In this document: positions 1 through 64,000 of the stretch, one piece after another
Layout: each line of letters starts with the position of its first letter
Position numbering within the stretch: position 1 is the stretch's first letter
NCBI GenBank assembly: GCA_038851325.1
Contig: JAWCKZ010000002.1
Coordinates: 44,935-108,934, forward strand
Reading direction: 5' to 3'
DNA length: 64,000 bases
From: Candidatus Bilamarchaeaceae archaeon
GTDB taxonomy: Archaea; Micrarchaeota; Micrarchaeia; Anstonellales; Bilamarchaeaceae
The notes under the pieces: model-generated
The model's input: only the letters and a program-made list of their open reading frames with translations
What the model was told of the DNA's origin: nothing
The model's database searches: none
Position numbers and translations under genes: made by a program

Positions 1-216
1 GCTTTCCGGACTGATTACTGGTGGTTTGACAACAACTGTTTCACATTTCACCTTTAGAGGGTTGTCACCAACCAATCTCACGCTTCGGTCATCTATTATA
101 CCGTAATACCTCCCTGATTTCGTTATTATGACTGCTGTTCCAGTATCCATAATCCCACCGAGCGCCTTGGAAAGCGGCTCGCTGCTATCCAAAACAAGCG
201 TCTCCTTTATCTCCAT
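1..216 (-). CDS. CBS-domain-like protein, N-terminal part (runs off window start)
   Basis: Not in the ORF track; translated by hand: ATG at 216 after GGTGAG gives MEIKETLVLDSSEPLSKALGGIMDTGTAVIITKSGRYYGIIDDRSV..., open to base 1; resembles the CBS 'v.v.d..g...Giit' pattern. Confidence 0.6.
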   Translation of the reverse strand, partial: MEIKETLVLDSSEPLSKALGGIMDTGTAVIITKSGRYYGIIDDRSVRLVGDNPLKVKCETVVVKPPVISPES

Positions 217-299
217 CTTCTCACCAGCCAACTATCCAACTGAGTAGCAATTCCATAATCCATAAGATATATAAAATAATTAGATTATTAAAGAGAAGC

Positions 300-1088
300 A
301 TGGCGACCGCAGGCATGGCGTATATAGAGAAGATAGTAGTTAAACCCACATGGAAGCAGATACTTCTTGAGCTGATAGAGCAAAATAAGATAGACCCGTG
401 GGATATCGACATTGTGCAGATTGCAGACGAGTTCATGGCGCGGGTAAAACAGATGCGCGCGCTTGATCTCAGTATTCACGCTAATGTTATACTCGCAGCT
501 GCCATACTTTTGAAATTCAAGAGTGATTATTTAAGATACTTTACCTGCCCTCCGGTTGAGCAACCAGTATCTGTTGTCGAGGATGTTCAAGAACCTTTTG
601 AGCTTCCGCATCTTTCGCTTGTAAGCCGCATTCCTCCAAAGAGGCCAGTAACACTTGAGGAACTAATAGCAGAGATGGAGCGTGTACTTAAATACGAATC
701 GGCAGAAATAAAACGAATCCCTCGTGGTTCCATAACTGAAATAATCGATTTAAATGTTGAAGGGGAGGATATAGAGAAAAGAATGGCTGATGTTCTGGCG
801 CGAGTAAGAAAAAATGTAGACGAGACTGGATTTGCAACATTTTCAAGTATATTGCATGAAAAAACGAATGTAGAGATTATCTACACTCTTCTATCCATTC
901 TTCATCTCGCTCAAAATAACATTATCGACATCTACCAAGAGAAGCTCTTTGGGGAGATACTGCTCTCCATCATCGATAGCAGCGCAAGCGTCACCGAGAA
1001 GGATAAAAAGGGAACGGAATCCGCAACGCTCAACCCAATAAAGAAAGAGAAACAAAAAATTAAGGCAGTAGTTGGTGGAAAACTATAG
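300..1088 (+). CDS. scpA: Segregation and condensation protein A (kleisin)
   Basis: N-terminal WKQILLELIEQNKIDPWDIDIVQIADEF and AAILLKFKS; C-terminal winged helix with LLSILHLAQ...IYQEKLFGEI. Confidence 0.85.
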   Translation: MATAGMAYIEKIVVKPTWKQILLELIEQNKIDPWDIDIVQIADEFMARVKQMRALDLSIHANVILAAAILLKFKSDYLRYFTCPPVEQPVSVVEDVQEPFELPHLSLVSRIPPKRPVTLEELIAEMERVLKYESAEIKRIPRGSITEIIDLNVEGEDIEKRMADVLARVRKNVDETGFATFSSILHEKTNVEIIYTLLSILHLAQNNIIDIYQEKLFGEILLSIIDSSASVTEKDKKGTESATLNPIKKEKQKIKAVVGGKL

Positions 1089-1092
1089 CAAG

Positions 1093-1461
1093 TTAGCTTG
1101 TAAGTCCGGCAGCCTTCTTTTTTGATTTTACAATCTTCACATTGGCAGGTGTAAGAAGTACCATTTCCGGGGTTAGGAGTGCAATATCGCCATTCGTCTT
1201 TGTCGTGTAATTCTTGAGTTTTGCTATTATAGATTTCAGTCTGTTTGGCTGCTTTGACAGGGGCGTGACATTCATTATTATTATATTCTTTTCGCTCAGT
1301 TCCTTCACAACCAGATCGCTGTCACCCTCGTTTCTCAAATCAACCCTTTTAACATAAAAATCAGCCGGCGGATTAACTACATCGCCTTCTGCTGTCAAAA
1401 GCTCAGCCAAGTCTGGCACCTCTGTCTTTTCCTTTCCAAAAATTTTGTCAAAAAATCCCAT
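1093..1461 (-). CDS. sepF: Cell division protein SepF (archaeal type)
   Basis: Amphipathic N-terminus MGFFDKIFG after GGTGAccac; core 'VVKELSEKNIIIMNVTPL...GDIALL...VLLTPANVKI'. Confidence 0.8.
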   Translation of the reverse strand: MGFFDKIFGKEKTEVPDLAELLTAEGDVVNPPADFYVKRVDLRNEGDSDLVVKELSEKNIIIMNVTPLSKQPNRLKSIIAKLKNYTTKTNGDIALLTPEMVLLTPANVKIVKSKKKAAGLTS

Positions 1462-1537
1462 GTGGTCACCTTTGCTAAATATTTTTTCATTCAATATTAA
1501 TCATATTGATTTTTAAATTCTTACCTTATTTCACATC

Positions 1538-2224
1538 TCAGAAAACTTTCTCACCAACATACACTTTTATCCCAGAAGGAGTAACTTTAAATGGTACAAG
1601 GTCGCGTGAGTGGTCTGTCCCTCGCATCTTGAATACTTCAAGCGCGCGTATTCTTCTATCCTCTCGGTCAAGATTGTAAAGGTTTATTATGCCGTCCATC
1701 ACAAAGTGCTCTATATCATAATGCATCTCTGCTTTCACAGCGGTCGACGCCTCTACTGTGGTCATCGTTGTACAATCAAGGTTTCGCAACAACGAAAGAA
1801 ATTCAAAGAGCGTTTGTCTGTATTCGAGGTCGGTACCAAAGGACATTCGTATCATGGTCGCAGAGTCTATGACGGCCCTTTTAACATCATTCTCAGTAAT
1901 TCTCTCTTCTATGATGTTGGCTATTTCTTCAAGTTCGAACTTTTCTGGTTTTATAATCTCTATCTTTTTATCCTTTACCATCTTCGGCACGTCGGTGAGC
2001 ATTGGAAATGTATTTTTCATATTTTCCATGATATCATCCGCTGTCTCCTCGAGTGTTATATAAATTCCATTTTCACCGTTCTGAGCCCCACGATAGACAA
2101 ACTCAAATCCAAATGATGTTTTTCCACAACCAGGACCGCCATAGATAGCAATGTGTCGCCTTCTTGGTATTCCACCATTAATCATCTCATCCAAACCAGC
2201 TATGCCTGTCTTTACTCTTTCCAT
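1538..2224 (-). CDS. Single-domain KaiC/RAD55-like RecA-superfamily ATPase
   Basis: RVKTGIAGLDEMINGG, Walker A GGPGCGKT, YITLEE, VIDS, DGIINL, RALEVFKMRGTDH. Confidence 0.85.
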   Translation of the reverse strand: MERVKTGIAGLDEMINGGIPRRRHIAIYGGPGCGKTSFGFEFVYRGAQNGENGIYITLEETADDIMENMKNTFPMLTDVPKMVKDKKIEIIKPEKFELEEIANIIEERITENDVKRAVIDSATMIRMSFGTDLEYRQTLFEFLSLLRNLDCTTMTTVEASTAVKAEMHYDIEHFVMDGIINLYNLDREDRRIRALEVFKMRGTDHSRDLVPFKVTPSGIKVYVGEKVF

Positions 2225-2289
2225 AGAATCCCTCTTTTATTGATATGCTCTCTTCTTTCTCCGCAATTAATTTAATAGTATGTGTTATA

Positions 2290-2334
2290 ATGAAAACCAT
2301 GAGAACCATGAAAGCCATGAGAACTATGAAGGGT
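2290..2334 (+). repeat. Five tandem 9-bp units ATGA(A/G)(A/G)NN encoding MKT-MRT-MKA-MRT-MKG
   Basis: ATGAAAACC ATGAGAACC ATGAAAGCC ATGAGAACT ATGAAGGGT. Confidence 0.85.
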
Positions 2335-2811
2335 CAGTCAACAGCGGAATATATCACAACTTACGGTTGGGCATTGTTTGCACTTGTGGTTGTTATTACT
2401 ATTATATTGGGCAGCGGAATGCTTACGCCGAACTTTTTAATATCCGAGAGGTGTGAGCTTGGTACAAATCTTCAATGCAGAGCCGCAGTTTATAATACTG
2501 ATGACCAGACAAAAATATCCCTGGAACTCCTAAATGGCTTCGCCTATAGAATACGAATTGTTTCAGTCGAGGTATTTCGTTCAGATGGCACTACATCCTT
2601 TAATGGTCTAAGCAGAGAGGTAACAATCGAAAGCGGGGACAAAGAAACGTTTATTGGTAGTTTCTCTGAGGGGCAGCTACCCAGCAACGAATTAGAGCAA
2701 TTTACAGTGAGGGTGAAGTACGCCTCCTGTGCGCCTGAACTTGGACCTGGCTGTGGCGATAATCATACAATAACAGGTAGAATAATAGCAAGGGTTATAC
2801 CATCAGGGTAA
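2290..2811 (+). CDS. Type IV pilin-like protein with class III signal peptide
   Basis: KG|QSTAEYITTYGWALFALVVVITIILG: basic leader, G-1, Q+1, E+5 and a hydrophobic helix; start could be any ATG from 2290 to 2326. Confidence 0.75.
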   Translation: MKTMRTMKAMRTMKGQSTAEYITTYGWALFALVVVITIILGSGMLTPNFLISERCELGTNLQCRAAVYNTDDQTKISLELLNGFAYRIRIVSVEVFRSDGTTSFNGLSREVTIESGDKETFIGSFSEGQLPSNELEQFTVRVKYASCAPELGPGCGDNHTITGRIIARVIPSG

Positions 2812-3339
2812 TCCACCTTCGATGACCTTCCCTCGCTCACTTGGTTTTATTCTCAATCTGCCCCCAAAGCGTTTGTCAAAATCACGCTCAAGCTGTTTGC
2901 CGCTTTTCAGTTTTTCGAGAAAGATAGCAAGTGCAGCAACTTCGCTGTGGGGCTGACTTGTTATTGCAATGTTAAAATCAGACACATCGTAAATCTCTTT
3001 TGGTACGCGCTCGCTCCCAACAATAATCAATAGATTTTCTGCTTTTTCGATGTTTTGAAACGCTTCTGGCAGAGGGACACCATACATTGTAAGATGAACG
3101 ATAGTAAATCCTTTCTCTTTGTATCCTTTTATCGCATTTAGATATTTCTCTTTATACTCGATGAAAAAATCACCTCCCCAACGCTGCGCAAGTCTTGAGA
3201 CACTTGATTCCAGGCCCGCATCGCGCTGGCCTGAGTAGTTCATCCCATCAGCACCGAATGCCCGTGCAACAAGAGCAACATGGGTTGTAATTCGCTCATC
3301 GCGCGGGAGCCTATGACTGAGTCGAAAGACAACAATCAT
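2803..3339 (-). CDS. trm56: tRNA (cytidine56-2'-O)-methyltransferase aTrm56
   Basis: RLSHRLPRDERITTHVALVARAFGA, VHLTMYG, IIVGSERVP, QPHSEVAALAIFL. Confidence 0.93.
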   Translation of the reverse strand: MIVVFRLSHRLPRDERITTHVALVARAFGADGMNYSGQRDAGLESSVSRLAQRWGGDFFIEYKEKYLNAIKGYKEKGFTIVHLTMYGVPLPEAFQNIEKAENLLIIVGSERVPKEIYDVSDFNIAITSQPHSEVAALAIFLEKLKSGKQLERDFDKRFGGRLRIKPSERGKVIEGGLP

Positions 3340-3343
3340 CGCA

Positions 3344-4471
3344 TCACTCAACGTGAATATGTTTTTTTCCTTTTAACCAAACAATAAACGGGTAAGTTAA
3401 TATAAGCAGCCCAAGCACCACGAACGGAATGAACATATTTGAGAACAAGATATAAAGACACAGCACTAGCACAATTCCTACCAATCTCCCGATGTTAAGT
3501 ATCAATTCTCTAGCGAGCATGACTTTGTCAATGTCTCTCTTGTTGTCCAGCAATATTGCAGTTGTGAAAGGATTAAATAGATTTATAAAAAAGTTTCTGC
3601 CCGCATTCGCTGTGAACCACAATGCTGCATTGCTTGCAAATCCTGTAAAGATGGTTATGAGTCCGAGCGCACTTCCAAACAAGATTATATAGACTCTTCG
3701 TTTTCTTACCTTATCTGAAAGTTTGCTAACAAAGAAGGACGCTATGATAGAAAAGATGGTAGTAATGGCAATGAAACCACCAAGTTCGAGCGGTTTGGTA
3801 AAAAAGAGCAACGTTACGATCGTGATTGCTGCTGTTGTCCCGCCTCCGTAAACGCCCTCCGTAAATATCAGCGTTCTAAAACCTTTTATTTCCTTTATAC
3901 CATCCGCCGCACTGTAACTGTATCCACGTTTTTTGATCGCCTTCAGCTCAAGAAAGATGATTAAGAACAGTAGCGCAGATAGGATGAAAAGTATTTGAAA
4001 TCCAAAAACCTCTGCTACTACCGCACTTGCGACAGGTAGCAGAAGTCCAAGAAAAGGAGACATCGAAAAATAAATGCTGCTCGAGGTTGCGGCTTGTTCC
4101 ACGCCTTGTTCAAAATACATGATATTAAACGGAACCCAAAAGAGAAGGCAAGTAAGTCCAAGAATAAAGGTGCTAAAAAATAGTAGCTCTTTTGTTGGTG
4201 GTAAAAGTGCAAGTGCGATATACGAGAGCGCCATGAGGAAAATTGCTATACCCATGTAGAATCTATGGTCGCCTTCCATTCTCTTATTTAAAAGAAGAAC
4301 GAGAAAAATTGCTGCTGCAGGCCAAAAAATAAAGGAAGTGAGCAAGTCAAAATTACTCATTCCTGCATGTTTGAAGTATAGATAAAGAAGGCTCCCAGAG
4401 AATACATTGGCACCAACCCACAGTGAATAGAGCAATAGCAGTCTTAGCAATTGTTCTTTTCCTCTCAGCAT
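3344..4471 (-). CDS. MFS transporter
   Basis: About 12 hydrophobic segments over ~375 aa in two-fold MFS organisation; SKLSDKVRKRR loop motif. Confidence 0.75.
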   Translation of the reverse strand: MLRGKEQLLRLLLLYSLWVGANVFSGSLLYLYFKHAGMSNFDLLTSFIFWPAAAIFLVLLLNKRMEGDHRFYMGIAIFLMALSYIALALLPPTKELLFFSTFILGLTCLLFWVPFNIMYFEQGVEQAATSSSIYFSMSPFLGLLLPVASAVVAEVFGFQILFILSALLFLIIFLELKAIKKRGYSYSAADGIKEIKGFRTLIFTEGVYGGGTTAAITIVTLLFFTKPLELGGFIAITTIFSIIASFFVSKLSDKVRKRRVYIILFGSALGLITIFTGFASNAALWFTANAGRNFFINLFNPFTTAILLDNKRDIDKVMLARELILNIGRLVGIVLVLCLYILFSNMFIPFVVLGLLILTYPFIVWLKGKKHIHVE

Positions 4472-4525
4472 GACGAAGTGAATACAAAATTCCAAATAAA
4501 AATCTTTTGCAACTAATCCAACGCT

Positions 4526-5713
4526 ATGCTAATAGGTATAGTTGGAAAGCCCTCTACAGGAAAGAGTACTTTTTTTATGGCAGCCACGAGCGTTGTTGTC
4601 GAGCGCTCTCCACGACCGTTTACAACAATAAAACCAAATCATGCTATCGGATATGTAGAGGTTGAATGCGTAGACAAGGATTTTGGCATAAGATGCAATC
4701 CGCGAAGCGGATACTGCATAAATTCAAGACGATTTGTTTCTGTTGATCTTCTTGATGTAGCTGGTCTGGTTCCTGGCGCGCATGAAGGGAGAGGGCTGGG
4801 TAATAAATTTCTCGATGACCTCAGACAGGCAGATGTGCTTATTCATATTGTGGATGCAAGTGGGTCTACAAATGAGAACGGTGAAAAGGTTGCGCTCGGT
4901 AGTTATGATCCAGCCAATGACATTCGCTTTTTGGAAGAGGAGTTAGATTATTGGCTCAAGGGTATTCTAGACAATAACTGGCAAAGGCTTTTGAAAGAAA
5001 GCAAAAGAAAGAAAAACGAGGAACTTCTGTGTGATCAGTTTGCAGGGCTTGGAATACGCAAGGATGCAATAGTAAAAGCACTGGGTCAACTCAATCTGAG
5101 AGAGAAAACTCTGGACAGCTGGAGCGAAGAGGAGAAAATGGGATTTGCAAGAATAATGCGAAAGATAGGAAAGCCGTTAATTATTGTCGCAAACAAATGC
5201 GACCTTCCGGGTGCGTATGCAAACTACCAGCGTCTTCTAAAAGAGTTTCCGGAGCATCTTATTATCCCGTGTTCTTCAGAAGCGGAGATAGCTTTAAAGG
5301 AAGCTGCAAAGCATGGCTTTATAAAGTACCTTCCAGGAGATGCTGATTTTGAGATAGTAAGAGAACTTGATGAGCAGCAGAGAAGGGCAATGGAATTTCT
5401 TAAAGGTTATATCAAGAAAGCCGGTGGAACAGGCGTACAAAAAGCTCTGAACACAGCGGTGTTTAACTTTTTGAATTACATCGCAGTTTTTCCTGTTGCG
5501 AACTCAGCAAAGCTTACTGATGATAAGGGGAATGTACTCCCGGATTGTTTTCTCATGAAGCCAGGCTCTACTGCGCTTGATCTGGCTGCCTCAATTCATA
5601 GCACAATGGCAGAGAAGTTTATTCGAGCTATAGATGTGAGGACCAAAAAGGCGCTTGGTGCTGATTACAAACTAAGGCACAGAGATGTCATTGAGGTTGT
5701 TTTTGGTCGGTAG
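4526..5713 (+). CDS. ychF: Obg-family ATPase/GTPase YchF (archaeal)
   Basis: GIVGKPSTGKST, PFTTIKPN, DVAGLVPGAHEGRGLGNKFLDDL, NKCD; C-terminal TGS domain. Confidence 0.93.
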   Translation: MLIGIVGKPSTGKSTFFMAATSVVVERSPRPFTTIKPNHAIGYVEVECVDKDFGIRCNPRSGYCINSRRFVSVDLLDVAGLVPGAHEGRGLGNKFLDDLRQADVLIHIVDASGSTNENGEKVALGSYDPANDIRFLEEELDYWLKGILDNNWQRLLKESKRKKNEELLCDQFAGLGIRKDAIVKALGQLNLREKTLDSWSEEEKMGFARIMRKIGKPLIIVANKCDLPGAYANYQRLLKEFPEHLIIPCSSEAEIALKEAAKHGFIKYLPGDADFEIVRELDEQQRRAMEFLKGYIKKAGGTGVQKALNTAVFNFLNYIAVFPVANSAKLTDDKGNVLPDCFLMKPGSTALDLAASIHSTMAEKFIRAIDVRTKKALGADYKLRHRDVIEVVFGR

Positions 5714-6002
5714 CTCCAAGTTTGCGCATTATTCCGCTTGTTTTTAACGCGATTATCCGTGGGTGCTCTATCAGCGCAAGAAACCCTGGAATGAGATGTG
5801 CGTAGTCGCGGCTTACTGTTAGTATGCCCCGTCCTGTTTTTTCGTCGTACGCAGAAAGCCTGAATTGGGCGAACGACATACCATACTCCCCAAAGAATTT
5901 CAGCCCCTCTCGATAGAGAACTGATTTTGTTTCTTGTTCGCTCTGTGGAGGTGCTACTTCGAATAGTATATGCCTTCTTTTTTTGGAGTACGCCCTAACC
6001 AT
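5688..6002 (-). CDS. rnp2: RNase P protein component 2 (Pop5/Rpp14 family)
   Basis: KKRRHILFEV...GEYG...GILTVSR...ALKTSGIMRK. Confidence 0.7.
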   Translation of the reverse strand: MVRAYSKKRRHILFEVAPPQSEQETKSVLYREGLKFFGEYGMSFAQFRLSAYDEKTGRGILTVSRDYAHLIPGFLALIEHPRIIALKTSGIMRKLGATDQKQPQ

Positions 6003-6085
6003 AATCACACCTTTATGATTAAACGATGACAAAAAAGCATTTATAAGTGTTATTAATTTAAGTTGAAAAAATAAAAGGAAAAAAA

Positions 6086-7012
6086 TCATTGCTTTATCTC
6101 ATAAATAGCGTATACATGGCTGCTCAGTGTAAGGTCTTGGGGGAATATCTCTGCAGATCTTCTCGCTCCATCTTCGATGGTTGGCATTTTTGACTCAACA
6201 TAGCCGTAAGGATAATAGGGTGGGTAGTAATCTGTCTGTATTAAAACGATTCTGCCGAGAGACACACCCAAACCTGTCGCGATACTTTCTGCTTTTTTCC
6301 TTGCCGCCTTTGCAGCATCTGCGATAAGTTCGTTTTCTATATCTATCCTGGTCTGCTCCTTCAGTGAGAAATAAAAGTAATCGAATCTCGTGCTGGTTAC
6401 ATCAGCTACTCCGTCAATTACACTGCCACCAACGCTGATGTTTTCGCTCTTTATCATTATTGAGTGCGTTGTTCTGTACCCGATTATCTCACGGTTACAT
6501 TCGCATGGATAAGGCGGTGGAATAGGATACATCTCGCTTTCGACAGCAATGCCTTCGCCACCTGCGGTTTCGTATACCGGGCATACATCGCCCTTGCACG
6601 GCCATGGTGGGCACCAGCAACTGTCATTATATATCGGATACGTATAGTAAGAAGTGGTCTGTATTTCGCTTTCCTTTATACCACGTGCAAGAAGCGCTGC
6701 CTTGAGCGCAGCGGTTGCCTTTGCATTTGCTGCTTCTGCAAGTGAAGCGGTTTCGTTCTCTGTTTCTATGGTTAAGCCTATAATAAGAAGGTCAGGTTTT
6801 ACAACTCGCGCAGCTTCGCCGTTGACAGATATCTTCGGCACTTCCTCGCTTGTATTTGAGCAATTTTGGGCCGGCACAACTGCTGGAAAAATGTGCGCGC
6901 CACCAGCCTGCCAGAAAGTAATTATATACGTCGCTCCTGCGACAACAATCGCAGTGAGCAGAACCATTAGGAACGCAGTGTTGCGTTCGACAACATATTT
7001 CGTTTCTACCAT
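6086..7012 (-). CDS. SIMPL (DUF541) domain membrane-anchored protein
   Basis: N-terminal TM; ISVNGEAARVVKPD, GIKESEIQTTSY, AAKAARKKAESIATGLGVSLGRI. Confidence 0.85.
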   Translation of the reverse strand: MVETKYVVERNTAFLMVLLTAIVVAGATYIITFWQAGGAHIFPAVVPAQNCSNTSEEVPKISVNGEAARVVKPDLLIIGLTIETENETASLAEAANAKATAALKAALLARGIKESEIQTTSYYTYPIYNDSCWCPPWPCKGDVCPVYETAGGEGIAVESEMYPIPPPYPCECNREIIGYRTTHSIMIKSENISVGGSVIDGVADVTSTRFDYFYFSLKEQTRIDIENELIADAAKAARKKAESIATGLGVSLGRIVLIQTDYYPPYYPYGYVESKMPTIEDGARRSAEIFPQDLTLSSHVYAIYEIKQ

Positions 7013-7028
7013 TATATCACCGATTCAT

Positions 7029-7275
7029 TTAGAAGAAGCAATGCTTATAAGGTGCTTGAACTTGTAAGGAAAAAAGCTACCTTTTTCATCTCAAACTCTG
7101 TCATGCAAAGACGAGCAAAAAGCTGGAAAGTAGGATAACGCGCTGCTTAGTCTAAATCCCAACATCGTAAAAATTTCAAAAGGCAACCTACGCTGCCGGT
7201 TATACTTATGAACAACTGATAAATGAGATACTGGAGCATGCACTTAAGCGATATGGCAAAAAGTCGTATCTTTAG
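7029..7275 (+). pseudogene. Degraded C-terminal remnant of an ATP-grasp (D-Ala-D-Ala ligase-like) gene
   Basis: Frame 7174-7275 reads FQKATYAAGYTYEQLINEILEHALKRYG; upstream frame-shifted pieces AYKVLEL and LNPN; stops and frameshifts, no intact ORF. Confidence 0.45.
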
Positions 7276-7311
7276 TCAGTGTTTTTTAACTTATCCATCT
7301 ATCTTTATTTC

Positions 7312-7746
7312 ATGGAGCGAGTTCTAATAATCTGCGGAAGCAAGAGTGATGAGGAGATAGCCAAAAAAGCGATCGATACACTTGACGAGTTTGGCGTTAC
7401 TTATAGATACGAGATTGCATCTGCTCACAGAAACCCAGAGAAGGTTGATGCGCTTGTGAAAGGTACGAGTGCAGATGTAATTATAGCTATTGCAGGGCTG
7501 AGCGCGGCTCTTCCTGGTGTTGTTGCATCAAGGACAACAAAACCAGTTATCGGCGTACCTGTGAACGTGAAGCTTGACGGGCTTGATGCGCTGCTCTCCA
7601 TGATGCAAATGCCATCTGGAGTACCTGTTGCAACGGTTGGGATAGATAATGGAAAGAACGCAGCCCTTCTTGCGATTGAAATACTTGCGCTGAAAGACGA
7701 ACTACTTGCGGAAAAATTAAAAAATAAGGTTCGCGTTGCGAGGTGA
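7312..7746 (+). CDS. purE: N5-CAIR mutase / AIR carboxylase PurE
   Basis: [56 protein letters not shown]. Confidence 0.96.
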
Positions 7747-7752
7747 AGAACC

Positions 7753-8286
7753 GTGAAAAGAATTATGTATACGGAAAGGATATCAAACAAGCAACCATGC
7801 AGAGCATTTAAATCTAAGGAATGTCTTGTTGATTCATTTAGAGATTTAAGAAGCGGTATTGTTGTGAGTGCATTTGTCATGGGAATGTTATGTAACGCAT
7901 GTGCGACAGCCATCCTCACAGCTGTAAGTGTTCAGTCAGATTGTAGTAAGAAAAAAATTGCAGCAGATGTAATATGTGGTGTTGGTGTAGATGTTGGTGC
8001 AGCCGTGATGGGGCCCGTTTGCGGGCTTCCAGAGAAAGATAAAAATTCTAGAGTGATATCCGGCGGGCTAGGTGCGCTCGGCGGCGCCCTTGTCGGCGGC
8101 AGTCTTGCCTGTCTTCCTACGGTGTTTATAGATGATCCCTGCGAATCGTCTTCCCCAAGCTATCACCAACCTCCTCTGACTCCTCCACCTACGTCACCAG
8201 AGTCACCATTCTATAGGCCGCCATGGTCACCAGATTCACCTTCCTATACGCCGTCTCCCTCGCCTCCTCCTACATATCCTAGATGA
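7753..8286 (+). CDS. Hypothetical membrane/secreted protein with Gly-zipper-like segments and Pro/Ser-rich tail
   Basis: GTG start after AGGTGA; hydrophobic segment; GGLGALGGALVGG; PPLTPPPTSPESP tail. Confidence 0.6.
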   Translation: MKRIMYTERISNKQPCRAFKSKECLVDSFRDLRSGIVVSAFVMGMLCNACATAILTAVSVQSDCSKKKIAADVICGVGVDVGAAVMGPVCGLPEKDKNSRVISGGLGALGGALVGGSLACLPTVFIDDPCESSSPSYHQPPLTPPPTSPESPFYRPPWSPDSPSYTPSPSPPPTYPR

Positions 8287-8316
8287 AAAGCGCTTACAAA
8301 TAATAAACGTGATGAA

Positions 8317-8892
8317 ATGAATAAACCGGATTTTCATTTTCCTAAAATGCTCGAGAATCTGAAACGCGGAGGTCCTGCGATTGTTCTTCCAAAGGATGCA
8401 GGCATTGTGATAGCTTACAGCGGCATAGGAAGGAACTCAAAGGTTGTAGAGCTTGGTACCGGTTCTGGTTTTATGACCGTTCAGCTTGCGAACATTGCAA
8501 AGGAAGTGATTACTTACGAAAAAAGAAAAGAGTTTGCAGAGCTTGCTAAACAGAATATAAAGAAAGCAGGATTGGAGAACGTAACTCTGAAAGAGGCAGA
8601 TGCGCTTATTAACTTTGATGAAAGAGATGTAGACCTTGTTTTTTGTGATATCGCGGATGCTGAAAATGTGGTGGAGCGTGCCTATGCAGCGCTTAAGAAA
8701 GATGGAACATTTGCAGCGCACTGCTTGAACATAGAGCAGGCAAAGGCGCTTGTGCTTGCGCTGAGAGCAAATTTTAGAGATGTTTTTATGACCGAGTGCA
8801 TTGTTCGCGATTACGACATTCGCAGTTTTGGCACTAGGCCAAAGCATTTTGGGCTAATGCATACTGCCTATCTTGTTTTCGCTAGGAAATGA
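8317..8892 (+). CDS. trmI: tRNA (adenine57/58-N1)-methyltransferase TrmI
   Basis: GPAIVLPKDAGIV, VELGTGSG, TRPKHFGLMHTAYLVFARK. Confidence 0.9.
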   Translation: MNKPDFHFPKMLENLKRGGPAIVLPKDAGIVIAYSGIGRNSKVVELGTGSGFMTVQLANIAKEVITYEKRKEFAELAKQNIKKAGLENVTLKEADALINFDERDVDLVFCDIADAENVVERAYAALKKDGTFAAHCLNIEQAKALVLALRANFRDVFMTECIVRDYDIRSFGTRPKHFGLMHTAYLVFARK

Positions 8893-9270
8893 GAACCGTG
8901 GCGTCCACCGCTTGCAGAAACGATTTAATGATTTCTGTTTAAACCTTTCCATGATAGAGATTAAAGGTGCTCTTCGGCGCTGACTTCGTGCGCAAGTGCA
9001 CTTGAGGGGGTAGCGTTAGCAACAAGTTCGCTTGCGCACTCTCTCGGCATGATTCCTTATATGCCTCAAGAAGTAATAACATCTATGAGCTCAAGCGCGG
9101 ACAGCATGAGCAACGCTGCAGGTTTTATAATAGAGACAGCAGTATCAATGGAAACAACATTTACCTAACTGCAAAAACAGGTTTGATACTTTTTACAATA
9201 CTATTAATACTTGTATTTGTTTTGAACATTCTTTCTTTCTATAGACAACTGACGCAGTAATCACGCAGTT

Positions 9271-9753
9271 TTATCTTTTATATCCTATCTTCCTAAGAAA
9301 CTCTTTTCTCCATTTTTTGTCTTCTTCTTTTTCTATATCAACTGGCCTACTGCCGTCTATTACACCAAGAACACCGCGACCACTTTCTGTTTCTGCTACA
9401 ACAACCTGTAGAGGATTTGCAGTCGCGGCATATATATTGCAGACTTCGCTTACGTTCTTTATTCTATTAAGAACGCTTATTGGATACCCGCCTCTTATGA
9501 ATATTATAAATGAATGTCCGCATCCAAGTTTCAGCGCTTCTCTCTCCGCATGCGCAATCAACTCATCATCATTTCCCTCGCTTCTTACAAGGCATTTGCC
9601 AGAACTTTCGCAGAATCCTATTCCAAACCTCAGTGCACTGCTACTTTCTGCGAGTGCTTCGTAAAGATCCTCTACTGATTTTATAAAATGCGTTTGACCA
9701 AGTATAACATTGCAGTCAGCAGGAATCTCTATACCAACAACTTTGAGTTCCAT
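9271..9753 (-). CDS. Adenosine-specific kinase family (DUF355) protein
   Basis: NVILGQTHFIKSVEDLYE, FCESSGKCLVR, CGHSF, IYAATANP, GRGVLGVIDG. Confidence 0.9.
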   Translation of the reverse strand: MELKVVGIEIPADCNVILGQTHFIKSVEDLYEALAESSSALRFGIGFCESSGKCLVRSEGNDDELIAHAEREALKLGCGHSFIIFIRGGYPISVLNRIKNVSEVCNIYAATANPLQVVVAETESGRGVLGVIDGSRPVDIEKEEDKKWRKEFLRKIGYKR

Positions 9754-9771
9754 TCTATCACCCTGTTTGCC

Positions 9772-10164
9772 TTATATCCCAAGTCTTTTTATTATCTTAC
9801 TTGTTTTAAGCGATTCTTTTTCGATGTATTTTCTTAGTTTTACTATCCGAACGCCCTTTGGTTTTATAAAAGGCTTCTGGTCATAGCCGTAGACAATGAC
9901 GTCGGGTTTTATTTTTTTAACAATTTTCTCTGGATTTTTTCCACCAAGGATAACCTTATCAACCGGCTTTAGCTCAGATACCATCATGGCACGATAACGC
10001 TGTGAATGAATCGGTTTTCGTCCTTTTTTCTTTATATGCCTATCCCCTGCGACTACAACAACAAGATAATCGCCGTATTTTTTTGCCTGTCGAAGCGTGT
10101 AAAGATGACCTGCATGCAAGATATCAAAAACGCCACCTGTTAGAACGACTTTCTTTTTTCGCAT
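9772..10164 (-). CDS. ribL: FAD synthase (cytidylyltransferase-like)
   Basis: GGVFDILHAGH (HxGH), VVVVAGD, KPDVIVYGYDQ, KTSKII. Confidence 0.8.
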   Translation of the reverse strand: MRKKKVVLTGGVFDILHAGHLYTLRQAKKYGDYLVVVVAGDRHIKKKGRKPIHSQRYRAMMVSELKPVDKVILGGKNPEKIVKKIKPDVIVYGYDQKPFIKPKGVRIVKLRKYIEKESLKTSKIIKRLGI

Positions 10165-10215
10165 GAACTGGATTTACATAAAACCATTTAAAATGTTATT
10201 AACTATTAATCCATC

Positions 10216-10698
10216 ATGATTCTTCCGAGGCAACATCTTTTGCAGCATATAAGTGATGTAATATCCGACTCGCAATTCCAGCCCGCAGGAGTTGATATAA
10301 CACTCAGAGAAGTAAGGCAGTTTCATTCAGCAGGGCAGATAGATTTTGATAATTCAACAAGGCGAATAAGCGAAACGATACCGATTGTATTTAAAGATGA
10401 CCAGGTATCCCTCCCTGCAGGCTCCTACAAAGTGATCTTTAATGAGTATGTAAAGATACCGCATGATGTAGCAGCTATTTGCCTTCCACGCTCATCGCTG
10501 TTGCGGTGTGGTGCGACGCTTAACTGCGCGCTTTGGGATCCTGGGTATGAAGGAAGGAGCGAGGCCCTTCTTGTTGTTTACAACCCACATGGCATAACGC
10601 TTAAAAAAAATGCAAAGATAGGTCAGCTTGTTTTTATACGGTTGACTGAGAAATCAGAAGCCCTTTATGCTGGAATCTATAAAGGAGAGAATAGGTAG
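10216..10698 (+). CDS. Archaeal dUTPase / dCTP deaminase family protein
   Basis: QPAGVDITL, PRSSLLRCG, WDPGYEG, KIGQLVF. Confidence 0.85.
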   Translation: MILPRQHLLQHISDVISDSQFQPAGVDITLREVRQFHSAGQIDFDNSTRRISETIPIVFKDDQVSLPAGSYKVIFNEYVKIPHDVAAICLPRSSLLRCGATLNCALWDPGYEGRSEALLVVYNPHGITLKKNAKIGQLVFIRLTEKSEALYAGIYKGENR

Positions 10699-10700
10699 GG

Positions 10701-11123
10701 GTGGTCTTTTTGAACGATGACAACATGAATACAGAAACAGATGTTTGGTCTACGCCCTCTGATGTGGCAGCTAAGAAGGTTTTTAGATTAACCATGCTTG
10801 CGTTTGGAATGCCAGCTTTTATGTTGTTGGCTAACTCAATAGAGAAATGTAGGGCCAATGAGAATGTACACAACCAAACTACTAAAGAAAAAGAAGCACG
10901 GCAAAAGAGTGGCGTTGGGGAAAAGATTGGCAACATTGAACACGCATTGTTAAAAACCGAAAAAAATTCCGTTGCGGAGGTCAAGCAGATAACAAAACAA
11001 GAAGAGCGTTGGGACAAATATTACGATTTTCTAAACAATGTAGAACAGAGGAATAAGAAGAGAAAAGACCAAATAGACAGAGTAACTACTATGCAACGGG
11101 CCCTTCAACTAAAAAATAGATGA
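10701..11123 (+). CDS. Hypothetical protein (one hydrophobic segment, charged helical C-terminus)
   Basis: 140-aa ORF filling the gap between dUTPase and top6A; no family recognised. Confidence 0.55.
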   Translation: MVFLNDDNMNTETDVWSTPSDVAAKKVFRLTMLAFGMPAFMLLANSIEKCRANENVHNQTTKEKEARQKSGVGEKIGNIEHALLKTEKNSVAEVKQITKQEERWDKYYDFLNNVEQRNKKRKDQIDRVTTMQRALQLKNR

Positions 11124-11160
11124 ACGAGGCAATAGGAACATTGAGTATCCGGCAACCACA

Positions 11161-12258
11161 CTAAGGCAGCCACTTCTTCTTTTTTATCTTTTCATTTATA
11201 TAGTCCCCAACAAATGTAAGCCTTTGGCCTTGAAGAGCATCCTGTTCAATCTTCTTTTTTGTTTTAAGTACAAGCTTAAGTTCCTTAACCCATTCCTTGT
11301 GCCTATTTATCCATGGATACTCAAGCATTTCTTCTGCCCTTTTTATGTCTACTTCTTTTGTGTTTATTGTTAGCTTCTTCAAGAAATCGAATTCCTCTAT
11401 ATCACTCATTGTAACGCCAATGAATTTTGCTTCTGGAACTGCGAAATTTCTACCCAGATATGCAAGGTTCATACTACCAGTTTTTATAGTCCAGTATATG
11501 TACCATCCCCAAGCATCACAGTCCATGAGGCAGTAGATTGGGAGTTTCATATCAGCAAGTTTTCTTAGCAGCCTTCTTGTGCCTCGTGTCGATTGTCCTT
11601 TTGGAGTAATCAGAAGGCAATTCTCCTTTTTCCAAAATTTATCTTCATTAAGTCTTTGCCAAAGCGCATCCTTTTCAACTACGAGTACATATTCTGCATC
11701 AACCTTTTGTATCTCCATATCATTGTCTACATCACTTGGGATTGACCACCCGCTTCTTCCTTGTTTTGAGCAGTCTATGGTTGTTTCTTCGCCACCAAAT
11801 TTATCCTTAAGCACCATACGTCCTGCGACGAATCCCTTTCTATCAGTAGTCAAGTGAAGGTCTTCCCGTTTTACATTTAGTGCGGCTTCTAAATCTTCCA
11901 GCATAGCATTCGATTCGGATTGTTCGGAGAAAAGTTCTTCATCCAGGTCCTCACCGAGCGAAAACTTCAACTGGTAGAATAGTCCTCTTATTGATGTGTG
12001 AAGGCCCTCTCTAATGAATTTTCTTGTTTTCGCCGCGATAGCAATAGTTTGCATAAATGTCCTTGCTTGCGCCATACTCAGGAATTTTCGTGTTTCTGTC
12101 TTTTCACCGAGTCTTAGGCAGCCTATGCCTTCGTCAAAGATAGTGTTCGCTCTTGTTCTCAGCGCAGTTTCAAAACTTGGACTTCTGCCACTCTCTATTT
12201 CTTTTGCGATTCTTTTTCCAAGTTCTTCAAGCTTTTTTAGTGCAGCATCATCACTCAT
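11161..12258 (-). CDS. top6A: DNA topoisomerase VI subunit A
   Basis: SIRGLFYQ (catalytic Tyr), VVEKDALWQRL, KGQSTRGTR, DCDAWG Toprim motif. Confidence 0.97.
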   Translation of the reverse strand: MSDDAALKKLEELGKRIAKEIESGRSPSFETALRTRANTIFDEGIGCLRLGEKTETRKFLSMAQARTFMQTIAIAAKTRKFIREGLHTSIRGLFYQLKFSLGEDLDEELFSEQSESNAMLEDLEAALNVKREDLHLTTDRKGFVAGRMVLKDKFGGEETTIDCSKQGRSGWSIPSDVDNDMEIQKVDAEYVLVVEKDALWQRLNEDKFWKKENCLLITPKGQSTRGTRRLLRKLADMKLPIYCLMDCDAWGWYIYWTIKTGSMNLAYLGRNFAVPEAKFIGVTMSDIEEFDFLKKLTINTKEVDIKRAEEMLEYPWINRHKEWVKELKLVLKTKKKIEQDALQGQRLTFVGDYINEKIKKKKWLP

Positions 12259-13849
12259 TTAAATCTCCCTCGATTTCCTCTCTCTTCTCCTCAGCATCCT
12301 CTTCTTTCTCTTCCTCTGTTTCGTTGGAGTATTTTGCTTCTACTATCTCCATAAGTTTTTTTTCTATCTTTTCCCTTTTTTCTCCAGTAAGTTCTGCTAT
12401 ATCTGAGGAAAGCTGTGGAACGTAGCGGAGAATAACTTTTTTCTTTGTAGCCAACTCCATACTCTTTCTCTTTCCGGAGATGTAGTGCTGCATTCCCCTA
12501 GCAGCTTCCATAACAGCATTTTTTATCTCGTCTACAACATCTTCCTCGCTTGATATTGCAAGCTTTCCTGCGCTCGTGTAGGGTACGTAAACACTTACAA
12601 AATTCACGAGAACAACAATCGGCTCCTCTTCGAAGTTCTTTAGATTATACCTTCCCCAGTCGATGCTTTTTACAGTTTCGGTTATTGCGCATCCAGACGT
12701 GTCAAATAAAAGCGGGACACGATTTGCGAATCGCATTATCTCGCCCTTCTTTTCAGCTGTTGCTATTCCACCTCCGTATGCAATGCCTGCTTCTACCATA
12801 AACGGAATACCTCCTCGATAAACCTTTGGACTTCTCTCTGTTACCACGAGGTATTCTGGATTGAAGATGTTCTTGAATGAAAGTTCTATTTGTTCTTTTC
12901 CTATCGGTACAAGGGCATCTGTCGATGGCGAGATCCACTTTACTTTCTTAAACGCAGCTATTATCTTCTCAGCTTCCTCCCATGTAATCTCACCAGGGTT
13001 CTTATCAAAATTAACTTCTGGAACTAGCGCGCGCAGTTCTGCAACCTTTGCTGCGCTTACTCTGGAAAAAACCTCCTGTAGCATTGCAGATAGCTTTCTA
13101 TAGTTTTTTGCATAATAGTGGGAAAACTCGAGGAGGTCGTGAGCACTTATGCCAAGCGGATGAGGTTTTATCTCAAACGGTCGCGGCGGATTTCTATCGA
13201 TAGAGCGAGGAAAGGTGGTTACCTCGCCTGTTGGTTCTTTGAGCGTGATAGTCGCGTGTGGATTTGCAAGCGCAGTTCGCCTTAGATACTCGAAAGGACC
13301 TTTGTTACTTTTTTCATATTTTATTTCTTTATACTCGGATATCACAGTTAATCCGTGACCCTCTATTTTTTCTTCGCTGAGTTTATTTACAATCGGTTCA
13401 TTTTTCTTTAAATCAATACCGATTTCGTATTCCTTGCGGACGCCCTCGTAGCAGGAAATTGCTTTGACAGGTTTTCCGGTAGTTAAGTAGGAAAACATAA
13501 CGCAGCCGCTTGCTCCGATTCCTTGTTGACCGCGTTGTTGGATGTACCGATGGAACTTTGTCCCAGCAAGCATCTTTCCAAGCGCCTTTCCTACATATTT
13601 TTCTGGAATACCTGGTCCGTTGTCCCTCACAGCGATCTGATAGTGCTCCTCTCCAAGTTGCTGTACTTCCACATAGATTTCTGGAAGTATTCCAGCCTCT
13701 TCGCATGCATCAAGAGAATTTGTTACAAATTCGTGGATAATCATAGTAAATGAACGAGTGGGGCCAGTAAAGCCGAGCATCTGTCGATTCTTCTTGAAGA
13801 ATTCTGCTATTGAATGCTCTCTGAACTCCTTGAACATGCCATCGCTCAT
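12251..13849 (-). CDS. top6B: DNA topoisomerase VI subunit B
   Basis: EFFKKNRQMLGF, HEFVTNSLDA, DNGPGI, RGQQGIG, RFANRVPLL. Confidence 0.97.
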   Translation of the reverse strand: MSDGMFKEFREHSIAEFFKKNRQMLGFTGPTRSFTMIIHEFVTNSLDACEEAGILPEIYVEVQQLGEEHYQIAVRDNGPGIPEKYVGKALGKMLAGTKFHRYIQQRGQQGIGASGCVMFSYLTTGKPVKAISCYEGVRKEYEIGIDLKKNEPIVNKLSEEKIEGHGLTVISEYKEIKYEKSNKGPFEYLRRTALANPHATITLKEPTGEVTTFPRSIDRNPPRPFEIKPHPLGISAHDLLEFSHYYAKNYRKLSAMLQEVFSRVSAAKVAELRALVPEVNFDKNPGEITWEEAEKIIAAFKKVKWISPSTDALVPIGKEQIELSFKNIFNPEYLVVTERSPKVYRGGIPFMVEAGIAYGGGIATAEKKGEIMRFANRVPLLFDTSGCAITETVKSIDWGRYNLKNFEEEPIVVLVNFVSVYVPYTSAGKLAISSEEDVVDEIKNAVMEAARGMQHYISGKRKSMELATKKKVILRYVPQLSSDIAELTGEKREKIEKKLMEIVEAKYSNETEEEKEEDAEEKREEIEGDLNE

Positions 13850-13975
13850 GGGGGACACCTAGGACAATGTATTGTTAACACTGAATTATTCAAGCTAATT
13901 TTTATAGTTTTCTTTTCGACATGCGTGGCATGTGACGCGTTTCAGAATTTGTACATGTGGCACTTTATTTTAAAT

Positions 13976-14623
13976 TTACATCTCGTTCTCCAGAATTTTT
14001 TCGAGCATATCCGAAGAGTATAAATTTTTTCTATTTTTCACCTTTTCTTCACGCGCCCCTACAAACTTTATTACATGAACTATCAGATCTTTCGGTGTCG
14101 TAACGAGATTGCATATAACTTTGTTCTCTTTCATTTCTTCTAAGGGAGTGATGCGCGTCAAAAATGGATTTGCTTCGTATTCAGGTATTATTACTATTTT
14201 TCCCTCAGAAATGAGTTTTTTAGCTCTTTCCAGCGCTTTTTCTATATCTTTTGTCTCTTTAGAGTAGCACGCTACCAGACTACATGTTTTTTCATCAAGT
14301 TCCTCAATCATCTCTCCAAGTTTTTTGCATGCATGGTCAATAGAGTCATGATAAGGTGAAAATTTTACGACTGCTGCCAACCAATACCGCTCTTTCAAAA
14401 GTGATAAGGCTATTCCCCGAACACTTTCTGATGGATGGTATGCCCCAAGAAACGCAAGCACCACCTGCGTATTCTTAAGAAGCGACAACGCTGTTACCTG
14501 CCCTTCTGGTTTTTCAAGCATCTCAATTATGCTTTTAATATTATAACTCTGACCGTTAGCGGATATAAAGCATTTGCCTCTTTTTCTACCCTCAATTGGG
14601 CTTAAGTAGTACATCCTCCTCAT
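13976..14623 (-). CDS. Hypothetical protein (helical, possibly HEAT-like repeats)
   Basis: 215-aa ORF; HPSESVRGIALSLL resembles a HEAT-like unit; no family recognised. Confidence 0.55.
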   Translation of the reverse strand: MRRMYYLSPIEGRKRGKCFISANGQSYNIKSIIEMLEKPEGQVTALSLLKNTQVVLAFLGAYHPSESVRGIALSLLKERYWLAAVVKFSPYHDSIDHACKKLGEMIEELDEKTCSLVACYSKETKDIEKALERAKKLISEGKIVIIPEYEANPFLTRITPLEEMKENKVICNLVTTPKDLIVHVIKFVGAREEKVKNRKNLYSSDMLEKILENEM

Positions 14624-14694
14624 TAAATACCCCCCATTTATCCATTTTATGCATCAAAATTATTTTAAATGGTAATGGTGATAAAATCACATCG

Positions 14695-14751
14695 ATGATG
14701 ACAAAGGTGATCGCTGAGCCTTATGGCGATGAAGATTGACGTGCGGTCTGA
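14695..14751 (+). ncRNA. Box C/D methylation-guide sRNA
   Basis: C ATGATGA 14695-14701; 12-nt guide; D' CTGA 14714-14717; GCC-TTAT-GGC hairpin; C' ATGAAGA 14729-14735; 12-nt guide; D CTGA 14748-14751; intergenic. Confidence 0.85.
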
Positions 14752-15077
14752 AATAGTGCTTTAGTTTGTCAGAGCTAGGACTTCATTTGCTCGAATACTT
14801 TCACCCATACGATATTCGCAGCAAGGACAAAACTTCATAAATTTTGGCCTGTTTGGAAATTCGATAGAATTTACAATACAGGGACAAACAGCGCAACCGC
14901 GGCCAAATCCAAACTCGGGTCAAAATAATGTATTCCTGCCAACGTGTTTCTAAGAAGGTTCGCAGGGGGTATGAGTTACTCACAGGGAGTATGAGTAACT
15001 TTTAATACCTTATTGCACGCCGAAACGAACAACGGACACCTTCTTCAGCACGTAGAACAACCGGGTTGCTTGACTTC

Positions 15078-15440
15078 TCATCCTATTTGCTTCGCAACCA
15101 AAAACGAGGCTTTTAATAATAGCGGATCGGCTAAATAATACTTATTATTCTTCTTTTCTAAAAACGAACACCTTATGAGTTTGTTGAGTGCGAATGTAAA
15201 CAGATTAGAATCGAGCTGTTCTTTGAGTTCCTTGCCTGCCCTTACCCTAAGTTCATTCCAGCTTACTCCCGTCGCATTCTGTAAAATGCTCAGATAAAGT
15301 TTCTTATTCCTTGCTTTTGTAATTTTGTCTTTTACTTCATTTAAATGAAGTTTAGCGTGTTGCGTCCCTTGACGGTCTAGACCTTGGTGAGACCCTGCGC
15401 AAGGCCTCAAAATAGAGCGATACCGTTCTTCGAGGCACAT
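15078..15440 (-). pseudogene. C-terminal winged-helix fragment of an archaeal AAA ATP-binding protein
   Basis: YLSILQNATGVSWNELR...FTFALNKLIRCSFLEKKNNKYYLADPLL; no P-loop domain upstream. Confidence 0.5.
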
Positions 15441-15688
15441 TAAAGAAGAAAAACAGAATTTTGGAAGGCAAAACGGGACACCTCAGAACGCAAAACCAAC
15501 GTCCATCTAAATGGGACGTTCAGAGGGCCATAGAACTAGAACGCCGTTCCCGTATGGACAGCTGCAAGGTCAGCTGCGGCAAACGCGAGATGCGCAGAAC
15601 TGGAGATTGGAAACCATTCGTCGTTCCCGAGAGTTTATTAAATCTATTTCCATCCATATACTCGTCATATGTTTGTTAGGGTGGTTTC

Positions 15689-16099
15689 CTGAAATCGCAT
15701 ACTGAGTATCTCACATTCAATACACGAAATCGCATCGAATTCGTTCGCATAACCGAAAAGATACAGGACGCGATAAAGAGAAGCGGAGTGAAGGAAGGCA
15801 TCGTGCTCGTGAATCCTATGCATATTACAGCAGCGGTAATCGTGAACGATGACGAGGAGGGGCTAAAACGCGATTTTATCCGTGTTCTGCAAGGGCTCGT
15901 GCCTTACGAAGGTAGATACGAGCACAATGTAGGTGAAGACAACGCTGCTGCGCACATCTGGCGCCAGCTCATGGGCCATCAGGTTGTCATGCCCATAACA
16001 GATGGCAAGCTTGACCTCGGCCCGTGGGAGCAGATTTTTTACTGCGAGTTTGACGGTCAGCGAAGTAAGCGCGTTCTCGTAAAAATAATCGGTGAGTAA
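15689..16099 (+). CDS. yjbQ: YjbQ/UPF0047 family protein (secondary thiamine-phosphate synthase-like), probable CTG start
   Basis: [39 protein letters not shown]; frame extends upstream of the ORF-track GTG to CTG-AAA-TCG-CAT after AGGGTGGT. Confidence 0.9.
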
Positions 16100-16939
16100 A
16101 TGAACATTTTGAAGGAGATCGCAAGATTAACACGAATTGAACATGGGCTGATGTTTGCCGCGGCAGTCTTCATAGGTGAGATAATTACCGGCACCGTTCC
16201 GCCTTATGGCATTTTGTTGCTCTCCATTCTAATACCGGTGTTTAGCGAAATGGGTGCATTTGCGTTGAATGATTACGTGGATGTCGAAGCAGATAGAGCA
16301 AACAAACGGACCGATAGGCCTCTGGTTGCTGGAACACTTTCACCGCGATTTGCACTTTTACTCTCCATCTCTATGTTGCTTCTTTCATCCTTTCTAGCTT
16401 ATTTTATCAATGCTGTTGTATTTATCATAACTATTTCTCTTAACATCCTTGCTATTGCCTACAATTTCAAGTTAAAAGAGCTTCCACTTGTTGGGAACGG
16501 CTACATCGCCCTTACCATGGGAATACCATTCATCTTCGGCAATTTCGTTGTCTCTCAAGTTATCTTTCCACCTAACTTCGTTCTTTTTATCCTCGCTTTT
16601 ATAGCAGGTTTGGCCAGAGAAATAATAAAATCTGTGGAGGACGTGTATGGTGATCTTGTAGCTAGAGGCGCTAAAACACTTCCAATCTTAATCGGAAGGA
16701 AGCAGTCGCTTGCTATTGCGTTTCTTCTTTATATGGCATTCATTCCACTTACCTACTTGCCATTTGTTTCTGGCTTGAGAGGCACGTTGTTGTCTTACTT
16801 TTTTGTAACGCTGGGAAATACTCTGATCGTTGCAAATGTCTTCTACGCATTGAAAGGGGAGTACAGAAAATCCCGTAGTCTCTCGCTTATTGCATTTTTC
16901 ATGGGTCTACTTGGCTATCTCATTGCAGCAGTTTTGTGA
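16100..16939 (+). CDS. UbiA-family prenyltransferase, probable digeranylgeranylglyceryl phosphate synthase
   Basis: NDYVDVEADRANKRTDRPLVAG, YNFKLK, REIIKSVEDVYGD, GAKTLP. Confidence 0.85.
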   Translation: MNILKEIARLTRIEHGLMFAAAVFIGEIITGTVPPYGILLLSILIPVFSEMGAFALNDYVDVEADRANKRTDRPLVAGTLSPRFALLLSISMLLLSSFLAYFINAVVFIITISLNILAIAYNFKLKELPLVGNGYIALTMGIPFIFGNFVVSQVIFPPNFVLFILAFIAGLAREIIKSVEDVYGDLVARGAKTLPILIGRKQSLAIAFLLYMAFIPLTYLPFVSGLRGTLLSYFFVTLGNTLIVANVFYALKGEYRKSRSLSLIAFFMGLLGYLIAAVL

Positions 16940-17004
16940 CACTTCTGCTTTTCTAGCTTGCGTGCGATTTATTAATCTTATTTTTTATACTTCTAACGAT
17001 TGTT

Positions 17005-17796
17005 ATGGTGGGAAAAGAAGAGATTCTATTTTCGGGTAAGTACAAAGAATTTGAATACGGAGTTAGGTATGATCTGAGTAGAGCAACCGAGAGGGATGTT
17101 GCGTTCGCGCTCTGTGAGATAGTCAGCAGAGTAGAGCCGTACGCTTACAGGTTTTCAGGGGTAGATTGCGAGAAGGTAGAAAAATTGGTAGAAGGCGTGG
17201 GAGAAGGCCTTTTAGCGGTTGCAGCTTATTTACGCGAAAGCGATACGCAGAAACAGTTGGAGACAACGGTTAAGGACAAATTATTGATGCCTGCTGCAGA
17301 GAGTTATTTTTTCAATAGAGCACTCACAAACGCTGGCGTTCCCCTCTTGCCGGAGGTCCAAGCAAGCCTCGAAGGAGAAAGCGAGCCCATCGAGGAGAAG
17401 ATCGTCTTTATTGGAAAATACAAGGAATGGATTGCAATAAAAAAACTTGTTGTTGAGGGGGTTGAAGATTGGGAAATTTCAGGGATTCTTTCCAGCATTG
17501 TGGAGACTGGAGTAAGAAAAGCATTTTACTTTTGCAACAAAACAGGAGAGATAGATGTCTGGAAAAATAATGGAGATGCGAATAAAAAGAAGATCAGAAA
17601 GTCGTTCAAAAATGCTGCGGATTTGTTGATTAAGTTGGACGGGATGATGGGCAGCGATAAGACTACGAATGCTTATCTTGTTGTGAAAAGCTTAACAGCG
17701 CTTGGCTATAATCCGCACGCAAGCGTTGAAATGCTCACGGCTGCTCACCAAGAGCTTAAGGTCAGAAGACCAAGGGGAAGGCCATCAAAACAATGA
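17005..17796 (+). CDS. DUF2666-like archaeal protein with two related domains
   Basis: IVFIGKYKEWIAIKKL...EISGILSSI, paralleled by N-terminal ILFSGKYKEFEYGVRY...DVAFALCEI. Confidence 0.55.
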   Translation: MVGKEEILFSGKYKEFEYGVRYDLSRATERDVAFALCEIVSRVEPYAYRFSGVDCEKVEKLVEGVGEGLLAVAAYLRESDTQKQLETTVKDKLLMPAAESYFFNRALTNAGVPLLPEVQASLEGESEPIEEKIVFIGKYKEWIAIKKLVVEGVEDWEISGILSSIVETGVRKAFYFCNKTGEIDVWKNNGDANKKKIRKSFKNAADLLIKLDGMMGSDKTTNAYLVVKSLTALGYNPHASVEMLTAAHQELKVRRPRGRPSKQ

Positions 17797-17858
17797 AATC
17801 TAAAAATTTAAGTAAGTGCATTGCGCACACAAAAAGCGCAAAATAAAGGAGGGTAGAC

Positions 17859-18752
17859 ATGGGAAAAGGTGTAGGAAGAGGAAAGGTTATTCTTTTTGGA
17901 GAGCATTTTGTTGTTCACAGCGTGCCTGCAATAGCGGCAGGAATAGATAACTCTGCGATTGTTGAAGTTAAAAAAGCTGAAAAAAATAGGATAATAACAA
18001 AACAGAATATCGTACCTGAGTTAAGTCTTGAGGGCATACAACTGGTGTTGGACGCCATGGGCATAAAAGATAAATACGATGTTTATCTAGACGGAGACCT
18101 TCCAACATTTGGAGGGCTTGGTTCATCAGCTGCCTTTTGCGTTGCGCTGGTGCGGGCAGTGGCCGAGGATAAAGGTATCGTTCTGACGGATGAGGAAGTG
18201 AACAGATACGCGTACGAGGGCGAAAAGGCGTTTCATGGCAGCCCTTCTGGTATTGATAACTTGATGGCCACGTATGGTGGAATAATAATCTTCAGAAAGG
18301 GACGCGGGGAGAGCTATTTCGAAAAAATAAACGCAGGAAAAAAGATGGACATAGTTGTTGGATTTACAGGAAAGCTTAGCCAAACGAAAAAGATGGTTGA
18401 GTTGGTGAGAAAATTTAAAGAGGAGGACCCCGATCATTGGGTGCAACTTGCTGTTCAGGCTGCCGATGTTGTTTACAGAGGAAAGAATGCGATTGAGAAG
18501 GGGAAGCTCGAGGAAATAGGAAAGCTGATGAATGAGAATCAGGTGCTGCTGTCCGAAATTGGTGTTTCTGACGAATTGAATGAGAAAATGGTAAAAATAA
18601 TGCTTGATGCTGGTGCGTTGGGCGCTAAGCTTACAGGTGGCGGTGGGGGAGGATGCTGTATCGCGCTTGCGCGCGACAAAGTGGCGGCTATAGGGATAAC
18701 GATGGCTCTAAAAAAGGAGAAGTTTGAGTCGTTTATAACAAGAATAGGATAA
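17859..18752 (+). CDS. mvk: Mevalonate kinase
   Basis: GKVILFGEHFVVH, GGLGSSAA, HGSPSGID, GAKLTGGGGGG. Confidence 0.92.
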   Translation: MGKGVGRGKVILFGEHFVVHSVPAIAAGIDNSAIVEVKKAEKNRIITKQNIVPELSLEGIQLVLDAMGIKDKYDVYLDGDLPTFGGLGSSAAFCVALVRAVAEDKGIVLTDEEVNRYAYEGEKAFHGSPSGIDNLMATYGGIIIFRKGRGESYFEKINAGKKMDIVVGFTGKLSQTKKMVELVRKFKEEDPDHWVQLAVQAADVVYRGKNAIEKGKLEEIGKLMNENQVLLSEIGVSDELNEKMVKIMLDAGALGAKLTGGGGGGCCIALARDKVAAIGITMALKKEKFESFITRIG

Positions 18753-18940
18753 AAACACGCAAACTGAAAATTTTTGGATACAAAGAAAATGTCACGGCCG
18801 AGAAAGCAGAAAAAAGCTTTCCCATGTGTCCTTAAGTCCTGAGACGCTAAACAGAAAGCTCAAAACTGAAAACTGACTTAAGGCCACAGCCGAGAAATTC
18901 ATAAGAGAATTTTTCGGGCGTGCCTTGAACGAAGTTCAAG

Positions 18941-19248
18941 GGCCACGGCCGAGATTCGAACTCGGGTCTAGGGCTATCAGCAGGGTTTTTGCCCTCAGAA
19001 ACACCGAAGACAAAAAGCCCAACACACCCAGAGGAGAAACCTCAGGGCTTTTTCCAGGGTTTTTGCCCTCAGAAACACCGAAGAAACCTCAGGGCTTTTT
19101 CCAAACGGTATTTAGCTCCTGAGACAGTCCTTAGGTCATAAGCACCTGCTTAGGAGCCAAATACCGTTTCCAGGGTTTTTGCCCTCAGAAACACCGAAGA
19201 CAAAAAGCCTCCACAGGCCCCCATGCTAACCACTACACCACCGTGGCC
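18941..19248 (-). tRNA. tRNA-His(GUG) with encoded G-1 and a 235-nt intron at 37/38 (18976..19210)
   Basis: Exons join to G-GCCACGG TG GTGT AGTGGTTA GCAT G GGGGC CT GTG G|A GCCCT AGAC CCGAG TTCGAAT CTCGG CCGTGGC C; all stems pair. Confidence 0.93.
18981..19209. repeat. Direct and inverted repeats inside the tRNA-His intron
   Basis: 30-mer cagggtttttgccctcagaaacaccgaaga at 18981, 19055, 19171; 22-mer agaaacctcagggctttttcca at 19035 and 19082; inverted repeat aaacggtattt (19103) / aaataccgttt (19159). Confidence 0.95.
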
Positions 19249-19410
19249 ATGAGCGAAGCGAATGGCCAGACTTGAACGAAGTTCAAGAAGATGGTCATAA
19301 GGCCGCGGGCATTGTCCAAATAGTTGGTCAATCCAACCGCGGCCATAATGGGAAAGTTTAAAGATATTGTATTAGAAGTATTTAAATAAGTTAAACAAAG
19401 GGGGATTTGA

Positions 19411-20106
19411 ATGACGACGCTTGATAAAGCGATCATCGCTTCTTATGAGAAAGAGGGAAAGCGATTCGAGCTTTACGTAGATCCTGAGGCTGCGTATGCC
19501 TACAAGGAAGGACGGAAGCCAGACCTAAAGAATATACTTGTTGCAGAGGAGGTATACGAGAACGCAAAGAAGGGCGAGCGAGCAAAGGTATCAGATATCC
19601 AAAAGGTCTTCGGGACCACTGACATAATGAAGATTCTTGAGTTGGTGCTTAAGGAGGGAGAAGTACAGCTTACAACAGAGCAGAGAAGAAAAAAACAGGA
19701 GGAAAAGAGAAAACAGATAATTGCAATATTGGCAAGGGAGGCGATAGACCCGCGAACGAAGGCGCCCCATCCTCCACAAAGAATAGAGAGCGCGCTTGAG
19801 CAGGTGCGTATTCAGATAGACCCGTTTAAGGATGCAAGGGAGCAGATACCTGCGATAGTCAAAGAACTCATGCTTATACTTCCAATGAAGTTTGAGAAGG
19901 TAAAGGTGGCCGTGAAAATACCGCCGCAATATGCGCACCGGTGCTATGGAACAATAAAAAGCTATGGTATACAGAAAGAGCAGTGGCAGTCAGATGGCAG
20001 CCTTATTGTCGTTGTTGAAATCTTCGCAGGTGCGCAGGGAGAATTCTACGACAAGCTGAACAAGATGACTGCCGGCAGCGTCGAAACAAGGGTGCTTGAA
20101 GAGTGA
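19411..20106 (+). CDS. Ribosome maturation protein SBDS/Sdo1
   Basis: GKRFELYVDP, GEVQLTTEQRR, IDPRTKAPHPPQRIE. Confidence 0.95.
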   Translation: MTTLDKAIIASYEKEGKRFELYVDPEAAYAYKEGRKPDLKNILVAEEVYENAKKGERAKVSDIQKVFGTTDIMKILELVLKEGEVQLTTEQRRKKQEEKRKQIIAILAREAIDPRTKAPHPPQRIESALEQVRIQIDPFKDAREQIPAIVKELMLILPMKFEKVKVAVKIPPQYAHRCYGTIKSYGIQKEQWQSDGSLIVVVEIFAGAQGEFYDKLNKMTAGSVETRVLEE

Positions 20107-20756
20107 GAGAAATATTTTCTGGTGTTTGGGAAGAGGACCATGAGTTATTAACACAGAATCTTGTTCCAGGCAAAAAGGTGTATAATGAGCGATTACGCCG
20201 TGTCAGCGATAGGGAGTACAGAACATGGAATCCATACAGGAGCAAGCTCGCCGCTGCGCTGAAAAAAGGGCTGAGGACTTTTCCATTTGCAAAGAATGTA
20301 AAGGTCCTTTATCTTGGTGCGTCTACAGGAACTACTGTTTCCCATCTTTCAGATATAATAATCGAAGGAGAGGTATACGCTGTAGAGATTTCGCCTCAGG
20401 CAATGAAAAGCTTGCTTGCAGTAGCTGAGCACAGGGGAAATATAATTCCCATCCATGGAGACGCAAGAAAACCGCATGAATATAAAGAAGTCGGAAAGGT
20501 TGACGTGATTTATCAGGATGTCGCTCAGCCAGATCAAGATGAGATACTGATTGCAAATGCGAAGATGTTTCTGAAGAAAGACGGAATAGCAATGATTGCA
20601 ATAAAGAGCCAGAGCATAGATGTTACGCTTGAGCCGAAGAAAGTTTTCGAACGCGTGTTAAAGAAGCTGGCTGAGCATTTCGAAATCCTTGAAATGATAA
20701 AACTTGAGCCCTTTGACAAGGACCATCTTTTCGTTGTGCTGAGGTTTAAGGGCTGA
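20103..20756 (+). CDS. flpA: Fibrillarin-like rRNA/tRNA 2'-O-methyltransferase
   Basis: YRTWNPYRSKLAAA, VLYLGASTGTTVSHLSD, DVIYQDVAQPDQ, LEPFDKDH. Confidence 0.96.
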   Translation: MREIFSGVWEEDHELLTQNLVPGKKVYNERLRRVSDREYRTWNPYRSKLAAALKKGLRTFPFAKNVKVLYLGASTGTTVSHLSDIIIEGEVYAVEISPQAMKSLLAVAEHRGNIIPIHGDARKPHEYKEVGKVDVIYQDVAQPDQDEILIANAKMFLKKDGIAMIAIKSQSIDVTLEPKKVFERVLKKLAEHFEILEMIKLEPFDKDHLFVVLRFKG

Positions 20757-20765
20757 TGATCTGAT

Positions 20766-21434
20766 ATGCAGCAATGGAATGAGGTTTTCAAAAAAGAGGG
20801 GAAGTACTTTACAAAAATTCGGGAAGAAATCCCTGGAGTTTTAAAACTATTCAAAGATCGCGATGTGAAAAGGATCTTAGATTTGGGCTGCGGTTCAGGC
20901 AGGCATACTGTATATTTTGCCAAAAAGGGATTTGTTGTTTATGGCATTGATATCGCAAAGCAGGGTATCAAGATTACAAAATCTTGGTTGAAAAAAGAAA
21001 ATGTCAAAGCGAATCTAAAAATCGGCTCAATTTATCGCAAACTTCCTTATCCAAATGATTTTTTTGATGCAGTAATCAGCACTCAGACGATCCACCATGC
21101 CAGGATTGGAAATGTCAGGAAGGCGATCAGAGAAATTGAACGGGTATTAAAACAACATGGCTTGATTTTCGTAACAGTTGCAAGGAAGATCAAAAGACGC
21201 TATAAGCAAATTGCGCCCAGGACGTATGTCCCTACCGAGGGTGTTGAAAAAGGGCTGCCACACTATATTTTTAACAAAAAATTGCTCAAAAAAGAATTCA
21301 AGAATTTCAGGATTTTTAGGATCTGGGTCGATTCGTACAAAGGGCAGTATTGCCTGCTTGGTGAATTAAAAAGAAAGAGCAACTCTCACACCGCTCACAC
21401 CAGTTCCTCAGCCCTGAATAGTCTCTCGCAGTAG
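20766..21434 (+). CDS. Class I SAM-dependent methyltransferase
   Basis: RILDLGCGSGRH, YGIDIA, FFDAVIS. Confidence 0.85.
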   Translation: MQQWNEVFKKEGKYFTKIREEIPGVLKLFKDRDVKRILDLGCGSGRHTVYFAKKGFVVYGIDIAKQGIKITKSWLKKENVKANLKIGSIYRKLPYPNDFFDAVISTQTIHHARIGNVRKAIREIERVLKQHGLIFVTVARKIKRRYKQIAPRTYVPTEGVEKGLPHYIFNKKLLKKEFKNFRIFRIWVDSYKGQYCLLGELKRKSNSHTAHTSSSALNSLSQ

Positions 21435-21829
21435 TGGCACCTGTACCCGCTGTCTTCTTTTTTAAATATCTTCAGAACGTTGCTTTCGCTGTTCGTAATA
21501 CAGTTGGGATTCGGGCATATACCGTTGCCTTCTAGTTTTTCAGGCAGCTCCACAGTATATTTCTTCTCTACCTTGCTATTCCTGATGATATTCACGGTTG
21601 CGCCAGGTGATACAAGCGCTATTATGTTAGCCTCATCCTCTGTTATTATTTTCTCTGCGATTTTTACGATGTCTTTTTTCCCCATCTTTTTGCTCGGCGC
21701 ATTGACCACAAGCGCAACATTATACGGATAAGTTTCTGTTATACCCATTATTCTCAGCACCCTCGCGCCCATCCCGGCCTTAATGTGGTCCACAACAGTT
21801 CCTTTTTCAATTGGCTCGACAGTTAGCAT
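21395..21829 (-). CDS. pyrI: Aspartate carbamoyltransferase regulatory chain
   Basis: IEKGTVVDHI, SKKMGKKDIVKI, CPNPNCIT, RCHYCE. Confidence 0.96.
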   Translation of the reverse strand: MLTVEPIEKGTVVDHIKAGMGARVLRIMGITETYPYNVALVVNAPSKKMGKKDIVKIAEKIITEDEANIIALVSPGATVNIIRNSKVEKKYTVELPEKLEGNGICPNPNCITNSESNVLKIFKKEDSGYRCHYCERLFRAEELV

Positions 21830-21834
21830 ACACC

Positions 21835-22734
21835 TCACCCGTTCCTTCTTAAAACATAATCTATTACAGCCATTCTTAGCGGAACACCATAATGTGCCTG
21901 CTCAAAGTATCTTGCCTGTGGCATTTTGTCTATCTCTGGATCTATCTCCCCAACCTTTGGCAGTGGATGGAGTATGACCAAATCTTTCTTCGCTTCAGCA
22001 AGGTCTTCCCTTTTTATCCTGAACTTCTTCATTATCGATTGTGCTTCATACGGATCAGCAAACCTCTCTGCCTGTATTCGACAGACATAGAGAACGTCTG
22101 CGTCCTTAAACTCAGGTTCGCTCTTAGTTTTTACCTCAATTCCAAATCTCCTTTCTACCTCTCTGAGATAATCTGTGTCCATCTCAAGTCCCTTTGGTGA
22201 GATCAGCGTGACGTTCGCGTCAAACATGCCAAGACCATAAACGAGTGACCGCATGGTCCTCGCATGCTTCAAATCGCCAAGAAGTGTCACGTTCAATCCA
22301 GCTATTTTTCCTTTCATCCTTCTTATAGAAAACAGGTCGATGAGTGTCTGCGTAGGATGCTGGTTTCCTCCGTCTCCCCCATTTACGACCGGCTTTTCAC
22401 TCATGTCTGCAGCAAGCCTTGCAGAGCCTTCCTTCGCATGCCTTACCACAAGAACATCCGCATATCCCTCGACAGTTTTTATTGTGTCTGTAAAGCTCTC
22501 CCCCTTCTTCAGAGAACTTAGCTCGGGAAGGAAATCAACGTAGGTCATACCAAGCCGCATGGCGGCAGACTGGAATGAAAGCTTCGTTCTTGTTGATGGT
22601 TCAAAAAAAAGCGTGGCAAGTATCTTTCCCTTCAAATCAATTTTCTTTTTTCCGTCAGCAATCTTTGCTGCGGACTCAAGAATATCATCTACAACATCTT
22701 TTGTCATGTCCCGTATGGAGATAAGGTCCACCAT
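21835..22734 (-). CDS. pyrB: Aspartate carbamoyltransferase catalytic chain
   Basis: FFEPSTRTKLSF, NGGDGGNQHPTQTL, GDLKHARTMRSL, ILHPLP. Confidence 0.97.
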   Translation of the reverse strand: MVDLISIRDMTKDVVDDILESAAKIADGKKKIDLKGKILATLFFEPSTRTKLSFQSAAMRLGMTYVDFLPELSSLKKGESFTDTIKTVEGYADVLVVRHAKEGSARLAADMSEKPVVNGGDGGNQHPTQTLIDLFSIRRMKGKIAGLNVTLLGDLKHARTMRSLVYGLGMFDANVTLISPKGLEMDTDYLREVERRFGIEVKTKSEPEFKDADVLYVCRIQAERFADPYEAQSIMKKFRIKREDLAEAKKDLVILHPLPKVGEIDPEIDKMPQARYFEQAHYGVPLRMAVIDYVLRRNG

Positions 22735-22920
22735 CCCAACACCATAGGGTATTTAAGATCAATATTTATATTTATTCTCTTTGAGGGCGGTGGGGCGAGC
22801 TCGTTCAGGCGCCATTCCTTCTGTGCACAGAAAAGCGCCTACAGGGTGACCGTGATGAAGACGAACAATGCTATTGAAGTTAGCGGAAGCTATAAGGAGG
22901 CGAGCATGATGGGTTTAAAT

Positions 22921-23862
22921 TTACAACAACCTACTTTCTTCTCTTGTGGATGGCAGCTTTATTATTTTTGCAGATTCGCTGCAGATTTTTCTTTTAGAGT
23001 GATTTCTTTCTCCCTTTTCGTCTTTTTTTGTTTTAATCTGGAATTTTTCTTCAATTATTTTTATAGCTTCCTCATATTTTTTCTCTCCCAATAATTCGGC
23101 AACTTTGTTGCTGGCTTCGATAAGGTCGTTAACCAAGATAGAGCTGATCGCAGGTGTTCGCGCTCCCCTTTCCATAGCCTCTGAGATCACCCCATCAATC
23201 GTGTCAAACAGTCGCAGAATTGTGTTGGCTTTTTTGTAGCTGTAGTCTCCGCCAAGCGCAGCCAAGGGTCTGCTTATATATTTTTTTATCAATCCTTCTC
23301 GTGCGGTATGGACGCGTACGACGTTTCCTTCTTTTTCATAGATTCCATACCTATCAAGTTGTGAAATCATCGAATTAATCCTGTCTATAGAATTAGTCAG
23401 AATCCAAAGCTTTATCTCCATTTCTTCTTTATTTTTGAGTTCAAAACCGTTTATTGTTTCAAGCGAGGCGGAAAGAGCAGGAGGGATATTGACCTTGGTT
23501 TTTATCTTAACTATCGATTCTATGTTTTCAACATAGCTATCAATAATATGTGCCTTCTGATTGCATCTGATTAGCCTCTCTAATATATCAAGAGAATCGA
23601 TCGCGCACATCTTAACTTTTTGTCTTATTTCTTCGTGGGGCTTTTGCTTGACTGGCTTCTTAAGTATGTCCAATTCGGAAAATCCAGAAAGTAGTAATCT
23701 GCCATTTTTAACAGCCAGTTTAACAGCCAACTTAGACGGGCATCTATCTAAAAGCTCTTTGTATCTGTCAAGTATTTCCTTTGGCAGTTTTTTTGCTTCT
23801 TCTGGCACAGCGCCTTTATAGCATCTCCTTTTTGTGGTGCCTGGCAAAACCATCTTGTCCAT
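22921..23862 (-). CDS. Hypothetical protein
   Basis: 313-aa ORF filling the gap; helical and Lys/Glu-rich; no family recognised. Confidence 0.6.
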   Translation of the reverse strand: MDKMVLPGTTKRRCYKGAVPEEAKKLPKEILDRYKELLDRCPSKLAVKLAVKNGRLLLSGFSELDILKKPVKQKPHEEIRQKVKMCAIDSLDILERLIRCNQKAHIIDSYVENIESIVKIKTKVNIPPALSASLETINGFELKNKEEMEIKLWILTNSIDRINSMISQLDRYGIYEKEGNVVRVHTAREGLIKKYISRPLAALGGDYSYKKANTILRLFDTIDGVISEAMERGARTPAISSILVNDLIEASNKVAELLGEKKYEEAIKIIEEKFQIKTKKDEKGERNHSKRKICSESAKIIKLPSTREESRLL

Positions 23863-23922
23863 GTGTTTACTCTGTGCTAAACAATTTAAAATAGTATGCT
23901 ATGAGGCCGTAGAGTCATTTTG

Positions 23923-25149
23923 TTAACGAAACTGCTGAGCAGTTTTATATCTAAGAAAAGCACCAACCCCTCCAAAACCGTGAAGAAATTGTGCACCCTC
24001 TGATGTGTCGGTTGAAATTATCTCAACAGGGATATTATTCGCGCGTGCTAGGTCCTCGAGGTCGTCGATTAAATCTTTTACTGTTATAATCTTTGCGTCT
24101 CCACCGCACGTGCACTTTATATGCTCCTCTGGCTTTGTCCTTGTAAGTCTATACGTCTCTGCGCCGCACGCTGCGCACTTATACCAAACAATCTTATAGT
24201 CCAAACCTTCTGAAAGAAGCACACGCTCCGCTTGTTTCGTAGTTATCGCTTCGCGGACCTCTTTTTCACCGTAGGTTGCAAGGCCTTCGTGAACAACATC
24301 TTTTATGAAGTTGTTAATAAGCGTCTTTTCCTTTACAAGCTCCTGTTGTGCAAGAAGCGCCTCGCTCTTTCCGATAACTTCCTGTACCCCATATTCATCA
24401 GTATAACCTGTGTCAACGACTCCGAGTACTTTAATCTGATAATTAAATGGCCTGTCTCTCACAAATATATCTTTGACCGGACCAGGTCCGCCTATAACGA
24501 TACCTTTAACTCGTTCAAGAAAATGTTCATCTATTTTTTCTCCTACTTTCTTGTAGTAGTACTCGATACTTTCCTCGCGCAACCGCTCAAATCTACGGGC
24601 GCTCTGACCTCCCTTTCTTATTTTGGCATGAGCCATGGAGTGCACACGGTCAACGATTTTTGTTTCTGTTCCCCTCACTATTGCAAGGGTTGCCTCCCTA
24701 CCGTCCATCACTACAACGCCATAAGTATCGCGCGTCTCAAGAATCCGTTCTAGAGGTTCGAGAAAAAAGCGGCTATCACATCTGTATATTCCAACCTTAA
24801 GCGGCTCTGGCGGTTCCAAAGAAAAAAGCTGGATGTCAACCTTCGCAGGATTGTCCGATATGTTGCCGGCGAAAACAGCGAGCCCGTTAGGAGGGGTTTC
24901 TCTAAAGAGTTTGAGATGATTTATTATTCGTTCAAGAGCACCGAGCACATTCGTTCGTGTCGTTTTTGATTTTATATTGCTTGCCTGGCTCATCTCCTGC
25001 CGAAGACGATTTCCCATTTCATGTACTGGTGAGCCAGCCGGAATATACACTGATATGAGTTCTGTGCCGCTGCCTGAAAAAGAAGAAAGCATTTTTAACC
25101 ATCGCTTCAGCTCAAAGAGCTTTTCGCTTTTTGTTTTTTCTTCAGCCAT
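23923..25149 (-). CDS. prf1: Peptide chain release factor aRF1
   Basis: GTELISVYIP, ASNIKS, YRCDSRF, GGQSARRFER, GFGGVGAFLRY. Confidence 0.97.
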   Translation of the reverse strand: MAEEKTKSEKLFELKRWLKMLSSFSGSGTELISVYIPAGSPVHEMGNRLRQEMSQASNIKSKTTRTNVLGALERIINHLKLFRETPPNGLAVFAGNISDNPAKVDIQLFSLEPPEPLKVGIYRCDSRFFLEPLERILETRDTYGVVVMDGREATLAIVRGTETKIVDRVHSMAHAKIRKGGQSARRFERLREESIEYYYKKVGEKIDEHFLERVKGIVIGGPGPVKDIFVRDRPFNYQIKVLGVVDTGYTDEYGVQEVIGKSEALLAQQELVKEKTLINNFIKDVVHEGLATYGEKEVREAITTKQAERVLLSEGLDYKIVWYKCAACGAETYRLTRTKPEEHIKCTCGGDAKIITVKDLIDDLEDLARANNIPVEIISTDTSEGAQFLHGFGGVGAFLRYKTAQQFR

Positions 25150-25180
25150 TTCTGTATCCCACCATTTTGTTATTTCACGT

Positions 25181-25855
25181 TTACTCCAGCAATCTTACTT
25201 CCATTGTTTCAAGATCATATTTCATAGCTACGATTCGCAACTTTCCTTCCTCAGCCGCTTTTCTCACTATCTCACTCTTTCTTAACAATTCATCGATTAC
25301 CATTTTTGCGTTTATATCTATTGCCTTATCCACGTTATTTTCAGCTTTTTTTGCAGCCGGTTTTATTTTCTTTATTACTGCTGCAAGGTTGCCCTCCGCA
25401 TGTCCTTCACTACATGCTGCAGTTACAGCCCCGCATTTTGTGTGCGCAAGGACAACAAGGAGCGGTGTATGAAGATGACCTACACCGTATTCTATGCTAC
25501 CGATGCATACCTTGTCGAGTATGTTCCCGGCCGTTTCTACCTTAAAAATATCTCCTATATTAGCATCGAATATATACGATGGAATAACTCTCGAATCAGA
25601 GCACGTCAGCATGGTAACAAACGGGTGTTGTCCGTTTAGAAGTTCTCTGTTTTTTTCAGGTAAATTCTTCTGTTCCATCCTACCTTCCACATATCTTCTA
25701 TTTCCTTCCAAAAGTCGTTCTATCTCCTTTTCACCTACCATACTTTCCACCCTTGAACTCAGCGGTTCCAGCCTCTCAATGCCTGTTTTCCTTTTTGTTG
25801 GTTGTACTGGTTGTACCGCTTTTTCTTCAGGCTTTTTTTGAATTTTTTGTCTCAC
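25181..25855 (-). CDS. Beta-class carbonic anhydrase with charged N-terminal extension
   Basis: CSDSRV, GSIEYGV, HTKCGAV zinc ligands; GTG start after GGTGAG. Confidence 0.92.
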   Translation of the reverse strand: MRQKIQKKPEEKAVQPVQPTKRKTGIERLEPLSSRVESMVGEKEIERLLEGNRRYVEGRMEQKNLPEKNRELLNGQHPFVTMLTCSDSRVIPSYIFDANIGDIFKVETAGNILDKVCIGSIEYGVGHLHTPLLVVLAHTKCGAVTAACSEGHAEGNLAAVIKKIKPAAKKAENNVDKAIDINAKMVIDELLRKSEIVRKAAEEGKLRIVAMKYDLETMEVRLLE

Positions 25856-25951
25856 ATTCTCACCAAAGAATTTATCACAAAAAGCGATTCGCAACTAATT
25901 TGTTCATAATTTGTTCATAATGTTTAAATACCATATCTACGAGAACTCTTC

Positions 25952-26941
25952 ATGGATTTCTGTGCTGTAGTCAAGGATGAACTGAAAGAAATAGAGGATC
26001 AAATCGAGATGTACTTAGCCAACAAGGACGCACGGGTCTACGGTCCGCTTCTTCCATTCATAAAGCGCGGCGGAAAAAGAATAAGACCCATTATTGCGGT
26101 TGTATTCTTTAGAGCGTTTGGCGGCAAAAACTTTAGCGATGTAAAGAAAATCGCAGCTCTTATAGAGTTGTTCCATAATTTCACACTAATTCACGATGAT
26201 ATTGAAGATGACTCAAAATACAGAAGAGGGGAGCCAACGCTTCACGTTCAATACGGAATTCCAATAGCACTTAATTCTGCGGATGCGCTCTATACCTTAG
26301 TATGGCGTGAACTTATCTCTGTCAATATGGACAGAAAAAAACTTTATTGCACTGTAGAGGCATGCGCAAAGGCTTTTACTGAAGTTACAGAAGGACAGGG
26401 GCTAGAGCTTTATTGGGAAAAAAACGGCATCTACGACATTACTGAAGAGGACTATCTCTCTATGATAGATAAAAAGACAGCGGCCCTTTTGGGGCTGTCG
26501 GCTTGGGTTGGAGCCTACCTTGGAGGTGCATCGCGCAAAGAGCGGATCGAAGCAGAAAAATTTGGAAGAACAGTTGGTATCGCATTTCAGATACAGGACG
26601 ATGTTCTGAACGTCTCCGGGGATTTTAAGAAGTATCAGAAAAAAATAGGGGACGATATAACAGAAGGAAAGAGAACCCTGATGGTTATAAAGGCGCTACA
26701 AGATGGAGAGCCCGCAGACAAAGAAAGGTTAAAAACATTACTTGCAAGCCATACTACTGATCCTGCTCAAATAACCGAAGCCATAGACATATTGAAAAAA
26801 TATGGCGCGATAGAGTACGCAAAGGAGCGAGCAAATGTGCTCGTGGAAGACGCTTTAGACCATATAAGCCACATGAAAGATTCGAATTATAAAAAAGCTT
26901 TGTGCGAGATCGCAAATTTTGCGATTACACGAGAAAGATAA
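25952..26941 (+). CDS. idsA: Geranylgeranyl diphosphate synthase (polyprenyl synthetase)
   Basis: GGKRIRP, HDDIEDDSKYRRG, KKTAAL, FQIQDD, GDDITEGKRT. Confidence 0.92.
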   Translation: MDFCAVVKDELKEIEDQIEMYLANKDARVYGPLLPFIKRGGKRIRPIIAVVFFRAFGGKNFSDVKKIAALIELFHNFTLIHDDIEDDSKYRRGEPTLHVQYGIPIALNSADALYTLVWRELISVNMDRKKLYCTVEACAKAFTEVTEGQGLELYWEKNGIYDITEEDYLSMIDKKTAALLGLSAWVGAYLGGASRKERIEAEKFGRTVGIAFQIQDDVLNVSGDFKKYQKKIGDDITEGKRTLMVIKALQDGEPADKERLKTLLASHTTDPAQITEAIDILKKYGAIEYAKERANVLVEDALDHISHMKDSNYKKALCEIANFAITRER

Positions 26942-26997
26942 CGTTTTAAACTCTTTTTCCCATATACTGTAAACAACAAGCAAATACCGAACGCTTA

Positions 26998-28353
26998 GTG
27001 AAGAGTATGAAATATTTCAAAACATTTATGGTGGATGCTGCAAAGCAGAAGAGTAAAGGCCCTACTGCTAACCATAAACTAAACAAATTGTATGTTCAGC
27101 ACGAAGGGTTGCTTACCACTCAAAACAACGTACAACCATCGCCAAGGGGGCGTAATGTAACCGTACATGGTCCACTAAAAATTGCTTTGGAGGAGTTTGC
27201 GCCAGACGCCGAAAGCTACGACTCTCTACGATGTATAACCAGGTTCGCAAGCGAGGACTTTAGTAGTCTTTCGGAGTACCTATTTACAGTGCTCAAAAAA
27301 GCCTTTGAAGGCGTGGTGAGATGCTCCATCTATCTTGCCGAAGAGGTAGGAACCAGGAGCAGTTTCAAAACAATCCTCTCGCATTATCTGACTATTAACA
27401 TGAATGGAAATGTAAGAACAAGTTCGTTGGACAAGGGAAGCAGAATATCAGATAAGAGCGATCCTATTTTGAAGGCTTATCTGGATAAAAAACCCAGGTT
27501 TATAGATTATCGCGCGGGCATGGACCTGATTTTCAAGAATCTTAATTATGAAAACAAAGACTGTGATGTGTACGTAAGAGAACCTAACATCCTTAAAGAT
27601 GATGTTGCGTTGATACCATTTTATTACAGGGAAAGGGATAAACTTCGCGGTGTGATGGTACTGGAAGGAAACCTCAAGTGTAAAAATTCGGCAAAATGTG
27701 GTTTTGGGAAAGCATTCTATTTTATGATGGCAGCTACAGCACTCGGCGCCCAAGTTGGTTTTATATCAATGCAAAAATACGATCACACAACCGCGCTGTA
27801 TAAAAAAAGCGATTTTGAGATAGACCTAAAAACATTAATTCGCAGATTGTTAAAAGCACAAAAGCGTGGTGCGCAAAAGAACGCTATTATCCTTCTCGTA
27901 GACCTTGATAATTTTAAGGCGGTCAATGAGCATTATGGATATTTAGCTGGGGACGCTCTTCTTAGTAATATAGCAAAAGCGATAAAGAACTCCGTGCGCA
28001 GGCCCACACAAAACAGAAAATCAGACATTATAGCCAGATGGGGCGGGGAGGAGTTCGCTATTCTTCTTGAGGATATAGATGAAGAAAATGCAATCAAAAT
28101 AGCCAACCGAATCAGGGACGAGGTGGCCAAGGCAAAGATAAAAGTTGACGAAAAAGAGATAAGAGTAACATGCAGCATAGGCCTTCTTAATATCGAGAAA
28201 GCTTTGGCGACAGATAAGAGAACAGGTGTGGATGAAGCAGCAAAAAATGTTTTTAATAAATGCAACACCCTTCTCAAATCTGTTAAAAGCAACGGAAAGA
28301 ATGGAATAGCGTTTGTTTCAGAGGGCAATGGTGTGGAGCTGATACGCGGATAG
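26998..28353 (+). CDS. GAF-like + GGDEF domain protein (diguanylate cyclase-like)
   Basis: YDHTTALY, LLVDLDNFKAVNEHYGYLAGDALL, RKSDIIARWGGEEF, VTCSIG, VKSNGKN. Confidence 0.92.
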   Translation: MKSMKYFKTFMVDAAKQKSKGPTANHKLNKLYVQHEGLLTTQNNVQPSPRGRNVTVHGPLKIALEEFAPDAESYDSLRCITRFASEDFSSLSEYLFTVLKKAFEGVVRCSIYLAEEVGTRSSFKTILSHYLTINMNGNVRTSSLDKGSRISDKSDPILKAYLDKKPRFIDYRAGMDLIFKNLNYENKDCDVYVREPNILKDDVALIPFYYRERDKLRGVMVLEGNLKCKNSAKCGFGKAFYFMMAATALGAQVGFISMQKYDHTTALYKKSDFEIDLKTLIRRLLKAQKRGAQKNAIILLVDLDNFKAVNEHYGYLAGDALLSNIAKAIKNSVRRPTQNRKSDIIARWGGEEFAILLEDIDEENAIKIANRIRDEVAKAKIKVDEKEIRVTCSIGLLNIEKALATDKRTGVDEAAKNVFNKCNTLLKSVKSNGKNGIAFVSEGNGVELIRG

Positions 28354-28398
28354 CGTAGAGTTTTTAAATTATCTTTCTATAGTTTTTTTGGTAATCGT

Positions 28399-29211
28399 AT
28401 GCCGAGAAATTTCTTTATAACCGGTTTGCCAAAATCCGGGAAAACAACAATTCTGAGGAAGCTTATAGAGGAATTTAAGAAGAGGGGACTTAAGGTCGGC
28501 GGGTTTATCTCCCCAGAAGAGAGAGAGCACGGCACTAGAGAAGGTTTTTATGTTCAGGATATAGACACAGGCCGGATCGGCAGGTTGGCATCCACAAAAG
28601 GTGACGGTCCAAAGGTGAGCAAGTATCACGTAGATATAAAATCCTTTGAGAGTATTGCGGTGCCGATCATGAAAAAAGTTGACGAGTATGACGTTCTAAT
28701 CATAGATGAGATAGGACGAATGGAGATGAAAAGCAAAAGGTTTGTGGAGCTCCTTGATGAAGTATTCGAGTCCCAAACACCAGTCATCGCATCTATTCAT
28801 CAAGACTACGTGCTGACGTACGCCGTAAATGGTGAGATATTTGTTGTCACACCGACGACTCGCGAGGCCGTGTTTATTGATCTCCTTAATAAAGCAACTC
28901 AGGAATACTCACGGGTTCCACCCGAGGAGAAAATAAGGAAAAAGGAAAAGCCACCCAGAAAAGAGAAGAAGAGAAAAAAGGAAAAAAGGAAAGGAAAGGA
29001 GAAGACAAAGAAGGGAAAAGGGTTGAAAGAAGAAAAGAAAACGGAGGAAAGAAAGGAGCTGAAGGAAGAACGAGAAAGGGCAAAGGAAGAGGAAAGGAAA
29101 GAGGAAGAGGAAAGGAAAGAAGAGGAAAAGGATAAAAAAGAGGAAAGAAGTGCTGAAAAACCAGCGCAAAGAGGAATAATAAGAAAATTTCGTGAGCTAC
29201 TTGGTTTTTAG
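28399..29211 (+). CDS. THEP1/NTPase_1 nucleoside triphosphatase with long charged tail
   Basis: ITGLPKSGKTT, VGGFISPE, IIDEIGRME; ~90-aa K/E/R tail. Confidence 0.9.
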   Translation: MPRNFFITGLPKSGKTTILRKLIEEFKKRGLKVGGFISPEEREHGTREGFYVQDIDTGRIGRLASTKGDGPKVSKYHVDIKSFESIAVPIMKKVDEYDVLIIDEIGRMEMKSKRFVELLDEVFESQTPVIASIHQDYVLTYAVNGEIFVVTPTTREAVFIDLLNKATQEYSRVPPEEKIRKKEKPPRKEKKRKKEKRKGKEKTKKGKGLKEEKKTEERKELKEERERAKEEERKEEEERKEEEKDKKEERSAEKPAQRGIIRKFRELLGF

Positions 29212-29287
29212 TATATCTTACGACGTAGATTTTCAATTAACTCTTACTATCAAATCTGCTTCATTCGGCCTACCACACTTTAGCTAT

Positions 29288-30994
29288 TCAGCTGCTCTCT
29301 TCCCACAGCTTCTTTATCAATTTCTTTAGCTCTTCTCGCTTTCTTAGGAATTCCATCTCTTCTTCTTTCGTTAGTCTCATCTGCTCTTTTATATATGCTT
29401 CTTTTTCCTTGATCTCTTCTTTTTCCTTCACCTTTCCCTCACCTATCCTGAGTTCAAGAAGTTTTGCTTGGTGCGAGAGCAGAGTAAGACGCTTGTTCAG
29501 GCCATCTGACATTTCTGAAAGTCGCGAGAGCGAGTTGTTTATCTCATCTAAAAGTTTCTTTTTTTCCTTTATTTCCTTTGCGGCCTCAAGTGCTTTTTTG
29601 AGTTCGCTTTCACCAACTTTCTCTGCGAATTTTTTTGCCTCTTTTTTGATTTCTGTTTCCTGCGCTGCAGCAATCCCCCTCATTCTTTCGAGCTCCTTCT
29701 CTATCTTATCTATTTCGGCATTATATCCTTTAAGCGACGGTACAATACGCTCTTTTATTTGCTGGAATGTGACATATCTGTTTTTATCCTCTTCGAGCGC
29801 TTCTGAAATCTTCAGTGATTCTTCTTTCAACTCTGCAAGTTTATCCTCTATGTTTTTGGCAAGCTCCTCTGCCTCAACTGCTGTGGTTCGTCTTCCGCCA
29901 GCAACTTCGAGCAGCCTTTTTAGCGCGCTCACCTTCTCTTCTATTTCCCTCTCTCGTCTTTCAAGTTCTTTCATTTCTTCATGGAGTTTGGCTTGAGATG
30001 GAAATCTTGTTACTATACCTTTTGCAACTTCCAGAGAATCCGAAAAGCGCTCTATGGTGTCAAAATTCTCCTTTAGTTTTTCATCTACTCTCTTTATGTT
30101 CTCAAAGAGTTTGTCTGCCTCTTTAGTGAGCTCCTTTAATTCTTGTTTAAGCGTTGCGGATGTTTTTTCATATTCTTTTAGAGATCCTCCAACTGCTGAG
30201 ACTATTTCGGCTCCTTCTTTAATGCTTACTATATCCTCCCTAAGTATTGCATTTCTTTTCTTCATCTCGTTGAAATCTCTTACAAGGGAATCAAATTTCT
30301 TGCGCATTTCCGCAGCAGACGGTATCTCAATCCCTGTTGGAACTTCTTCCTTAAGTTTTCTTTTTGTTTCCTTCAGTTCACTCATTAGACCAAAAATCTC
30401 ATTTTGAAGAGTCTTAAACCGCTCAAACGCCTTTTCGCTTTCAGGTTTGGATATCTGTGAGCTTAACGTGCTTACCTCTTTTTGGAGCTCTTTTATTTCA
30501 TTCCTAATTCTGTTTATTTCAGAAACGGCGTTCGACAAGATCTTTAAACTATCATCAAATCTTTTCTCCGAGAGCTCCTTCTCAGCTATAACTGGTGCGA
30601 TATTCCGTTCTATATCGTCCAGACGCTTGTATATTCTTGCGTAAACCTCTGAGAATGATTCTTTAAGTTTTTCGATCTTTTCCATCTCAGGTAAAAGAGC
30701 TTCCCTTGTTTTTTCTATCTCTTTAGTAAGCTCTGCCTTTTCTTTTTCAAACGAGAGACGTTCCTCCTCTATCTGTTCGGCTGCTGGTTGAACCCATACA
30801 AGGTATATCTTGGCAAGTTTATACTCTACACGAATTATTCCTTCTTCCTCAAGAACTCGCGCCCACTCTTCGATGGTGTCAGAAGGAATGTTTAGGGTTG
30901 CAGCGCATTCATCCACTTCTATTTTTCCTTTTTGCTTCACAAGTTTAACGAGAGCATCAACTCCTGTTGTGATCAGTAATTCATCAAATTCCAT
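29288..30994 (-). CDS. N-terminal winged-helix + long coiled-coil protein
   Basis: LITTGVDALVKLVKQKGKIEVDECAATLNIPSDTIEEWARVLEEEGIIRVEY followed by ~490 aa of E/K-rich heptads; no Walker motifs. Confidence 0.75.
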   Translation of the reverse strand: MEFDELLITTGVDALVKLVKQKGKIEVDECAATLNIPSDTIEEWARVLEEEGIIRVEYKLAKIYLVWVQPAAEQIEEERLSFEKEKAELTKEIEKTREALLPEMEKIEKLKESFSEVYARIYKRLDDIERNIAPVIAEKELSEKRFDDSLKILSNAVSEINRIRNEIKELQKEVSTLSSQISKPESEKAFERFKTLQNEIFGLMSELKETKRKLKEEVPTGIEIPSAAEMRKKFDSLVRDFNEMKKRNAILREDIVSIKEGAEIVSAVGGSLKEYEKTSATLKQELKELTKEADKLFENIKRVDEKLKENFDTIERFSDSLEVAKGIVTRFPSQAKLHEEMKELERREREIEEKVSALKRLLEVAGGRRTTAVEAEELAKNIEDKLAELKEESLKISEALEEDKNRYVTFQQIKERIVPSLKGYNAEIDKIEKELERMRGIAAAQETEIKKEAKKFAEKVGESELKKALEAAKEIKEKKKLLDEINNSLSRLSEMSDGLNKRLTLLSHQAKLLELRIGEGKVKEKEEIKEKEAYIKEQMRLTKEEEMEFLRKREELKKLIKKLWEESS

Positions 30995-31047
30995 GGCAGA
31001 GTATTAAAAACATAAGATTTAAATATGGAATTCAGGATAATCACTCC

Positions 31048-33138
31048 ATGCGATCCCATGCAATACTTTTTCTGGCTTTGATGGCAGGCCTGTTGTCAGC
31101 GTTTGTGCCATCGGATTATTTCTACGCCAACGAGGGAAATGTTACGGTTACATATACTAACTTCACACTCAATGGAACTCATTATTCCATAGTTTATTTT
31201 AATGACCAGGAAACATTTCTTATTAGAGAAGGAGAAATCGTGAATGATAGTGAGATAATAAAAAACGTAGTACGGTCATATTATAGAAGTGCGTTCTTAC
31301 CTTCGGAATCTGAACTTGATGAAATACGCTCTTTGGTAACGGCATACAACGCAAGCAGAAATGACGGCTACGGCTACTACAAAAATAAAGAAGAGTACGA
31401 ATGCAGAGGCGCACTACTAACTGATAAAAGAATAGAGATTTATATTAATGGAACAAGACAAAAATTGTGGTGTCATGACGATGCAAGTTGTGAAATAAAC
31501 GCCATGTTATTGTACCAGGCTTATGGCGAAGGGCTTGGGTGGTCAAGTTACAGAGTGATACTTCAGCCGTTGAAGGATTTCGCATATTCAAGTTACGGCA
31601 CTGACGAAATTTTAGAAAACTTTACACGGATGCTAAACACCGACGATGCAACCGAGCTCTATAACGCTCTTAATTATATGAAGAATTCGATACCAACTTT
31701 GGAGTCTTACGCCACTAAGATAGAATCTACCATCTTTAGGTTGCCTCGTCCGGATGATGCCGCGGACAAAGAAAGTTGCCATTTGATATGCTACTCAATA
31801 TGTCCGCCTTTTGATCTTAATACAACTATCCTTGACAGGCTTGAGACAAGGATAGATAGCATAAAGGCTAAGATACAGCCACTTGCTGAATACAATACCG
31901 TTGCAGAACACATAATCACGAGGACAAATGAGCGGGCGGCGTATAGATATACTTCAATGACAAGATCGCATTATAACAACATCTTTTCTCCTCTCGAGAC
32001 AGAAGGAAGAGAAGTGGAAGAGTATGCTGCAAATGCCTATGGCCTTGTTGGGAATACCTCTTTGATGATAAAGACAGAACAGCTAAAAGCCCTTCGTGAA
32101 TCCATAAGAGGAAAAATAACCAACGCCTCATTTACCGGTTTGGATGACGAGATAAGAATCTATAGAGCGATGCTTTCTTCTGTAAGGGAAGGCGCTGACT
32201 CCACATATTCGCTCTACAACGAGACTATGGATGCTAAGCGGAGAGTGGATGCTGTTCTATTTGAGCTTGGTACGAAAGATCTCTCTGATCCCGACCGAAG
32301 AGAGTACAACGAAATTAGGGAGCATGTTAATGAATTAAATCTTCAGTTTACTAAAGGCATAACGCCTGAAAAGTGTATAGAGTTAAAAAATGGTTACGAT
32401 GCAGCAGAGAAGGATGCGCAGGGCCTTTTGAATAGGGTCACGATGAGTGCTGGGACAACTGCTGTTGATGCCTTTCGAATGTTTTCCATAAGGATGAACA
32501 ACGGAATCGCAGACATCCTTAGGGCGACAAAAATGGCCGAGGTGAAATCAGTACCGCACAACAAGCTTACTTTCTTCGGTGGTTTTAGCATTCTCGTGTT
32601 TATTTCATTTATGTCCATAGCATTTCTTTTGTTCCTGTATTCTGTTGGAGTGAACAGAGACTCGCACCTTAAGTATATTCTAAGCGCTGGCCTTATGTTG
32701 GTCGCTATCCTTGCTGCTGTTTTTTCCGGTTTACTCTATTATTACATGGACAAGACAGCTACCGAAGCTACTATGGATGAGTTTCTTTTTGACCTAAACA
32801 AGAAAAGCACGGTTGCACTGGTAGCCAAGATAGACCTAGCAACTCCAGGGGAAGCCGAAAGCATAAAGCGGTGCATGGGTATAGTGGCAAATACAATCAG
32901 AGAAAAAAACAAGACGGTTGATGTTTATTATTTAGAATCAGGAAATGTTTGTAAAAAGAATAACGCAACCTACGAAAACTGCGCAGCTGATATAGAAAGC
33001 CACAATACCGCAATAATTTTCAGTCCCTCGACCACAGTGGAACCACCAACACTGTCTACGATATTCGTAAGCAAAGCGGAGATAAGAGGGCCAGCAGATT
33101 ATTACGAAACATGCCCGCTTTCAGTTGTCTTTAAATAG
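31048..33138 (+). CDS. Large secreted/membrane protein
   Basis: Signal peptide MRSHAILFLALMAGLLSA; several Cys; two TM helices near aa 510-570. Confidence 0.75.
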   Translation: MRSHAILFLALMAGLLSAFVPSDYFYANEGNVTVTYTNFTLNGTHYSIVYFNDQETFLIREGEIVNDSEIIKNVVRSYYRSAFLPSESELDEIRSLVTAYNASRNDGYGYYKNKEEYECRGALLTDKRIEIYINGTRQKLWCHDDASCEINAMLLYQAYGEGLGWSSYRVILQPLKDFAYSSYGTDEILENFTRMLNTDDATELYNALNYMKNSIPTLESYATKIESTIFRLPRPDDAADKESCHLICYSICPPFDLNTTILDRLETRIDSIKAKIQPLAEYNTVAEHIITRTNERAAYRYTSMTRSHYNNIFSPLETEGREVEEYAANAYGLVGNTSLMIKTEQLKALRESIRGKITNASFTGLDDEIRIYRAMLSSVREGADSTYSLYNETMDAKRRVDAVLFELGTKDLSDPDRREYNEIREHVNELNLQFTKGITPEKCIELKNGYDAAEKDAQGLLNRVTMSAGTTAVDAFRMFSIRMNNGIADILRATKMAEVKSVPHNKLTFFGGFSILVFISFMSIAFLLFLYSVGVNRDSHLKYILSAGLMLVAILAAVFSGLLYYYMDKTATEATMDEFLFDLNKKSTVALVAKIDLATPGEAESIKRCMGIVANTIREKNKTVDVYYLESGNVCKKNNATYENCAADIESHNTAIIFSPSTTVEPPTLSTIFVSKAEIRGPADYYETCPLSVVFK

Positions 33139-33218
33139 TTTTCCTGAGTTTTAGATAAAGGTTCTTTTCAAGGGTTGAGCCACTGTAATGATCGAAGAAC
33201 GCACAGGGTGAAACGCTA

Positions 33219-33710
33219 ATGAAAGGAGAAAATACATGGTTGGCCTTTTTAGTGATAGGGATAATCATCCTAGGGGTGGCGATAGTTTATCTCTATCAAG
33301 CAACGCCAAAGGAATTTAGAAAAGGGGTTAAGGTAAACGCTGAGACCTTTTCCGCAATTATCTCAGATGCAGATCAAGTTTACATTGTTATGGATGTTAG
33401 AGAGGTCTCAAACGAACTTACAAAAAGAAACATTCTTCAGTGCGGAGTTGATTTTGCTGGAAGCGCAGGGCTTATTGGGAGAAATGTTACTTATGTGTCC
33501 TTGGACAATCACGGTTGTACCGTTGCCTCGCTCGAAGGGCTCAATCAGAGCAGGAGTACAGGAGATTGCATCGAAATGTTAAATTCAGATGGAGTATCGT
33601 TATACATTCATGAAGGAACAGAAACCGAGTACTACACGCGTGCTGCTATTATTGGGGTCAGCGATACCTACGTTCTTGGAACATGCAGTGTAAACAGAAA
33701 GGTGCGATAG
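33219..33710 (+). CDS. Hypothetical membrane-anchored protein
   Basis: N-terminal TM WLAFLVIGIIILGVAIVYLY; four Cys in the extracellular part. Confidence 0.7.
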   Translation: MKGENTWLAFLVIGIIILGVAIVYLYQATPKEFRKGVKVNAETFSAIISDADQVYIVMDVREVSNELTKRNILQCGVDFAGSAGLIGRNVTYVSLDNHGCTVASLEGLNQSRSTGDCIEMLNSDGVSLYIHEGTETEYYTRAAIIGVSDTYVLGTCSVNRKVR

Positions 33711-33758
33711 GTTTGAGCAATTAAAGAAAACGCAATAATAGGCGCTCAATGTGGTTGA

Positions 33759-34319
33759 ATGTTTGTCGTCCTTGAAGGAATAGACGGGTGCGGAAAGGAT
33801 ACGCAGATACAGTTGCTTAGGAATAATTTGCAGTTTGAGTATTTTAAATACCCTACATCAAAATTTACTATCCTTAACGATTACTTAAACGGAAAGGTGT
33901 CTCTCGATAAAAAAGGTCTATTTCTACTTTTTCTGGCTGATATTGCAGATGAACAGGAAAAGATTGCAAATGCAAACTTTGCTATAGCAGACAGATATGT
34001 ATACTCCACGATAGCTTATGAACTTGGCGCATTGAGTTTTGAAAAGTCAAAGGAGATAGTTGAAGCGATAGGCTTTATCAAGCCGGACCTTGTGCTTCTT
34101 CTTGACATCTCGCCAGAGACCGCACAAAAAAGAAAGGCAAAACAAAAAAAACCTGATATCTACGAAAGCAACACGAAGTATCTCAAAGAGGTTCGAGAGC
34201 GCTTCCTACGACTTGCAAAGGATTCCTTCCATGCAAGAAGGTGGATTGTGATAAATGCAGACGCACCGATTGATCAGGTTAATAAAGAGATAACAAAAGA
34301 AATTTCAAAATTATTATAA
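33759..34319 (+). CDS. tmk: Thymidylate kinase
   Basis: VVLEGIDGCGKDTQ, IADRYVYST, KPDLVLLLDISPE. Confidence 0.92.
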   Translation: MFVVLEGIDGCGKDTQIQLLRNNLQFEYFKYPTSKFTILNDYLNGKVSLDKKGLFLLFLADIADEQEKIANANFAIADRYVYSTIAYELGALSFEKSKEIVEAIGFIKPDLVLLLDISPETAQKRKAKQKKPDIYESNTKYLKEVRERFLRLAKDSFHARRWIVINADAPIDQVNKEITKEISKLL

Positions 34320-34353
34320 ACGCTTATAAATTTCCTTATGCTTAGGTTTATCC

Positions 34354-34878
34354 ATGGAAGAGAGTAAAAAGTTGAAGCTTTATTTGTTAATCCTCAACAG
34401 ATACAAAGAACTCATAAATGAGAAGGAGACAAGAACGATAGGTGAGATAAAGGAGAGGATAAAACCTCATCATCCGTTCATAGAAAACATGAAGAGTAGC
34501 CTTATCCCTAAGGACTACAAGTGTGATTTCGCAGTTGTGTTGAGTAAACTTCTTTCTTTTATGAGCAGAATAGAAACAGTGGAACTGGCGATAAATTTTT
34601 GGTTTGAGTTTGAGGAGATTGTAGAGATCGAAGCCGCTGACGCTGCTAATAAAGCCATTCTCTTCGTTTCTTTATTGAGGAGTCTAGGCTCCGACAGCGC
34701 CAAGGTAATTATAACAAAAAGCGGCGAGTATTATGCGAGTTTTGTCCACTCCGGGAAGACACACCTGTTCTCTCCTAAGACGAACTCTCTCTTAGTTGAT
34801 GAGGATGCCTTGAGAGTCCTCTCTTCAGACCCGCCAAGACATGTATTTAACGATGTAGAATACGAGAATCTGGAATAA
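34354..34878 (+). CDS. Hypothetical protein with degenerate transglutaminase-like motif
   Basis: EAADAANKAILFVSLLRSLG resembles GDCDDKAILLASLLRALG without the Cys. Confidence 0.55.
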   Translation: MEESKKLKLYLLILNRYKELINEKETRTIGEIKERIKPHHPFIENMKSSLIPKDYKCDFAVVLSKLLSFMSRIETVELAINFWFEFEEIVEIEAADAANKAILFVSLLRSLGSDSAKVIITKSGEYYASFVHSGKTHLFSPKTNSLLVDEDALRVLSSDPPRHVFNDVEYENLE

Positions 34879-34890
34879 CCTAAAACTTCT

Positions 34891-35193
34891 CTACAATCTT
34901 TTTTCAAATCCACATTTACGGCATTTTATTCTTAAACAATTATGCATCCTGTCGAACTTAACCGTAGCAGTTTCGCCAGGTATCCATGGTGTTAAGCATT
35001 TTCTACAGAACGCGTTTCTGTACTCCTTTGGCAAGCGCGTCTTATTTTTTTTCAACAGTTCCCAAGCCATTCTTATATAACGCGCCGCTCTTTCGATCTT
35101 CCCCGTTAGATACGCATCATGCGACTCGTCTATTAGATTTATAACTGATTGCGAAGCTACTCTTTTTATAAGCCTTTTCCGTTTAAACTTCAT
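34891..35193 (-). CDS. rnp4: RNase P protein component 4 (Rpp21/Rpr2)
   Basis: RAARYI, RLPKEYRNAFCRKCLTPWIPG, CRKCG zinc ribbon. Confidence 0.9.
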   Translation of the reverse strand: MKFKRKRLIKRVASQSVINLIDESHDAYLTGKIERAARYIRMAWELLKKNKTRLPKEYRNAFCRKCLTPWIPGETATVKFDRMHNCLRIKCRKCGFEKRL

Positions 35194-35205
35194 GTAGTTG
35201 GTTCA

Positions 35206-36045
35206 ATGAAAAAATTTATATACGATTACTTTATCGATCCCATATGGTCAAGGACAGGATACAATCTCGTTAATACTTCTGTTTATGTGGTAATGGCACT
35301 CGCTGCGGTCTACGCCATCTTTAAACTTTTCAAAAAAATTGATATAACCATTGACAGGCGCTTCATGTTCGCCCTCCTGCCCTTTATCCTTTTTGGCTCG
35401 ACCGTTAGGGTGATAACAGATTCTATAGACAGTGATGTTTTCAAACCGATAACTCCAGTGCATGCTTTCGTGCTTCAGAGTCACATCTACGATTATGGCT
35501 ATCTTACAGTAACTCCGGGTATATACATCGTGACTGCCCTGATCTTTCTCTTATCTGTGTTGTTGCTCCGTTTTTTGGGCAGGATGGAGGATCTTTGGAA
35601 AGTTGGTGCAGCGCTGTGGCTGCCTCACCTTCTGCTTCTGCTGCCATTTATGGGTTATTGGTACCTTGCCTTCGTACCAATAGTCCTCGCAATCGTTCCG
35701 TGGGCTGTTGCAAAGAAAATTCTGAAAGATGATATTCTAGCCGGTATTGTGTTCGCGCATGCGCTTGATGGCTCCGCAACATTTTTTGCGTTGAGCGGCA
35801 TATTCGAAAAACTTACGGGTATACGCTATTTTGAGCAGCATGTTGTCTCGAGTGCGCTAATAAACATCACGGGTGACCCGATTGCATTTTATTTCTTGAA
35901 AATTCTGCTCTCATTTGCTGCAGCGTATGCTCTAGCGCATGAAAAAATGCCAGAGGATGAGAAGGTTTATATTTCCGTTGTTTTAATAACGGTGGGGCTT
36001 GCACCAGGGATAAGAGACACTGCGCGGATAATGGTGGGTGCGTAA
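35206..36045 (+). CDS. DUF63 family membrane protein
   Basis: GYNLVNT, PFILFGSTVRV, TPGIY, AHALDGSATF, EQHVVS, VGLAPGIRD. Confidence 0.85.
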   Translation: MKKFIYDYFIDPIWSRTGYNLVNTSVYVVMALAAVYAIFKLFKKIDITIDRRFMFALLPFILFGSTVRVITDSIDSDVFKPITPVHAFVLQSHIYDYGYLTVTPGIYIVTALIFLLSVLLLRFLGRMEDLWKVGAALWLPHLLLLLPFMGYWYLAFVPIVLAIVPWAVAKKILKDDILAGIVFAHALDGSATFFALSGIFEKLTGIRYFEQHVVSSALINITGDPIAFYFLKILLSFAAAYALAHEKMPEDEKVYISVVLITVGLAPGIRDTARIMVGA

Positions 36046-36525
36046 ATGGATGAACATTCTCTTGAGATTGGGTTAGGGTTTGGGGTTACGTCTGCAGTGA
36101 TAACAACGGTTGGACTTATTGTGGGATTAGATTCAAGTACACATTCGCAGGCAACTGTACTCGGCGGTATCATTGTAATCGCAATAGCAGATGCGCTCTC
36201 AGATGCTCTTGGTATTCACACATCAGAGGAATTCGAAGGTGTCCATACCACTAGGGAAATATGGGAGTCAACAGTTATGACATTCATAGCTAAATTCATA
36301 TTTGCCCTAACCTTTGCGATACCAATCATACTTCTTCCACTTTCTCAAGCGGTAGTGGTTGATGTGGTATGGGGACTGCTTTTACTTGTACTTCTGGGCC
36401 ACCTCATAGCAAAAAAGGAAAAGGAAAGTCGTATAAAAGTTATCGGCGAACATCTTGTAGTTGCAATAGTTGTTATTGCGGCAGCGCGTTACCTAGGCAG
36501 TTGGGTGTCAGTAACTTTTGGGTGA
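36046..36525 (+). CDS. VIT1/CCC1-like membrane protein
   Basis: GFGVTSAVITTVGLIVG, IAIADALSDALGIHTSEE. Confidence 0.7.
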   Translation: MDEHSLEIGLGFGVTSAVITTVGLIVGLDSSTHSQATVLGGIIVIAIADALSDALGIHTSEEFEGVHTTREIWESTVMTFIAKFIFALTFAIPIILLPLSQAVVVDVVWGLLLLVLLGHLIAKKEKESRIKVIGEHLVVAIVVIAAARYLGSWVSVTFG

Positions 36526-36567
36526 CGATACAGAAAAGTTTTTTAAATTTCTTTTACTTATACACTT

Positions 36568-37455
36568 ATGCTAGATGCACCTCCCAAAAGCGAGAGACAA
36601 CTTATTTTGGAGGCAGCAGTGGAGGTCATCAAAAAACAAGGACTTAGATCGGAATTGATAGGGAGCAAGAAATTTTCAGAATACTTTTTTAAGGGTGTTA
36701 TGCTATTCAATGTTCTTGGTGACGGATGCACAAGAAACTGCAGGTTCTGCGTTATAAAGTACAAAAAAAAGCCTGATAAGCCTTCGCTTGATGAAGGAAA
36801 AAGAATAGCCGCTGTTTCTCAAAAACTTGGATTAAGGTATATTGTTCTTTCGCCCGTAGCAAGGGACGACCTTGCAGATGGCGGTGCATCCTACCTTGCA
36901 TCCTACATAAGAGATATAAAAAAGATAAATCCGAATGTGAAGGTTGAGACGTTTATTCCAGATTACGGTAAAAAACACCTTATAAAAATGGTGGTCGACG
37001 CTGGGCCAGACGTAATATCATACAGTCTAGACACGATCAAGCGGCTATATTCTGTCGTGAAGGGAAGCGAGTTTGATTTTGAGAGGAGCATAAGGACAGT
37101 CCGCACGATTAGAGAGTTGAGCAAGGACATACCCATCAGGGCAACCATAATGGTTGGGTTTAGAGAAAGTTGGTTTGAGGTAATAGGCGCATTAAGACGA
37201 TTGCGTAAGGCGGGCGTGGATATGATAACGATAAGCCAATACTATAGGCCAACAAAGAACCATATTCAGGTTCTTGAGTATGTACCGGTGGAAAGGTTCG
37301 AGTTGTATGAAAGAGAGGCATATCAACTTGGTTATAAACATGTTAAGATTCAATCTGGCAAGCCTATTGAGTATAGCGATTATATCCTACCAGAATTTAT
37401 TTCTTCTGTACAACGAAAGCCTCTAGGACCTTTTCGTAAGGAGCATCAGTTTTAA
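36568..37455 (+). CDS. Lipoyl synthase (LipA)-like radical SAM protein lacking auxiliary cluster motifs
   Basis: LGDGCTRNCRFC, VARDDLADGGA, VETFIPDY, ITISQYYRP; no CX4CX5C and no RSSY. Confidence 0.85.
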   Translation: MLDAPPKSERQLILEAAVEVIKKQGLRSELIGSKKFSEYFFKGVMLFNVLGDGCTRNCRFCVIKYKKKPDKPSLDEGKRIAAVSQKLGLRYIVLSPVARDDLADGGASYLASYIRDIKKINPNVKVETFIPDYGKKHLIKMVVDAGPDVISYSLDTIKRLYSVVKGSEFDFERSIRTVRTIRELSKDIPIRATIMVGFRESWFEVIGALRRLRKAGVDMITISQYYRPTKNHIQVLEYVPVERFELYEREAYQLGYKHVKIQSGKPIEYSDYILPEFISSVQRKPLGPFRKEHQF

Positions 37456-38485
37456 CAGCAGTTGGAGAAAAATGGGTTCTTGCGGCTTTGTAGCCAATCG
37501 AATTTAAGAAATCAAGAACATCGTTCATCTTCGGCACGCTTCCTCGCGAAATAAACTTTGAGATTCTATGAAGATCATAAAAATATGGTGGCATCCCAAT
37601 CTCTTGTTCCATAAGCTCTAATTTATTATGTATCTCTTCTCTGTGACCGTACCCTCTCTTTTCATTTAATTTTTTCATTTCTCTGAGAATATTTATATCG
37701 TGGAGCTCTCCGAGCCAAAGCGGTCCTGCGTACTCAATATTTTTATTGCAGACCTTGCACCACTCCGTTGGAAAGCGCACTGCTCTCCTGAAGCCACAAT
37801 GTGGGCAGTACTCGACATAACCAAGACGTGCAAGCGCGTTGTTTGCTTTCTCTGCCCCCCTTGTTACCTTTACTACAGTTTTTAAATAATGTCTATCAGA
37901 GATCGAAAGAAGAGGTATCGTTCCCATGTTAAATTCGGCACCTACTTCGGCTATCTTTTTTATCAAAATCCTGAGACCGTTTTCGTGCGTGCATTCATTG
38001 TTCAGCGGCTTTGCATGATAGTTTTTCATACACGGCTTTGTTTTTCCGCCGCACAGAACAGCAGTGTCTGTTGCTGTGACTGAAAGATATCCCTGCTTAA
38101 GGGGATTAAAGATTCTGAAAACATCATAGAGATACGGAGATGGTGTCCCAAACGGGTCAACCTCGACAAAATCAGCGGTTATGTCGAAAACAAGTCTTGA
38201 GATGTTCCCATGGAGTACAGAGAATTTTATTTTGTTTTTCCTTGCATTTTTTCTTGCACATGCCACGGCCGCTTTATTCACATCAACAAATATAGTGCGC
38301 CTTACATTATCATTTTCGATGGCATATCGTATGCCCCGTATGCCAGTTGCTGCAAATCCGTCGCACACAATGATTTTTTCCGCCAATGCACCGATCAAAA
38401 GCGAAACAATGCTGCGACAGAACGTCATTTCTTTATTGTAAAAAACCCCCTTCGGTGCGTTAAACACCACTCCCTCCTCCATCAT
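37397..38485 (-). CDS. trm1: tRNA (guanine26-N2)-dimethyltransferase
   Basis: VFYNKEM, DGFAATGIRGIRY, VDPFGTPSPY, TATDTAVLCG, YAGPLWLG, RTHFSP. Confidence 0.95.
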   Translation of the reverse strand: MMEEGVVFNAPKGVFYNKEMTFCRSIVSLLIGALAEKIIVCDGFAATGIRGIRYAIENDNVRRTIFVDVNKAAVACARKNARKNKIKFSVLHGNISRLVFDITADFVEVDPFGTPSPYLYDVFRIFNPLKQGYLSVTATDTAVLCGGKTKPCMKNYHAKPLNNECTHENGLRILIKKIAEVGAEFNMGTIPLLSISDRHYLKTVVKVTRGAEKANNALARLGYVEYCPHCGFRRAVRFPTEWCKVCNKNIEYAGPLWLGELHDINILREMKKLNEKRGYGHREEIHNKLELMEQEIGMPPYFYDLHRISKFISRGSVPKMNDVLDFLNSIGYKAARTHFSPTAVKTDAPYEKVLEAFVVQKK

Positions 38486-39707
38486 TTTTATCCCTATCCA
38501 AAAATTCTCTAAGAGCCGCGGTTGCATAGGCCCCTGATTGGAGCGAGAATGTGAATGTGTTGTTATAAAATGAGAAGTCTTTTAATGGTGAGAGCAGCGT
38601 ACGGTGTGTTCCTTTTGAGGATATCTCTGGTATGGCCTTTATTTTGAAATCACGCGGTTTTATATCAAACATCTCAAGAATTCTTTTTTCACGCTCGTTC
38701 ACCTTTGTTTCATACCCTATCATCTTTCCTGCAATCCATCTTGAATGACTTTCCTGCTTCTTTATGTCAGGAAAGCCACCCGTCTCTCCGCAATAGTATT
38801 CTCCTTCTTCGAGTTTGTTGAGCGCTCCTTCAGCAATTCTTTCTGATAGGGCAAGGTTGAAGATGTGCGACTGGAATGCGTGAACGAACAAAAGAAGGAT
38901 GCGTCTCGGTAGTTTTCTAAGAGCACCAGCATAGTCCCTTGGATAGACAGCAAGATGTGTAAGAAGCGCTCTCTCAAGGTGCAAATACTTTGGAAACTCC
39001 TTAAGTGCTTTCTTAAAGTCCCCTGTTTCTCGTAGATTTTTTCTTGCTAATATTGCTAGTTCGTTTGTTTCCCCTTTGCATTCACAGAGAAATTCAAGTG
39101 CCGCCAAATCGTGCCTCCCCTTTGCAAGGTACTCTCCGAGTTTGTGAGTATTTCGCCTGCTTGAACCAAACCTTTGAGGCCCAAAATAGTTAGGGAAGAC
39201 GCCATTCAATTCTTTATAAATCACTTCCACAGCGTTTTTTTCGTTAGGATTCTGTCCATGTACAACTATCTTGAAACGGTTTCCCAGAAGACTGCCCAAT
39301 CTCGTTTTATCAGATGAGCTCCACGCGCCGAGTATCTTTATATCCTTGAGATTAAGCGAGAGCAATTTCTCCTTGCTAATTCCGAAAACAGAAACAAGTT
39401 GAGTAGAAATAGCATTCTTATCCTTCGTACCTGCATAACTGAATCGCTTTGCACTGATGCGAAGTTCATCCGCTATTCTCCTTATTGCCCCCTCGCTTGT
39501 CCATTCCCTCTTTTGAAGTATGAAATGCGTGAAATTTCCTTCTGTCCCAGCGCGTGTGAAGGTCTTGTCCTTCTCCAGTATTGTTCCGTCTTCAAGTATT
39601 TCCTCAACTATGAAATCATCCGGTGTTTTCTTTATTCTTCCACCAATTCCAGGGGTCTTTGAAAGGTAAGAAAGAAAATGGTCTTTCTCTGGCAAATCCT
39701 CACTCAT
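38460..39707 (-). CDS. truD: tRNA pseudouridine13 synthase
   Basis: DDFIVEEI, SYAGTKDKNAISTQ, LLGNRF, PNYFGPQRFG, GAYAT. Confidence 0.96.
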   Translation of the reverse strand: MSEDLPEKDHFLSYLSKTPGIGGRIKKTPDDFIVEEILEDGTILEKDKTFTRAGTEGNFTHFILQKREWTSEGAIRRIADELRISAKRFSYAGTKDKNAISTQLVSVFGISKEKLLSLNLKDIKILGAWSSSDKTRLGSLLGNRFKIVVHGQNPNEKNAVEVIYKELNGVFPNYFGPQRFGSSRRNTHKLGEYLAKGRHDLAALEFLCECKGETNELAILARKNLRETGDFKKALKEFPKYLHLERALLTHLAVYPRDYAGALRKLPRRILLLFVHAFQSHIFNLALSERIAEGALNKLEEGEYYCGETGGFPDIKKQESHSRWIAGKMIGYETKVNEREKRILEMFDIKPRDFKIKAIPEISSKGTHRTLLSPLKDFSFYNNTFTFSLQSGAYATAALREFLDRDKNDGGGSGV

Positions 39708-39825
39708 GACTGTTCACCGTACTGTAGTCTTATAGTACGGGCGTTATAATATTTAAATTACTATGAAAAATATGAAAACGCAATTAAAGATGGTCTCTCA
39801 CAGTTCTGGACTTGCTATGGAGTTG

Positions 39826-41226
39826 CTATGACCCCATTTTTTCTGTCTTTGTTTTTCTGTCTTTGTTGCGGACCATGTGGATGATCGATTTATAAGACTG
39901 GAAGAGTGAATTAACAAGGGTTTGATTTCCGCCCAGATAGTAATGATGCGCCGCACCCCCCTCCTCAGCTATCTGATGCCACTCCTTTGTTTTCAGCTGC
40001 ACTTCAAATCGCAGCAATCTCGAGGTGAGAACATCCTCGGGTTCGGTGTCGTAATGGAACGCCTTATAACCATTTTCAGGTTTGACTTTGAACTCTGGAG
40101 TGCATTTTTTGTAAAGCACGCCAGGGGTTGTATTTAGTCCGCATAAATTTGATTCTATTACTGCCTTTGCCAATTCCAGAGCTCTCCCCTTTGCGTCTTC
40201 TTCCATCTTGTCTACCTCAATCCCATGTAGTTTGTTGATGATAACGCGGAGCGCTACAAGGTCATTAAGTTTTGCAATGTCGTAGTATTGAATAATCGAT
40301 CTTATATATTTGTTTAGTTTTTCTTCATTTTCCTCAGAACTCTCGTTATGACCAACATGTAGACGCTTAAACTCATCCACCAATCTTCTATATATCTTGC
40401 GCATTATTTTCCCTTCATGTTTTTTCATTCTTGGTGCAACAATCGCATCTGTGAAGCCTTGGACTCTTAACGTTTGCCTGATCCGTCTTGCAAGATCTTT
40501 GACAATGTTTTGCGTTGTATGCAGGCGTTCCGTAAGCCCGGTTTCATTCATTTTTTCCATTACATATTCGTATATCTCTCTGTGGTTTATCTTAAATGCG
40601 TGGAGAAGAATATCTCCTGCTAGGGATGGATATCCAAAAAATTCTGCCAGCGGGGCGTAGATTTTCTCCCCTGCTGTTGCGTCCCTTTTTAGAGAGTTTT
40701 CTGCATCCGATTGAGAATCGTAAAGCCTGAATATAGAACAACCATTGTTGTTAATGACATCATTTGTTCTTTGGCTTGTTGTGTGCGTGACAGCGACATC
40801 AACTATTCGCGGCAGCAAAGCCAATGGAGCTGGTTTGTTATCATTAAGTAAAGGAATATAACTCTCCAGCGGAGCACCAGCGCGATCAAGATTTCTCAAC
40901 TGACAGAATATTCTGAGTTCGTCGACTATTGCTCTTTCTTCTAGCATTTGAAGGATGGAAGGGTCCAAGCATTTAACCTTATCATAATCTATCATGTGAT
41001 AAAGTACAATCTCTGTAATCCGGTGATTCAGTTCAGCCCTTTCTGGATCTTTTTTGTAGTGTTTTATTGCACTTCCATTCACCATCTTTACTTCTTCAGC
41101 CTTTTTCATGACTTCAAGGCAGTGTTGGTAGAGCTGCATAGCATTTTTTTTGAAATAAAAATTCCTAGCTGTTAGTATACTGGATTGAAGGGATGGTAAT
41201 TTTTTTCTAGTTCGTATAAATTCCAT
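39826..41226 (-). CDS. RelA/SpoT homologue: degenerate HD domain + synthetase domain, no C-terminal regulatory domains
   Basis: KIYAPLAEFFG, PRMKKH...RK, NDLVALRVII, KPENGYKAFH, FEVQLKTKEWHQIAEEGGAAHHYY. Confidence 0.85.
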   Translation of the reverse strand: MEFIRTRKKLPSLQSSILTARNFYFKKNAMQLYQHCLEVMKKAEEVKMVNGSAIKHYKKDPERAELNHRITEIVLYHMIDYDKVKCLDPSILQMLEERAIVDELRIFCQLRNLDRAGAPLESYIPLLNDNKPAPLALLPRIVDVAVTHTTSQRTNDVINNNGCSIFRLYDSQSDAENSLKRDATAGEKIYAPLAEFFGYPSLAGDILLHAFKINHREIYEYVMEKMNETGLTERLHTTQNIVKDLARRIRQTLRVQGFTDAIVAPRMKKHEGKIMRKIYRRLVDEFKRLHVGHNESSEENEEKLNKYIRSIIQYYDIAKLNDLVALRVIINKLHGIEVDKMEEDAKGRALELAKAVIESNLCGLNTTPGVLYKKCTPEFKVKPENGYKAFHYDTEPEDVLTSRLLRFEVQLKTKEWHQIAEEGGAAHHYYLGGNQTLVNSLFQSYKSIIHMVRNKDRKTKTEKMGS

Positions 41227-41283
41227 AATGATACATCGTTTAAAACATTTTAAAAAGATATCGGAATGTGCTGCGAAAGAGTA

Positions 41284-42264
41284 TTAATAGATAATACAAC
41301 GCGCAGCCTTTAATTGCTCTATATTCCTACTTCCTGTGAGAAAGGCAGCTATGGCAAGTTGTTTTTTCCATTTCTCAATTTCTTCTTCAAGACATTTTTT
41401 TGTGAGGGCGATAAGAAACGGTTGTGCAGCGCCCCCCATCTCCGCACCAAGCGCTATTGCCTTTGCAACGTCTACTCCGCTTCTTACTCCGCCGCTGGCA
41501 ATAAGCGGTAGAATTCCTTTACACATAAGAATGGAGTCTACAGTTTTTATCCCCCAATTTTCAAATCCCGGCACTCCTCCTTTTCGCATGTACTCTATTT
41601 TACTCCACGAAGTTCCTCCAGCGCCAGAAACATCCAACCATGAAACGCCGACACCCTTAAGCTTCTCTGCTACCTCTGTGCTCATTCCGGCTCCTGTTTC
41701 CTTTGCAATAACAGGCACGCCAATTCTTTCTACTGTCTTTTCTATTGCTGCCAGGATACCTGAAAAATCGGTATCCCCTTCTGGTTGGATGACTTCTTGC
41801 AGAGGATTTAGGTGAATAGCGAGAGCGTCTGCCTCAACGGATGCTACGAGTGATTCTATCTTCTCTATTGGGTATTTATTCAATTGGGCTGCCCCTATAT
41901 TTGCGAGTAGAGGTATATCAGGCGCGACATCTCGCACTTTAAATGTATCCGCAGTGGCTGGATTCTCTATCATAGCGCGCTGCGAACCAAGTCCAAAGGC
42001 TATGCCTGCATTCTGCGCAGCAGCAGCAAGCATCCTGTTTATTTTTTTTGCCTTTGGATAGCCGCCGGTCAACGCGCATATCAAAAGAGGCGCGGATATT
42101 TTTTTACCTAAAAAATCTGTTGAAAGATCAACATCAGACAATGCGCATTCCGGCAAGGAATTGTGGATTAGCAGAATGCGCTCAAAACCTGCGGAAAAGG
42201 AATACTGGCTCTCTTTTTTTATGGAAAGAGCGATATGGTCTTGTTTTCTCTTATAGATGCTCAC
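41284..42264 (-). CDS. fni: Type 2 isopentenyl-diphosphate delta-isomerase
   Basis: RKQDHI, ALTGG, GLGSQRA, LANIG, IHLNPLQEVIQPEGD, AKETGAG, DVSGAGGTSW. Confidence 0.96.
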   Translation of the reverse strand: MSIYKRKQDHIALSIKKESQYSFSAGFERILLIHNSLPECALSDVDLSTDFLGKKISAPLLICALTGGYPKAKKINRMLAAAAQNAGIAFGLGSQRAMIENPATADTFKVRDVAPDIPLLANIGAAQLNKYPIEKIESLVASVEADALAIHLNPLQEVIQPEGDTDFSGILAAIEKTVERIGVPVIAKETGAGMSTEVAEKLKGVGVSWLDVSGAGGTSWSKIEYMRKGGVPGFENWGIKTVDSILMCKGILPLIASGGVRSGVDVAKAIALGAEMGGAAQPFLIALTKKCLEEEIEKWKKQLAIAAFLTGSRNIEQLKAARCIIY

Positions 42265-42303
42265 AAATTCACCCGTTCGTGTCAACAATTTTACTCTATG
42301 ATC

Positions 42304-43041
42304 TCACCTTGCCAACGGATACTTTTCCATGTACATCTGAGTCTGGAGAATAATGAGAAATGGAAGAAGAACGATCGAGTTGACCAGCAAAGCAAAGTAC
42401 TGCGAAAATACCCCCGAGAATAGAAAATCGCCCGATATCTTTGAAAGCACCAAAGTTAACGCGCCAATGGCCAGCCAGGAGATACAAAGGAGCGGTTTTC
42501 GTAGTGCAAGATCACCTGAGCGAATGATCGCGGTTCCTACATCTGAATCGTCTATAACAATGGCCGGGGGAACGAATAACAGGAGATAAGAAAGGACAAA
42601 GGAAAATAGAGGGTAGATGACTGTTTGGCCATAGATATCGTGAAGAAGCAATTGTGCTATGAGGTGAAGTATAAATACAATAGTAAGAACGCAGAATATC
42701 CTTGTTGCATGCTTCGGGACTGCCGAAATCATCTCCTGCGTTGTTTCGGTTAGAGTACGTTTTGAGCGTACTATTATATTGATGTTCACAATCGTATCAG
42801 CTATTATAAACATTGCTATTAGATACGCAATGACGATTATGGATATGTCAAGAATGGAGAAATCCGGAAGGCTTCCTGTTCTTGCAAATAGTGCCCCTGC
42901 TGCTAGATAGGTGGGTAGAGGAACAAGCACGGGAACGAGAGACGCAGCAAAGAATGGAATAGAAAAGAGAGCCAGAAGTGCTATCTTCTTAAAGTAAAAT
43001 TCCAGAGAATACGCAACAACCCTGTTCAATTCTTCCATCAT
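42304..43041 (-). CDS. Hypothetical multi-pass membrane protein
   Basis: Six or more hydrophobic segments. Confidence 0.7.
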   Translation of the reverse strand: MMEELNRVVAYSLEFYFKKIALLALFSIPFFAASLVPVLVPLPTYLAAGALFARTGSLPDFSILDISIIVIAYLIAMFIIADTIVNINIIVRSKRTLTETTQEMISAVPKHATRIFCVLTIVFILHLIAQLLLHDIYGQTVIYPLFSFVLSYLLLFVPPAIVIDDSDVGTAIIRSGDLALRKPLLCISWLAIGALTLVLSKISGDFLFSGVFSQYFALLVNSIVLLPFLIILQTQMYMEKYPLAR

Positions 43042-43047
43042 TGTTAT

Positions 43048-43626
43048 TCACCTTTCTTTTTCGATCTTTGTTACAGTAACCTTGTTGTCCTTTAAAATTT
43101 CAACTACGTAATAATAACTTGCATTCGGCGAATCCCACACGACTCGCCATCCTACCTTCGTTTCGCTTACTGAGTGCAATGTATTTGGATTATTTGAGAT
43201 GTACCCGCTTACTAGCTCTGTCCCTGGAAATGTATGTGAGGCTATCACCGCTTCCTCAGGAAATATAAGAACACAGCCTGGCTCGTAGCAGACCGTACAA
43301 TTTGAGGTTATGATTTCCTGAGGTTGAGGGACAAAGTTCTGAACTGGGTAGTTATAGAATATATGCACCCTTTCTGGGCATGGGGTATGCGGTGACTTAG
43401 TCACTTTTGCCTTTATCTCAAAATACCTATTCCCCAACTCGTTCGTGAGTTCCTTGGTTGATATTATCTCTATATCTGCGTTTGGGTATCTAGAACGCAG
43501 ATCCTCCAAGACAAACTTTGTTGCATCTCCTTCGACGATATTTATCTTGAAGAGTTCCGCTCCCTTTACAAGCGTAAATATAACAATAAGAAGTACGAAT
43601 AGCAGCACCAACCCTTTTTTAAGCAT
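43048..43626 (-). CDS. Hypothetical secreted/membrane-anchored protein
   Basis: Signal-like N-terminus; PCPER...CTVC...GC Cys pattern. Confidence 0.7.
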   Translation of the reverse strand: MLKKGLVLLFVLLIVIFTLVKGAELFKINIVEGDATKFVLEDLRSRYPNADIEIISTKELTNELGNRYFEIKAKVTKSPHTPCPERVHIFYNYPVQNFVPQPQEIITSNCTVCYEPGCVLIFPEEAVIASHTFPGTELVSGYISNNPNTLHSVSETKVGWRVVWDSPNASYYYVVEILKDNKVTVTKIEKER

Positions 43627-43653
43627 GATAACACAACTGCAGAAATTTTTATA

Positions 43654-43983
43654 TTACTTCCCCTTTAGCAGAAGGATGGCCTGGGCTATATCTCCTTTGG
43701 TTTTTTTTAGCGCGGTCCTTGCCTCTTCTTCTGAGCAGCCAGCTTGCTCCGCGACCATCTTGGTATCCTCTTCGCTTATGTTATCTTCGAATACCATAGC
43801 GCCTGTTATTTGAAGAGATTTTTGGCCTTGCATATCTATCTCTATAACTTCAGGATTTTGCAGAATATAGCTACCTTCTTCTGTTTCTATCACGACTCGT
43901 TTTGCCTCTATCCTCTTTGATTTTATTCCCAGTTGACGCATCATCTGTTCCATCTTTCTCGGGTCGATACCACCAGGCAACAT
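43654..43983 (-). CDS. nac: Nascent polypeptide-associated complex protein
   Basis: DPRKMEQMMRQLGI; UBA-like VAEQAGCSEEEARTALKKTKGDIAQAIL. Confidence 0.93.
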   Translation of the reverse strand: MLPGGIDPRKMEQMMRQLGIKSKRIEAKRVVIETEEGSYILQNPEVIEIDMQGQKSLQITGAMVFEDNISEEDTKMVAEQAGCSEEEARTALKKTKGDIAQAILLLKGK

Positions 43984-44040
43984 ACGATCACAACTAAGCT
44001 TAAGGTAGGTATTTAAACGCGGTGGTGCGTTTTACAAAAT

Positions 44041-44637
44041 CTACTTAAACAGTTCCATCCGCTCCGATTTTCTTACTTCGACGCGTTTCATCATCGTTAT
44101 CTGTTTTAAGCGATTAAACAACTTAGACGAAAAGCGACCATATACAAGGTCTTGCATAAGTTCATCAAAGTTAGCTCCTTCTGCGTTTTTCTTTGTCTCC
44201 TCTGCGATTGCTTTTCTCAAATTCTTTCTTGTATTTTCACTCACCTTCGCACCAGTAACAGCGATTATCTTTATTCTTATACTCTCGCCGTCTTTTGTCT
44301 TTGTATCCATAACTTGATGAATGAGGGACTTTCCTCTTCTTGCGAATGTTTTAATATATGCGGGCGATATTTCATGGCCTATAAGTTTTGTGTAGGCATT
44401 TGTGCCCTTTACGTCAACTATCCTAAAATAAAGGTTCGTGAACATCGCAAGCTGAGAAGATGGATTAAGTCCAAGTTCCGTAAGGCTTCTGGTTATGATT
44501 CTGTTGAGAAGATTTTTCTCGTCACTCGATACAACTTCACCGAGTTCCCGATTGTCAAACGATGCTGGTGCGAGTACGGTGTACCATTTTTTTGATTTCC
44601 ACTTATCAACTACCTTCATTGCCCTTTTTCCGGCCAT
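44041..44637 (-). CDS. rps3ae: 30S ribosomal protein S3Ae (eS1)
   Basis: DKWKSKKWYTVLAP, IFARRGKS-like segment, RVEVRKSE. Confidence 0.92.
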   Translation of the reverse strand: MAGKRAMKVVDKWKSKKWYTVLAPASFDNRELGEVVSSDEKNLLNRIITRSLTELGLNPSSQLAMFTNLYFRIVDVKGTNAYTKLIGHEISPAYIKTFARRGKSLIHQVMDTKTKDGESIRIKIIAVTGAKVSENTRKNLRKAIAEETKKNAEGANFDELMQDLVYGRFSSKLFNRLKQITMMKRVEVRKSERMELFK

Positions 44638-44645
44638 TATACCCC

Positions 44646-45101
44646 TCACTTAACTAGTAACTCGGCTTGCTCAGGGTCGTATTTCCAATCCTCCGGAAGA
44701 ATCCCCTTTGCCTTCAAATACTTTGCAAGCCTATTTATTTTAGATATTATATGAGCATACTTCGTTTTGTTATGGACATCCTTTTTGGCATTTTTTAGGT
44801 GTCTGTTCATTCTTACCGCTCGTTTTAAAAGAGCGAGGAAATCATCAGGATAGACAGCGCCCACTTTGTTATTTCTCAAAAATACAGATAGCTTTGTACC
44901 AAGAAAAGGCTTTATTTCTGGTATTCCATGTTTATCTCTAAGAATAATTCCTATTTTCGAGGGAGATGTTCCTTCCTTCGCGAGTTTTATTATCTCTTCC
45001 TCTATATATTTTTTATCGGCCTTGACCCATTCTGGCACGAGCTTGCTTTTTGGAGTTTTTCTCCCAGATTTTCCCTTCTTTTTCGAGTGAAGCCTTGCCA
45101 T
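44646..45101 (-). CDS. rps15: 30S ribosomal protein S15 (uS15)
   Basis: MARLHSKKKGKSG, PSKIGIILRDKHGIP, SKINRLAKY, PEDWKY. Confidence 0.95.
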   Translation of the reverse strand: MARLHSKKKGKSGRKTPKSKLVPEWVKADKKYIEEEIIKLAKEGTSPSKIGIILRDKHGIPEIKPFLGTKLSVFLRNNKVGAVYPDDFLALLKRAVRMNRHLKNAKKDVHNKTKYAHIISKINRLAKYLKAKGILPEDWKYDPEQAELLVK

Positions 45102-45114
45102 ACGCACACCTTTA

Positions 45115-45702
45115 TTATACCTTTCGTGTTGTGTAGTCATGCATCTTCTGGTTATTTTTTAAATAATCGATAAGCAACGAGATAGCTTTATATCTATGAG
45201 AGAGTTTGTTTTTTAATTCTATGTTTTCAGCAAATGTCGTATCGTGCGCCTCTGGTATGAAGATGGGGTCATATCCAAAACCGCTTTTGCCACGTTCGGT
45301 TTCGGCTATTCTTCCCTCGCAGATGCCTTTAAATAACAAAATGCTGCTGCCGTTATGAAAGGCTATGCATGCCTCAAAACGTGCGGCTCTATTTTCTACG
45401 CCTTCAAGTAGTTTTAGTATGCCTTTACGTCCAATTTTTTCTTGCACCCATGCTGAGTAAGTTCCAGGAAAGCCATTAAGTGCATCCACAAAAAGCCCGG
45501 TGTCTTCTGTAAAAACTGGTTTTTGAAGTCGCCTGAAAGCTGCTTCGGTTGCCTCAGTTGCAATCTCCTCAAGACTGTCTGAACGAATTTCGCGATGCGT
45601 AAACTGAAAATGTTTCAGGGTAATGCGTGGCGCATTGACTACAAACACCTCTTGCGCCTCTCTAAATTTGTTTGTGTTGCTTGTGGCAAAATAAATCTCC
45701 AT
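45115..45702 (-). CDS. rdgB: Non-canonical purine NTP pyrophosphatase (RdgB/HAM1)
   Basis: FATSNTNKFRE, EDTGLFVDALNGFPGTYS, GFGYDPIF, KNKLSHR. Confidence 0.95.
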   Translation of the reverse strand: MEIYFATSNTNKFREAQEVFVVNAPRITLKHFQFTHREIRSDSLEEIATEATEAAFRRLQKPVFTEDTGLFVDALNGFPGTYSAWVQEKIGRKGILKLLEGVENRAARFEACIAFHNGSSILLFKGICEGRIAETERGKSGFGYDPIFIPEAHDTTFAENIELKNKLSHRYKAISLLIDYLKNNQKMHDYTTRKV

Positions 45703-45834
45703 AAAGCGTGAATGTTAACTGTTATTAAAAAGACTTCCGATGTATTTTTAAATATATTCACACGTATATATAACATACAACATTAGCATATATAACATAT
45801 AACAATAACATATAACATTAATGGAGAGATTAAC

Positions 45835-47424
45835 ATGAATGACCAAAAAAAGATTGGAGAGAAATTCGTAGTCTTACAGGGCGGTGGTAAGAACAGGAAA
45901 AATTTATTCGATGGAGAGCTACCTGTTGTGGAAACAAGGCCGGATAACGAAGTCAACAAAATGCTCATAAGTGCTGTGCAGAATTTGGATGCAGATATGG
46001 TGGAGAGGGCACTGAAGGCAGGCGCGTATCCAGGGCTTATAGATTCAGATGGAAATACGTTACTTCATTTTTCTGGATATGAAGGTAATTATAAAATTTC
46101 AAAACTGCTTATCGATTACGCTTTGGCTAGAAAGATTGATATCATTAACGTACATAATAAACAGAACAAGACGCCGATGGACATGGTGCTGGATGGTCGA
46201 AGACCTGATTCCGAAGGACATGCTAAGGTCTTCGCACTTCTGAGAATAAATAAAGGAAAGTGGTTTAACCCTGAAATTCTTTCTCACATAGGAAATTTTG
46301 AAGAGACTAAACGAGTAATCGAGCGTATAGGAAGAGCTGCCATGTCGAGCGAATTGATAATGGCTGCTGCAGCGCTTGATATTGATTACGCAAAAAAACT
46401 CCTCAGATGTGGTGCTAGTATTTTTTTTAATGATACGGCGACCACCGAGATCTACACTTCTCCGCTTGCTGTTATCATAGGCAAAGCGCTTGAGAGCGGT
46501 CTTACCGATGAGATAGTAAATGCTGCCAAACTTTTTGTTGACTGGAACGCCAAGCTTAACGCCCCATTTATACCAGATTTAAACAACCCATATTTTAAGG
46601 TTACATTGATTGAGATGCAAGCAGCAGATGGCATTCCGCATGACATACGGGGTCTCCTGAAGGATCTTTATGATAAGCAGCTTGCGAACGAACAGCTTTT
46701 TGTTGCTGCGGATGAGAATGATAGGTATCGGGGCGAAAGTGCGATAAGAAAAGGCGCAAGCGTGGACGCGCGGGACGAATTTTTCGGTACTTCACTTCAC
46801 ACTGCTCTGGCCAAGGCGCATCTTGATTTTGCAGAGTTTATTGTCGAGCTCAATACCGATTTAACAGCTGTAGATAGCATTGGCTCTACCCTAATTCATG
46901 CTGCTGCTTATTCGAAAGATCCTAGTGCGCTCACGCTTATAATAAGCGCTATGAGAAATGCAGGTATCGAGCCTGACCTTGATGCCAAGGACGATTTGGG
47001 GAATGCGCCAATACATGTCGCGGTTTTTAGAAGAGGGTATGAAATGGTAGAGGCGCTGGGAAAGGCAGGTGCTGACTTAAACGTGCGAAGCGATTCTGGT
47101 GAAACACCCCTTCACACTGCAGTCATGATGGATGATCCAGATATGGGCGGTTTGCTTTTGAATCTCGGAGCAGAGATTACAGAGGATGTTATTAAATTTG
47201 CAGAGGAGAGAGGCAGGGATGACATAGCAGATGCGCTAATGAAAATAAGAGAAAAACAGAAAGCAGCAGAGTCTCTTCATACTGCAATTAAAAATGAAGA
47301 GCATGGCGCAACGCTACCTGCAAAGAACGAAGAAAAAACTAAAGATGGGCCAGAGGAGGCAGGTAGAAAACTGCCCAACAACGTTGTGCCATTTCCTAAC
47401 CTCGAGCGCAAAGGCAAATCCTGA
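45835..47424 (+). CDS. Ankyrin-repeat protein
   Basis: GNTLLH, NKTPMD, GTSLHTA, GSTLIHAA, GNAPIHVA, GETPLHTA repeats. Confidence 0.9.
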   Translation: MNDQKKIGEKFVVLQGGGKNRKNLFDGELPVVETRPDNEVNKMLISAVQNLDADMVERALKAGAYPGLIDSDGNTLLHFSGYEGNYKISKLLIDYALARKIDIINVHNKQNKTPMDMVLDGRRPDSEGHAKVFALLRINKGKWFNPEILSHIGNFEETKRVIERIGRAAMSSELIMAAAALDIDYAKKLLRCGASIFFNDTATTEIYTSPLAVIIGKALESGLTDEIVNAAKLFVDWNAKLNAPFIPDLNNPYFKVTLIEMQAADGIPHDIRGLLKDLYDKQLANEQLFVAADENDRYRGESAIRKGASVDARDEFFGTSLHTALAKAHLDFAEFIVELNTDLTAVDSIGSTLIHAAAYSKDPSALTLIISAMRNAGIEPDLDAKDDLGNAPIHVAVFRRGYEMVEALGKAGADLNVRSDSGETPLHTAVMMDDPDMGGLLLNLGAEITEDVIKFAEERGRDDIADALMKIREKQKAAESLHTAIKNEEHGATLPAKNEEKTKDGPEEAGRKLPNNVVPFPNLERKGKS

Positions 47425-49614
47425 CTAGTCCATGAAAAACTCTGCAGTCGGTGGCTCTGGAGGCTCCCCTTTTCTTTCTCTTATTTGCTTTACTATCTTG
47501 CCAACGAGATCTCTTGGCATTGGAAAGTATCCAGCGTACTCCTGATACCAGATTGCACGTCCTTGCGTCACTCCTCTAAGGGAATTTGAGAAGCCAAACA
47601 TTTCTGCAACTGGCATAAGATCGTTTATTGTTGTTGTCTCTCCTTCCTGCTCCATACTAAGCAACTGACCGCGCTTTCCATTTAGGAGATTTATTACATC
47701 TCCGGCATACTCCTGCGGCGTCTGAATAAGAACCTTCTGCTTTGGTTCAAGAAGTGTTATTCCTGCCTTTATTAAGGCAGCGTATATGGGTCGTTTCGTA
47801 GCTGGAAGCATCTGTGCAGGACCACGATGAACGTTGTCCTCGTGCAACGTTGCATCCACTAGAGTTACCTTAACACCGACTACTTTTTCCTTTGCAAGCG
47901 GTCCTTGGTCCATTGCTTCTTCGAATCCCTGAATGAGAAGCTCTTCCACTTCATTAAGGTACTGAATACCTTTTGTACCATTTATGAATATGTTTTTATT
48001 GTGAACATCGTATACGTTTCGTGCTTCATCGCGTGTGAGCCCGTGCTCAACAAAAACCTCAACGAGCTCTTTTCCCTTTGGTCTTCCGTTTGGTATCAAT
48101 CCTTCGTCCAGCGCCTTCATCATCTTTTCTGGGAGTGGTTCTACAACAAACTTCAACCGATTATGCTTATTGGGCGATTTTCCTTCTATCGGTCCTCCGC
48201 TTCCTGTTATCGTTTCCTGGTAGACCACAATTGGCGGAGAGGTTTCAATTGGTATTTTCTTTTCGTTTCTTATCTTGTACTCTATAATCTCAAGATGGAG
48301 TTCTCCCATACCGGAGATTAAATGCTCTCCAGTCTCCTGATTAAGAGTAACACGAAGGGTCGGATCCTCCTTTGAAAGTCCTCTGAGCACTTCTATAAGT
48401 TTTGCAAGGTCCTTGCTCTCTTTGGCTTCTATGGATTTTGTCATCACAGGTTCTGAATAATGCTTTATCTGCTCGAATGGCTCGACCGGTTCTGTACTTA
48501 CTGTCTCGCCCACATACACATCTTTAAGGCCGATAAAGGCGCCTATATTTCCAGCCAGTACTCTATCTGTCGGAACCCGGTCTGGACCCATGTAGATAGC
48601 GACCTGCTGGACCTTTGAATACGCCTTCTTCGAGGCTACATAAAGTTGGTCTCCTTTAGTAACCTTTCCTGAAAAAAGACGCACAACCCCAACTTCTCCA
48701 GCGTGCTCGTCATACACAACACCAAAGCAGACACCGATTGTCTTTGCATTTGGATCGCAGGCAAGCATTCCTTTTCCGGCATCGCTGTTTAGATCTCCCT
48801 TCCACAAAACAGGAATTCTGTATGCCTGAGCTGTTTTCGGATCAGGAAGATGTCTTACAACCATCTCAAGAAGAACATCATCCACTGGGGATCTTTCAAC
48901 CAGATAAGCGTGGTCTCCAGTTGTGCATTTCTCGTAGATGTCCTTAAAACCAATGTTGTATTTTTTCATGGAGCTGATGCTCACAGCCCATTTGTTGAAC
49001 GCTGAGCCAAATGCTATGTTTCCTTTTTCGACAGATATCAGCCAATCAGATTTCCTTTCAGGTGGCGCATTTCCCTCGATTATCCTATTTATGCCGATTA
49101 TTATCTTTATCAGTTTCTCCTGCATAGACTTTTGGTCCAGTTTCAACTCATTAATAAGTCTATCTATCTTATTTATGAAGACAACAGGTTTTGCCCTTTC
49201 TTTAAGCGCTTGCCTTAGAACAGTTTCTGTCTGCGGCATTATTCCTTCTACAGAATCCACGACAAGGACAACGCCATCGACTGCTCTCATCGCTCGCGTT
49301 ACATGCCCTCCAAAGTCAACATGACCTGGAGTGTCTATGAGATTGATGAGATAATCCTTTCCTTCGTAGTTAAACCCAAGCGAGATGTTCGCTGCCTTTA
49401 TCGTAATTCCTCTTGCCTGCTCCTGTTCGTCAAAATCCATAACGCGTTGGGTGCCGGCGAGTTCTTTTGAGATAAGACCAGCGCGCGCTACCAGACTATC
49501 AGTAAGCGTTGTCTTTCCGTGGTCAACATGCGCAACGATGGCAACATTTCTAACCTGCTCTATCTTATCCATTATCTTTTGTACTTCTTCAACTACAAAT
49601 TCCTTTCGTGCCAT
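47425..49614 (-). CDS. fusA: Elongation factor EF-2
   Basis: AHVDHGKTT, RGITI, DTPGHVDF, NKID; diphthamide loop HEDNVHRGPAQ. Confidence 0.98.
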   Translation of the reverse strand: MARKEFVVEEVQKIMDKIEQVRNVAIVAHVDHGKTTLTDSLVARAGLISKELAGTQRVMDFDEQEQARGITIKAANISLGFNYEGKDYLINLIDTPGHVDFGGHVTRAMRAVDGVVLVVDSVEGIMPQTETVLRQALKERAKPVVFINKIDRLINELKLDQKSMQEKLIKIIIGINRIIEGNAPPERKSDWLISVEKGNIAFGSAFNKWAVSISSMKKYNIGFKDIYEKCTTGDHAYLVERSPVDDVLLEMVVRHLPDPKTAQAYRIPVLWKGDLNSDAGKGMLACDPNAKTIGVCFGVVYDEHAGEVGVVRLFSGKVTKGDQLYVASKKAYSKVQQVAIYMGPDRVPTDRVLAGNIGAFIGLKDVYVGETVSTEPVEPFEQIKHYSEPVMTKSIEAKESKDLAKLIEVLRGLSKEDPTLRVTLNQETGEHLISGMGELHLEIIEYKIRNEKKIPIETSPPIVVYQETITGSGGPIEGKSPNKHNRLKFVVEPLPEKMMKALDEGLIPNGRPKGKELVEVFVEHGLTRDEARNVYDVHNKNIFINGTKGIQYLNEVEELLIQGFEEAMDQGPLAKEKVVGVKVTLVDATLHEDNVHRGPAQMLPATKRPIYAALIKAGITLLEPKQKVLIQTPQEYAGDVINLLNGKRGQLLSMEQEGETTTINDLMPVAEMFGFSNSLRGVTQGRAIWYQEYAGYFPMPRDLVGKIVKQIRERKGEPPEPPTAEFFMD

Positions 49615-49644
49615 ATCCCACACCAAATGAGAAAAAATATGAGA

Positions 49645-50253
49645 CTATCTCGCGCTTCTTGCGATGCGCTCTATCTCGTCTTTCTTTTTCATTGCGTAAC
49701 TGTTCTGTATATCCCCTTTTGCCGTGTAGATTATTTCATCTGCAAGCGCAGAAGCGAGAGACTTGTTCTTTCTGAATGTGCCCATGAGTGCTGCCAGTGC
49801 GATGTTTCTGAGCGCAAGATCAAGTCGTCTTGTCGCTGAGATGTCTACTGCGATTTGGTAGCTTACTCCGCCGTATGAAACACGCGTTACGTCTTCATTG
49901 GGTGCAGAATTCTCAAGCGCTCTTATGAGCACCTGTACAGGATTTTCTTTTGTTTTTTCCTCCACCATCGCAAAGGCTTTTTCCACTGTTTTTATCATCT
50001 TTAGTTTTTTACCCTGAAGCCTTCCATGAGTTCGTATAACCTTTCCAGATGTCTTCTCACCGGTTCCGCCACGCATGAGCTTGTTTATAAGCCTTTCAAC
50101 TACATTAACATCCATTTTACCCAAGTCTTTTTTCTTGTGTCTACCGAATGAGTGCGGAACAAGTATCGGTTTTAGTGTTATCACTTGCGCAAGACTTCTG
50201 TCAGTTATTTGGATTCCCTCAAGTGAGTATTTTCCAAAAAGTTTGTCGCTCAT
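49645..50253 (-). CDS. rps7: 30S ribosomal protein S7 (uS7)
   Basis: VVERLINKLM, NPVQVLIRALENSAP, AVDISATRRLD, KKDEIERIARSAR. Confidence 0.96.
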   Translation of the reverse strand: MSDKLFGKYSLEGIQITDRSLAQVITLKPILVPHSFGRHKKKDLGKMDVNVVERLINKLMRGGTGEKTSGKVIRTHGRLQGKKLKMIKTVEKAFAMVEEKTKENPVQVLIRALENSAPNEDVTRVSYGGVSYQIAVDISATRRLDLALRNIALAALMGTFRKNKSLASALADEIIYTAKGDIQNSYAMKKKDEIERIARSAR

Positions 50254-50257
50254 AGTA

Positions 50258-50698
50258 TCATCTCTTTGGTTTCTCCTTTCTTCCCTTTCTTAACATCTGA
50301 ATGTCAGCGCCGTTTACTGAAACAACCTTGTATCTAACACCGGGTATGGAACCCATCTGTCCGCGCTGAGAGCCGCCAAGCCCTGCTATTATAACCTCAT
50401 CGTGTTCATCTATAAAAGTGATTGCCTTATCTCTCGGCGCGAATGCAGAGACAATCTTACCATTCTTTACGAGTTGACATTTTATACATTTTATAAGTCC
50501 AGAATGAGGCTGCTTCTGCTCCAAAACTATCTTCTCAAGCACGATAGCCTTTGCCTGCGGCGCGCCTTCGAGAGGGTCGAATTTTTGCTTTAGTTTAAGC
50601 GCCTTTCTTTTCCATCTTTTTGATAACCACCTTCGTCTCTTTCTGTTTCTAACTAGGTTGCGTCCAGCAAATTCTCCATTTTTGCCCTTCTTACTCAT
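50258..50698 (-). CDS. rps12: 30S ribosomal protein S12 (uS12)
   Basis: [39 protein letters not shown]; ATG after GGTGG. Confidence 0.96.
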
Positions 50699-50742
50699 CC
50701 ATCCACCTTGTTTCCATTTTTTATATCGTCCGCTCGGTTGAA

Positions 50743-50844
50743 CCTGACTTCGCCGCTTGCATCTTGATGGGGCACCAGCCATGCTGATGTTCCCACCGAC
50801 GCGGCTCATGCAAGCGTCTGTCTAAGGTAAGCGGCGAGATCAAG
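50743..50844 (-). promoter_or_regulatory. Candidate structured 5' leader of the rps12-rps7-EF2 operon
   Basis: CTTGATCTCGCCGCTT pairs with AAGCGGCGAAGTCAGG at 15 of 16 positions (G-U included) and encloses further hairpins. Confidence 0.55.
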
Positions 50845-51083
50845 TTAGAACATTAAAACTGGACAATTAGCCGTCCAAACTTTTAATCTTCTTTTACTAA
50901 AATGGGTTTATAAATGTTATAGATCCCTTGGAACAATCTGTCCTCAGCCAACAATTCCCCATATGTAAGGCGCATATTCTGGTCTAATGTGATAAGAAGG
51001 AAAAAAATTATCGATTTTTCGCTGAGGTTGGCAGTGGTATTTTTAAACTCTTACGATGTGTTTAAAGGGTTAGTGGTGAGTCT

Positions 51084-51713
51084 ATGAAGGATAAATTTAG
51101 TATACCTGTCATTATGCTGTCGCTGTGTTTACTTTTGCTAGGTTGCATTACTCTTGGTGGAGTGGAAAAGCCAATAGAAACTCAACCTGAAACCATCCCG
51201 CAGCAGTGCAGGGTAGTGACGGAGCAAATACCATATCTTGAAGAGGTTTGCAGAGAGGAGATGCACGGAAGGGAGGAATGCGAATATAAAGAGCTTCCCT
51301 TTGTGGTAAGCCAAGTTGAGGAAATCGATTTGTGTATGGAAGGGGATTCCTGTTCCGGAAAGCCTCTTGGCGAATGCATCTCAAGATGCACCAAGGCAAT
51401 GAAGAGATGCAAAATGAACATAACAAACTTGGATACCAGACATAGTGGGGTATGGAGTGTTGGTGCTACATTTACGCAGGGAAAAAATTCTTTCATTAAA
51501 AATCCAGAGAGTGCAGAGATACTGCCGGGTAGAACGCATACATTTGATTTCACACAGATTTACTCTCTTGGAATTCCATCGACAAGCGCCACATGCTCGC
51601 TCTACGTCCTTACAAACGCATCTGTAAGAGACTGCAAGACTGTTAGTAGACCAGTGACCGTATGCGAAAATGTAACCAAAGTTAGAGAAGAGCAAAGAGT
51701 TGTTTGCGGATAG
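51084..51713 (+). CDS. Cys-rich putative lipoprotein
   Basis: Lipobox-like LLLLGC; more than 10 Cys in the mature part. Confidence 0.7.
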   Translation: MKDKFSIPVIMLSLCLLLLGCITLGGVEKPIETQPETIPQQCRVVTEQIPYLEEVCREEMHGREECEYKELPFVVSQVEEIDLCMEGDSCSGKPLGECISRCTKAMKRCKMNITNLDTRHSGVWSVGATFTQGKNSFIKNPESAEILPGRTHTFDFTQIYSLGIPSTSATCSLYVLTNASVRDCKTVSRPVTVCENVTKVREEQRVVCG

Positions 51714-51733
51714 GAAGCATGCAGGAGGAGCTG

Positions 51734-52879
51734 ATGGGGACTGGCACGATTGGACAGGATGTGCTAACTATCCACATCGGTGAGGTTGCGCTCAAAGGAA
51801 AAAATAGAAGAGATTTTGAAAGGCAACTCTTCGCAAACATAAAAGCAAAAATACCAGATGCGCATATGATACGAGCGGACGGGAGATTCATTCTTGAAAC
51901 AAAGAACTTAGACGCTGCGCTTGGTAAATTGGGGAAGATATTTGGGATATCCTGGTTCTCTAAGTCAGTGGTGCTCCCACCTGATGTGGACGGTATTGCA
52001 AAAGAGATCGCAGAAAGAATCGGGAATGAGCGGGTAAAAATCGAAACAAGACGCGTGGATAAGAGATTTCCAAAAACGTCCGTGGAGATAAGTAAAGAGA
52101 TTGCAGGTCGGATTGCCGCACTTGGAAAAAATCCGGTTGTGCGGGACTATGAGCGTATCGTTCTTATCGAGATTCTGCGCGATATGGCTATTATTACATT
52201 TGAGAGAAATGAAGGTGCAGGTGGGCTACCGTATGGCTCGAGCGGAAGACTTCTGTCGCTTCTCTCAGGTGGGATAGACTCGCCGGTTGCGGCATGGCTT
52301 ATGATGAGTAGAGGTTGTGAGCTTGAATTTTTGCACGTTCACGCGCAGCCGTCCAGTGAGGCTGTGAAGAAATCTAAAATAACCGCGCTTGTCAGCCGCC
52401 TTGCGGAATATGCACCAAACGCTCTTACTCTACATCTTGCGCCATATGAGGAGTTTTACAACGCATCCTCCAAAGTGCCCTCCCGCGAGGAGCTTATAGT
52501 CTTCAGAAAATTTCTCTTCCGTTTAGCAGATAGGATTGCACAAAAATCAAACGCTCTCGGAATAGTTTCCGGAGACAGCGTTGGGCAGGTAGCTTCCCAA
52601 ACACTTCACAATCTTGCTGCGGTCAATAGCGCCGCCCACCTGCCGATATACCGGCCGCTTGTTGGTATGGATAAGGAGCGGATAATCGAGATTGCAAAGA
52701 AAATAGGGACCTATGAAATCTCTGTTCAGCCATACAAGGATTGTTGTTCATTGGTCGCAGAGCGTCATCCAACAACGCGTGCAAGATCGGAGAGAATAGA
52801 GGTTATAGAAAAAAAGATAGATATTGAGAACATAATAGAGAAAACAGTAAAAAAGATTGAGACCATTCATATTGGTTAA
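51734..52879 (+). CDS. thiI: tRNA 4-thiouridine synthase ThiI
   Basis: GEVALKGKNR, THUMP domain, LLSGGIDSPVA, GQVASQT, YRPLVGMDK, DCCS. Confidence 0.95.
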   Translation: MGTGTIGQDVLTIHIGEVALKGKNRRDFERQLFANIKAKIPDAHMIRADGRFILETKNLDAALGKLGKIFGISWFSKSVVLPPDVDGIAKEIAERIGNERVKIETRRVDKRFPKTSVEISKEIAGRIAALGKNPVVRDYERIVLIEILRDMAIITFERNEGAGGLPYGSSGRLLSLLSGGIDSPVAAWLMMSRGCELEFLHVHAQPSSEAVKKSKITALVSRLAEYAPNALTLHLAPYEEFYNASSKVPSREELIVFRKFLFRLADRIAQKSNALGIVSGDSVGQVASQTLHNLAAVNSAAHLPIYRPLVGMDKERIIEIAKKIGTYEISVQPYKDCCSLVAERHPTTRARSERIEVIEKKIDIENIIEKTVKKIETIHIG

Positions 52880-52907
52880 TAAAAAGTGGTTAATAAAAAG
52901 TAGCAGA

Positions 52908-52938
52908 AAATCCCCGTGAGGGGATTTCTGGCTTTTTG
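52908..52938 (+). terminator. Hairpin with downstream T-run between convergent genes
   Basis: AAATCCCC-GTGA-GGGGATTT followed by ctggcttttt. Confidence 0.45.
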
Positions 52939-53052
52939 GTGGGAGGATAGTGGAGAGAACGGGCGCTATACAATAAAAATGAGAGGGGGTTGAGAGGCGG
53001 GAGGTATAGCGAACCGTTCTCTACCTTGCCTTTTAAGCATAATTCCCTTTTG

Positions 53053-53499
53053 TCACAGAAAGAAGAAAACCTTCTTTCCGACCTGTTTTTTCCTGAGCAG
53101 GTTCATATCGCATAGGCGGTTGAGCCTCGCAGATGCCGCATTTTTTCCTTTATAGTTGAACTTCGCGCGGACGTCGTCTGCTGTTACTTTTCCGCGTTCC
53201 CTGACAAACTCAAGTATGTTTTCGTCTATCTCAGGTATCAAAGGCTCTTCGAATTGTTCCTTTTCAGTACTGCTGTTCAGTGCGCGCTCTATTTGTTCAA
53301 TCCTCGCGAGTATGTTTTTCAGTATTCTGTTGGTATTCTCTCTTTCTTCGAGGAGCTTGTACATAAGTTCGCCGAGGATGACCGGGTCGCGAAATTTTTC
53401 TATGTTTGTCTGGATATCTCGTTCGATCTCGTATGAAAGTCCGCCCTGTGAGCCCTGCGTAGCGTTAGATTTATATATCTTATCCTTACTATCTTCCAC
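53053..53499 (-). CDS. Coiled-coil + winged-helix DNA-binding protein
   Basis: GTG after AGGTGAT; ILEFVRERGKVTADDVRAKF...SARLNRLCDMNLLRKKQVGKKVFF. Confidence 0.75.
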   Translation of the reverse strand: MEDSKDKIYKSNATQGSQGGLSYEIERDIQTNIEKFRDPVILGELMYKLLEERENTNRILKNILARIEQIERALNSSTEKEQFEEPLIPEIDENILEFVRERGKVTADDVRAKFNYKGKNAASARLNRLCDMNLLRKKQVGKKVFFFL

Positions 53500-53589
53500 A
53501 GCAATCACCTGCGATTGTAATGTCGCGCAAATATCGCGCAACTGTCATGATATAATCATGATAATATTTATAAATCTTTCGGTGTTAAC

Positions 53590-54132
53590 TTGCAATTTAC
53601 AGCTCTTATTTCCTCTTTATATAACTATTTCAGGCAAAAAAGGGAGAAGAAGCTTAGAAGACTCAAGGATGACCTGCTTGACGAAGCGATAATGAGAAAC
53701 AGTAAACTTCTCTTTGAGCTTGCTGTTCTCTCTTATGTTTTCTCAAAAATACTTTCTAGACCAAGATTTCTTACTGAGCAATACGTGAAAGAACTAAACG
53801 AGATAGAACGGCTTCTTGGCCGTATCCTGGCAGGGATTGGTAAGAAGACAGATGCAGAACTACTATCGATAATACATGAGATAGAGAATGTTATAAAGCA
53901 CCTGGAGAGAGAGGATCAGAGGTATTTTCGCGACTTGATAACAAAAGGACGGCTTAAGATGGCTTCAACGATGTATGCAAAGGGCATTTCGCTGGGCACA
54001 GCGGCAAGCATGAGCGGTTTGGATAAGCAGGAAATACAAGAGTATGCAGGTAGCACACTGATGTTTGATAGGGTTAAGGAAGAGATAGATATAAAAGAAA
54101 GAATAAAAAGAGCCAGAAGGCTTCTGGAGTGA
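53590..54132 (+). CDS. Protein with C-terminal UPF0175-like HTH (antitoxin-like)
   Basis: GISLGTAASMSGLDKQEI resembles the UPF0175 ISLGKAAELAG motif. Confidence 0.55.
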   Translation: MQFTALISSLYNYFRQKREKKLRRLKDDLLDEAIMRNSKLLFELAVLSYVFSKILSRPRFLTEQYVKELNEIERLLGRILAGIGKKTDAELLSIIHEIENVIKHLEREDQRYFRDLITKGRLKMASTMYAKGISLGTAASMSGLDKQEIQEYAGSTLMFDRVKEEIDIKERIKRARRLLE

Positions 54133-54136
54133 TTAG

Positions 54137-54820
54137 ATGCAAAAAACAATTGTTTGTGATTCCGGAGCCCTTATATCTCTCACAACCTCTTGTCTTACTG
54201 AAATTCTCTATATCTTTAAGAAAAAATATAATGTTTCGTTTATTATTCCGCCTGCGGTTGAAGAGGAAACCGTTCTCTACCCAATGCGAAGGCGCATAAA
54301 GGAGTTTTTGTTCTCCGCAGTGAAGATAAAGGATGCGATAAATGATGGTGTTATAACCGTTATGACGACAGAGCGTCTTAAGCAAAACACCGAGAGACTG
54401 ATAAAGCTTGCCAATAATATGTTTTATGCGCAGGGAAAATCGATAAATCTTCTTCATACGGGAGAGACGGAAGTGCTTGCGCTCGCGGGAGAGATCGGCA
54501 CAGAAACTATTCTGGTCGATGAACGAACAACGAGATTACTCCTGGAAACGCCGTTTAGGTTAAAGGAGCATATGGAAGAAGAGTTTGGAGTAAATATTAT
54601 GATTAACAGAAATAGTTTCGAGGAGTTCTCAAAATATGTTGCGGGCTTGGACGCCATACGAAGCAGCGAACTTGCGATGCTTGCATACGAAATAGGCTAC
54701 TTCAATAAATATCAGGGAATGGAAAAGGAAGCAGCGGAAGCCGCGCTTTATAAAATAAGATTCGCCGGGTGCAGTATAAGGTTTGATGAGATAGCAACAT
54801 ATCTGAAGCTGGTAGAATGA
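54137..54820 (+). CDS. PIN-domain protein (DUF3368/COG2405-like)
   Basis: IVCDSGALISL, LHTGETEVLALA, ILVDERTTR acidic active-site residues. Confidence 0.7.
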   Translation: MQKTIVCDSGALISLTTSCLTEILYIFKKKYNVSFIIPPAVEEETVLYPMRRRIKEFLFSAVKIKDAINDGVITVMTTERLKQNTERLIKLANNMFYAQGKSINLLHTGETEVLALAGEIGTETILVDERTTRLLLETPFRLKEHMEEEFGVNIMINRNSFEEFSKYVAGLDAIRSSELAMLAYEIGYFNKYQGMEKEAAEAALYKIRFAGCSIRFDEIATYLKLVE

Positions 54821-55509
54821 CCCTGCCATCGGTGTTTTCAAATTATGATAGCGTAAGGATAGTGCTTGACCATCGTGAGTCTGAGGAGTTTGTGGATTTG
54901 CTCACAGAGTTTGGTGCGCACGTAGAGAAGGCGCAGCTTGATGTTGGAGACTTTGTCTGTTCTGAGCGCGTTGTAGTAGAAAGAAAGACGCGCGAGGATT
55001 TTGAGACATCTGTAATAGATGGCAGACTTTTTAGACAGTTGGAAAATCTTGTTCATAATTTTCCGCGGCCCGTTGTAATCGTGGAAGGCCAGGAAGAGCG
55101 CTCTAATAGAATAACTCGAGAAGCGCTCATGGGCGCCTACTCCGCGATAGTGTCGGATTACGGACTTCCACTTATCTTCACGAGAGATACAAGTGAAACA
55201 GCAGAGTTTATTTTCTTTTTGGCAAAGCACGAGCAACGCTCAAAGAAACATCCGTTAAGGATATTTGCAAAACGAAAGTCTCTAACACCATCGCAAAGCG
55301 CACGCGCAATTGTTGAAATGCTTCCAAGCGTTGGACCAAAACTCGCAAAAGCTATCCTTCTTCACTTTGGTAATATAGAATCGTTCGTAAAAGCATCAGA
55401 GAATGAATTGGCTGAAGTTCCAGGACTTGGCGAGAAGCGTGCGCGCATTATATTCTCTCTTATTCGATATCAGTACAAAGATGACGAGGATGAATTAACA
55501 GAGATTTGA
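54817..55509 (+). CDS. Short XPF/ERCC4 nuclease with tandem HhH
   Basis: VLDHRE, LDVGDF, VVVERKT, IVEG; LPSVGPKLA and VPGLGEKRA. Confidence 0.92.
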   Translation: MTLPSVFSNYDSVRIVLDHRESEEFVDLLTEFGAHVEKAQLDVGDFVCSERVVVERKTREDFETSVIDGRLFRQLENLVHNFPRPVVIVEGQEERSNRITREALMGAYSAIVSDYGLPLIFTRDTSETAEFIFFLAKHEQRSKKHPLRIFAKRKSLTPSQSARAIVEMLPSVGPKLAKAILLHFGNIESFVKASENELAEVPGLGEKRARIIFSLIRYQYKDDEDELTEI

Positions 55510-55537
55510 ATCTTAAGTTTGGCTGATTTTAAGAATT

Positions 55538-55713
55538 CGGGCCTGGCGCGATTAACAGCCTGCAATAGAAATAACGAAAAGAATTAATATCAGCAGGCTT
55601 TTGAACGCGCGACCTGCGGATTTCAGCGGTCTTCAGCAAATAAGCCGAAAACATTAAAAGTCCGTCGCTCTACCAAGTTGCTCCAAGCGGGAGCTTGACT
55701 GAGCTACAGGCCC
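55538..55713 (-). tRNA. tRNA-Lys(UUU) with three introns (D-loop, 37/38, 59/60)
   Basis: Exons give GGGCCTG TA GCTC AGT..GGTA GAGC G ACGGA CT TTT AA TCCGC AGGTC GCGCG TTCAAAT CGCGC CAGGCCC G; inserts at about 55675-55696, 55622-55654 and 55552-55599, each with an internal hairpin. Confidence 0.9.
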
Positions 55714-55771
55714 GATTTTTATTTTTAATTTTCATGATTACCTTTATATTTCTATTCTTGGAAAACCCTAC

Positions 55772-56695
55772 ATGAACTCAACGAGCGCTAGAAGAAGATT
55801 GATATTTGGGACCATAGTTCTCCTTGTTGTAGGATTTTTGCTTGTAGTCATGGGATTTGTTCTCCTGAGCTATCTTGCACCGTTGATAACAGGGAAATGT
55901 GTGGCGGAGGTTGTTATAGATTATCCCCTCACGATAGACGGTAGCCCTGAGACGCTCGTATCAAGTGGGTATCCTAGCTCTGAAGAACTCGCTGCACGCA
56001 TAAGGGAACTCAATACGAGGGAGGATGTTGGGGCTGTTCTTTTTGTAATAAACACTGGAGGCGGATCTGTTATCGCTACAAGAGAGATATACGATGCTAT
56101 TAAGGAGCTGAAAAAACCAAAGGTTGCCTATTTCAGAGAAACGGCTGCTTCTGGAGGATATTACATAGCAACCGGGACGGATTACATCGTCTCAGAACCA
56201 TACGCGATTACCGGAAACATAGGGGTAGTCGCTACTGTTGTTAGCATGGAGAGTCTTTTTGAGAAGATCGGAGTGAACGTAACCTCTGTCACTTCTGGTG
56301 TTCACAAAGATATGGGCTCACCATACCGCAACATGACAGAAGAAGAGATAAAGATAATGGAGTCCATCATCTTGGAGGTTTTTGAGGATTTCAAATCTGT
56401 TGTGCAGCATAACCGAGCAGGAAAGCTAAAGATTGCACGATTTAACGAAATTACGGATGGTAGGATACTGAGTGGAAAACAAGCGCTAGAGGCCGGGCTC
56501 GTTGATCAACTGGGAAACAAGAACGATGCCATCATGAAGGCAGCTGAATTGGGAGGGATAACTGCAAAGAAGCCTGAGGACGTGCGGATCTGCAAGATTG
56601 AAGTGAAGCCTCAGGGAGCAACTCTTCTAAGCGCAGAGACAATGCTTAAGTCCATAGGTGAGCATTACCAATCAATCGGGGTGTTCATGAGGTGA
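55772..56695 (+). CDS. sppA: Signal peptide peptidase SppA (S49)
   Basis: N-terminal TM; INTGGGS, AASGGYYIA, TGNIGV, HKDMGSP, GLVDQLG. Confidence 0.92.
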   Translation: MNSTSARRRLIFGTIVLLVVGFLLVVMGFVLLSYLAPLITGKCVAEVVIDYPLTIDGSPETLVSSGYPSSEELAARIRELNTREDVGAVLFVINTGGGSVIATREIYDAIKELKKPKVAYFRETAASGGYYIATGTDYIVSEPYAITGNIGVVATVVSMESLFEKIGVNVTSVTSGVHKDMGSPYRNMTEEEIKIMESIILEVFEDFKSVVQHNRAGKLKIARFNEITDGRILSGKQALEAGLVDQLGNKNDAIMKAAELGGITAKKPEDVRICKIEVKPQGATLLSAETMLKSIGEHYQSIGVFMR

Positions 56696-57093
56696 AAAAA
56701 AGCAAACACCAGAAAAGGGAAAAGCAGGCTCAGCCTGCGCTACCCAAACATCCAGGGCTTTGCAGGGAGCCAGATATCCCCATTTTTCTTATCGGGGCGC
56801 TGATCGTTCTAGTTGTTCTCTATATCTTTTCCTTTTGGCAAGGACACGGCGCCGTGGGTGTGAACGAGCCCTATTTGCAACGAGAGTGTGAGGAAGGCAC
56901 GACGAAACAATGTATGATTGATAACTGCACAGGTTTGGCAATTTGTCGCTCTGGAAAATGGGAGGGATGCAGATTAGAGTTAGTTTGCACTCCGGGCTCT
57001 ATAATGCCTTGCATTGAGGACTACTGCGTTATTGGCTACAAAAGATGTAACGAATGCGGAACGGGCTATGAGAATTGCACTAAGCGTACCTAA
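56692..57093 (+). CDS. Membrane-anchored protein with two Cys-rich repeats
   Basis: TM followed by CEEGTTKQC...C...C..GKWEGC and CTPGSIMPC...C...C...C. Confidence 0.65.
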   Translation: MKKSKHQKREKQAQPALPKHPGLCREPDIPIFLIGALIVLVVLYIFSFWQGHGAVGVNEPYLQRECEEGTTKQCMIDNCTGLAICRSGKWEGCRLELVCTPGSIMPCIEDYCVIGYKRCNECGTGYENCTKRT

Positions 57094-57631
57094 TTCTTTT
57101 CTTTATATCTTCAACTCGTGCCATAACAGCGCTAAAGCGTTTGCAAACTCTGTAGCCACTTAGAAAACTTTTTCTGCTTCTTCCATTGTTTATTGCCTTT
57201 AGCATTGTGAAAACATCTGTCGCCATATCCTCGATATCGGTTGAAAAAAAGCCAAGACCAAAATCTATGACAAAAAGCCTTTTTCCAGCTTTTATGAGAT
57301 TCGCAGGTGTGTAATCTCCGTGAATTATACCGTGATTGTGAAGTCTTGCAAGATAAATCCCAGCGATGCGCGCATTGCTCATGTTCATCGTAGGTCTTTT
57401 TCCGCTCAAAAGTGTCATTATGATAGAAAAATCATCAACATAGAGAACAGTGGGGCATGGCACATTTGCCATCTTAGCCCTGTGAAGGAGCCTGGCCTCG
57501 GCCTTTGTTCGCTGTCTTCTTAACAGAGTATCGATCTCCTTTAACCTGTATTTCTTTTCCATTCTTTTCTTTAGGATAGTCTTCTTTCCAAAAAAGCGTA
57601 CCCTCTTCACAGTTGCCTCAGCGCCTCTGAT
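57080..57631 (-). CDS. bud32: KEOPS kinase Bud32
   Basis: RGAEA, KKYRLKEID, RTKAEARLL, IIHGDYTPANL, IDFGLG; start is ATC at 57631 or TTG at 57643. Confidence 0.92.
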   Translation of the reverse strand: MRGAEATVKRVRFFGKKTILKKRMEKKYRLKEIDTLLRRQRTKAEARLLHRAKMANVPCPTVLYVDDFSIIMTLLSGKRPTMNMSNARIAGIYLARLHNHGIIHGDYTPANLIKAGKRLFVIDFGLGFFSTDIEDMATDVFTMLKAINNGRSRKSFLSGYRVCKRFSAVMARVEDIKKRIRYA

Positions 57632-57635
57632 TCGA

Positions 57636-58370
57636 TCACCCAAAAAAAAGTCTCGAGAATGCTAACATGGTAAATAGGATAAAGCACCAGAATACTATGT
57701 ACCCTACTCCAATAAGATTGAGCGCGTATCCCATGGCAAACATTCCAACAATCGTGATAGCCCATGTTAGCTTGCTCCATTTAATTACCTTGCTGCCGTC
57801 GAGCGGAAACGCAGGCAGCATATTAAATAAGCCTAAAATGATATTTATGAAGGCACCGAACATCCAGACATTTATTAAGCCATTTTTAACAATCTCTCCG
57901 AAGTCAAGGTCTGCCAAAAACGATATGTAAATTCTTATCGGATTGGCGATTGCAAGAGAGAAAAAGAACATTACTAGCGCTATATTTACTATCGGGCCCG
58001 CTAGCGATATAATTCCATTCTCTCTTTTGCTTATCCTCTGTGCATAGATATAAACTGCACCCGGGGCAGCAAATAGCATTCCGAATAACGAGACGATAAG
58101 CATTAAGATAAGCCCCTGCGTCCACATCTTGAATTTAGAATAGGCTCCATAATATATCGCCACCATTTTATGGCCCATCTCATGAAGCACAAAACCGCTT
58201 CCTATCGTTATTACAGATATCGCAACCATGAGCAAAAATTCTGCCGGATGCCTAAAAATACCTGAAATTCCTTCAAGTCCACCAGCAAACACGATGGAGA
58301 GCGCAAGGGATATTGCAATGACGCTTATCAGTATCTCCTTTATCTCGTCCTCTTCTATTAATATTTCCAT
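57636..58370 (-). CDS. Site-2 protease (M50) family metalloprotease
   Basis: LHEMGHK, AAPGAV, SLAGP, FNMLPAFPLDG. Confidence 0.92.
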   Translation of the reverse strand: MEILIEEDEIKEILISVIAISLALSIVFAGGLEGISGIFRHPAEFLLMVAISVITIGSGFVLHEMGHKMVAIYYGAYSKFKMWTQGLILMLIVSLFGMLFAAPGAVYIYAQRISKRENGIISLAGPIVNIALVMFFFSLAIANPIRIYISFLADLDFGEIVKNGLINVWMFGAFINIILGLFNMLPAFPLDGSKVIKWSKLTWAITIVGMFAMGYALNLIGVGYIVFWCFILFTMLAFSRLFFG

Positions 58371-58747
58371 TTTTCCACTAACCTCTCTTCATAGAGCACC
58401 TTAACCCTCGGTGGCGTTATAAGTCCCTCATAGCTTTCTATCACGCCCACAATCTCATCGCCACCGCTTAGTCTTATTTTTATTGTCGAATTCTTTTTTC
58501 CATTATTGAGCGCGATTCCAAATCTTCCGAGTATTGTTGTGGGCGAATCGCTACTTATTACCATTACAGTGTCTCCACTTTTTACTCCGCGCACTTCAGG
58601 ATAGATAATTGCTATAAGGAGGGAAAGCAAAATCCCCCCTGCAATCATCTTTAGGAAGGTAATGAGCCCAATGTCCGTGAACACAAATATTGCTAGCGAC
58701 AGTATGAAGAATAAGAGAAAACTTTTACCAAAAAGACCTACTCGCAA
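58358..58747 (-). CDS. Hypothetical membrane protein (two TMs + small beta domain, NfeD-C-like)
   Basis: TTG after AGGTGAT; two TM helices, then GVKSGDTVMV...YEGLITPPRVKV. Confidence 0.65.
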   Translation of the reverse strand: MRVGLFGKSFLLFFILSLAIFVFTDIGLITFLKMIAGGILLSLLIAIIYPEVRGVKSGDTVMVISSDSPTTILGRFGIALNNGKKNSTIKIRLSGGDEIVGVIESYEGLITPPRVKVLYEERLVEKWKY

Positions 58748-58752
58748 TCTGA

Positions 58753-61826
<3,074 letters not shown>

Positions 61827-61887
61827 AATATCTCCTGATCGCTATTAATCCTGATTGCTATTAAAATACTTTATGCCTAAATAATTC

Positions 61888-62904
61888 ATGCGTGCGATGT
61901 GCGCTGTTGAGTATACCTGGATTGCTGCAGAACTAAAGGCGCTTGTCGGAAAGAGACTCTCAAAACTATCAAAGACCGCAAGTGGCTATCGTTTTCGTAT
62001 CGGGGACTCCGATATTATCTGTCAGCCTCCGATCAGGATTCATACCACAAAATATATCGAGGAGAGTGAAGCGCCAGATCGATTTGTCGAGGAAGTCAGG
62101 AGAGAGCTTAGAGGGCGGATACTCAGAGGAGTCGAACAGATAAACAACGATCGTGTTCTAATGTTTGACTTCGGTGAGTACAAATTATACTTCGAGATGT
62201 TTGCAAAGGGGAACATAGTGCTTACAAAAGATGGGAAGACCATCGTGGCACTTAGGTACGAGCAGTGGGCTGATAGAGAAATAAGACCAAACCATTCCTA
62301 CATCCCGCCAAAAGCCCCCCCACAGAAAATCAAGGATGTTATATCGGATAAATACATTATTGTTTCGCTCCTTCACCTTCCGCTGGGAAAGGAGTACGTT
62401 GAAGAGCTTCTGGCCGCAACTGGCGTTCAAGAGAAAACAGCGGGTATTTCTATTACCGAAGGTCAAATTAAAAGTCTCGAAGGGCAACTCGAAAAAATGA
62501 AAATGAATTTCAAACCATATGGTTTCTACAAAGATGGAAAACTTGTTGATTTCGGCCTTTTGCAATTCTCAAAATATATCGGGCTCAGGGTGCAGCCCTT
62601 CGCCTCGCTTAGTGAGGCCGCGGATGAGTATTACTGGGAGAATCAGGTTGCAGAGGAGCCAGCTGAGATAAAGAAATTACAAATGCGCCTTGCAAAGCAG
62701 CAGGAATATTTGGAGGCTTTGAAAAGGGAGGAGGAAGAGCTTAGGAAAGCAGGTGACTGGTTTTATGCTAATTATCAATACGTCGAAACATTCCTTTCCG
62801 AAGCGCGTGCTGTCGGTTTAAAGAATCTTGATAGTCTGATGAAAAAATACAAAGAGATAAGAGCAATAAATAAAGGAAAAAAAGAGATAGAAATCGAGAT
62901 TTGA
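61888..62904 (+). CDS. NFACT/Rqc2 family protein, N-terminal domains only
   Basis: ELKALVGKRLSK, VEQINNDRVL, EMFAKGNIVL, SLSEAADEYY; ends after the coiled coil. Confidence 0.8.
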   Translation: MRAMCAVEYTWIAAELKALVGKRLSKLSKTASGYRFRIGDSDIICQPPIRIHTTKYIEESEAPDRFVEEVRRELRGRILRGVEQINNDRVLMFDFGEYKLYFEMFAKGNIVLTKDGKTIVALRYEQWADREIRPNHSYIPPKAPPQKIKDVISDKYIIVSLLHLPLGKEYVEELLAATGVQEKTAGISITEGQIKSLEGQLEKMKMNFKPYGFYKDGKLVDFGLLQFSKYIGLRVQPFASLSEAADEYYWENQVAEEPAEIKKLQMRLAKQQEYLEALKREEEELRKAGDWFYANYQYVETFLSEARAVGLKNLDSLMKKYKEIRAINKGKKEIEIEI

Positions 62905-62929
62905 TGCTTATGCCTTCTCTTTTGGGTAT

Positions 62930-63337
62930 TTAGAAAACCTCTTCGGTGGTGATTAAGTAGTCTCTGAGAATGTGTTCTGCCTTTCGTGGTTTATCGACCG
63001 TCATTGATATTACAGTATTTGTACCATCCCTTGAGACCATATGAACGCTTGTTATGTTTATCCCCTCCTTTGAGAGCATGGATGTAATCTTGCTCAGCTC
63101 ACCCGGTTTGTCAGCAAGCTTGAGCACAAGCCCTTCGAGCTCATTAACCTTATAGGAGGATGCTTCCAGGATGCTCTTAGCTCTTTCTCTATCAGACACT
63201 GTCAAGCTTATTATTGCTTTTCCACCTACCACATCAACGTTTATGGATTCTATGTTTATCTTTGCCTTTCCCAAAATGTAAGATATGTCCGCCAGCAAAC
63301 CTACTTTATCATCAGCTACGATCACAAGTGGTTTCAC
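62930..63337 (-). CDS. Tandem ACT-domain protein
   Basis: DDKVGLLADISYILGKAKINIESI and DKPGELSKITSMLSKEGINITSV. Confidence 0.88.
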   Translation of the reverse strand: MKPLVIVADDKVGLLADISYILGKAKINIESINVDVVGGKAIISLTVSDRERAKSILEASSYKVNELEGLVLKLADKPGELSKITSMLSKEGINITSVHMVSRDGTNTVISMTVDKPRKAEHILRDYLITTEEVF

Positions 63338-63366
63338 TCTCTACACCCCCATTCTTGTCTTATACC

Positions 63367-63666
63367 TTATACCCTATAGATTTGAATATGAGGGATACCA
63401 TTTATATACCTTATGCATTCTTCGGAGACTATGCCCTCCTTGACTGCTATCTCCACAACATGTTTTCCCACGAGATTTGCAGACGAAAAACTCTTAAGTG
63501 CCTCCCTTATCTCATTTTCTGTTGCTATTCCCCCAACATAAAAATCCTTATATGTCTTTAAATCGATACACTCGCCGTCAGTCCCTTCAAACACTTTTCC
63601 TACAAGTTCTTTGTCGCACGCAGCCACTATCTTTCCTCCTTTGGTTTCGTGAATCTTGAGATACGT
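63367..63666 (-). CDS. DUF424 family protein, probable ACG start
   Basis: (M)YLKIHETKGGKIVAACDKELVG...FYVG...SANLVG...IPHIQI. Confidence 0.8.
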   Translation of the reverse strand, partial: TYLKIHETKGGKIVAACDKELVGKVFEGTDGECIDLKTYKDFYVGGIATENEIREALKSFSSANLVGKHVVEIAVKEGIVSEECIRYINGIPHIQIYRV

Positions 63667-63678
63667 TTTATCACCCTT

Positions 63679-64000
63679 CTACCCGCTTGGACTTTTTATC
63701 CGCGCGCAGAGCGCAGATATCCTGTGCCGTTTGCTCAAAGCATTCACAACCTTTTCCCCATCTCCATCAAAGAACTCTACGCGTTTTGCACCGCTTTGTT
63801 CTGCATACGCAACTAGGTCATAGAAATCAGCATGGTTGCTGAGAGGGAAGGCAGCATCCACATTATAATTGCACCTTAACGCCCATCCTGTTGCGACCGC
63901 AACGAGCGTTTTTCTCTCAAAAGCGTTCGTGAGTTTTTCCGCAAATCTTCTCTTTGCGAGCCGCATGGGAACAATTCCGATAAAAGGATGTCTTAGTGCC
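63679..64000 (-). CDS. Beta-CASP metallo-beta-lactamase-fold nuclease, C-terminal part (runs off window end)
   Basis: ATGWA...FPLSNHADFYDLVAY; the frame is open to base 64000. Confidence 0.75.
   Translation of the reverse strand, partial: ALRHPFIGIVPMRLAKRRFAEKLTNAFERKTLVAVATGWALRCNYNVDAAFPLSNHADFYDLVAYAEQSGAKRVEFFDGDGEKVVNALSKRHRISALCARIKSPSG

Follow-up and report, generated by a model that had tools for sequence, protein, structure and literature searches.

A box C/D guide RNA gene of a Bilamarchaeaceae archaeon whose two guides are predicted to target the 3' end of 16S rRNA

The functionally closest known system to the locus described here is Neq sR13 of Nanoarchaeum equitans, which belongs to the sRNA set of Dennis et al. 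2015 (PMC4644070). Its two guides cover 16S rRNA positions 1405-1415 (Am1408) and 1531-1540 (Am1534), and its RNP has been proposed to control when helices h44 and h45 fold in this organism, which lacks RsmA/Dim1 (Seistrup et al., NAR 2017, PMC5389701). The RNA that we describe is likewise a C/D sRNA of a DPANN archaeon, with one guide complementary to the h44 decoding strand and the other to the anti-Shine-Dalgarno (anti-SD) tail, and its RNP, like that of sR13, would span h44, h45, and the 3' end. In contrast, the arms are swapped (in sR13 the D' guide takes 1405-1415 and the D guide 1531-1540, whereas here the D guide takes 1398-1409 and the D' guide 1530-1537), and the predicted target nucleotides are C1402 and C1533 rather than those of Am1408 and Am1534. 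There is no detectable sequence homology between the two RNAs, and the phylum here is Micrarchaeota. In the literature that we searched, we found no description of C/D sRNAs of Micrarchaeota.

Methylation at the predicted D-guide target is known from many organisms. Cm at the equivalent of position 1402 has been reported for E. coli (RsmI), yeast, human, plants, and Pyrococcus abyssi, where it is Cm1369 (PMC11542601, Tables 1 and 2). It is also found in the 16S rRNA of N. equitans, without an assignable guide, and Iho sR11 could guide Cm1402 in Ignicoccus hospitalis (PMC5389701). The initial annotation of this stretch of DNA had noted the wide conservation of C1402 2'-O-methylation, a mark of all three domains. 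The modification for which the D guide of Iho sR11 has been proposed (PMC5389701) and Cm1369 of P. abyssi (PMC11542601) are the same archaeal, fibrillarin-dependent mark that we predict here. In I. hospitalis, methylation at the C1402 equivalent is <50%, and a U opposite C1403 is a feature of the present guide. The same decoding-site cytidine is served in Arabidopsis by the C/D guide AtU43 (18S Cm1645; PMC11542601). In contrast to the present RNA, snoRNAs of the U43 type are eukaryotic, longer, and nucleolar, they work with the Nop56/Nop58 paralogues, and their second guide is not aimed at the 3' tail. Counterparts of this type are yeast snR70, for Cm1639, and human SNORD43, for Cm1703. Bacterial RsmI (with RsmH, giving m4Cm1402) places the same mark on the same nucleotide, but both enzymes are proteins that act alone and need no guide RNA (PMC5053481, PMC2831307). 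Finally, Pyrococcus sR2, sR44, sR41, and others in Rfam have the same box architecture and length, whereas their guides are unrelated and their scores on the present RNA are far under the gathering thresholds.

The host is an uncultured hot-spring member of the Bilamarchaeaceae (Micrarchaeota, DPANN) represented by a MAG, and the window that we analysed is a 64,000-nt (64-kb) stretch of one of its contigs. The topoisomerase VI-B of the window is identical to a protein recorded under 'Candidatus Bilamarchaeaceae archaeon', and the relatives of this protein carry the name Micrarchaeota. This species occurs in two NCBI MAGs, of which GCA_038870055.1 is identical across the sRNA region, and in four hot-spring metagenome runs at 6-9x depth. 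The sRNA is surrounded by archaeal genes, which include those for topoisomerase VI A and B, a UbiA-type DGGGP synthase, SBDS, fibrillarin, aTrm56, Trm1, TruD, and ribosomal proteins with EF-2. Fibrillarin is encoded at the distance of 5 kb that had been noted initially (Table 1). Its upstream neighbour is SBDS and not Nop5, the usual archaeal partner, and neither Nop5 nor L7Ae is encoded in the 64-kb window. There are no rRNA or tRNA genes across the window (Rfam; ARAGORN for tRNA).

A strict C/D motif scan of both strands of the window returned a single candidate, 14695-14751, and a relaxed scan in which box mismatches were allowed again returned this candidate alone. In dinucleotide-preserving shuffles of the window, the same motif occurs on average 0.02 times (n=100). 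The candidate is 57 nt long and reads ATGATGA-CAAAGGTGATCG-CTGA-GCCTTATGGCG-ATGAAGA-TTGACGTGCGGT-CTGA on the plus strand; its elements and the genes that we refer to are listed in Table 1. Both guide spacers measure exactly 12 nt, as initially annotated, and the description of the boxes as textbook holds for C, D', and D, which are exact, but not for C', which deviates at one position. Spacers of ~12 nt and a length of ~50-70 nt are the norm for archaeal C/D sRNAs (PMC7229835), and the candidate falls within it.

Table 1. Elements of the sRNA gene and selected genes of the window (positions are those of the 64-kb window)
Feature	Position	Strand	Remarks
Putative promoter, TATA-like TTTTAAAT	14663..14670	+	~25-30 nt 5' of box C
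Box C AUGAUGA	14695..14701	+	exact RUGAUGA
D' guide CAAAGGUGAUCG, 12 nt	14702..14713	+	positions 2-9 vs 16S G1530-U1537; N+5 = C1533 (predicted)
Box D' CUGA	14714..14717	+	exact consensus
D'-C' spacer GCCUUAUGGCG, 11 nt	14718..14728	+	3-bp hairpin GCC/GGC, -4.6 kcal/mol (RNAfold)
Box C' AUGAAGA	14729..14735	+	one deviation from RUGAUGA
D guide UUGACGUGCGGU, 12 nt	14736..14747	+	vs 16S A1398-A1409 save U14742/C1403; N+5 = C1402 (predicted)
Box D CUGA	14748..14751	+	exact consensus
Putative termination signal, T-rich TTTAGTTT	14760..14767	+	9 nt 3' of box D
aTrm56	2803-3351		tRNA modification
SBDS	19411-20106		just before fibrillarin; 4-nt overlap
Fibrillarin, C/D sRNP methyltransferase	20103..20756	+	Pfam PF01269, 3.6e-86; 5.35 kb downstream of sRNA
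Trm1	37397-38527		tRNA modification
TruD	38460-39707		tRNA modification
ThiI	51704-52879		tRNA modification

At the gathering score, Rfam matched nothing anywhere in the window. In a permissive Rfam search, 14691-14753 gave weak matches, all of them to archaeal (Pyrococcus) C/D families, the best being sR2 (RF01139) with 20.7 bits against a gathering threshold of 42 (E=0.039), which places the sRNA outside every curated Rfam C/D family. A scan of genome contigs for TGACGNGCGGTCTGA (14 specified bases) gave, among the matches listed, chance bacterial ones and 0 C/D sRNAs, and scans of viral contigs for the sRNA gave no match. In the study's one metatranscriptome (run X5), which is not a small-RNA library, sRNA words are at 0.00; the organism is at 6-9x in the DNA runs.

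A diverged relative of the sRNA comes from hot-spring metagenome run X4, in which a second contig (2,959 nt, depth 6.3) aligns to 14694-14751 and nowhere else in the window. Its flanks are both unlike those of the window, and the alignment stops exactly at the end of box D (14751). Within the block there are 3 substitutions and 7 inserted letters, all of which fall within 14715-14726, that is, in the D'-C' spacer. The reconstructed longer spacer would form a 7-bp hairpin, provided that the 3 unplaced substitutions fall elsewhere. An A/T-rich TTATTAATATTT lies ~19-30 nt upstream of the conserved block, and the octamer TTTAGTTT recurs 8 nt past box D, despite the otherwise dissimilar 3' flank. 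Boxes and guides appear to be kept in this relative and the spacer and flanks to be freer, which is the conservation that is looked for in archaeal C/D sRNAs. Based on the complete anatomy, the uniqueness of the motif in the window, and the C-to-D block alone being kept in the X4 relative, we conclude with high confidence that 14695-14751 is a genuine box C/D sRNA gene, which is the identity originally assigned to it.

Other relatives add to this picture. A strain variant in run X4 has 4 SNPs and a 2-nt deletion across 451 nt around the sRNA and 0 changes inside it, which is weak evidence of conservation when taken alone, the sRNA being just 57 nt. A 197-nt low-depth contig from run X1 has two sRNA-like copies, seemingly tandem and ~120 nt apart. 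One aligns with 14695-14735 and differs at 5 positions; the other is identical to 14696-14715 (20 nt, comprising box C, the D' guide, and CU) and is divergent past box D'. Since box C and the D' guide are common to both copies, it seems that more than one gene has retained this D' guide. At the syntenic loci of relatives with 78-82% TopoVI-B and 60-62% UbiA identity there is no copy of the sRNA, and the gene order shared with the closest relatives ends precisely at the sRNA. A contig of a Micrarchaeota MAG (624-638 and 1936-1950) carries twice a ~40-nt repeat that starts with TGACGTGCGGTCTGA, a 15-mer of the D guide plus box D. Because there is no box C upstream, we regard this repeat as a chance resemblance.

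Targets were searched in a Haladaptatus operon, whose 16S, 23S, and 5S rRNAs were confirmed by Rfam, and in a Hadesarchaeon operon, both of which are heterologous references and not the host's own rRNA. The reverse complement of the D guide is ACCGCACGTCAA, and the canonical archaeal 16S sequence in Haladaptatus and the Hadesarchaeon is ACCGCCCGTCAA. In the Haladaptatus 16S, 23S, and 5S rRNAs together, the best site of the D guide is ACCGCCCGUCAA of the 16S rRNA (E. coli 1398-1409), with 11 of 12 positions in Watson-Crick pairs. The sole mismatch is U14742 (guide position 6) against C1403, and N+5 is opposite C1402. The target site in the Hadesarchaeon 16S rRNA is identical. Match, mismatch, and target nucleotide are those of the initial annotation. 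For random 12-mers taken from the window, an 11/12 match somewhere in the 4.5 kb of heterologous rRNA has P=0.008, and the mismatched duplex is predicted to have -15.7 kcal/mol at 37 C. Inside the window, there is no site with 0-1 mismatch apart from the sRNA gene.

The target-prediction rules in use accept one mismatch and two G·U pairs, and for double guides they relax the 9-bp minimum (PMC4644070). Duplexes of C/D guides with up to 10 bp form, position 1 is unpaired, and substrates with 9-10 bp are methylated efficiently (PMC7229835). Under these published pairing rules, Cm1402 on canonical 16S rRNA is an acceptable prediction for the D guide. Judging from complementarity, it most likely directs Cm1402 with the U·C mismatch at 1403 tolerated. 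The mismatch immediately adjoins the target nucleotide, and this may reduce activity.

The D' guide contains AGGTGATC, which forms 8 contiguous pairs with GAUCACCU in the tail of heterologous 16S rRNA (guide positions and N+5 nucleotide are given in Table 1), in agreement with the complementarity to the 16S 3' tail that had been pointed out before. Random 12-mers of the window form 8 contiguous pairs (guide positions 2-11) in the last 200 nt of heterologous 16S rRNA with P=0.008. With 8 bp, which is under the usual 9-bp criterion, the D' guide is borderline, and from its pairing it most likely addresses the anti-SD tail at C1533. That both guides of one RNA fall in the same small 16S domain by chance is very unlikely, with the qualification that this test was framed after the data were seen. 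Against conserved archaeal 16S rRNA, the sRNA reads as a double guide from h44 to the 3' tail, with one mismatch (D) and 8 bp (D'). The initial annotation had proposed that a single sRNA touches both h44 and the anti-SD end, and this arrangement is statistically nonrandom and has a precedent in Neq sR13 (PMC5389701).

As to the tail of the host itself, GGTGA is enriched upstream of predicted starts in the window (16 versus 2.5 expected), and GGAGGT is absent (0 versus 0.5 expected). The enrichment of AAGGTG is no greater than that of its core, so the Shine-Dalgarno motifs do not discriminate between CCUCC and CCUUU in the 16S tail.

Our main reading, to which we give a probability of roughly 55%, is that the 57-nt sRNA has its own transcript, that its D guide directs Cm1402 with a tolerated U·C mismatch and its D' guide acts on C1533, and that it may in addition clamp h44 and the tail. 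The sRNA would be transcribed alone from the TATA-like box ~27 nt upstream and would end at the T-rich tract. By the known mechanism, L7Ae would bind the C/D and C'/D' kink-turns, with the short spacer hairpin as the C'/D' stem, and a Nop5 dimer and two fibrillarins would complete the sRNP. The D guide would then anneal to 1398-1409 at the top of helix 44, where its sixth nucleotide, a U, would form a tolerated U·C mismatch with C1403, and C1402 would enter the fibrillarin active site to give Cm1402, the mark conserved in three domains. The D' guide would pair with GAUCACCU (1530-1537), where C1533 would be the methylated nucleotide. Since the predicted binding sites of the two guides lie in the 3' minor domain, ~130 nt from each other, the sRNP may in addition tether h44 to the anti-SD tail in late 30S assembly, a role proposed for Neq sR13. 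If this reading is confirmed, Micrarchaeota would have a C/D guide for the universally conserved Cm1402, and this RNA would be part of a second, independently built sRNP, after that of Nanoarchaeum sR13, that grips both the h44 decoding strand and the anti-SD tail. Such bridging is relevant to the proposal that guide RNPs set the timing of the final small-subunit folding steps in reduced-genome archaea.

The main rival to a D guide for Cm1402, which we consider unlikely, is that its true target is another host RNA with an exact ACCGCACGUCAA or ACCGCGCGUCAA, such as a tRNA, a pre-rRNA spacer, or a lineage-specific part of 23S or 16S rRNA, and that the 11/12 match to the decoding site is coincidental. 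A mismatch adjoining the target nucleotide would be unusual for a functional guide, many archaeal sRNA guides are without a known target (PMC4644070), the window is without rRNA and tRNA genes, and the pairing was scored on heterologous rRNA. A coincidence would, however, have to account for an 11/12 match that is reached anywhere in 4.5 kb of rRNA with P=0.008 and for a second guide that independently lands in the same 200-nt domain with the same P of 0.008. In addition, the nucleotide that the D guide selects is a known conserved Cm (PMC5389701, PMC11542601), and the window offers no 0-1-mismatch site beyond the gene itself.

We think it less probable again that the RNP is mainly an assembly chaperone or checkpoint, keeping the 5' strand of h44 and the 3' tail clamped up to a late stage of 30S maturation, with the mismatch easing release or blocking methylation. 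The binding of both guides to the 3' minor domain is consistent with such a role, for which there are a precedent and a rationale (PMC5389701), and double guides with one non-methylating arm have been described (PMC4644070). On the other hand, the case described as blocking methylation is a mismatch at the target nucleotide itself, which is not where the present mismatch lies. Moreover, the absence of RsmA/Dim1 is central to the N. equitans proposal, whereas the search here covered the 64-kb window of the genome; it has no full KsgA/Dim1, and a partial RrnaAD match (residues 39-97) falls on a generic 191-aa SAM-methyltransferase (8317-8892). The chaperone role is itself a hypothesis.

A further reading takes the mismatch at face value and follows the hint of A1403 that the initial annotation had raised. 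The 16S rRNA of this lineage would have a purine at 1403 (A, or G by wobble with U), the Cm1402 guide would have coevolved, with its U at guide position 6, for full 12/12 pairing, and the decoding site would differ from the universal ACCGCCCGUC. The U would pair with A or G, and the predicted duplex would gain ~5 kcal/mol. DPANN rRNAs are fast-evolving, which also favors a variant. To our knowledge, however, C1403 is near-universal, which weighs against one. The D guide can be explained without a variant rRNA, since the prediction criteria in use accept a single mismatch that is not at the target nucleotide (PMC4644070).

We looked for such a variant in JGI metagenome contigs with the pattern TTGYACACACCGC[A/G/T]CGTCAA, which has a non-C nucleotide at 1403 and a fixed 5' flank. 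The scan gave 13 matches, 9 of them in Rfam-recognised SSU rRNA genes, and one more (L141) resembles part of a 16S gene but has no Rfam call. With one exception, these SSU contigs are bacterial-type, and in the bacterial-type contigs position 1403 is U (L135, L136, L138, and L143), A (L139, L140, and L141), or G (L144 and L147). These contigs count in favor of a variant at 1403, with sequencing error as a possible source of the differences. L135 and L136 are similar contigs that both have U1403 and may mark a real lineage; L139 has further oddities that suggest errors.

The sole archaeal match is JGI contig Ga0080004_1057476 (L142), which has G1403 at 26 nt from the contig end. Its 3' end, CUCGAUCACCUCCA, forms 9 pairs with the D' guide, and its G1403 would wobble with the guide U. 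We rejected it as a match to both guides (G1403 plus CGAUCACCU), as the neighbouring MinD gene points to a Hadesarchaea-like organism, which is the wrong lineage. Position 1403 is C in two other, independent assemblies of this organism, so G1403 in L142 is an assembly error. All three Hadesarchaea-like assemblies have an unusual C at 1529 (…GCGGCUCGAUCACCUCCA). The Hadesarchaea-like 23S gene is ~3.9 kb long and has a LAGLIDADG homing-endonuclease ORF (contig L151, 11674-12153), and the presence of this ORF inside the gene indicates an rRNA intron.

The JGI scan thus gave no genuine archaeal-type 16S rRNA with a non-C nucleotide at 1403, in a collection that includes close relatives of the host (82% TopoVI-B identity). 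The power of this negative is limited, as metagenome assemblies often lack rRNA and the 5' flank of the pattern was fixed. The organism accounts for ~0.05% of 16S depth in the source metagenomes, and assembled contigs, when aligned to rRNA references, shatter at conserved k-mers. A variant decoding site has no support so far, and we regard a purine at 1403 as improbable. If it were true, a near-universal P-site nucleotide would have a natural variant, one that also escapes the 1391R/1392R primers.

Least probable by our estimate is that short box-like motifs stand in this order between genes by chance and that no RNA is made from them: the subthreshold Rfam scores and the empty count in a metatranscriptome that is not a small-RNA library would fit it, but the motif is expected 0.02 times per window, the exact C-to-D block is conserved in a diverged relative with indels in the spacer only, and both guides match (heterologous) 16S rRNA. 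We conclude that the locus encodes a genuine archaeal box C/D guide RNA of an ordinary kind, both of whose guides point, by predicted pairing, to the 3' end of 16S rRNA.

The surroundings of the sRNA have some further features. In the ~1 kb between the sRNA and YjbQ (14752-15787), no gene is called in the MAG annotation, and permissive E-value searches of 14740-15800 with Rfam gave nothing. This gap has a 120-aa ORF without a Pfam match (15078-15440, minus strand). Just 3' of the sRNA, 14822-14880 (~59 nt) is also matched by a separate 134-nt contig with 8 differences, found at 4-6x depth in runs X1, X2, and X3, and is either a conserved or a repeated element. Farther away, the window encodes a GGDEF-domain protein (26998-28353) and a RelA/SpoT-region protein (39826-41226), which are nucleotide second-messenger enzymes of a kind not expected in a small DPANN genome.

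Follow-up and report, generated by a model that had tools for sequence, protein, structure and literature searches.

The modular 235-nt intron of a Micrarchaeota tRNA-His gene, probably grown by duplication and insertion of repeats shared with other tRNA introns

Background

Most archaeal tRNA introns are a few tens of nucleotides long, and the canonical BHB introns, which lie at position 37/38, are cut by EndA and joined by RtcB. The origin, growth and spread of archaeal tRNA introns are poorly understood: the Thermoproteales, which provide the only large data set, show the end result and not the steps. Near-identical introns that are shared by, or "transposed" across, isoacceptors are described for the Thermoproteales (Fujishima et al. 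2010, as summarised in PMC4090602 and PMC3239211). ARMAN-2 (Ca. Micrarchaeum acidiphilum) has disrupted tRNA genes, with many introns that include some in the T-loop, and a broad-specificity epsilon2 endonuclease that cuts relaxed BHB motifs; its assayed introns are 13 and 25 nt long, and no modular or repeated introns are described (PMC3239211). The tRNA-Thr(GGU) gene of Caldiarchaeum subterraneum is heterogeneous within its population, with a 1.8-kb recombinase-encoding element and the gain of a whole intron (PMC3293823). The tRNA-Trp intron with its box C/D sRNA, finally, is about 100 nt long, structured and has a function of its own (PMC4090602).

The locus described here is one at which steps of growth can be read: the tRNA-His intron is 25-41 nt long in sister species and 119 nt long in two strains, yet it reaches 235 nt in a strain separated from one of those two, over 5.7 kb, by just 3 other base differences. 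Our reading, which taken whole we hold to be probable, is that this is a functional-looking tRNA-His gene, that its BHB intron has grown by duplication and by insertion of a hairpin element (H), that its modules are shared with other tRNA genes, and that it would be spliced in one step.

The gene, its host and its setting

The sole tRNA gene of the window (the whole 64-kb stretch of DNA that was analysed) is a complete tRNA-His(GUG) gene on the minus strand at 18941-19248, split at 37/38 by a 235-nt insert at 18976-19210. The complete tRNA-His(GUG) and the extent of the insert had been claimed in a first-pass annotation made from the letters alone, and ARAGORN, with introns allowed (-i), agrees: its call, c[18940,19247], is a tRNA-His(gtg) interrupted at 37/38 by 235 nt.

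19211-19248, minus strand: 5' exon of tRNA-His, nt 1-37, with G-1 at 19248 and anticodon GUG (ARAGORN -i); identical in L038, L044, L046 and L047
18941-18975, minus strand: 3' exon of tRNA-His, nt 38-73, with C73 at 18941 and CCA not encoded (ARAGORN -i)
17859-18752: GHMP kinase, neighbour of tRNA-His
19411-20106: SBDS protein, neighbour of tRNA-His
20103-20756: fibrillarin, neighbour of tRNA-His

In the 73-nt tRNA-His(GUG) that results from joining the exons (19248-19211 and 18975-18941), G-1 is encoded and faces C73, the D arm is normal, the anticodon loop reads CUGUGGA, and a T arm is present. Removing the intron thus restores a canonical cloverleaf (ARAGORN -i), and the predicted join, CUGUGGAGCCCU, is found as such in an intronless His gene of another organism in metagenome run X4. 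Default ARAGORN, and Rfam at gathering scores, call no tRNA at 18941-19248, a miss that reflects the limit on intron length and not the absence of the gene. Since default tRNA finders overlook it, completeness and tRNA-complement statistics will wrongly score the lineage as being without tRNA-His.

Judged from its sequences, the host is a hot-spring Micrarchaeota (DPANN) archaeon: among species-representative genomes the best matches of its SBDS protein are in Micrarchaeota/Bilamarchaeaceae (at most 78% identity), and DNA of the locus is present in hot-spring metagenomes of two studies. None of 34 GTDB relatives located through SBDS has a tRNA-His gene within 3 kb of it; the synteny is therefore confined to the closest lineage. 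Between SBDS and tRNA-His the block TAATAsAATATCTTTAAACTTT (19345-19400) is kept in the window and in L038 and L044 (3/3 syntenic loci) and is probably a divergent TATA/BRE promoter region; inserted hairpins make it lie anywhere between 50 and about 100 nt from the tRNA. In the MAG L048 (GCA_038848875.1, positions 1-232) all similarity ends about 47 nt before the start codon of SBDS, and the place holds no tRNA-His gene; either the contig is chimeric or the shared promoter has been the site of a rearrangement.

Repeats and tRNA fragments in the flanks

The gene is bracketed by two copies of a 24-nt repeat.

18917-18940: 24-nt repeat that abuts the discriminator base on the 3' side of the gene and includes the palindrome CTTGAACGAAGTTCAAG
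19264-19287: second copy of the 24-nt repeat with the palindrome CTTGAACGAAGTTCAAG, in the 5' leader

The copies are 88% identical and are the only two in 64 kb. The upstream one lies 15 nt from G-1 (its palindrome ends 22 nt upstream of G-1), and the leader of L044 holds two similar palindromes, TGAACGA...TCGTTCA. The palindromes are possibly a processing signal, a terminator or the scar of a duplication; the idea that they form a BHB was rejected, as they make just a 3x3 internal loop.

Downstream of the gene, the 3' end of tRNA-His (acceptor and T-arm strand) recurs in incomplete form, at 18788-18805 and 18880-18897 in the window; similar copies lie about 46 nt 3' of tRNA-His in L047 and about 75 nt 3' of it in L044. 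They look like att-site remnants of elements formerly integrated into tRNA-His or like decayed tandem copies of the gene. The surrounding sequence is itself variable: the 159 nt from the kinase stop codon to the tRNA trailer (18753-18911) are missing from an X4 strain and from L047, and in run X5 the sequence 18756-18937 is replaced by 22 nt. That 159-nt stretch holds a hairpin (18825-18838/18875-18888) that is weakly similar to H, and an AAACTGA microsatellite (x4, 18849-18876). On the other side, between the shared promoter region and the tRNA, a minihelix GGCCGCGG...CCGCGGCC at 19296-19343 (foldable on either strand; -25.5 kcal/mol, z -4.6) has ends that resemble the tRNA-His acceptor stem, with a compensatory change of A-U to G-C; L044 has GGCCACGGTTG at the same place. 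The minihelix may be the remnant of a tRNA-His copy, or a small RNA.

Anatomy of the intron

The insert is built of modules, which in RNA sense follow each other in the order a, A1, H, B, A', B, X, A3, CUGAU.

18976-19210, minus strand: intron at the canonical position 37/38 (ARAGORN, repeat search)
19171-19209, minus strand: module A1, a 39-nt hairpin whose 5' strand would pair with the 3' strand of A3 as the inner helix of the BHB
19104-19172, minus strand: 69-nt insertion with hairpin H (stem 19103-19169), absent from L046 and L047
19082-19103, minus strand: second copy of module B
19055-19084, minus strand: module A', a copy of A without its first 9 nt (RNA sense), which belongs to the 47-nt tandem duplication
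19035-19056, minus strand: module B (22-mer), 3'-proximal copy, forming a small hairpin jointly with X
19020-19034, minus strand: spacer X
18981-19019, minus strand: module A3, identical to A1
18976-18980, minus strand: intron tail CUGAU, from which, together with the preceding G, come the 3' bulge and the 3' strand (GCUG) of the BHB's central helix
19055-19170, minus strand: the 116 nt by which the window exceeds the 119-nt allele (L046/L047), in a register that is ambiguous within a 34-nt repeat

The first-pass annotation had picked out the main elements, and repeat search and folding uphold them: a 30-mer in three copies, the outer pair matching over 39 nt (18981-19019, 19171-19209 and 19055-19084), two copies of a 22-mer (19035-19056 and 19082-19103), and a hairpin at 19103-19169, which is an inverted repeat 19103-19133/19139-19169 with 31-nt arms, that is, a 67-nt near-perfect palindrome. 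The outer copies do fold on themselves, as had been said (A, -18.6 kcal/mol, z -4.3), and the remark that deleting everything between them would leave about 45 nt is arithmetically right (235 - 190 = 45). The 39-mer, 22-mer and inverted-repeat patterns had no match in 100 dinucleotide-preserving shuffles of the window. H also folds alone (-35.6 kcal/mol, z -6.8), as does B-X (-12.4 kcal/mol, z -2.2), and the precursor as a whole is far more structured than its shuffles (z -7.6). The 69-nt insertion is bracketed by the direct repeat TTTCCA, at 19098-19103 and 19167-19172.

Spacings of 74 and 116 nt between the repeats led to a model in which a 74-nt tandem unit, A+G+B+X, has been altered by indels. 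(TRF, run on the locus, does not detect a 74-nt array; the indels blind it.) The model was derived from the spacing before L046 was known, and the 119-nt allele turned out to be exactly one unit plus a second A.

Relatives and the splice junction

The first-pass annotation had also proposed a comparison with the tRNA-His introns of related genomes, and this comparison proves informative: introns of 25, 30, 41, 96-97 and 119 nt occupy 37/38. L038 and L044, JGI contigs to which a search with the 5' exon led, are syntenic with the window and closer to it than the representative genomes (SBDS 80-82% identical to the window's); they carry introns of 41 nt (AGGUUUUUUG...GCAAAAACCCGCCGCC) and 30 nt, respectively, both at 37/38, both starting with AGGUUU and ending with CAAA(AA)CC plus a tail. 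One strain in run X4 has a 25-nt intron at the site. These 25-, 30- and 41-nt introns of syntenic relatives share not only their site but also their outer helix with the window, and the shared starts and ends imply that what is now the outer stem of A was ancestrally the inner helix at the splice sites. Two distant relatives, L042 and L045, have His introns of 96-97 nt with a common start, GGGCUUUUUG, and a common string, GGCCAAAAACCCCGGAAAAAGGC, which is the window's A-3'/B junction in 21/23 nt.

In the model of the splice motif, the helix 27-31/39-43 is followed by a central helix in which 32-35 pair with the four nucleotides before the intron's last two, with 3-nt bulges at both cuts. Over seven alleles 85.6% of the cells of this model pair; sliding the partners by 1-3 columns lowers the figure to 38-55%. 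Compensatory changes occur in four pairs, and two others, C32-G and G34-C, never vary. The window's own version is relaxed: its central helix is 3/4 (a U33.U mismatch), and there is one extra U opposite the 5' bulge. The change of the tail from GCUG to GCGG in L047 (also in X4) completes the central helix to 4/4, and that of L044 is 4/4 as well. As modelled, the splice junction fits a relaxed BHB that is conserved across the seven alleles.

How would splice sites 235 nt apart be brought together? The predicted long-range fold, A1 with A3, equals the local hairpins at 37 C and is 3-4 kcal/mol better at 60-75 C, for the 119-nt and the 235-nt allele alike. The 5' half of A1 would pair with the 3' half of A3, bringing both splice sites into the relaxed BHB; the interior between A1 and A3 would fold as separate hairpins and be carried along as passenger sequence. 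From this folding model we infer that the splicing endonuclease removes the entire 235-nt intron in one step. (The study's only metatranscriptome has no contigs on the tRNA-His locus.)

Interruptions of tRNA-His outside 37/38 also turned up among distant Micrarchaeota. L039, L040, L041 and L043 have a T-loop insert of about 14 nt, a second, non-canonical intron, and L045 carries, besides its 96-nt intron at 37/38, a T-loop insert of about 80 nt after GTTCGAA. ARAGORN fails on these T-loop-intron genes (L039-L041, L043, L045) or mislabels them.

Length alleles and the growth of the intron

Two independently assembled genomes carry a 119-nt intron in the same gene: L046, with 3 mismatches to the window over 5.7 kb (99.9% identical), and L047, about 98.3-99.4% identical. 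In RNA sense their allele reads a + A + G-B-X + A + CUGAU, and the window's intron differs from it by two additions, a tandem duplication of 47 nt (19035-19081 and 19082-19197) whose joins show UCU microhomology and the 69-nt insertion of H, which sits inside the second copy of the duplication: 119 + 47 + 69 = 235. Expansion by duplication or insertion of a small repeat element, one of the origins suggested in the first-pass annotation, thus accounts for the length exactly. Other states of the array exist: intact 74-nt tandems are found in runs X7 and X5, and run X8 has a shortened A remnant between two copies of B.

The growth looks, from these alignments, very recent, given that near-identical genomes carry 119 nt and sister species 25-41 nt. 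That the boundaries of the indels fall at microhomologies suggests slippage, recombination or gene conversion between paralogous introns, all at the level of DNA. The following order of events, and their DNA-level origin, are inferred from the alleles. The ancestral intron would have been a short hairpin of 25-45 nt, with the outer stem GGYUUUUUG/CAAAAACC serving as the inner helix of the splice motif. In this species it would have become the 119-nt tandem array a + A + [G-B-X] + A + CUGAU, and in the window's strain there would have followed, at the DNA level, the further 47-nt tandem duplication with its UCU microhomology and the insertion of the palindromic, MITE-like 69-nt H between 6-nt direct repeats, for a total of 235 nt.

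The modules in other tRNA genes

Module A is not confined to tRNA-His. In run X1 the depth of the unitig internal to A is 34, to which a variant with one mismatch adds 15, whereas the unique flanks have 7.1-7.6; the ratios are similar in X3 and X4, and they correspond to about 3-7 copies per genome equivalent. Logan contigs that start in A run past the first base of the intron into the 5' halves of other tRNAs. A can be placed firmly, on its contig sequence, at the start of the Val-GAC intron: a+A runs into the 5' half on a single clean contig, the same in X3 and X4. It probably also starts the Ala-UGC intron, to judge by a 6.4-kb X4 contig of an Ala-UGC-like gene, in which a-A-H-B (about 91% identical) is followed by more intron sequence. 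In X1 another two or three tRNA 5' halves are linked to A; their consensus is blended, and they are left unnamed here. At least 31 nt (a + A) abut position 37 in the His, Val and Ala-like genes. H likewise is multi-copy in the metagenomes, with variants, and stands in at least three contexts in X1.

Searches elsewhere set bounds on the family: blastn-short with all modules against the window and L001-L037 found no further copies; in L035-L052, copies of A and X-B occur only in the tRNA-His introns of L046 and L047 and at the ends of L049 and L050 (Logan contigs that break inside A), and H has no match; a scan of JGI metagenomes with a 24-mer of A, and scans of viral contigs with A and with H, gave 0 matches.

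The modules would then form a small family of repeats from which introns of further tRNA genes of the population are built as well, and their occurrence in several tRNA introns implies either intron spread or gene conversion between tRNA genes. That the A-bearing tRNAs belong to the same genome is suggested by similar depth only, the contigs being those of a mixed community.

Alternative readings

Is the 235-nt arrangement real? Neither the junction 19084|19085 nor that of a full B into H, nor the base 19127G, is present in any Logan contig of six runs or in any indexed run. It might be that the strain really has 119 nt and that the assembly has threaded in the extra 116 nt (A'-B-H) from another module-sharing tRNA intron, and several observations agree with this: 119 nt is found in two independent assemblies, one of them (L046) with the 3 mismatches in 5.7 kb already noted; runs X1 and X2 contain all k-mers of the 119-nt allele and lack the window-specific junctions; and the adjacencies A-H and H-B exist at other loci. 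We nevertheless regard such an artefact as unlikely. The junction CCGAAGA|AACCTC shares just 3 nt (AGA) between its two source contexts and so must derive from real reads and not from a mis-walk of the graph; the longest exact repeat, 39 nt (46 nt with shared flanks), is shorter than the final k of the usual metagenome assemblers; 19127G, missing from 6/6 runs, points to a different source sample and not to mis-threading of those data; and Logan contigs drop low-coverage bubble paths, which makes the absence of the window's junctions weak evidence. The 235-nt allele is probably real; its exact arrangement is that given by the window assembly alone.

If the length is real, other accounts of it can be weighed against one-step splicing of an intron grown at the DNA level. 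The first-pass annotation had suggested nested introns spliced stepwise. On such a reading the paired A copies would form a second BHB, and the inner 190 nt (74 nt in the 119-nt allele) would be removed first, or also, leaving a 45-nt intron. A scan for BHB motifs does rank A1:A3 at the top: its central helix, GUGU/GUGU, is 4 bp long, the bulges are UUC (3 nt), the helices on either side measure at least 6 bp and at least 8 bp, and the cuts lie exactly 190 nt apart; the long-range duplex is thermodynamically favoured at 60-75 C, and the same RNA-level reaction, run in reverse, could account for the gain of modules. What stands of the suggestion is that two A copies, paired in trans, can form a 3-4-3 BHB-like motif. 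The stepwise splicing itself we consider quite improbable: the central helix consists of four G.U pairs; any hairpin that is repeated twice yields a symmetric internal loop, with a chance of about 0.14 that the 4-mer is self-complementary; several registers tie in score; and the predicted cut, after position 21 of A, matches neither the edges of the 47-nt duplication (A position 12/13) nor those of H (after A position 39). A more radical form of the idea, to which we allow a slim chance, makes A a self-propagating splice-site cassette: any two copies of A would pair into a second BHB, and endonuclease and ligase would excise, and in reverse insert, A-bounded RNA, the product being fixed by reverse transcription or recombination. 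If true, it would account at once for the step-by-step lengthening seen here and for the presence of A-type introns in further tRNA genes, and would provide a first mechanistic handle on the gain of archaeal tRNA introns. The length alleles amount to a natural experiment on the load of passenger RNA that a BHB intron can bear, and on growth at the DNA versus the RNA level.

Could the modules instead be kept because they are themselves a functional RNA: a stable circular intron, an array of protein-binding hairpins, or a guide RNA like the tRNA-Trp C/D-box sRNA? They are strongly structured, their copies are identical and common to several tRNA genes, and the A-3'/B junction is conserved (the 21/23 nt) in the distant introns of L042 and L045. 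Yet box C (RUGAUGA) is missing, the CUGA motifs have nothing to form a k-turn with, Rfam offers chance hairpin matches only, copy number and arrangement differ among 99.9%-identical strains, and close relatives manage with 25-41 nt; we find the proposal very doubtful. A box C/D sRNA in particular was rejected, the sequence holding six CUGA motifs with neither box C nor k-turn, and so were group I and group II introns, for which the insert is too short and which Rfam does not report, whether at gathering scores or with E allowed up to 10 (where only chance, miRNA-like hairpins match). It is harder still to credit that this is a decaying copy of tRNA-His, disabled by insertions, with another His gene doing the work. 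Partial tRNA-His copies (18788-18805, 18880-18897) and the minihelix at 19296-19343 around the locus do speak of a history of duplication and decay. The exons of the gene itself, however, are intact and identical to those of its relatives, G-1:C73 is present, the pairing of the splice junction is kept and in L047 even improved, and the same gene stands at the same place in L038 and L044. The last origin offered in the first-pass annotation, the scar of an integrated element, was abandoned: the 39-nt repeats are part of the tandem unit, and only H resembles an inserted element. An integrase-mediated insertion with duplication of an att site was rejected because these repeats are present in the 119-nt allele as well and because the 151-nt interior consists of hairpins and lacks any ORF with homologues; when all six frames of the intron were searched as protein, with spurious ORFs called on sister introns in view, nothing matched, and a coding ORF was likewise rejected.

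Comparison with known systems

The preferred reading, a BHB intron grown by duplication and insertion, leaves the locus close to canonical BHB introns in its essentials: the position is the same, the exons join to a normal cloverleaf, and the helix-bulge-helix-bulge-helix of the junction is conserved. It differs from them in its 235 nt (119 in the sister strains), in the repeated hairpin modules inside and in the relaxation of its BHB. Relaxed BHB motifs are shared with ARMAN-2, of the same phylum, as are T-loop introns (L039-L043, L045); in ARMAN-2 the enzyme that cuts such motifs is epsilon2. As in the tRNA-Thr(GGU) gene of Caldiarchaeum, one tRNA gene is found in differing intron states in a natural population, with tRNA fragments nearby; here, in contrast, there is no protein-coding element, and the changes are short duplications and a 69-nt palindrome within an existing intron. 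In contrast to the tRNA-Trp intron, this one has no box C, k-turn or Rfam match.

H resembles MITEs in being a 67-nt near-perfect palindrome with a 6-nt direct repeat, in having multi-copy variants and in being present or absent between strains. It departs from them in that all copies seen adjoin A or B, and in that the TTTCCA direct repeat overlaps the ends of the palindrome. Being always beside A or B, it may spread with the array rather than transpose independently, and we know of no partner transposase for it.

The closest known kind is the shared intron families of the Thermoproteales. The likeness lies in near-identical intron sequence in tRNA genes for different isoacceptors (which here, to judge by similar depth only, belong to one genome), and the differences are three: 1) the host is a DPANN Micrarchaeota archaeon; 2) all the introns of the family seen here are at the canonical position; and 3) modules are combined and multiplied within one intron, with growth visible between strains that are 99.9% identical. 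The finding stays within BHB introns and their shared families.

Follow-up and report, generated by a model that had tools for sequence, protein, structure and literature searches.

The window (the whole stretch of 64,000 nt that was analyzed), from a tiny symbiotic archaeon of the family Bilamarchaeaceae (Micrarchaeota, DPANN), contains a lipA-like gene whose product is probably a LipA descendant put to another use. The gene (36568..37455, + strand; 295 aa; identified by open reading frame, LipA homology, fold, and column comparison) is not decaying and was shown to be under strong purifying selection. Judged by its residues in combination with published mutagenesis, the protein was shown to be unable to insert sulfur and not to be a lipoyl synthase. 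We favor, with a probability of approximately 45%, an exapted LipA scaffold whose conserved role in the subclade needs neither iron-sulfur cluster, and of which the window copy may still bind one. The lineage offers a clear candidate pseudoenzyme of radical-SAM origin; no description of such a pseudoenzyme derived from LipA was found in the searchable literature.

The open reading frame matched exactly the position and strand given in the earlier note, and all motifs quoted there were found: LGDGCTRNCRFC (residues 50-61), RDDLADGGA (99-107), ETFIPDY (127-133), ITISQYYRP (220-228), RSELIGSKKFSEYF (27-40), and PIEYSDY (266-272). The claimed similarity to LipA was far above chance (human LIAS, E = 1.8e-42, phmmer against PDB; M. 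tuberculosis LipA, E = 6.6e-38). The protein scored 210 bits on the NCBIfam lipoyl synthase subfamily NF004019 (cutoff 203) and 56.7 bits on Pfam Radical_SAM PF04055 (gathering score 29.5). On the TIGR00510 equivalog it scored 204.4 bits, which is below the cutoff of 310.25; P0300, a canonical Micrarchaeota LipA, scored 353 bits. Membership in LipS1 or LipS2 (27.2 and 24.5 bits vs. NCBIfam cutoffs of 230 and 270), BioB (24.5 bits vs. 225), and the MiaB/RimO methylthiotransferases (28.6 bits vs. 251) was rejected. An alternative or frameshifted N-terminus with Cys residues was also ruled out: a stop codon bounds the open reading frame, and the gap to the upstream gene is 42 nt. The AlphaFold model of the window protein (pLDDT 91.8) matched M. 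tuberculosis LipA 5EXI with a TM score of 0.83-0.88 (Foldseek), and a LipA fold was also predicted for the orthologue P0002 (pLDDT 92.9); both models are driven by the LipA alignment and do not thereby prove independent folding of cluster-less proteins.

The auxiliary [4Fe-4S] cluster of LipA is the sulfur source for lipoate, and its ligands are three cysteines (CX4CX5C) and the serine of the RSSY motif. The protein was aligned with 246 canonical LipAs and compared with them column by column. Where every canonical LipA has an auxiliary Cys (three columns, 100% Cys), the window protein has a gap, Ser33, and Tyr39. Its first Cys is residue 54 and CX4CX5C is absent, which confirmed the reported absence of Cys from this N-terminal region (0/3 auxiliary Cys). 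The former auxiliary loop, RSELIGSKKFSEYF (residues 27-40; 36646..36687, + strand), has a conserved sequence in the window protein and the relatives that are 60% identical to it. At the other end of the protein, RSSY is replaced by YSDY (37372..37383, + strand; HMMER alignment to human LIAS and column comparison). The R, S, and S columns, each 100% conserved in the canonical LipAs, are Y, S, and D, the substrate- and adenine-binding Arg having become Tyr269 and the cluster-ligand Ser having become Asp271. Thus, the replacement by PIEYSDY described in the earlier note removed both the Ser ligand and the Arg. The Arg binds the octanoyl carbonyl and adenine N3, and the Ser is an auxiliary-cluster ligand (PMC12246082, PMC13232139). 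The Booker laboratory described the Arg as absolutely required; E. coli LipA R306K was essentially inactive, and Ser308 substitutions greatly diminished lipoyl formation (PMC13232139). Because all four auxiliary ligands and the required Arg are gone, the window protein would not insert sulfur, and the proposal that it cannot be a canonical lipoyl synthase stands.

The radical-SAM motif is retained, as had been read from the sequence: CTRNCRFC (36727..36750, + strand; supported by the PF04055 score) is an intact CX3CX2C, and its C54, C58, and C61 are the only cysteines of the protein. Because this motif supplies the only cysteines, the site probably still holds a [4Fe-4S] cluster, which may be structural or may serve residual SAM binding. 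In human LIAS, SAM and 5′-dA are contacted by F143, N237, E239, M279, Y309, and R350 (PMC12246082). The window protein keeps F60, M195, and Y225 at these contacts, and has S153 for N, D155 for E, and Y269 for R. Continued radical-SAM activity would account for the retention of CTRNCRFC and of most SAM contacts no less well than a structural cluster would. Of the 66 columns conserved in at least 90% of the canonical LipAs, the window protein keeps 59%, compared with 77% in the Cys-bearing relatives.

The window gene is the positional orthologue of the Bilamarchaeaceae LipA gene. The order Rpr2/DUF63/lipA-like/Trm1/TruD was identical in every locus fetched. The synteny anchors in the window are the RNase P subunit Rpr2/Rpp21 (34891..35193, − strand; Pfam Rpr2, 47.3 bits), trm1 (tRNA N2,N2-dimethylguanosine methyltransferase; 37397..38485, − strand; Pfam TRM, 302 bits), and truD (tRNA pseudouridine synthase D; 38460..39707, − strand; Pfam TruD, 365.6 bits). 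In 13 full-length clusters (P0005-12, P0269-273), the auxiliary CX2CX5C, the radical-SAM triad CTRNC[KR]FC, and x[HY]SY are all kept, whereas the auxiliary ligands are missing from the window protein and from P0001, and the window protein keeps the radical-SAM triad. The closest relatives (P0002-4 and P0357; 60% identical to the window protein) likewise lack the auxiliary ligands. Their radical-SAM motif reads HTRNCKVR, which has one Cys left of three and lacks the Phe that stacks on adenine, and their RSSY site reads FKDY or FNDY. The ligand loss, whose conservation the earlier note had proposed to check, is therefore common to the 60%-identical orthologues but not to the distant ones, which keep the Cys residues. 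In a neighbor-joining tree (numpy, 200 bootstraps), the clade was monophyletic in 199/200 bootstraps and the Cys-less group in 200/200.

Every member of the Bilamarchaeaceae clade lacks the RSSY Arg and has GFRE for GLGE and Ser for the ribose-binding Asn, and all fall under the TIGR00510 equivalog cutoff (189-261 bits vs. 310). When GTDB genomes were scanned with the clade profile, only five loci were obtained, none from the window's own species. In a second Micrarchaeota lineage (P0121, P0362-365) and in P0128, the auxiliary ligands are absent and CX3CX2C is always kept. Two auxiliary-cluster-less LipA-like lineages other than that of the window protein adjoin 2-oxoacid:ferredoxin oxidoreductase genes; a tblastn search detected no such gene in the window.

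Among the doubly cluster-less genes (P0002-4, P0357), NG86 dN/dS was 0.046-0.090 at dS 0.3-1.4. In the same genome pairs, dN/dS was 0.055 for trm1 and 0.048 for truD, and one Cys-bearing pair of lipA-like genes gave 0.108. Within the doubly cluster-less sister group, the former radical-SAM loop had a dN/dS of 0.024 and the former auxiliary region 0.12; the C-terminal tail was relaxed (dN/dS 0.40). The rate increased approximately 1.7-fold on the Cys-less branch (P ∼ 0.03), and constraint was then renewed. The open reading frame was intact in every assembly, with zero frameshifts. P0357 was present on 22 contigs, of which the six listed came from six different samples. The window gene differed from that of locus L001 by nine synonymous and four nonsynonymous changes, and its lineage is represented by two nearly identical sequences only, from which selection on its own Cys triad is not measurable. 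Contigs from hot-spring metagenomes repeated the 13 differences seen in L001/L002 and added no variants. When RNA evidence of expression was sought, the sequence was found only in DNA runs from hot-spring metagenomes. The earlier note had named orthologues with conserved Cys, combined with relaxed selection, as the outcome that would speak against it; distant orthologues do keep the Cys residues, but selection is strong (dN/dS 0.05-0.12).

The neighbors are as described previously: a weak VIT1-family membrane protein upstream (36046..36525, + strand; 159 aa; Pfam VIT1, 25.4 bits, below the cutoff of 28.1) and trm1 downstream, which is convergent and whose 3′ end overlaps that of the lipA-like gene by 59 nt. 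The VIT1-like gene lies between DUF63 and the lipA-like gene only in the Cys-less subclade (present in L001, L003, L004, L007, and L020; absent from L008, L009, L011, and L013). Its candidacy as a functional partner was rejected because linkage to the lipA-like gene is not required: P0357-type loci have two genes on the opposite strand between them. The DUF63 (AliA-AliB family) membrane protein gene (35206..36045, + strand; Pfam PF01889, 163.9 bits) is the co-directional upstream neighbor in every orthologous locus. A role in archaeal lipoprotein thioether formation was considered because of this neighbor and rejected, the link being taken as mere synteny; the AliA/AliB paper gives different conserved neighbors and no radical-SAM or LipA link. 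A BRE/TATA-like element, AGAAAAG TTTTTTAAAT (36531..36549, + strand; sequence and upstream-region alignment), lies approximately 24 nt 5′ of the ATG. Its TTTTAA is invariant across seven aligned upstream regions, and the element is kept in both Cys-bearing and Cys-less loci. The element may be the lipA-like gene's own promoter and give rise to a leaderless mRNA; its conservation suggests independent transcription of the gene, which counts against the DUF63 link.

No ligase, H protein, or E2 gene was found within 10 kb in any orthologous locus, which agrees with the previously noted lack of lipoate-pathway genes nearby. A crude and weak motif scan for lipoyl/biotinyl attachment sites in all open reading frames of the 64-kb window gave one irrelevant match. 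The genome of the nearest Cys-bearing relative, JACCLJ01 sp013425425 (which carries P0005), has LipA only, without Lpl, E2, GcvH, or DHDL (Tanabe et al. 2023, S3 table), and two JACCLJ01 genomes have a "LipA" without ligase or target (Tanabe et al. 2023). In the table block that we read as Bilamarchaeaceae, 14 of 25 species have none of these genes; Lpl, E2, and DHDL accompany LipA in 9 of the 11 LipA-positive species and are missing wherever LipA is missing (Tanabe et al. 2023). LipS genes are absent from Micrarchaeota (Tanabe et al. 2023).

Proteins of the Bilamarchaeaceae clade have a pI of 9.6-10.4 and a net charge of +14 to +33, compared with a median pI of 7.6 and a net charge of +1 in canonical LipAs. 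The net charge is +16 in the window protein and +20 to +26 in its sisters. Within the window, +16 ranks alongside ribosomal proteins, Rpr2, Trm1, and TruD, unlike metabolic enzymes. The same basicity is seen in the Cys-bearing members, which may be genuine lipoyl synthases.

According to the reading that we favor, the sulfur-donor [4Fe-4S] site has been dismantled in one Bilamarchaeaceae sublineage, and the intact LipA scaffold would serve this subclade in a conserved non-radical role of the binding type, as in an exapted pseudoenzyme. The strongly basic surface might be a faint hint of a polyanionic partner, for example RNA or an acidic protein. Because the sisters without a radical-SAM site are equally constrained, radical chemistry is probably not the basis of the function shared by the Cys-less subclade. 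The "repurposed radical SAM enzyme" of the earlier note consequently lacks support in the form given: same-locus orthologues with 60% identity have lost two of three radical-SAM Cys under equal constraint. Its suggestion of different chemistry probably does not apply to the subclade-shared function, whereas in the window copy alone the intact CTRNCRFC would permit single-cluster radical-SAM activity.

It is rather unlikely that the window protein is an active radical-SAM enzyme with a single cluster and a new substrate, working without sulfur insertion, and that the sister lineage changed function again upon its later loss of the Cys triad. Such an enzyme would form a 5′-deoxyadenosyl radical, for example for hydrogen abstraction leading to desaturation or rearrangement. 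The Radical_SAM score is in its favor, as is the intact CTRNCRFC, which provides the only three cysteines and whose eight residues are the same as in the ancestral form despite divergence at approximately 40% of positions. The adenine and ribose contacts are kept or conservatively changed (F60, M195, Y225, E155D), and P0121, P0362-365, and P0128, without auxiliary ligands, always keep CX3CX2C. However, the closest orthologues lack two of the Cys and the adenine-stacking Phe under the same or stronger loop constraint (dN/dS 0.024), the changes corresponding to Asn237 to Ser and Arg350 to Tyr remove two SAM/5′-dA contacts, and no conserved neighbor gene hints at a substrate. We consider it improbable that the whole clade, including its Cys-bearing members, was already outside lipoylation and consists of LipA-derived factors that act on RNA or bind it (one example being a tRNA/rRNA-directed sulfur-insertion enzyme, of which the cluster-less forms would have kept a catalysis-independent RNA-binding or chaperone function). 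The clade-wide loss of the RSSY Arg, CX2C for CX4C, GFRE for GLGE, Ser for the ribose-binding Asn, the low TIGR00510 scores, and the very basic charge of all members would fit such a factor. The two JACCLJ01 genomes with "LipA" but neither ligase nor target, and the position of the gene among tRNA-processing genes (Rpr2, Trm1, TruD; TsaD in relatives), would fit it as well. Against this, the 9 of 11 LipA-positive species with Lpl, E2, and DHDL show the pattern of a working lipoylation module, the clade-wide Arg at GLGE (G199R) could compensate for the RSSY Arg, and informational genes dominate small DPANN genome neighborhoods anyway.

A functionless lipA relic, decaying after the lineage gave up lipoylated enzymes, is very improbable and already largely refuted. 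The stepwise loss of catalytic residues, the rate increase on the Cys-less branch, the relaxed C-terminal tail, and the many related species without any lipoate genes are what such decay would leave. The intact open reading frame in every assembly is not, nor are a dN/dS of 0.05-0.09 over dS ∼1, equal to that of essential neighboring genes, the highly constrained former cluster loops, the conserved promoter-like element, or the persistence of the gene over 60%-identity divergence and in many samples. Least credible was the suggestion that the protein is still a lipoyl synthase that takes its sulfur in trans, from another Fe-S protein or a persulfide. In its favor, the protein keeps the fold of LipA and the radical-SAM site. 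The octanoyl-carbonyl-binding Arg, however, is gone, E. coli R306K is essentially inactive, Ser308 substitutions strongly impair lipoyl formation (PMC13232139), and the closest orthologues have lost the radical-SAM cluster site. In addition, the ligase, H protein, and E2 missing within 10 kb of every locus are missing also from the genome of the nearest Cys-bearing relative (Tanabe et al. 2023).

A broader proposal, in which RNA or polyanion binding rather than lipoylation is the selected role of a basic LipA-derived Micrarchaeota family (the Bilamarchaeaceae clade and its sister P0121/P0362), is in our view doubtful. If it were true, the auxiliary cluster would have been lost at least two times and the radical-SAM cluster once, with constraint kept, giving a natural series that starts with a radical-SAM enzyme of two clusters and ends with a pseudoenzyme free of cofactors, and a parallel to tRNA-modifying enzymes with a catalysis-independent chaperone role. 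Natural series like that of these orthologues are rare: a sacrificial-cluster radical-SAM enzyme lost its sulfur-donor cluster first and its SAM-cleaving cluster second, under purifying selection as strong as on tRNA-modification genes. The window protein could serve directly as a single-cluster LipA scaffold for asking what the radical-SAM half does in the absence of a sulfur source and which second function a LipA fold can carry. A 99%-identical protein is labeled "lipoyl synthase" at NCBI, and the 203-bit NF004019 threshold, which the window protein just clears, was also used in the published lipoate survey (Tanabe et al. 2023). Metabolic reconstructions of DPANN can therefore wrongly credit lipoate synthesis.

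Compared with LipA/LIAS of solved structure (EC 2.8.1.8; 5EXI/5EXK, M. tuberculosis; 4U0P, T. elongatus; 8TRW/8TSK, human), the window protein has the same fold over approximately 270 residues (TM 0.83-0.88) at 28-32% identity in structure-based alignments. CX3CX2C, RDDLxDGGA, ExxIPD, QYxxP, and the C-terminal helix are common to both. Unlike LipA/LIAS, the window protein has no CX4CX5C, has YSDY for RSSY, YSLDT for HN(I/L)ET, and GFRE for GLGE, carries a net charge of +16 vs. approximately +1, and scores 204 vs. 310 on TIGR00510. The Cys-bearing Bilamarchaeaceae orthologues (P0005-12, P0269-273; 43-52% identity, same position) share with it GFRE, the loss of the RSSY Arg, FE[FL]YEREAYQLG, and a high pI, but keep the CX2CX5C triad and the ligand Ser (0/4 ligands in the window protein); our reading of the survey table places them together with Lpl, E2, and E3 in most species of the family. 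The doubly cluster-less P0002-4 and P0357 (60% identical; same locus, including the VIT1-like insertion) share the auxiliary-ligand loss, the Ser-to-Asp change, and the conservative replacements E155D, R165K, and K191R. With a single Cys in HTRNCKVR, they are predicted to be unable to bind the SAM-cleaving cluster, whereas the window protein keeps CTRNCRFC. LipS1/LipS2, the two-protein archaeal lipoyl synthase, are radical-SAM proteins that yield the same lipoyl end product as LipA; the window protein is unrelated to them at the family level, and each of them has an auxiliary cluster, unlike the window protein. The E. coli LipA variants R306K and S308A/C (PMC13232139, preprint) are altered in a similar way at the Arg and Ser positions. 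Those variants are laboratory point mutants that have the auxiliary cluster, whereas the window protein is natural, has lost the whole site, and is evolutionarily stable.

The lipA-like ORF (36568-37455, + strand, 295 aa) lies where the earlier note had placed it, and all the motifs quoted there were found in the sequence. Radical_SAM was the sole Pfam domain matched. The protein scored 210 bits against NF004019, an NCBIfam lipoyl synthase subfamily (cutoff 203), and 204 bits against the TIGR00510 equivalog, whose cutoff of 310 was not reached; LipS1, LipS2, BioB, and MiaB identities were rejected, with NCBIfam scores all below 30 bits. The closest solved structures were human LIAS (E = 1.8e-42), T. 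elongatus LipA2, and M. tuberculosis LipA, and the AlphaFold model (pLDDT 91.8) matched the last of these with a TM of 0.83-0.88 over approximately 272 columns. Together, these results clearly mark the protein as a LipA descendant.

Alignment with 246 canonical LipAs, each carrying CX4CX5C, CX3CX2C, and RSSY, bore out the claim that this homologue has no auxiliary-cluster ligand: the three auxiliary Cys columns are occupied by a gap, Ser33, and Tyr39, and the RSSY columns contain Tyr269, Ser270, and Asp271. The auxiliary cluster takes its fourth ligand from RSSY, namely the second Ser, and the Arg, which hydrogen bonds to the octanoyl carbonyl and adenine N3, is absolutely required, E. coli LipA R306K being essentially inactive (PMC12246082, PMC13232139). 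Because the lost residues are defined by published structures and mutagenesis, the window protein cannot be a canonical lipoyl synthase, as had been proposed. Its only cysteines (C54, C58, and C61) all lie in CTRNCRFC, the radical-SAM motif, which is unchanged over eight residues in the window lineage despite approximately 40% overall divergence; this argues that the window copy probably still holds one [4Fe-4S] cluster.

In a collection of 5.8 billion proteins, a set of 18 clusters (90% identity; 17 full-length, 1 fragment) stood well clear of ordinary LipAs in score; for a single query, scores dropped from 255 bits within the clade to 187 bits below it. The clade formed two 50% clusters in a library of 1.84 billion representatives, where the next score fell from 489 to 275 bits. 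All fetched loci showed the same gene order (Rpr2 on the opposite strand, DUF63/AliA-AliB, lipA-like, then convergent Trm1 and TruD), and the lipA-like genes are therefore positional orthologues. Three grades were distinguished. Grade 1 (protein clusters P0005-12 and P0269-273; 43-52% identity to the window protein) has CX2CX5C, CTRNC[KR]FC, and x[H/Y]SY, with the Arg lost and the Ser kept. Grade 2 (the window protein and P0001) has no auxiliary ligands, CTRNCRFC, and YSDY. Grade 3 (P0002-4 and P0357; 60% identity) also has no auxiliary ligands and carries HTRNCKVR and FKDY or FNDY. P0001, 99% identical to the window protein and annotated as lipoyl synthase, is encoded in an NCBI MAG under the name Candidatus Bilamarchaeaceae archaeon, on a contig syntenic with the window; the window protein's sequence is also present in hot-spring metagenomes. 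Bilamarchaeaceae belong to the Micrarchaeota (DPANN), order Anstonellales. Their type MAG measures 1.27 Mb at 40% GC, and a mostly fermentative metabolism has been described for related MAGs of the group (PMC8561730).

A neighbor-joining tree (Kimura distances, 275 columns, 200 bootstraps) supported the whole clade (199/200) and the Cys-less group (200/200), with the Cys-bearing members as sister to the latter in 167/200. On this topology, the sequences place a single loss of the auxiliary ligands in the shared ancestor of the window and P0002 lineages, and the loss of the radical-SAM triad afterwards, in the P0002 lineage only.

Nei-Gojobori dN/dS was 0.046-0.090 among the four doubly cluster-less genes of grade 3 (dS 0.3-1.4), 0.055 for trm1 and 0.048 for truD in the same genome pairs, 0.108 for one Cys-bearing pair, and 0.12 for the window versus locus L001 (9 synonymous and 4 nonsynonymous changes). 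Within the P0002 group, it was 0.024 in the former radical-SAM loop (KYHTRNCKVRQKKFH), 0.12 in the former auxiliary region, and 0.40 in the C-terminal tail, the sole relaxed region. P0357 occurred on 22 contigs, and the six listed placements represent six different samples. Conservative replacements (E155D, R165K, K191R, and S271D) were fixed at positions 97-100% invariant in LipA. Unique changes were approximately 1.7-times more frequent on the Cys-less branch than on its Cys-bearing sister (Tajima relative-rate test, P about 0.03), consistent with a period of altered constraint after which conservation resumed. A BRE/TATA-like element (AGAAAAG TTTTTTAAAT, 36531-36549, invariant TTTTAA) precedes the ATG by approximately 24 nt and is kept in Cys-bearing and Cys-less members alike (window; upstream regions of L003, L007, L008, L009, L011, and L020), even where two further genes are inserted upstream. 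This element suggests that lipA-like may have its own promoter and a leaderless transcript, expressed independently of the upstream DUF63 and VIT1-like genes. The low dN/dS, the persistence of P0357, the conservative replacements, the rate pattern, and the conserved element largely rule out a decaying gene. The earlier note had set relaxed selection on this copy, with Cys retained in orthologues, against a repurposed enzyme; grade 1 does keep the Cys, but the selection measured was strongly purifying.

A short VIT1-like membrane protein gene lies between DUF63 and lipA-like in the Cys-less subclade only (window 36046-36525, L003 540-1025, L020 7615-8100); in P0357-type loci, the space from it to lipA-like contains two more genes, both on the opposite strand, for an HTH_10 regulator and an uncharacterized 357-aa protein. 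A 55-nt segment of this gene (36178-36232) matches short separate contigs with 8 mismatches in three of four hot-spring runs, and 36197-36232 matches another organism's contig in run X4 (25 kb, 60x depth); these matches probably reflect a conserved VIT1 motif that also occurs in an organism of higher abundance in the community. The 3′-ends of lipA-like (+) and trm1 (-) form a convergent overlap of 59 nt (37397-37455), with similar overlaps (approximately 17-59 nt) in all orthologous loci.

The window protein cannot donate sulfur, has no Arg to bind the substrate, and evolves under strong purifying selection. Because its nearest orthologues have no radical-SAM cluster and are under undiminished constraint, the subclade most likely represents a pseudoenzyme whose LipA fold has a common role in binding or scaffolding. 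The main rival reading is that the window copy has single-cluster radical-SAM activity, either residual or new. The proposal of a repurposed radical SAM enzyme is not supported as it stands: it may apply to this copy, which keeps the triad, but it does not extend to the equally constrained orthologues without that cluster. The whole clade is also very basic (pI 9.6-10.4, net +14 to +33); canonical LipAs have a median pI of 7.6 and net +1, and 1% exceed pI 9.5. At net +16, the window protein ranks with the ribosomal proteins, Rpr2, Trm1, and TruD of the window, where metabolic enzymes have net -5 to +2. The gained Lys/Arg are scattered along the sequence and include clade-wide G199R in GLGE and D211R/H. 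This hints at a polyanionic partner, weakly so because Cys-bearing members are equally basic, and Arg199 might simply substitute for the lost RSSY Arg.

As the earlier note had seen, lipoate-pathway genes are not nearby: no ligase, H protein, E2, or E3 gene occurred within 10 kb of lipA-like in any fetched locus. In the supplementary table of Tanabe et al. 2023, we took the rows from Bilamarchaeum to UBA10214, by the order of the table, as the family (f__UBA10214). In this block, 9 of 25 species have LipA, Lpl, E2, and DHDL together, 14 lack all four, and the two JACCLJ01 species have LipA only; the PRK05481 threshold of the survey was 203 bits (PMC10332631). Cys-less proteins score 201-210 bits, right at that line. 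JACCLJ01 sp013425425 is GCA_013425425.1, the assembly with P0005, the Cys-bearing protein nearest the window protein. A working lipoylation module would be ancestral to the family, with targets and ligase lost in some lineages and the lipA orthologue surviving, with clusters kept (JACCLJ01), then without the auxiliary cluster (window), then without both (P0002/P0357). The data fit such an outliving of the module, although MAGs may be incomplete.

Among approximately 340 LipA homologues inspected, forms without auxiliary ligands were limited to the Cys-less members, the P0121/P0356/P0362-365 lineage, and P0128. The second has no N-terminal Cys triad and has lost RSSY, and in several members the ribose-binding Glu, always keeping CX3CX2C; P0362 and P0365 carry Micrarchaeota names. 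P0128 has His/Tyr/His at the auxiliary positions, RNPY for RSSY, and CX3CX2C. P0121 was sister to the Bilamarchaeaceae clade in 179/200 bootstraps, possibly through long-branch attraction, and shares the derived motifs ERWxEV, RHLRRA, and FEFYERxAYQLGF with it. Both further lineages adjoin a 2-oxoacid:ferredoxin oxidoreductase gene pair: the lipA-like genes at L026 4661-5479 and L030 10001-10825 lie tail-to-tail with it, and the one at L028 7483-8370 lies 16 nt upstream, co-directional; no such oxidoreductase gene was found in the 64-kb window. L028 also has an oxidative-stress gene cluster.

Elsewhere in this otherwise DPANN archaeal genome, a GGDEF diguanylate-cyclase domain protein is encoded at 26998-28353 (+, 451 aa; Pfam 104.6 bits, strong) and recurs in the related MAG contig L001; archaea rarely have c-di-GMP enzymes. 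An alarmone-synthetase-like protein with a RelA/SpoT nucleotidyltransferase region (39826-41226, -, 466 aa; 33.7 bits) is kept in L001, where the match is weak, as is an ankyrin-repeat gene (45835-47424, +, 529 aa; Ank_2 79.6 bits) of this archaeal symbiont genome.

A full-text literature search, incomplete in coverage, returned no description of LipA homologues without the auxiliary cluster or of a LipA-derived pseudoenzyme. That both clusters were lost step by step while selection stayed strong is unusual and open to direct testing. The window protein works like nothing so far characterized: its fold and radical-SAM half are LipA-like, but three defining features of LipA are missing, CX4CX5C and both the Ser and the Arg of RSSY.

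Follow-up and report, generated by a model that had tools for sequence, protein, structure and literature searches.

Do archaea make alarmones? Archaeal use of (p)ppGpp is a long-standing question. No (p)ppGpp was found in Haloferax volcanii and Sulfolobus acidocaldarius (PMC8646023), and a reference survey of RelA/SpoT homologues (RSHs) found sporadic single-domain members in archaea but no long RSHs (PMC3153485). A concrete candidate for a direct test is a 466-aa protein encoded in the stretch of DNA analysed here (64 kb, hereafter the window), whose host is a tiny symbiotic DPANN archaeon of the Micrarchaeia, family Bilamarchaeaceae. Judging from its sequence, this protein is probably a catalytically competent RSH pyrophosphokinase from a divergent family that descended from long (Rel-like) RSHs and whose named members are nearly all Micrarchaeota; it would act independently of the ribosome, most likely as a (p)ppGpp synthetase and not as a toxSAS.

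How surprising is such a gene in an archaeon? The homologue announced in the preliminary description is real, but because RelA/SpoT genes have already been reported in other DPANN phyla, its novelty is tempered: an annotation-based survey (Li et al. 2021) put their frequency at 69% in Diapherotrites, 42% in Woesearchaeota, 21% in Pacearchaeota, and 19% in Nanoarchaeota, with a predicted bacterial origin (PMC8407392). That survey was the only literature we found on Micrarchaeota with ppGpp, RelA, or SpoT. Compared by description, its genes also have DPANN hosts; Micrarchaeota, however, are absent from its list, and its genes were annotated as RelA/SpoT, whereas most deposited members of the window family carry the name "hypothetical protein."

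The gene, its host, and its kinship to known RSH classes

The gene and its parts, as read from the sequence and an AlphaFold (AF2) model, are as follows:

39826..41226 (-), RSH-family coding sequence, 466 aa, ATG start, stop codon at 39826-39828 (open reading frame list; Pfam RelA_SpoT above cut-off)
40717..41226 (-), predicted N-terminal HD-like (pseudo-hydrolase) domain, aa 1-170 (AF2 all-helical, Foldseek, hhalign)
40462..40716 (-), central helix bundle, aa 171-255, with KIYAPLAEFFG (model helices 172-196, 200-214, 216-226, and 229-255)
39928..40461 (-), synthetase (RelA_SpoT nucleotidyltransferase) domain, aa 256-433 (Pfam PF04607, hhalign residue mapping, invariance over 50 members)
39829..39927 (-), C-terminal helix, aa 434-466 (model helix 435-463, of lower confidence; Y445 conserved)

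All motif strings quoted in the preliminary description are found in this reading frame: LYQHCLEVM (aa 32-40), VLYHMID (74-80), KIYAPLAEFFG (188-198), PRMKKHEGKIMRK (265-277), NDLVALRVII (321-330), KPENGYKAFH (382-391), and FEVQLKTKEWHQIAEEGGAAHHYY (407-430). The start codon is supported by the N termini of homologues and by a conserved promoter block directly upstream. Identical or near-identical proteins are deposited from "Candidatus Bilamarchaeaceae archaeon" metagenome-assembled genomes (MAGs), and the neighbouring genes are archaeal core genes, in keeping with the DPANN host first suggested. One deposited protein (P0159), on a 135.9-kb contig, is identical to the window RSH, another (P0001) differs by one residue, and the same protein is present in several independent MAGs.

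Two checks proposed at the outset, an HMM search and a structure prediction, both returned an RSH. Pfam RelA_SpoT (PF04607) matched aa 316-431 above its curated threshold (33.7 bits vs. a gathering cut-off of 27, E=4.9e-8) and also matched 48 of 50 family members (best 8.7e-18); Pfam HD_4 had no match in the 466-aa protein, and the NCBIfam matches (spoT_relA and GTP-diphosphokinase) were sub-threshold. The AF2 model (pLDDT 82.5, pTM 0.82) matched both catalytic domains of long Rel/RelA/SpoT in Foldseek, where the best 24 matches were all long-RSH catalytic regions with ~390-490 columns aligned. Alignments to the N-terminal halves of Rel span both domains, with a TM-target of up to 0.68, and the helix bundle aligns to RelSeq 165-258 and RelA 159-266.

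Profile comparisons gave the same ranking of classes. Against the PDB, the family profile matched E. coli RelA at 1.7e-20 and B. subtilis Rel at 8.9e-19, with E ranges of 1e-20 to 1e-11 for long RSHs, 1e-8 to 6e-5 for SAS, and 1.3e-3 for CapRel; aligned profile to profile with long-RSH N-terminal halves (hhalign), it reached E=2.2e-42. By fold, too, SAS score far below long RSHs (1.7e-3 and weaker), and CapRel is the weakest match among the RSH classes (0.027). Identity to solved RSH structures is 13-17%. The protein is thus built like the N-terminal half of a long RSH, as had been proposed, with an HD-like domain, helix bundle, and synthetase recognised through Pfam, Foldseek, and hhalign.

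With the long RSHs (Rel of S. equisimilis, T. thermophilus, B. subtilis, and M. tuberculosis; E. coli RelA and SpoT), the window protein has domain order, fold, and synthetase catalytic residues in common, and like RelA it has a hydrolase half that is devoid of the HD dyad, which makes the window protein an [hS] enzyme. It differs from them in having no TGS, helical, ZFD, or ACT domains and no RxKD/ExDD, in carrying two insertions in the synthetase and one of 18 residues in the HD-like domain, in keeping three Mn-ligand positions, and in its archaeal host. A similar build has been described for long RSHs that are truncated in nature, rickRel[hS] among them, which combine a very divergent HD domain with a synthetase and have no C-terminal domains (PMC3153485); the likeness is by description, and these enzymes are bacterial (Rickettsiales and others). 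RelP and RelQ (SAS) share the synthetase fold, the catalytic residues, and the absence of ribosome-sensing domains, but they are single-domain tetramers of ~200 aa and match only the C-terminal half of the window protein, in which a conserved 255-aa stretch of HD-like domain and helix bundle lies ahead of the synthetase.

The synthetase active site and its acceptor

Does the synthetase domain retain what catalysis requires? By hhalign, R266, K269, K277, D322, R327, Y387, H391, E408, and Q410 align to RelSeq R241, K243, K251, D264, R269, Y308, H312, E323, and Q325, respectively. Across 50 family members that are only 20-48% identical, R266, K269, G272, K277, D322, E408, A426, and H427 occur in every one, Y387 in 49, and H391 in 46. 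From the RelSeq alignment, R266, K269, and K277 would bind the ATP phosphates, D322 would hold Mg2+, Y387 would stack on the acceptor base, and E408 would serve as the catalytic Glu. The synthetase set that the preliminary description had judged to be present is therefore complete, each of these positions being invariant or conserved in 49/50 members. R327 and Q410 vary across the wider family (R28/K12/T8 and Q36/I12, respectively), the residue next after the stacking Tyr is K/R where Q is usual, and two family-specific insertions interrupt the domain at ~aa 283-315 and ~333-347. Replacement of the RxKD/ExDD segment, also described earlier, was borne out: the aligned position reads YKKC, and the element is not conserved in the family.

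Which acceptor would such a site use? According to a published rule, SxH/AVR/IR signatures mark guanosine-type and GxN/RYT/YH adenosine-type synthetases (PMC12226406). By sequence, the syn2 (A325-L-R327), syn3 (A389-x-H391; family A21/S20), and syn4 (L411-K412) signatures of the 466-aa protein match the guanosine-type enzymes and not the adenosine-type ones. These signatures correlate with base specificity, yet swapping them experimentally did not convert it (PMC12226406), so the acceptor cannot be read from sequence.

An active pyrophosphokinase that modifies an adenine nucleotide, making (pp)pApp like Tas1, FaRel, and Apk2, or that uses another non-guanine small molecule has precedent, since a change of acceptor is known among divergent RSH synthetases (bioRxiv 10.1101/2021.04.30.441581; PMC12226406). 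The distance of this family from characterised (p)ppGpp synthetases, evident in the low identity to solved structures, would suit such a switch, as would the K/R after the stacking Tyr and the missing RxKD/ExDD. We nevertheless consider it unlikely. The syn2/syn3/syn4 signatures are not those of adenosine-type enzymes, the nearest relatives in both sequence and fold are housekeeping long RSHs, and Tas1, FaRel, and Apk2 are toxins accompanied by immunity or antitoxin genes or by secretion domains, none of which is present here.

The HD-like domain and the longer relatives

Is the N-terminal half a dead hydrolase? Its likeness to HD domains comes from predicted structure: an HMM of the Rel HD domain did not detect the N-terminal domain of the family, and the domain alone, compared with a Rel HD profile, gave E=0.011 in the same register as the global alignment. 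In that global hhalign alignment, H35, H77, and D143 fall on Rel Mn ligands. The preliminary description held that the hydrolase looks dead, and in one respect this stands: the canonical dyads are gone, position 78 (the HD aspartate) being Met here and Asp in 0/50 members, and the ED dyad being lost in the window protein and unconserved across the 50. Because position 78 is never Asp and the ED dyad is unconserved, the domain falls into class [h], not [H]. It is not simply dead, however, as three of the four Mn-ligand positions (H35, H77, and D143) are essentially invariant in the family. The N-terminal domain, which carries an 18-residue insertion relative to long RSHs, is conserved about as strongly as the synthetase domain.

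At the other end, the C-terminal helix stands where long RSHs have their TGS/helical/ZFD/ACT region. Pfam detected no TGS, ZFD, or ACT domain, and the protein ends in one helix in the model, as the reported absence of these domains implied. Longer family forms (515-584 aa) exist, which run on into a predicted beta-grasp domain at the place of this helix. In one of them (P0063, 562 aa), the modelled C-terminal beta-grasp and helices best match TGS-containing full-length Rel, SpoT, and RelA. Neither a TGS HMM nor hhalign detected TGS in the C-terminal extension of the long forms, and the extension is TGS-like by predicted structure. Because longer relatives appear to keep a TGS-like domain, the family would descend from long RSHs. 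RshC[HS], which is cut just after TGS (PMC3153485), parallels these 515-584-aa forms. Another protein (P0174, 501 aa, HD+SYNTH+TGS) was considered as a possible DPANN Rel and set aside, its context looking bacterial (SecDF, RecJ, and a bacterial-type CCA enzyme).

Genomic context and the proposed function

Is the gene a native resident, and does its neighbourhood resemble that of a toxin? The flanking features in the window are:

38460-39707 (-), TruD (Pfam TruD, 4e-109)
41227..41263 (-), promoter-proximal block CGATATCTTTTTAAAATGTTTTA...ATG, conserved upstream of six orthologues
41284-42288 (-), fni-like FMN-dependent gene (Pfam FMN_dh)
42304-43041, 245-aa membrane protein, forming with fni an upstream syntenic pair (41284..43041, -); context only

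The gene was first described as sitting alone between truD and fni. The flanking genes are right, but it is not alone: a survey of the neighbourhood in 13 contexts, one of the checks originally proposed, revealed a conserved housekeeping backbone, with fni, a membrane protein, TruD, and AsnC/GlnA or RLI as neighbours, and the order membrane protein-fni-RSH recurs in 8/13 (the window and L003, L006, L008, L010, L014, L016, and L017). The same gene order was recovered in independent NCBI, JGI, and ENA assemblies. GC content is uniform along the window, and the RSH gene (GC 0.405, GC3 0.396, codon cosine 0.94) lies inside the range of its neighbours. The RSH gene is a stable, native chromosomal resident and is probably inherited vertically. 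A downstream convergent membrane protein of 227-237 aa was considered as a partner and rejected; it is absent from the window and non-adjacent in several loci. Scanning all 64 kb with Rfam and for tRNAs returned no matches.

The upstream block is probably a promoter. It is shared by six orthologues whose protein identity is only 43-48%, sequence farther upstream is unconserved, and the block occurs once in the window against 0 occurrences expected by chance. Since its TATA-like element (TTTTTAAAA, 41248-41256) lies 22-30 nt before the RSH ATG, the gene would form its own transcription unit with a leaderless or near-leaderless mRNA.

An alternative raised in the preliminary description was a toxSAS/CapRel-like enzyme with the pseudo-hydrolase as a regulatory domain. 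Spelled out, the HD-like domain would be a sensor or built-in antitoxin within a defence or toxin-antitoxin system. The hallmarks of toxSAS and CapRel systems are a conserved operon of two or three genes that includes an antitoxin, or an antitoxin fused on as a C-terminal pseudo-ZFD, frequent residence on mobile elements, toxicity upon expression, and pyrophosphorylation of tRNA CCA ends; the C terminus of the window protein is a single helix. Like toxSAS (CapRel, FaRel2, and PhRel) and the (pp)pApp toxins Tas1 and Apk2, the window protein has a divergent synthetase with Tyr, Asp, and Glu intact and no long-RSH, ribosome-sensing CTD, and access to the active site could be controlled by a fused domain without catalytic function, which is the part played by the pseudo-ZFD of CapRel. 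RSH also diverges much more quickly than the neighbouring fni (50% vs. 87% identity between L006 and L008), and tandem divergent RSH paralogues occur at two loci. The genomic evidence nonetheless runs against this idea and makes it quite improbable. In the 13 contexts neither a small partner gene that is conserved nor a bicistron with overlapping genes was seen, and no immunity or secretion gene near RSH; PADLOC had no match; and no relatives were found in phage, viral, or plasmid collections. CapRel, as noted, is the weakest class match, the syn signatures are of guanosine type, and the gene is single-copy, of host-like composition, and set in a conserved housekeeping backbone with no mobile association.

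Might the scaffold instead be kept for a structural or binding role, such as nucleotide sensing, with catalysis lost? A hydrolase half clearly devoid of canonical dyads, the large family-specific insertions in the synthetase domain, and the failure to detect an alarmone in the archaeal model organisms tested would all accommodate a pseudoenzyme. We regard this as highly unlikely, because the pyrophosphoryl-transfer residues are invariant or nearly so in 50 highly divergent members, which is unexpected after loss of catalysis. The idea that the gene reflects a chimeric assembly, contamination, or bacterial DNA inserted very recently deserves almost no credence: the window does come from a MAG, RSH genes are typically bacterial, and surveyed DPANN copies were predicted to be bacterial in origin (PMC8407392), but composition and codon usage are native, gene order repeats in independent assemblies, a 135.9-kb contig encodes the identical protein, and the named family members are all archaeal, all but one of them Micrarchaeota/Bilamarchaeaceae.

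Of the two functions originally put forward, archaeal alarmone synthase is the better supported. How might such a synthetase work? It would move the beta-gamma pyrophosphate from ATP onto the 3'-OH of GDP or GTP, giving (p)ppGpp. In long RSHs the CTD autoinhibits synthetase activity (PMC6606846); lacking this autoinhibitory, ribosome-sensing region, the enzyme should work independently of the ribosome, like an N-terminal fragment of RelA. Control would be exerted by transcription and possibly also by the HD-like domain, whose H-H-D triad may still bind a metal or ligand, and the product would be an intracellular signal rather than a toxin.

Some features were counted against the synthetase reading: the variable R327 and Q410, the unconserved RxKD/ExDD, and the fast evolution of RSH relative to fni. 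So were the lack of any (p)ppGpp hydrolase candidate within the 64-kb window and the protein's own HD site, devoid of the HD Asp and the ED dyad.

A broader proposal, which we advance tentatively as possible rather than probable, is that Micrarchaeota have an alarmone system of their own that arose from a long RSH and is inherited vertically, with TGS-like long forms and ribosome-independent short forms whose product in the cell would be (p)ppGpp or a closely similar 3'-pyrophosphorylated analogue. The remodelled HD site (invariant His-His-Asp, no HD aspartate) might then gate synthesis, either by sensing a metal or ligand or as a non-canonical hydrolase. If true, alarmone signalling would be demonstrated in Archaea for the first time. 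A natural RSH consisting of the N-terminal half only, with a partial metal site, also bears on how pseudo-HD domains regulate synthetases.

How extensive is the family? An exhaustive profile search yielded at least ~75 clusters at 50% identity, a size visible by that approach only; a word-indexed homologue search gave 9 clusters, and reruns with the 50-member alignment or P0063 added almost nothing. A genome-collection scan with a 9-member alignment matched 2 GTDB species representatives and 9 metagenome loci, few because the scan needs near-exact peptide patterns, and these are not prevalence estimates. In a neighbour-joining tree of bundle and synthetase, distances reached saturation, bootstrap support for the core clade was 33%, and the family as a whole was not recovered. 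This is a sizeable micrarchaeal family whose synthetase active site is under strong selection and whose chromosomal synteny is conserved, and its short, long, and tandem paralogues form a series in which the reduction of long RSHs in streamlined genomes can be studied.

Identity and fold of the RelA/SpoT homologue

Is the resemblance of the 466-aa window protein to RelA/SpoT enzymes real? The gene and its immediate neighbors are as follows.

39826..41226, minus strand: RelA/SpoT homologue (RSH)-family coding sequence, ATG start, 466 aa (ORF list)
38460-39707, minus strand: TruD, downstream of the RSH gene (Pfam, 4e-109)
41284-42288, minus strand: fni-like FMN-dependent gene, upstream of the RSH gene (Pfam)

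All motifs quoted in the preliminary description were found in the protein, in the order stated there, and the flanking genes it named, TruD downstream and an fni-like gene upstream, were borne out. The protein exceeds the curated Pfam cutoff for RelA_SpoT (33.7 bits vs. 27, spanning aa 316-431), the only family matched in a Pfam scan of it; the NCBIfam matches, to spoT_relA and GTP-diphosphokinase, are both sub-threshold. A single-sequence PDB search recovered the catalytic fragment of Streptococcus equisimilis Rel (RelSeq; 1vj7, E 1.9e-4), aligned in two places, one being the helix bundle and the other the EVQLKT...AAH segment. The resemblance is therefore real, and chance can be set aside.

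AlphaFold, given nine sequences, produced a confident model (pLDDT 82.5, pTM 0.82) with four parts.

aa 1-170: N-terminal all-helical domain
aa 172-255: helix bundle
aa 262-421: alpha/beta domain
aa 435-463: final helix

The top 24 Foldseek matches in the PDB are all catalytic regions of long RSHs (RelSeq; Thermus thermophilus, Staphylococcus aureus, Mycobacterium tuberculosis, and Bacillus subtilis Rel; RelA; SpoT). Their alignments span about 390-490 columns and reach a TM-target of 0.68; therefore, both domains of the protein match long RSHs. RelP and RelQ follow (E 1.7e-3 and weaker), with CapRel last (E 0.027). Sequence comparison with a profile of the family ranks these enzymes in the same order: RelA at 1.7e-20, Rel at 1e-18 to 1e-13, small alarmone synthetases (SAS) at 1e-8 to 6e-5, and CapRel at 1.3e-3. 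The window protein has the RSH fold, without the C-terminal sensor domains.

Synthetase and HD-like domains

Residues were mapped by global profile-profile alignment of the family with the N-terminal halves of nine long RSHs (E 2e-42).

Synthetase residues of the window protein, RelSeq equivalents, and roles
R266, K269, K277; RelSeq R241, K243, K251; ATP phosphates
D322; RelSeq D264; Mg2+
R327; RelSeq R269
Y387; RelSeq Y308; acceptor stacking
H391; RelSeq H312
E408; RelSeq E323; catalytic Glu
Q410; RelSeq Q325

The synthetase site is intact and under selection. Across 50 full-length members (20-48% identity to the window protein), R266, K269, G272, K277, D322, E408, A426, and H427 are invariant, and Y387 (49/50), G386 (48/50), and H391 (46/50) nearly so—the pattern to be expected of an active enzyme rather than a pseudoenzyme. 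The alignment also revealed two family-specific insertions (about aa 283-315 and 333-347), and YKKC at the position of the RxKD/ExDD element, which is unconserved in the family.

In the N-terminal domain, H35 aligns with the first Mn-ligand His of long RSHs, H77 and M78 with the His and Asp of the HD dyad, Y81/D82 with the ED dyad, and D143 with the last Mn-ligand Asp. Because this domain alone matches a Rel HD profile weakly (E 0.011, register unchanged) and Pfam HD_4 is silent on the window protein and the family, its putative assignment as HD rests mainly on the predicted fold. The domain and the synthetase are conserved to a similar degree: among the 50 members, H35 is kept in 49, H77 in all, and D143 in 49, with Asp at position 78 in none. 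Canonical hydrolase chemistry has most likely been lost; yet, whereas the HD site of RelA has decayed, the H35/H77/D143 site is not decaying likewise.

Which nucleotide might accept the pyrophosphate? Guanosine 3'-pyrophosphokinases carry SxH (syn3), AVR (syn2), and IR (syn4), and adenosine ones carry GxN, RYT, and YH (PMC12226406). The corresponding motifs in the window protein, A389-x-H391 (A in 21 and S in 20 family members), A325-L-R327, and L411-K412, all belong to the guanosine type. Swapping such motifs leaves specificity unconverted (PMC12226406), and the signature is thus a pointer, not proof.

Distribution and genomic context of the family

How widespread is this protein? A word-indexed homologue search returned only nine clusters (41-47% identity, 425-459 aa), all RelA_SpoT-positive, and an exhaustive profile search gave 725 matches at E<1e-3, with 77 below 1e-10 and 45 below 1e-30. 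Proteins of 411-707 aa matched full-length down to about 60 bits; under this, long proteins, one named example being from a diatom, matched in the synthetase half only. Named family members belong to Candidatus Micrarchaeota or Bilamarchaeaceae, the sole exception being a MAG called 'Ca. ainarchaeum' by its submitter. Most are annotated as hypothetical; JGI or NCBI labels a few as proteins of ppGpp synthetase type. One database homologue (P0159, on a 135.9-kb contig) is identical to the window protein and another (P0001) differs by one residue; the latter and two further cluster members were deposited as 'hypothetical protein' from Candidatus Bilamarchaeaceae archaeon MAGs. Bilamarchaeaceae is placed in the order Anstonellales of Micrarchaeia, a DPANN lineage.

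The RSH gene is a native chromosomal gene. The window contains archaeal core genes (SBDS, NAC, ribosomal proteins S3Ae and S15, aEF-2, Trm1, and TruD) and is even in GC throughout. GC (0.405), GC3 (0.396), and codon usage (cosine 0.94 vs. 15 other genes) of the RSH gene are inside its neighbors' range, and none of these measures points to an insertion there, whether chimeric or recent and foreign.

We compared 13 contexts, the window and 12 loci from NCBI, JGI, and ENA. The order 245-aa membrane protein-fni-RSH occurs in 8, window included; in the four remaining full contexts (L001, L009, L012, and L013, representing two distinct loci), RLI (ABCE1) lies ahead of the RSH gene. Identity between the window and its relatives is 43-48% for RSH, compared with fni at 63-66% and the membrane protein at 49-51%: the RSH gene is a fast-evolving yet stable resident. 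A convergent, conserved membrane protein of 227-237 aa lies directly downstream of RSH in seven loci and further downstream in two more, with no homologue in the window. A convergent AsnC/Lrp-type regulator followed by a glutamine synthetase gene lies downstream in 5 of the 13. In two loci (L010:4296-5630 and L016:3495-4829), a second, very divergent RSH paralogue stands in tandem between fni and the RSH orthologue; it may be regulatory or neofunctionalized.

Several minor features accompany these genes. The 245-aa membrane protein (42304-43041, minus strand), which matches nothing in Pfam or PADLOC, always precedes fni in the trio, with a 15-nt gap, and is probably cotranscribed with it. The 227-237-aa protein (L001:7374-8087, L003:3411-4103, L008:4463-5155, L009:7394-8077, and L006:7716-8411) is multi-pass, without a Pfam family, and more conserved than RSH (62-90% identity between genomes). 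AsnC/Lrp-type regulators are amino-acid-responsive, and the pairing with glutamine synthetase (L006:5775-7705, L010:7126-9140, also L014, L016, and L017; neither gene is in the window) may point to a connection with nitrogen or amino-acid status. The tandem paralogue (444 aa, about 22% identity to the window protein) retains the Mg Asp, stacking Tyr, His, and catalytic Glu, with changes at R327 (to T), Q410 (to I), and the RxxKH segment.

Two tRNA modification genes, TruD and Trm1, lie directly downstream of the RSH gene and are likely cotranscribed. The Trm1 ORF as listed (37397-38527, minus strand) overlaps the truD 3' end by 68 nt; its true start is probably an internal Met, since the Pfam match begins only at aa 14. 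Elsewhere in the window, a 529-aa protein (45835-47424, plus strand) carries several ankyrin repeats (aa about 354-449), unusual in an archaeon and possibly relevant to a symbiont's host interaction, and two ORFs, 31048-33138 (plus strand, 696 aa) and 29288-30994 (minus strand, 568 aa), lack a significant Pfam family, the sole trace in the latter being a sub-threshold ATG17-like match.

Could the protein instead be a toxin or defense enzyme, the toxSAS/CapRel-like alternative raised in the preliminary description? PADLOC gave no match on this question, no relative of the family was found in IMG/VR, GenBank phages, or PLSDB plasmids, and CapRel is the weakest RSH match in both fold and profile searches. 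By definition, toxSAS loci have a bicistronic signature (PMC7229694), which the window gene lacks. A toxin or defense role is therefore improbable. The 13 contexts share no small conserved partner gene, and a search of the window found one family member only and no Rel-type HD protein.

Origin, proposed activity, and control

An archaeal alarmone synthase of long-RSH descent is the reading we favor. Family members of 515-584 aa contain an additional stretch of some 120 aa. The model of one, P0063 (562 aa, Ca. Micrarchaeota; m66b266ccab50), is confident (pLDDT 85) and ends, at aa 455-561, in a beta-beta-alpha-beta-beta (beta-grasp) unit and two helices. In a structure search it is matched best by full-length, TGS-containing enzymes, namely B. 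subtilis Rel (E 6e-12, 562 columns), SpoT, and RelA, with N-terminal-half-only structures ranking below; sequence profiles for TGS detected nothing on P0063. The model suggests that the long forms harbor a cryptic TGS domain and are archaeal long RSHs; the family thus appears to be a progressively reduced long RSH, with the window protein as the shortest form. Atkinson's definition of a long RSH calls for HD and SYNTH domains and leaves the CTD optional (PMC3153485); the window protein accordingly falls among long RSHs, as type [hS], combining a degenerate hydrolase with an intact synthetase. Among described RSHs, the nearest in architecture are rickRel[hS] for the window protein and RshC for the long forms.

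The enzyme would pyrophosphorylate GDP/GTP at the 3' position at the expense of ATP, yielding (p)ppGpp. The N-terminal fragment of RelA is constitutively active, and bacterial alarmone targets common to archaea include translational GTPases and purine enzymes. Because the CTD, autoinhibitory in long RSHs (PMC6606846), is missing, activity would not depend on sensing of the ribosome or of tRNA. Control would be exerted through transcription and possibly also the HD-like domain.

RSH enzymes as such are already well known. A 2011 survey reported sporadic SAS and SAH in archaea and described long RSHs as lacking there (PMC3153485); a 2021 survey listed RelA/SpoT annotations in four other DPANN phyla, Micrarchaeota not among them (PMC8407392), and these earlier DPANN reports temper the novelty of the family. 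Of the archaeal model organisms, two have been examined for (p)ppGpp, which was detected in neither (PMC8646023). Our literature search found no paper on the present Micrarchaeota family. What is new here is the [hS] subfamily itself, undescribed until now: it has distinctive insertions, keeps part of the metal site, and comprises short, long, and tandem paralogues. With it, the question of archaeal alarmone signaling becomes directly testable.

A block of about 37 nt abutting the ATG (41227-41263, minus strand) is conserved in six orthologues, and conservation stops further upstream. Its consensus is CGATAnCTTTAAATAATGTTTTA..., the window version has TTTTTAAAA 22-30 nt ahead of the ATG, and it occurs once in the window vs. 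0 expected. From position and sequence, we infer that the block is the gene's own BRE/TATA promoter, giving a leaderless or near-leaderless transcript. Equivalents occur at L001, L003, L006, L008, and L009, despite RSH protein identities of just 43-48%. Downstream of the TATA-like element and ahead of the start, TGTTTTA is invariant and could be an operator, not just promoter sequence.
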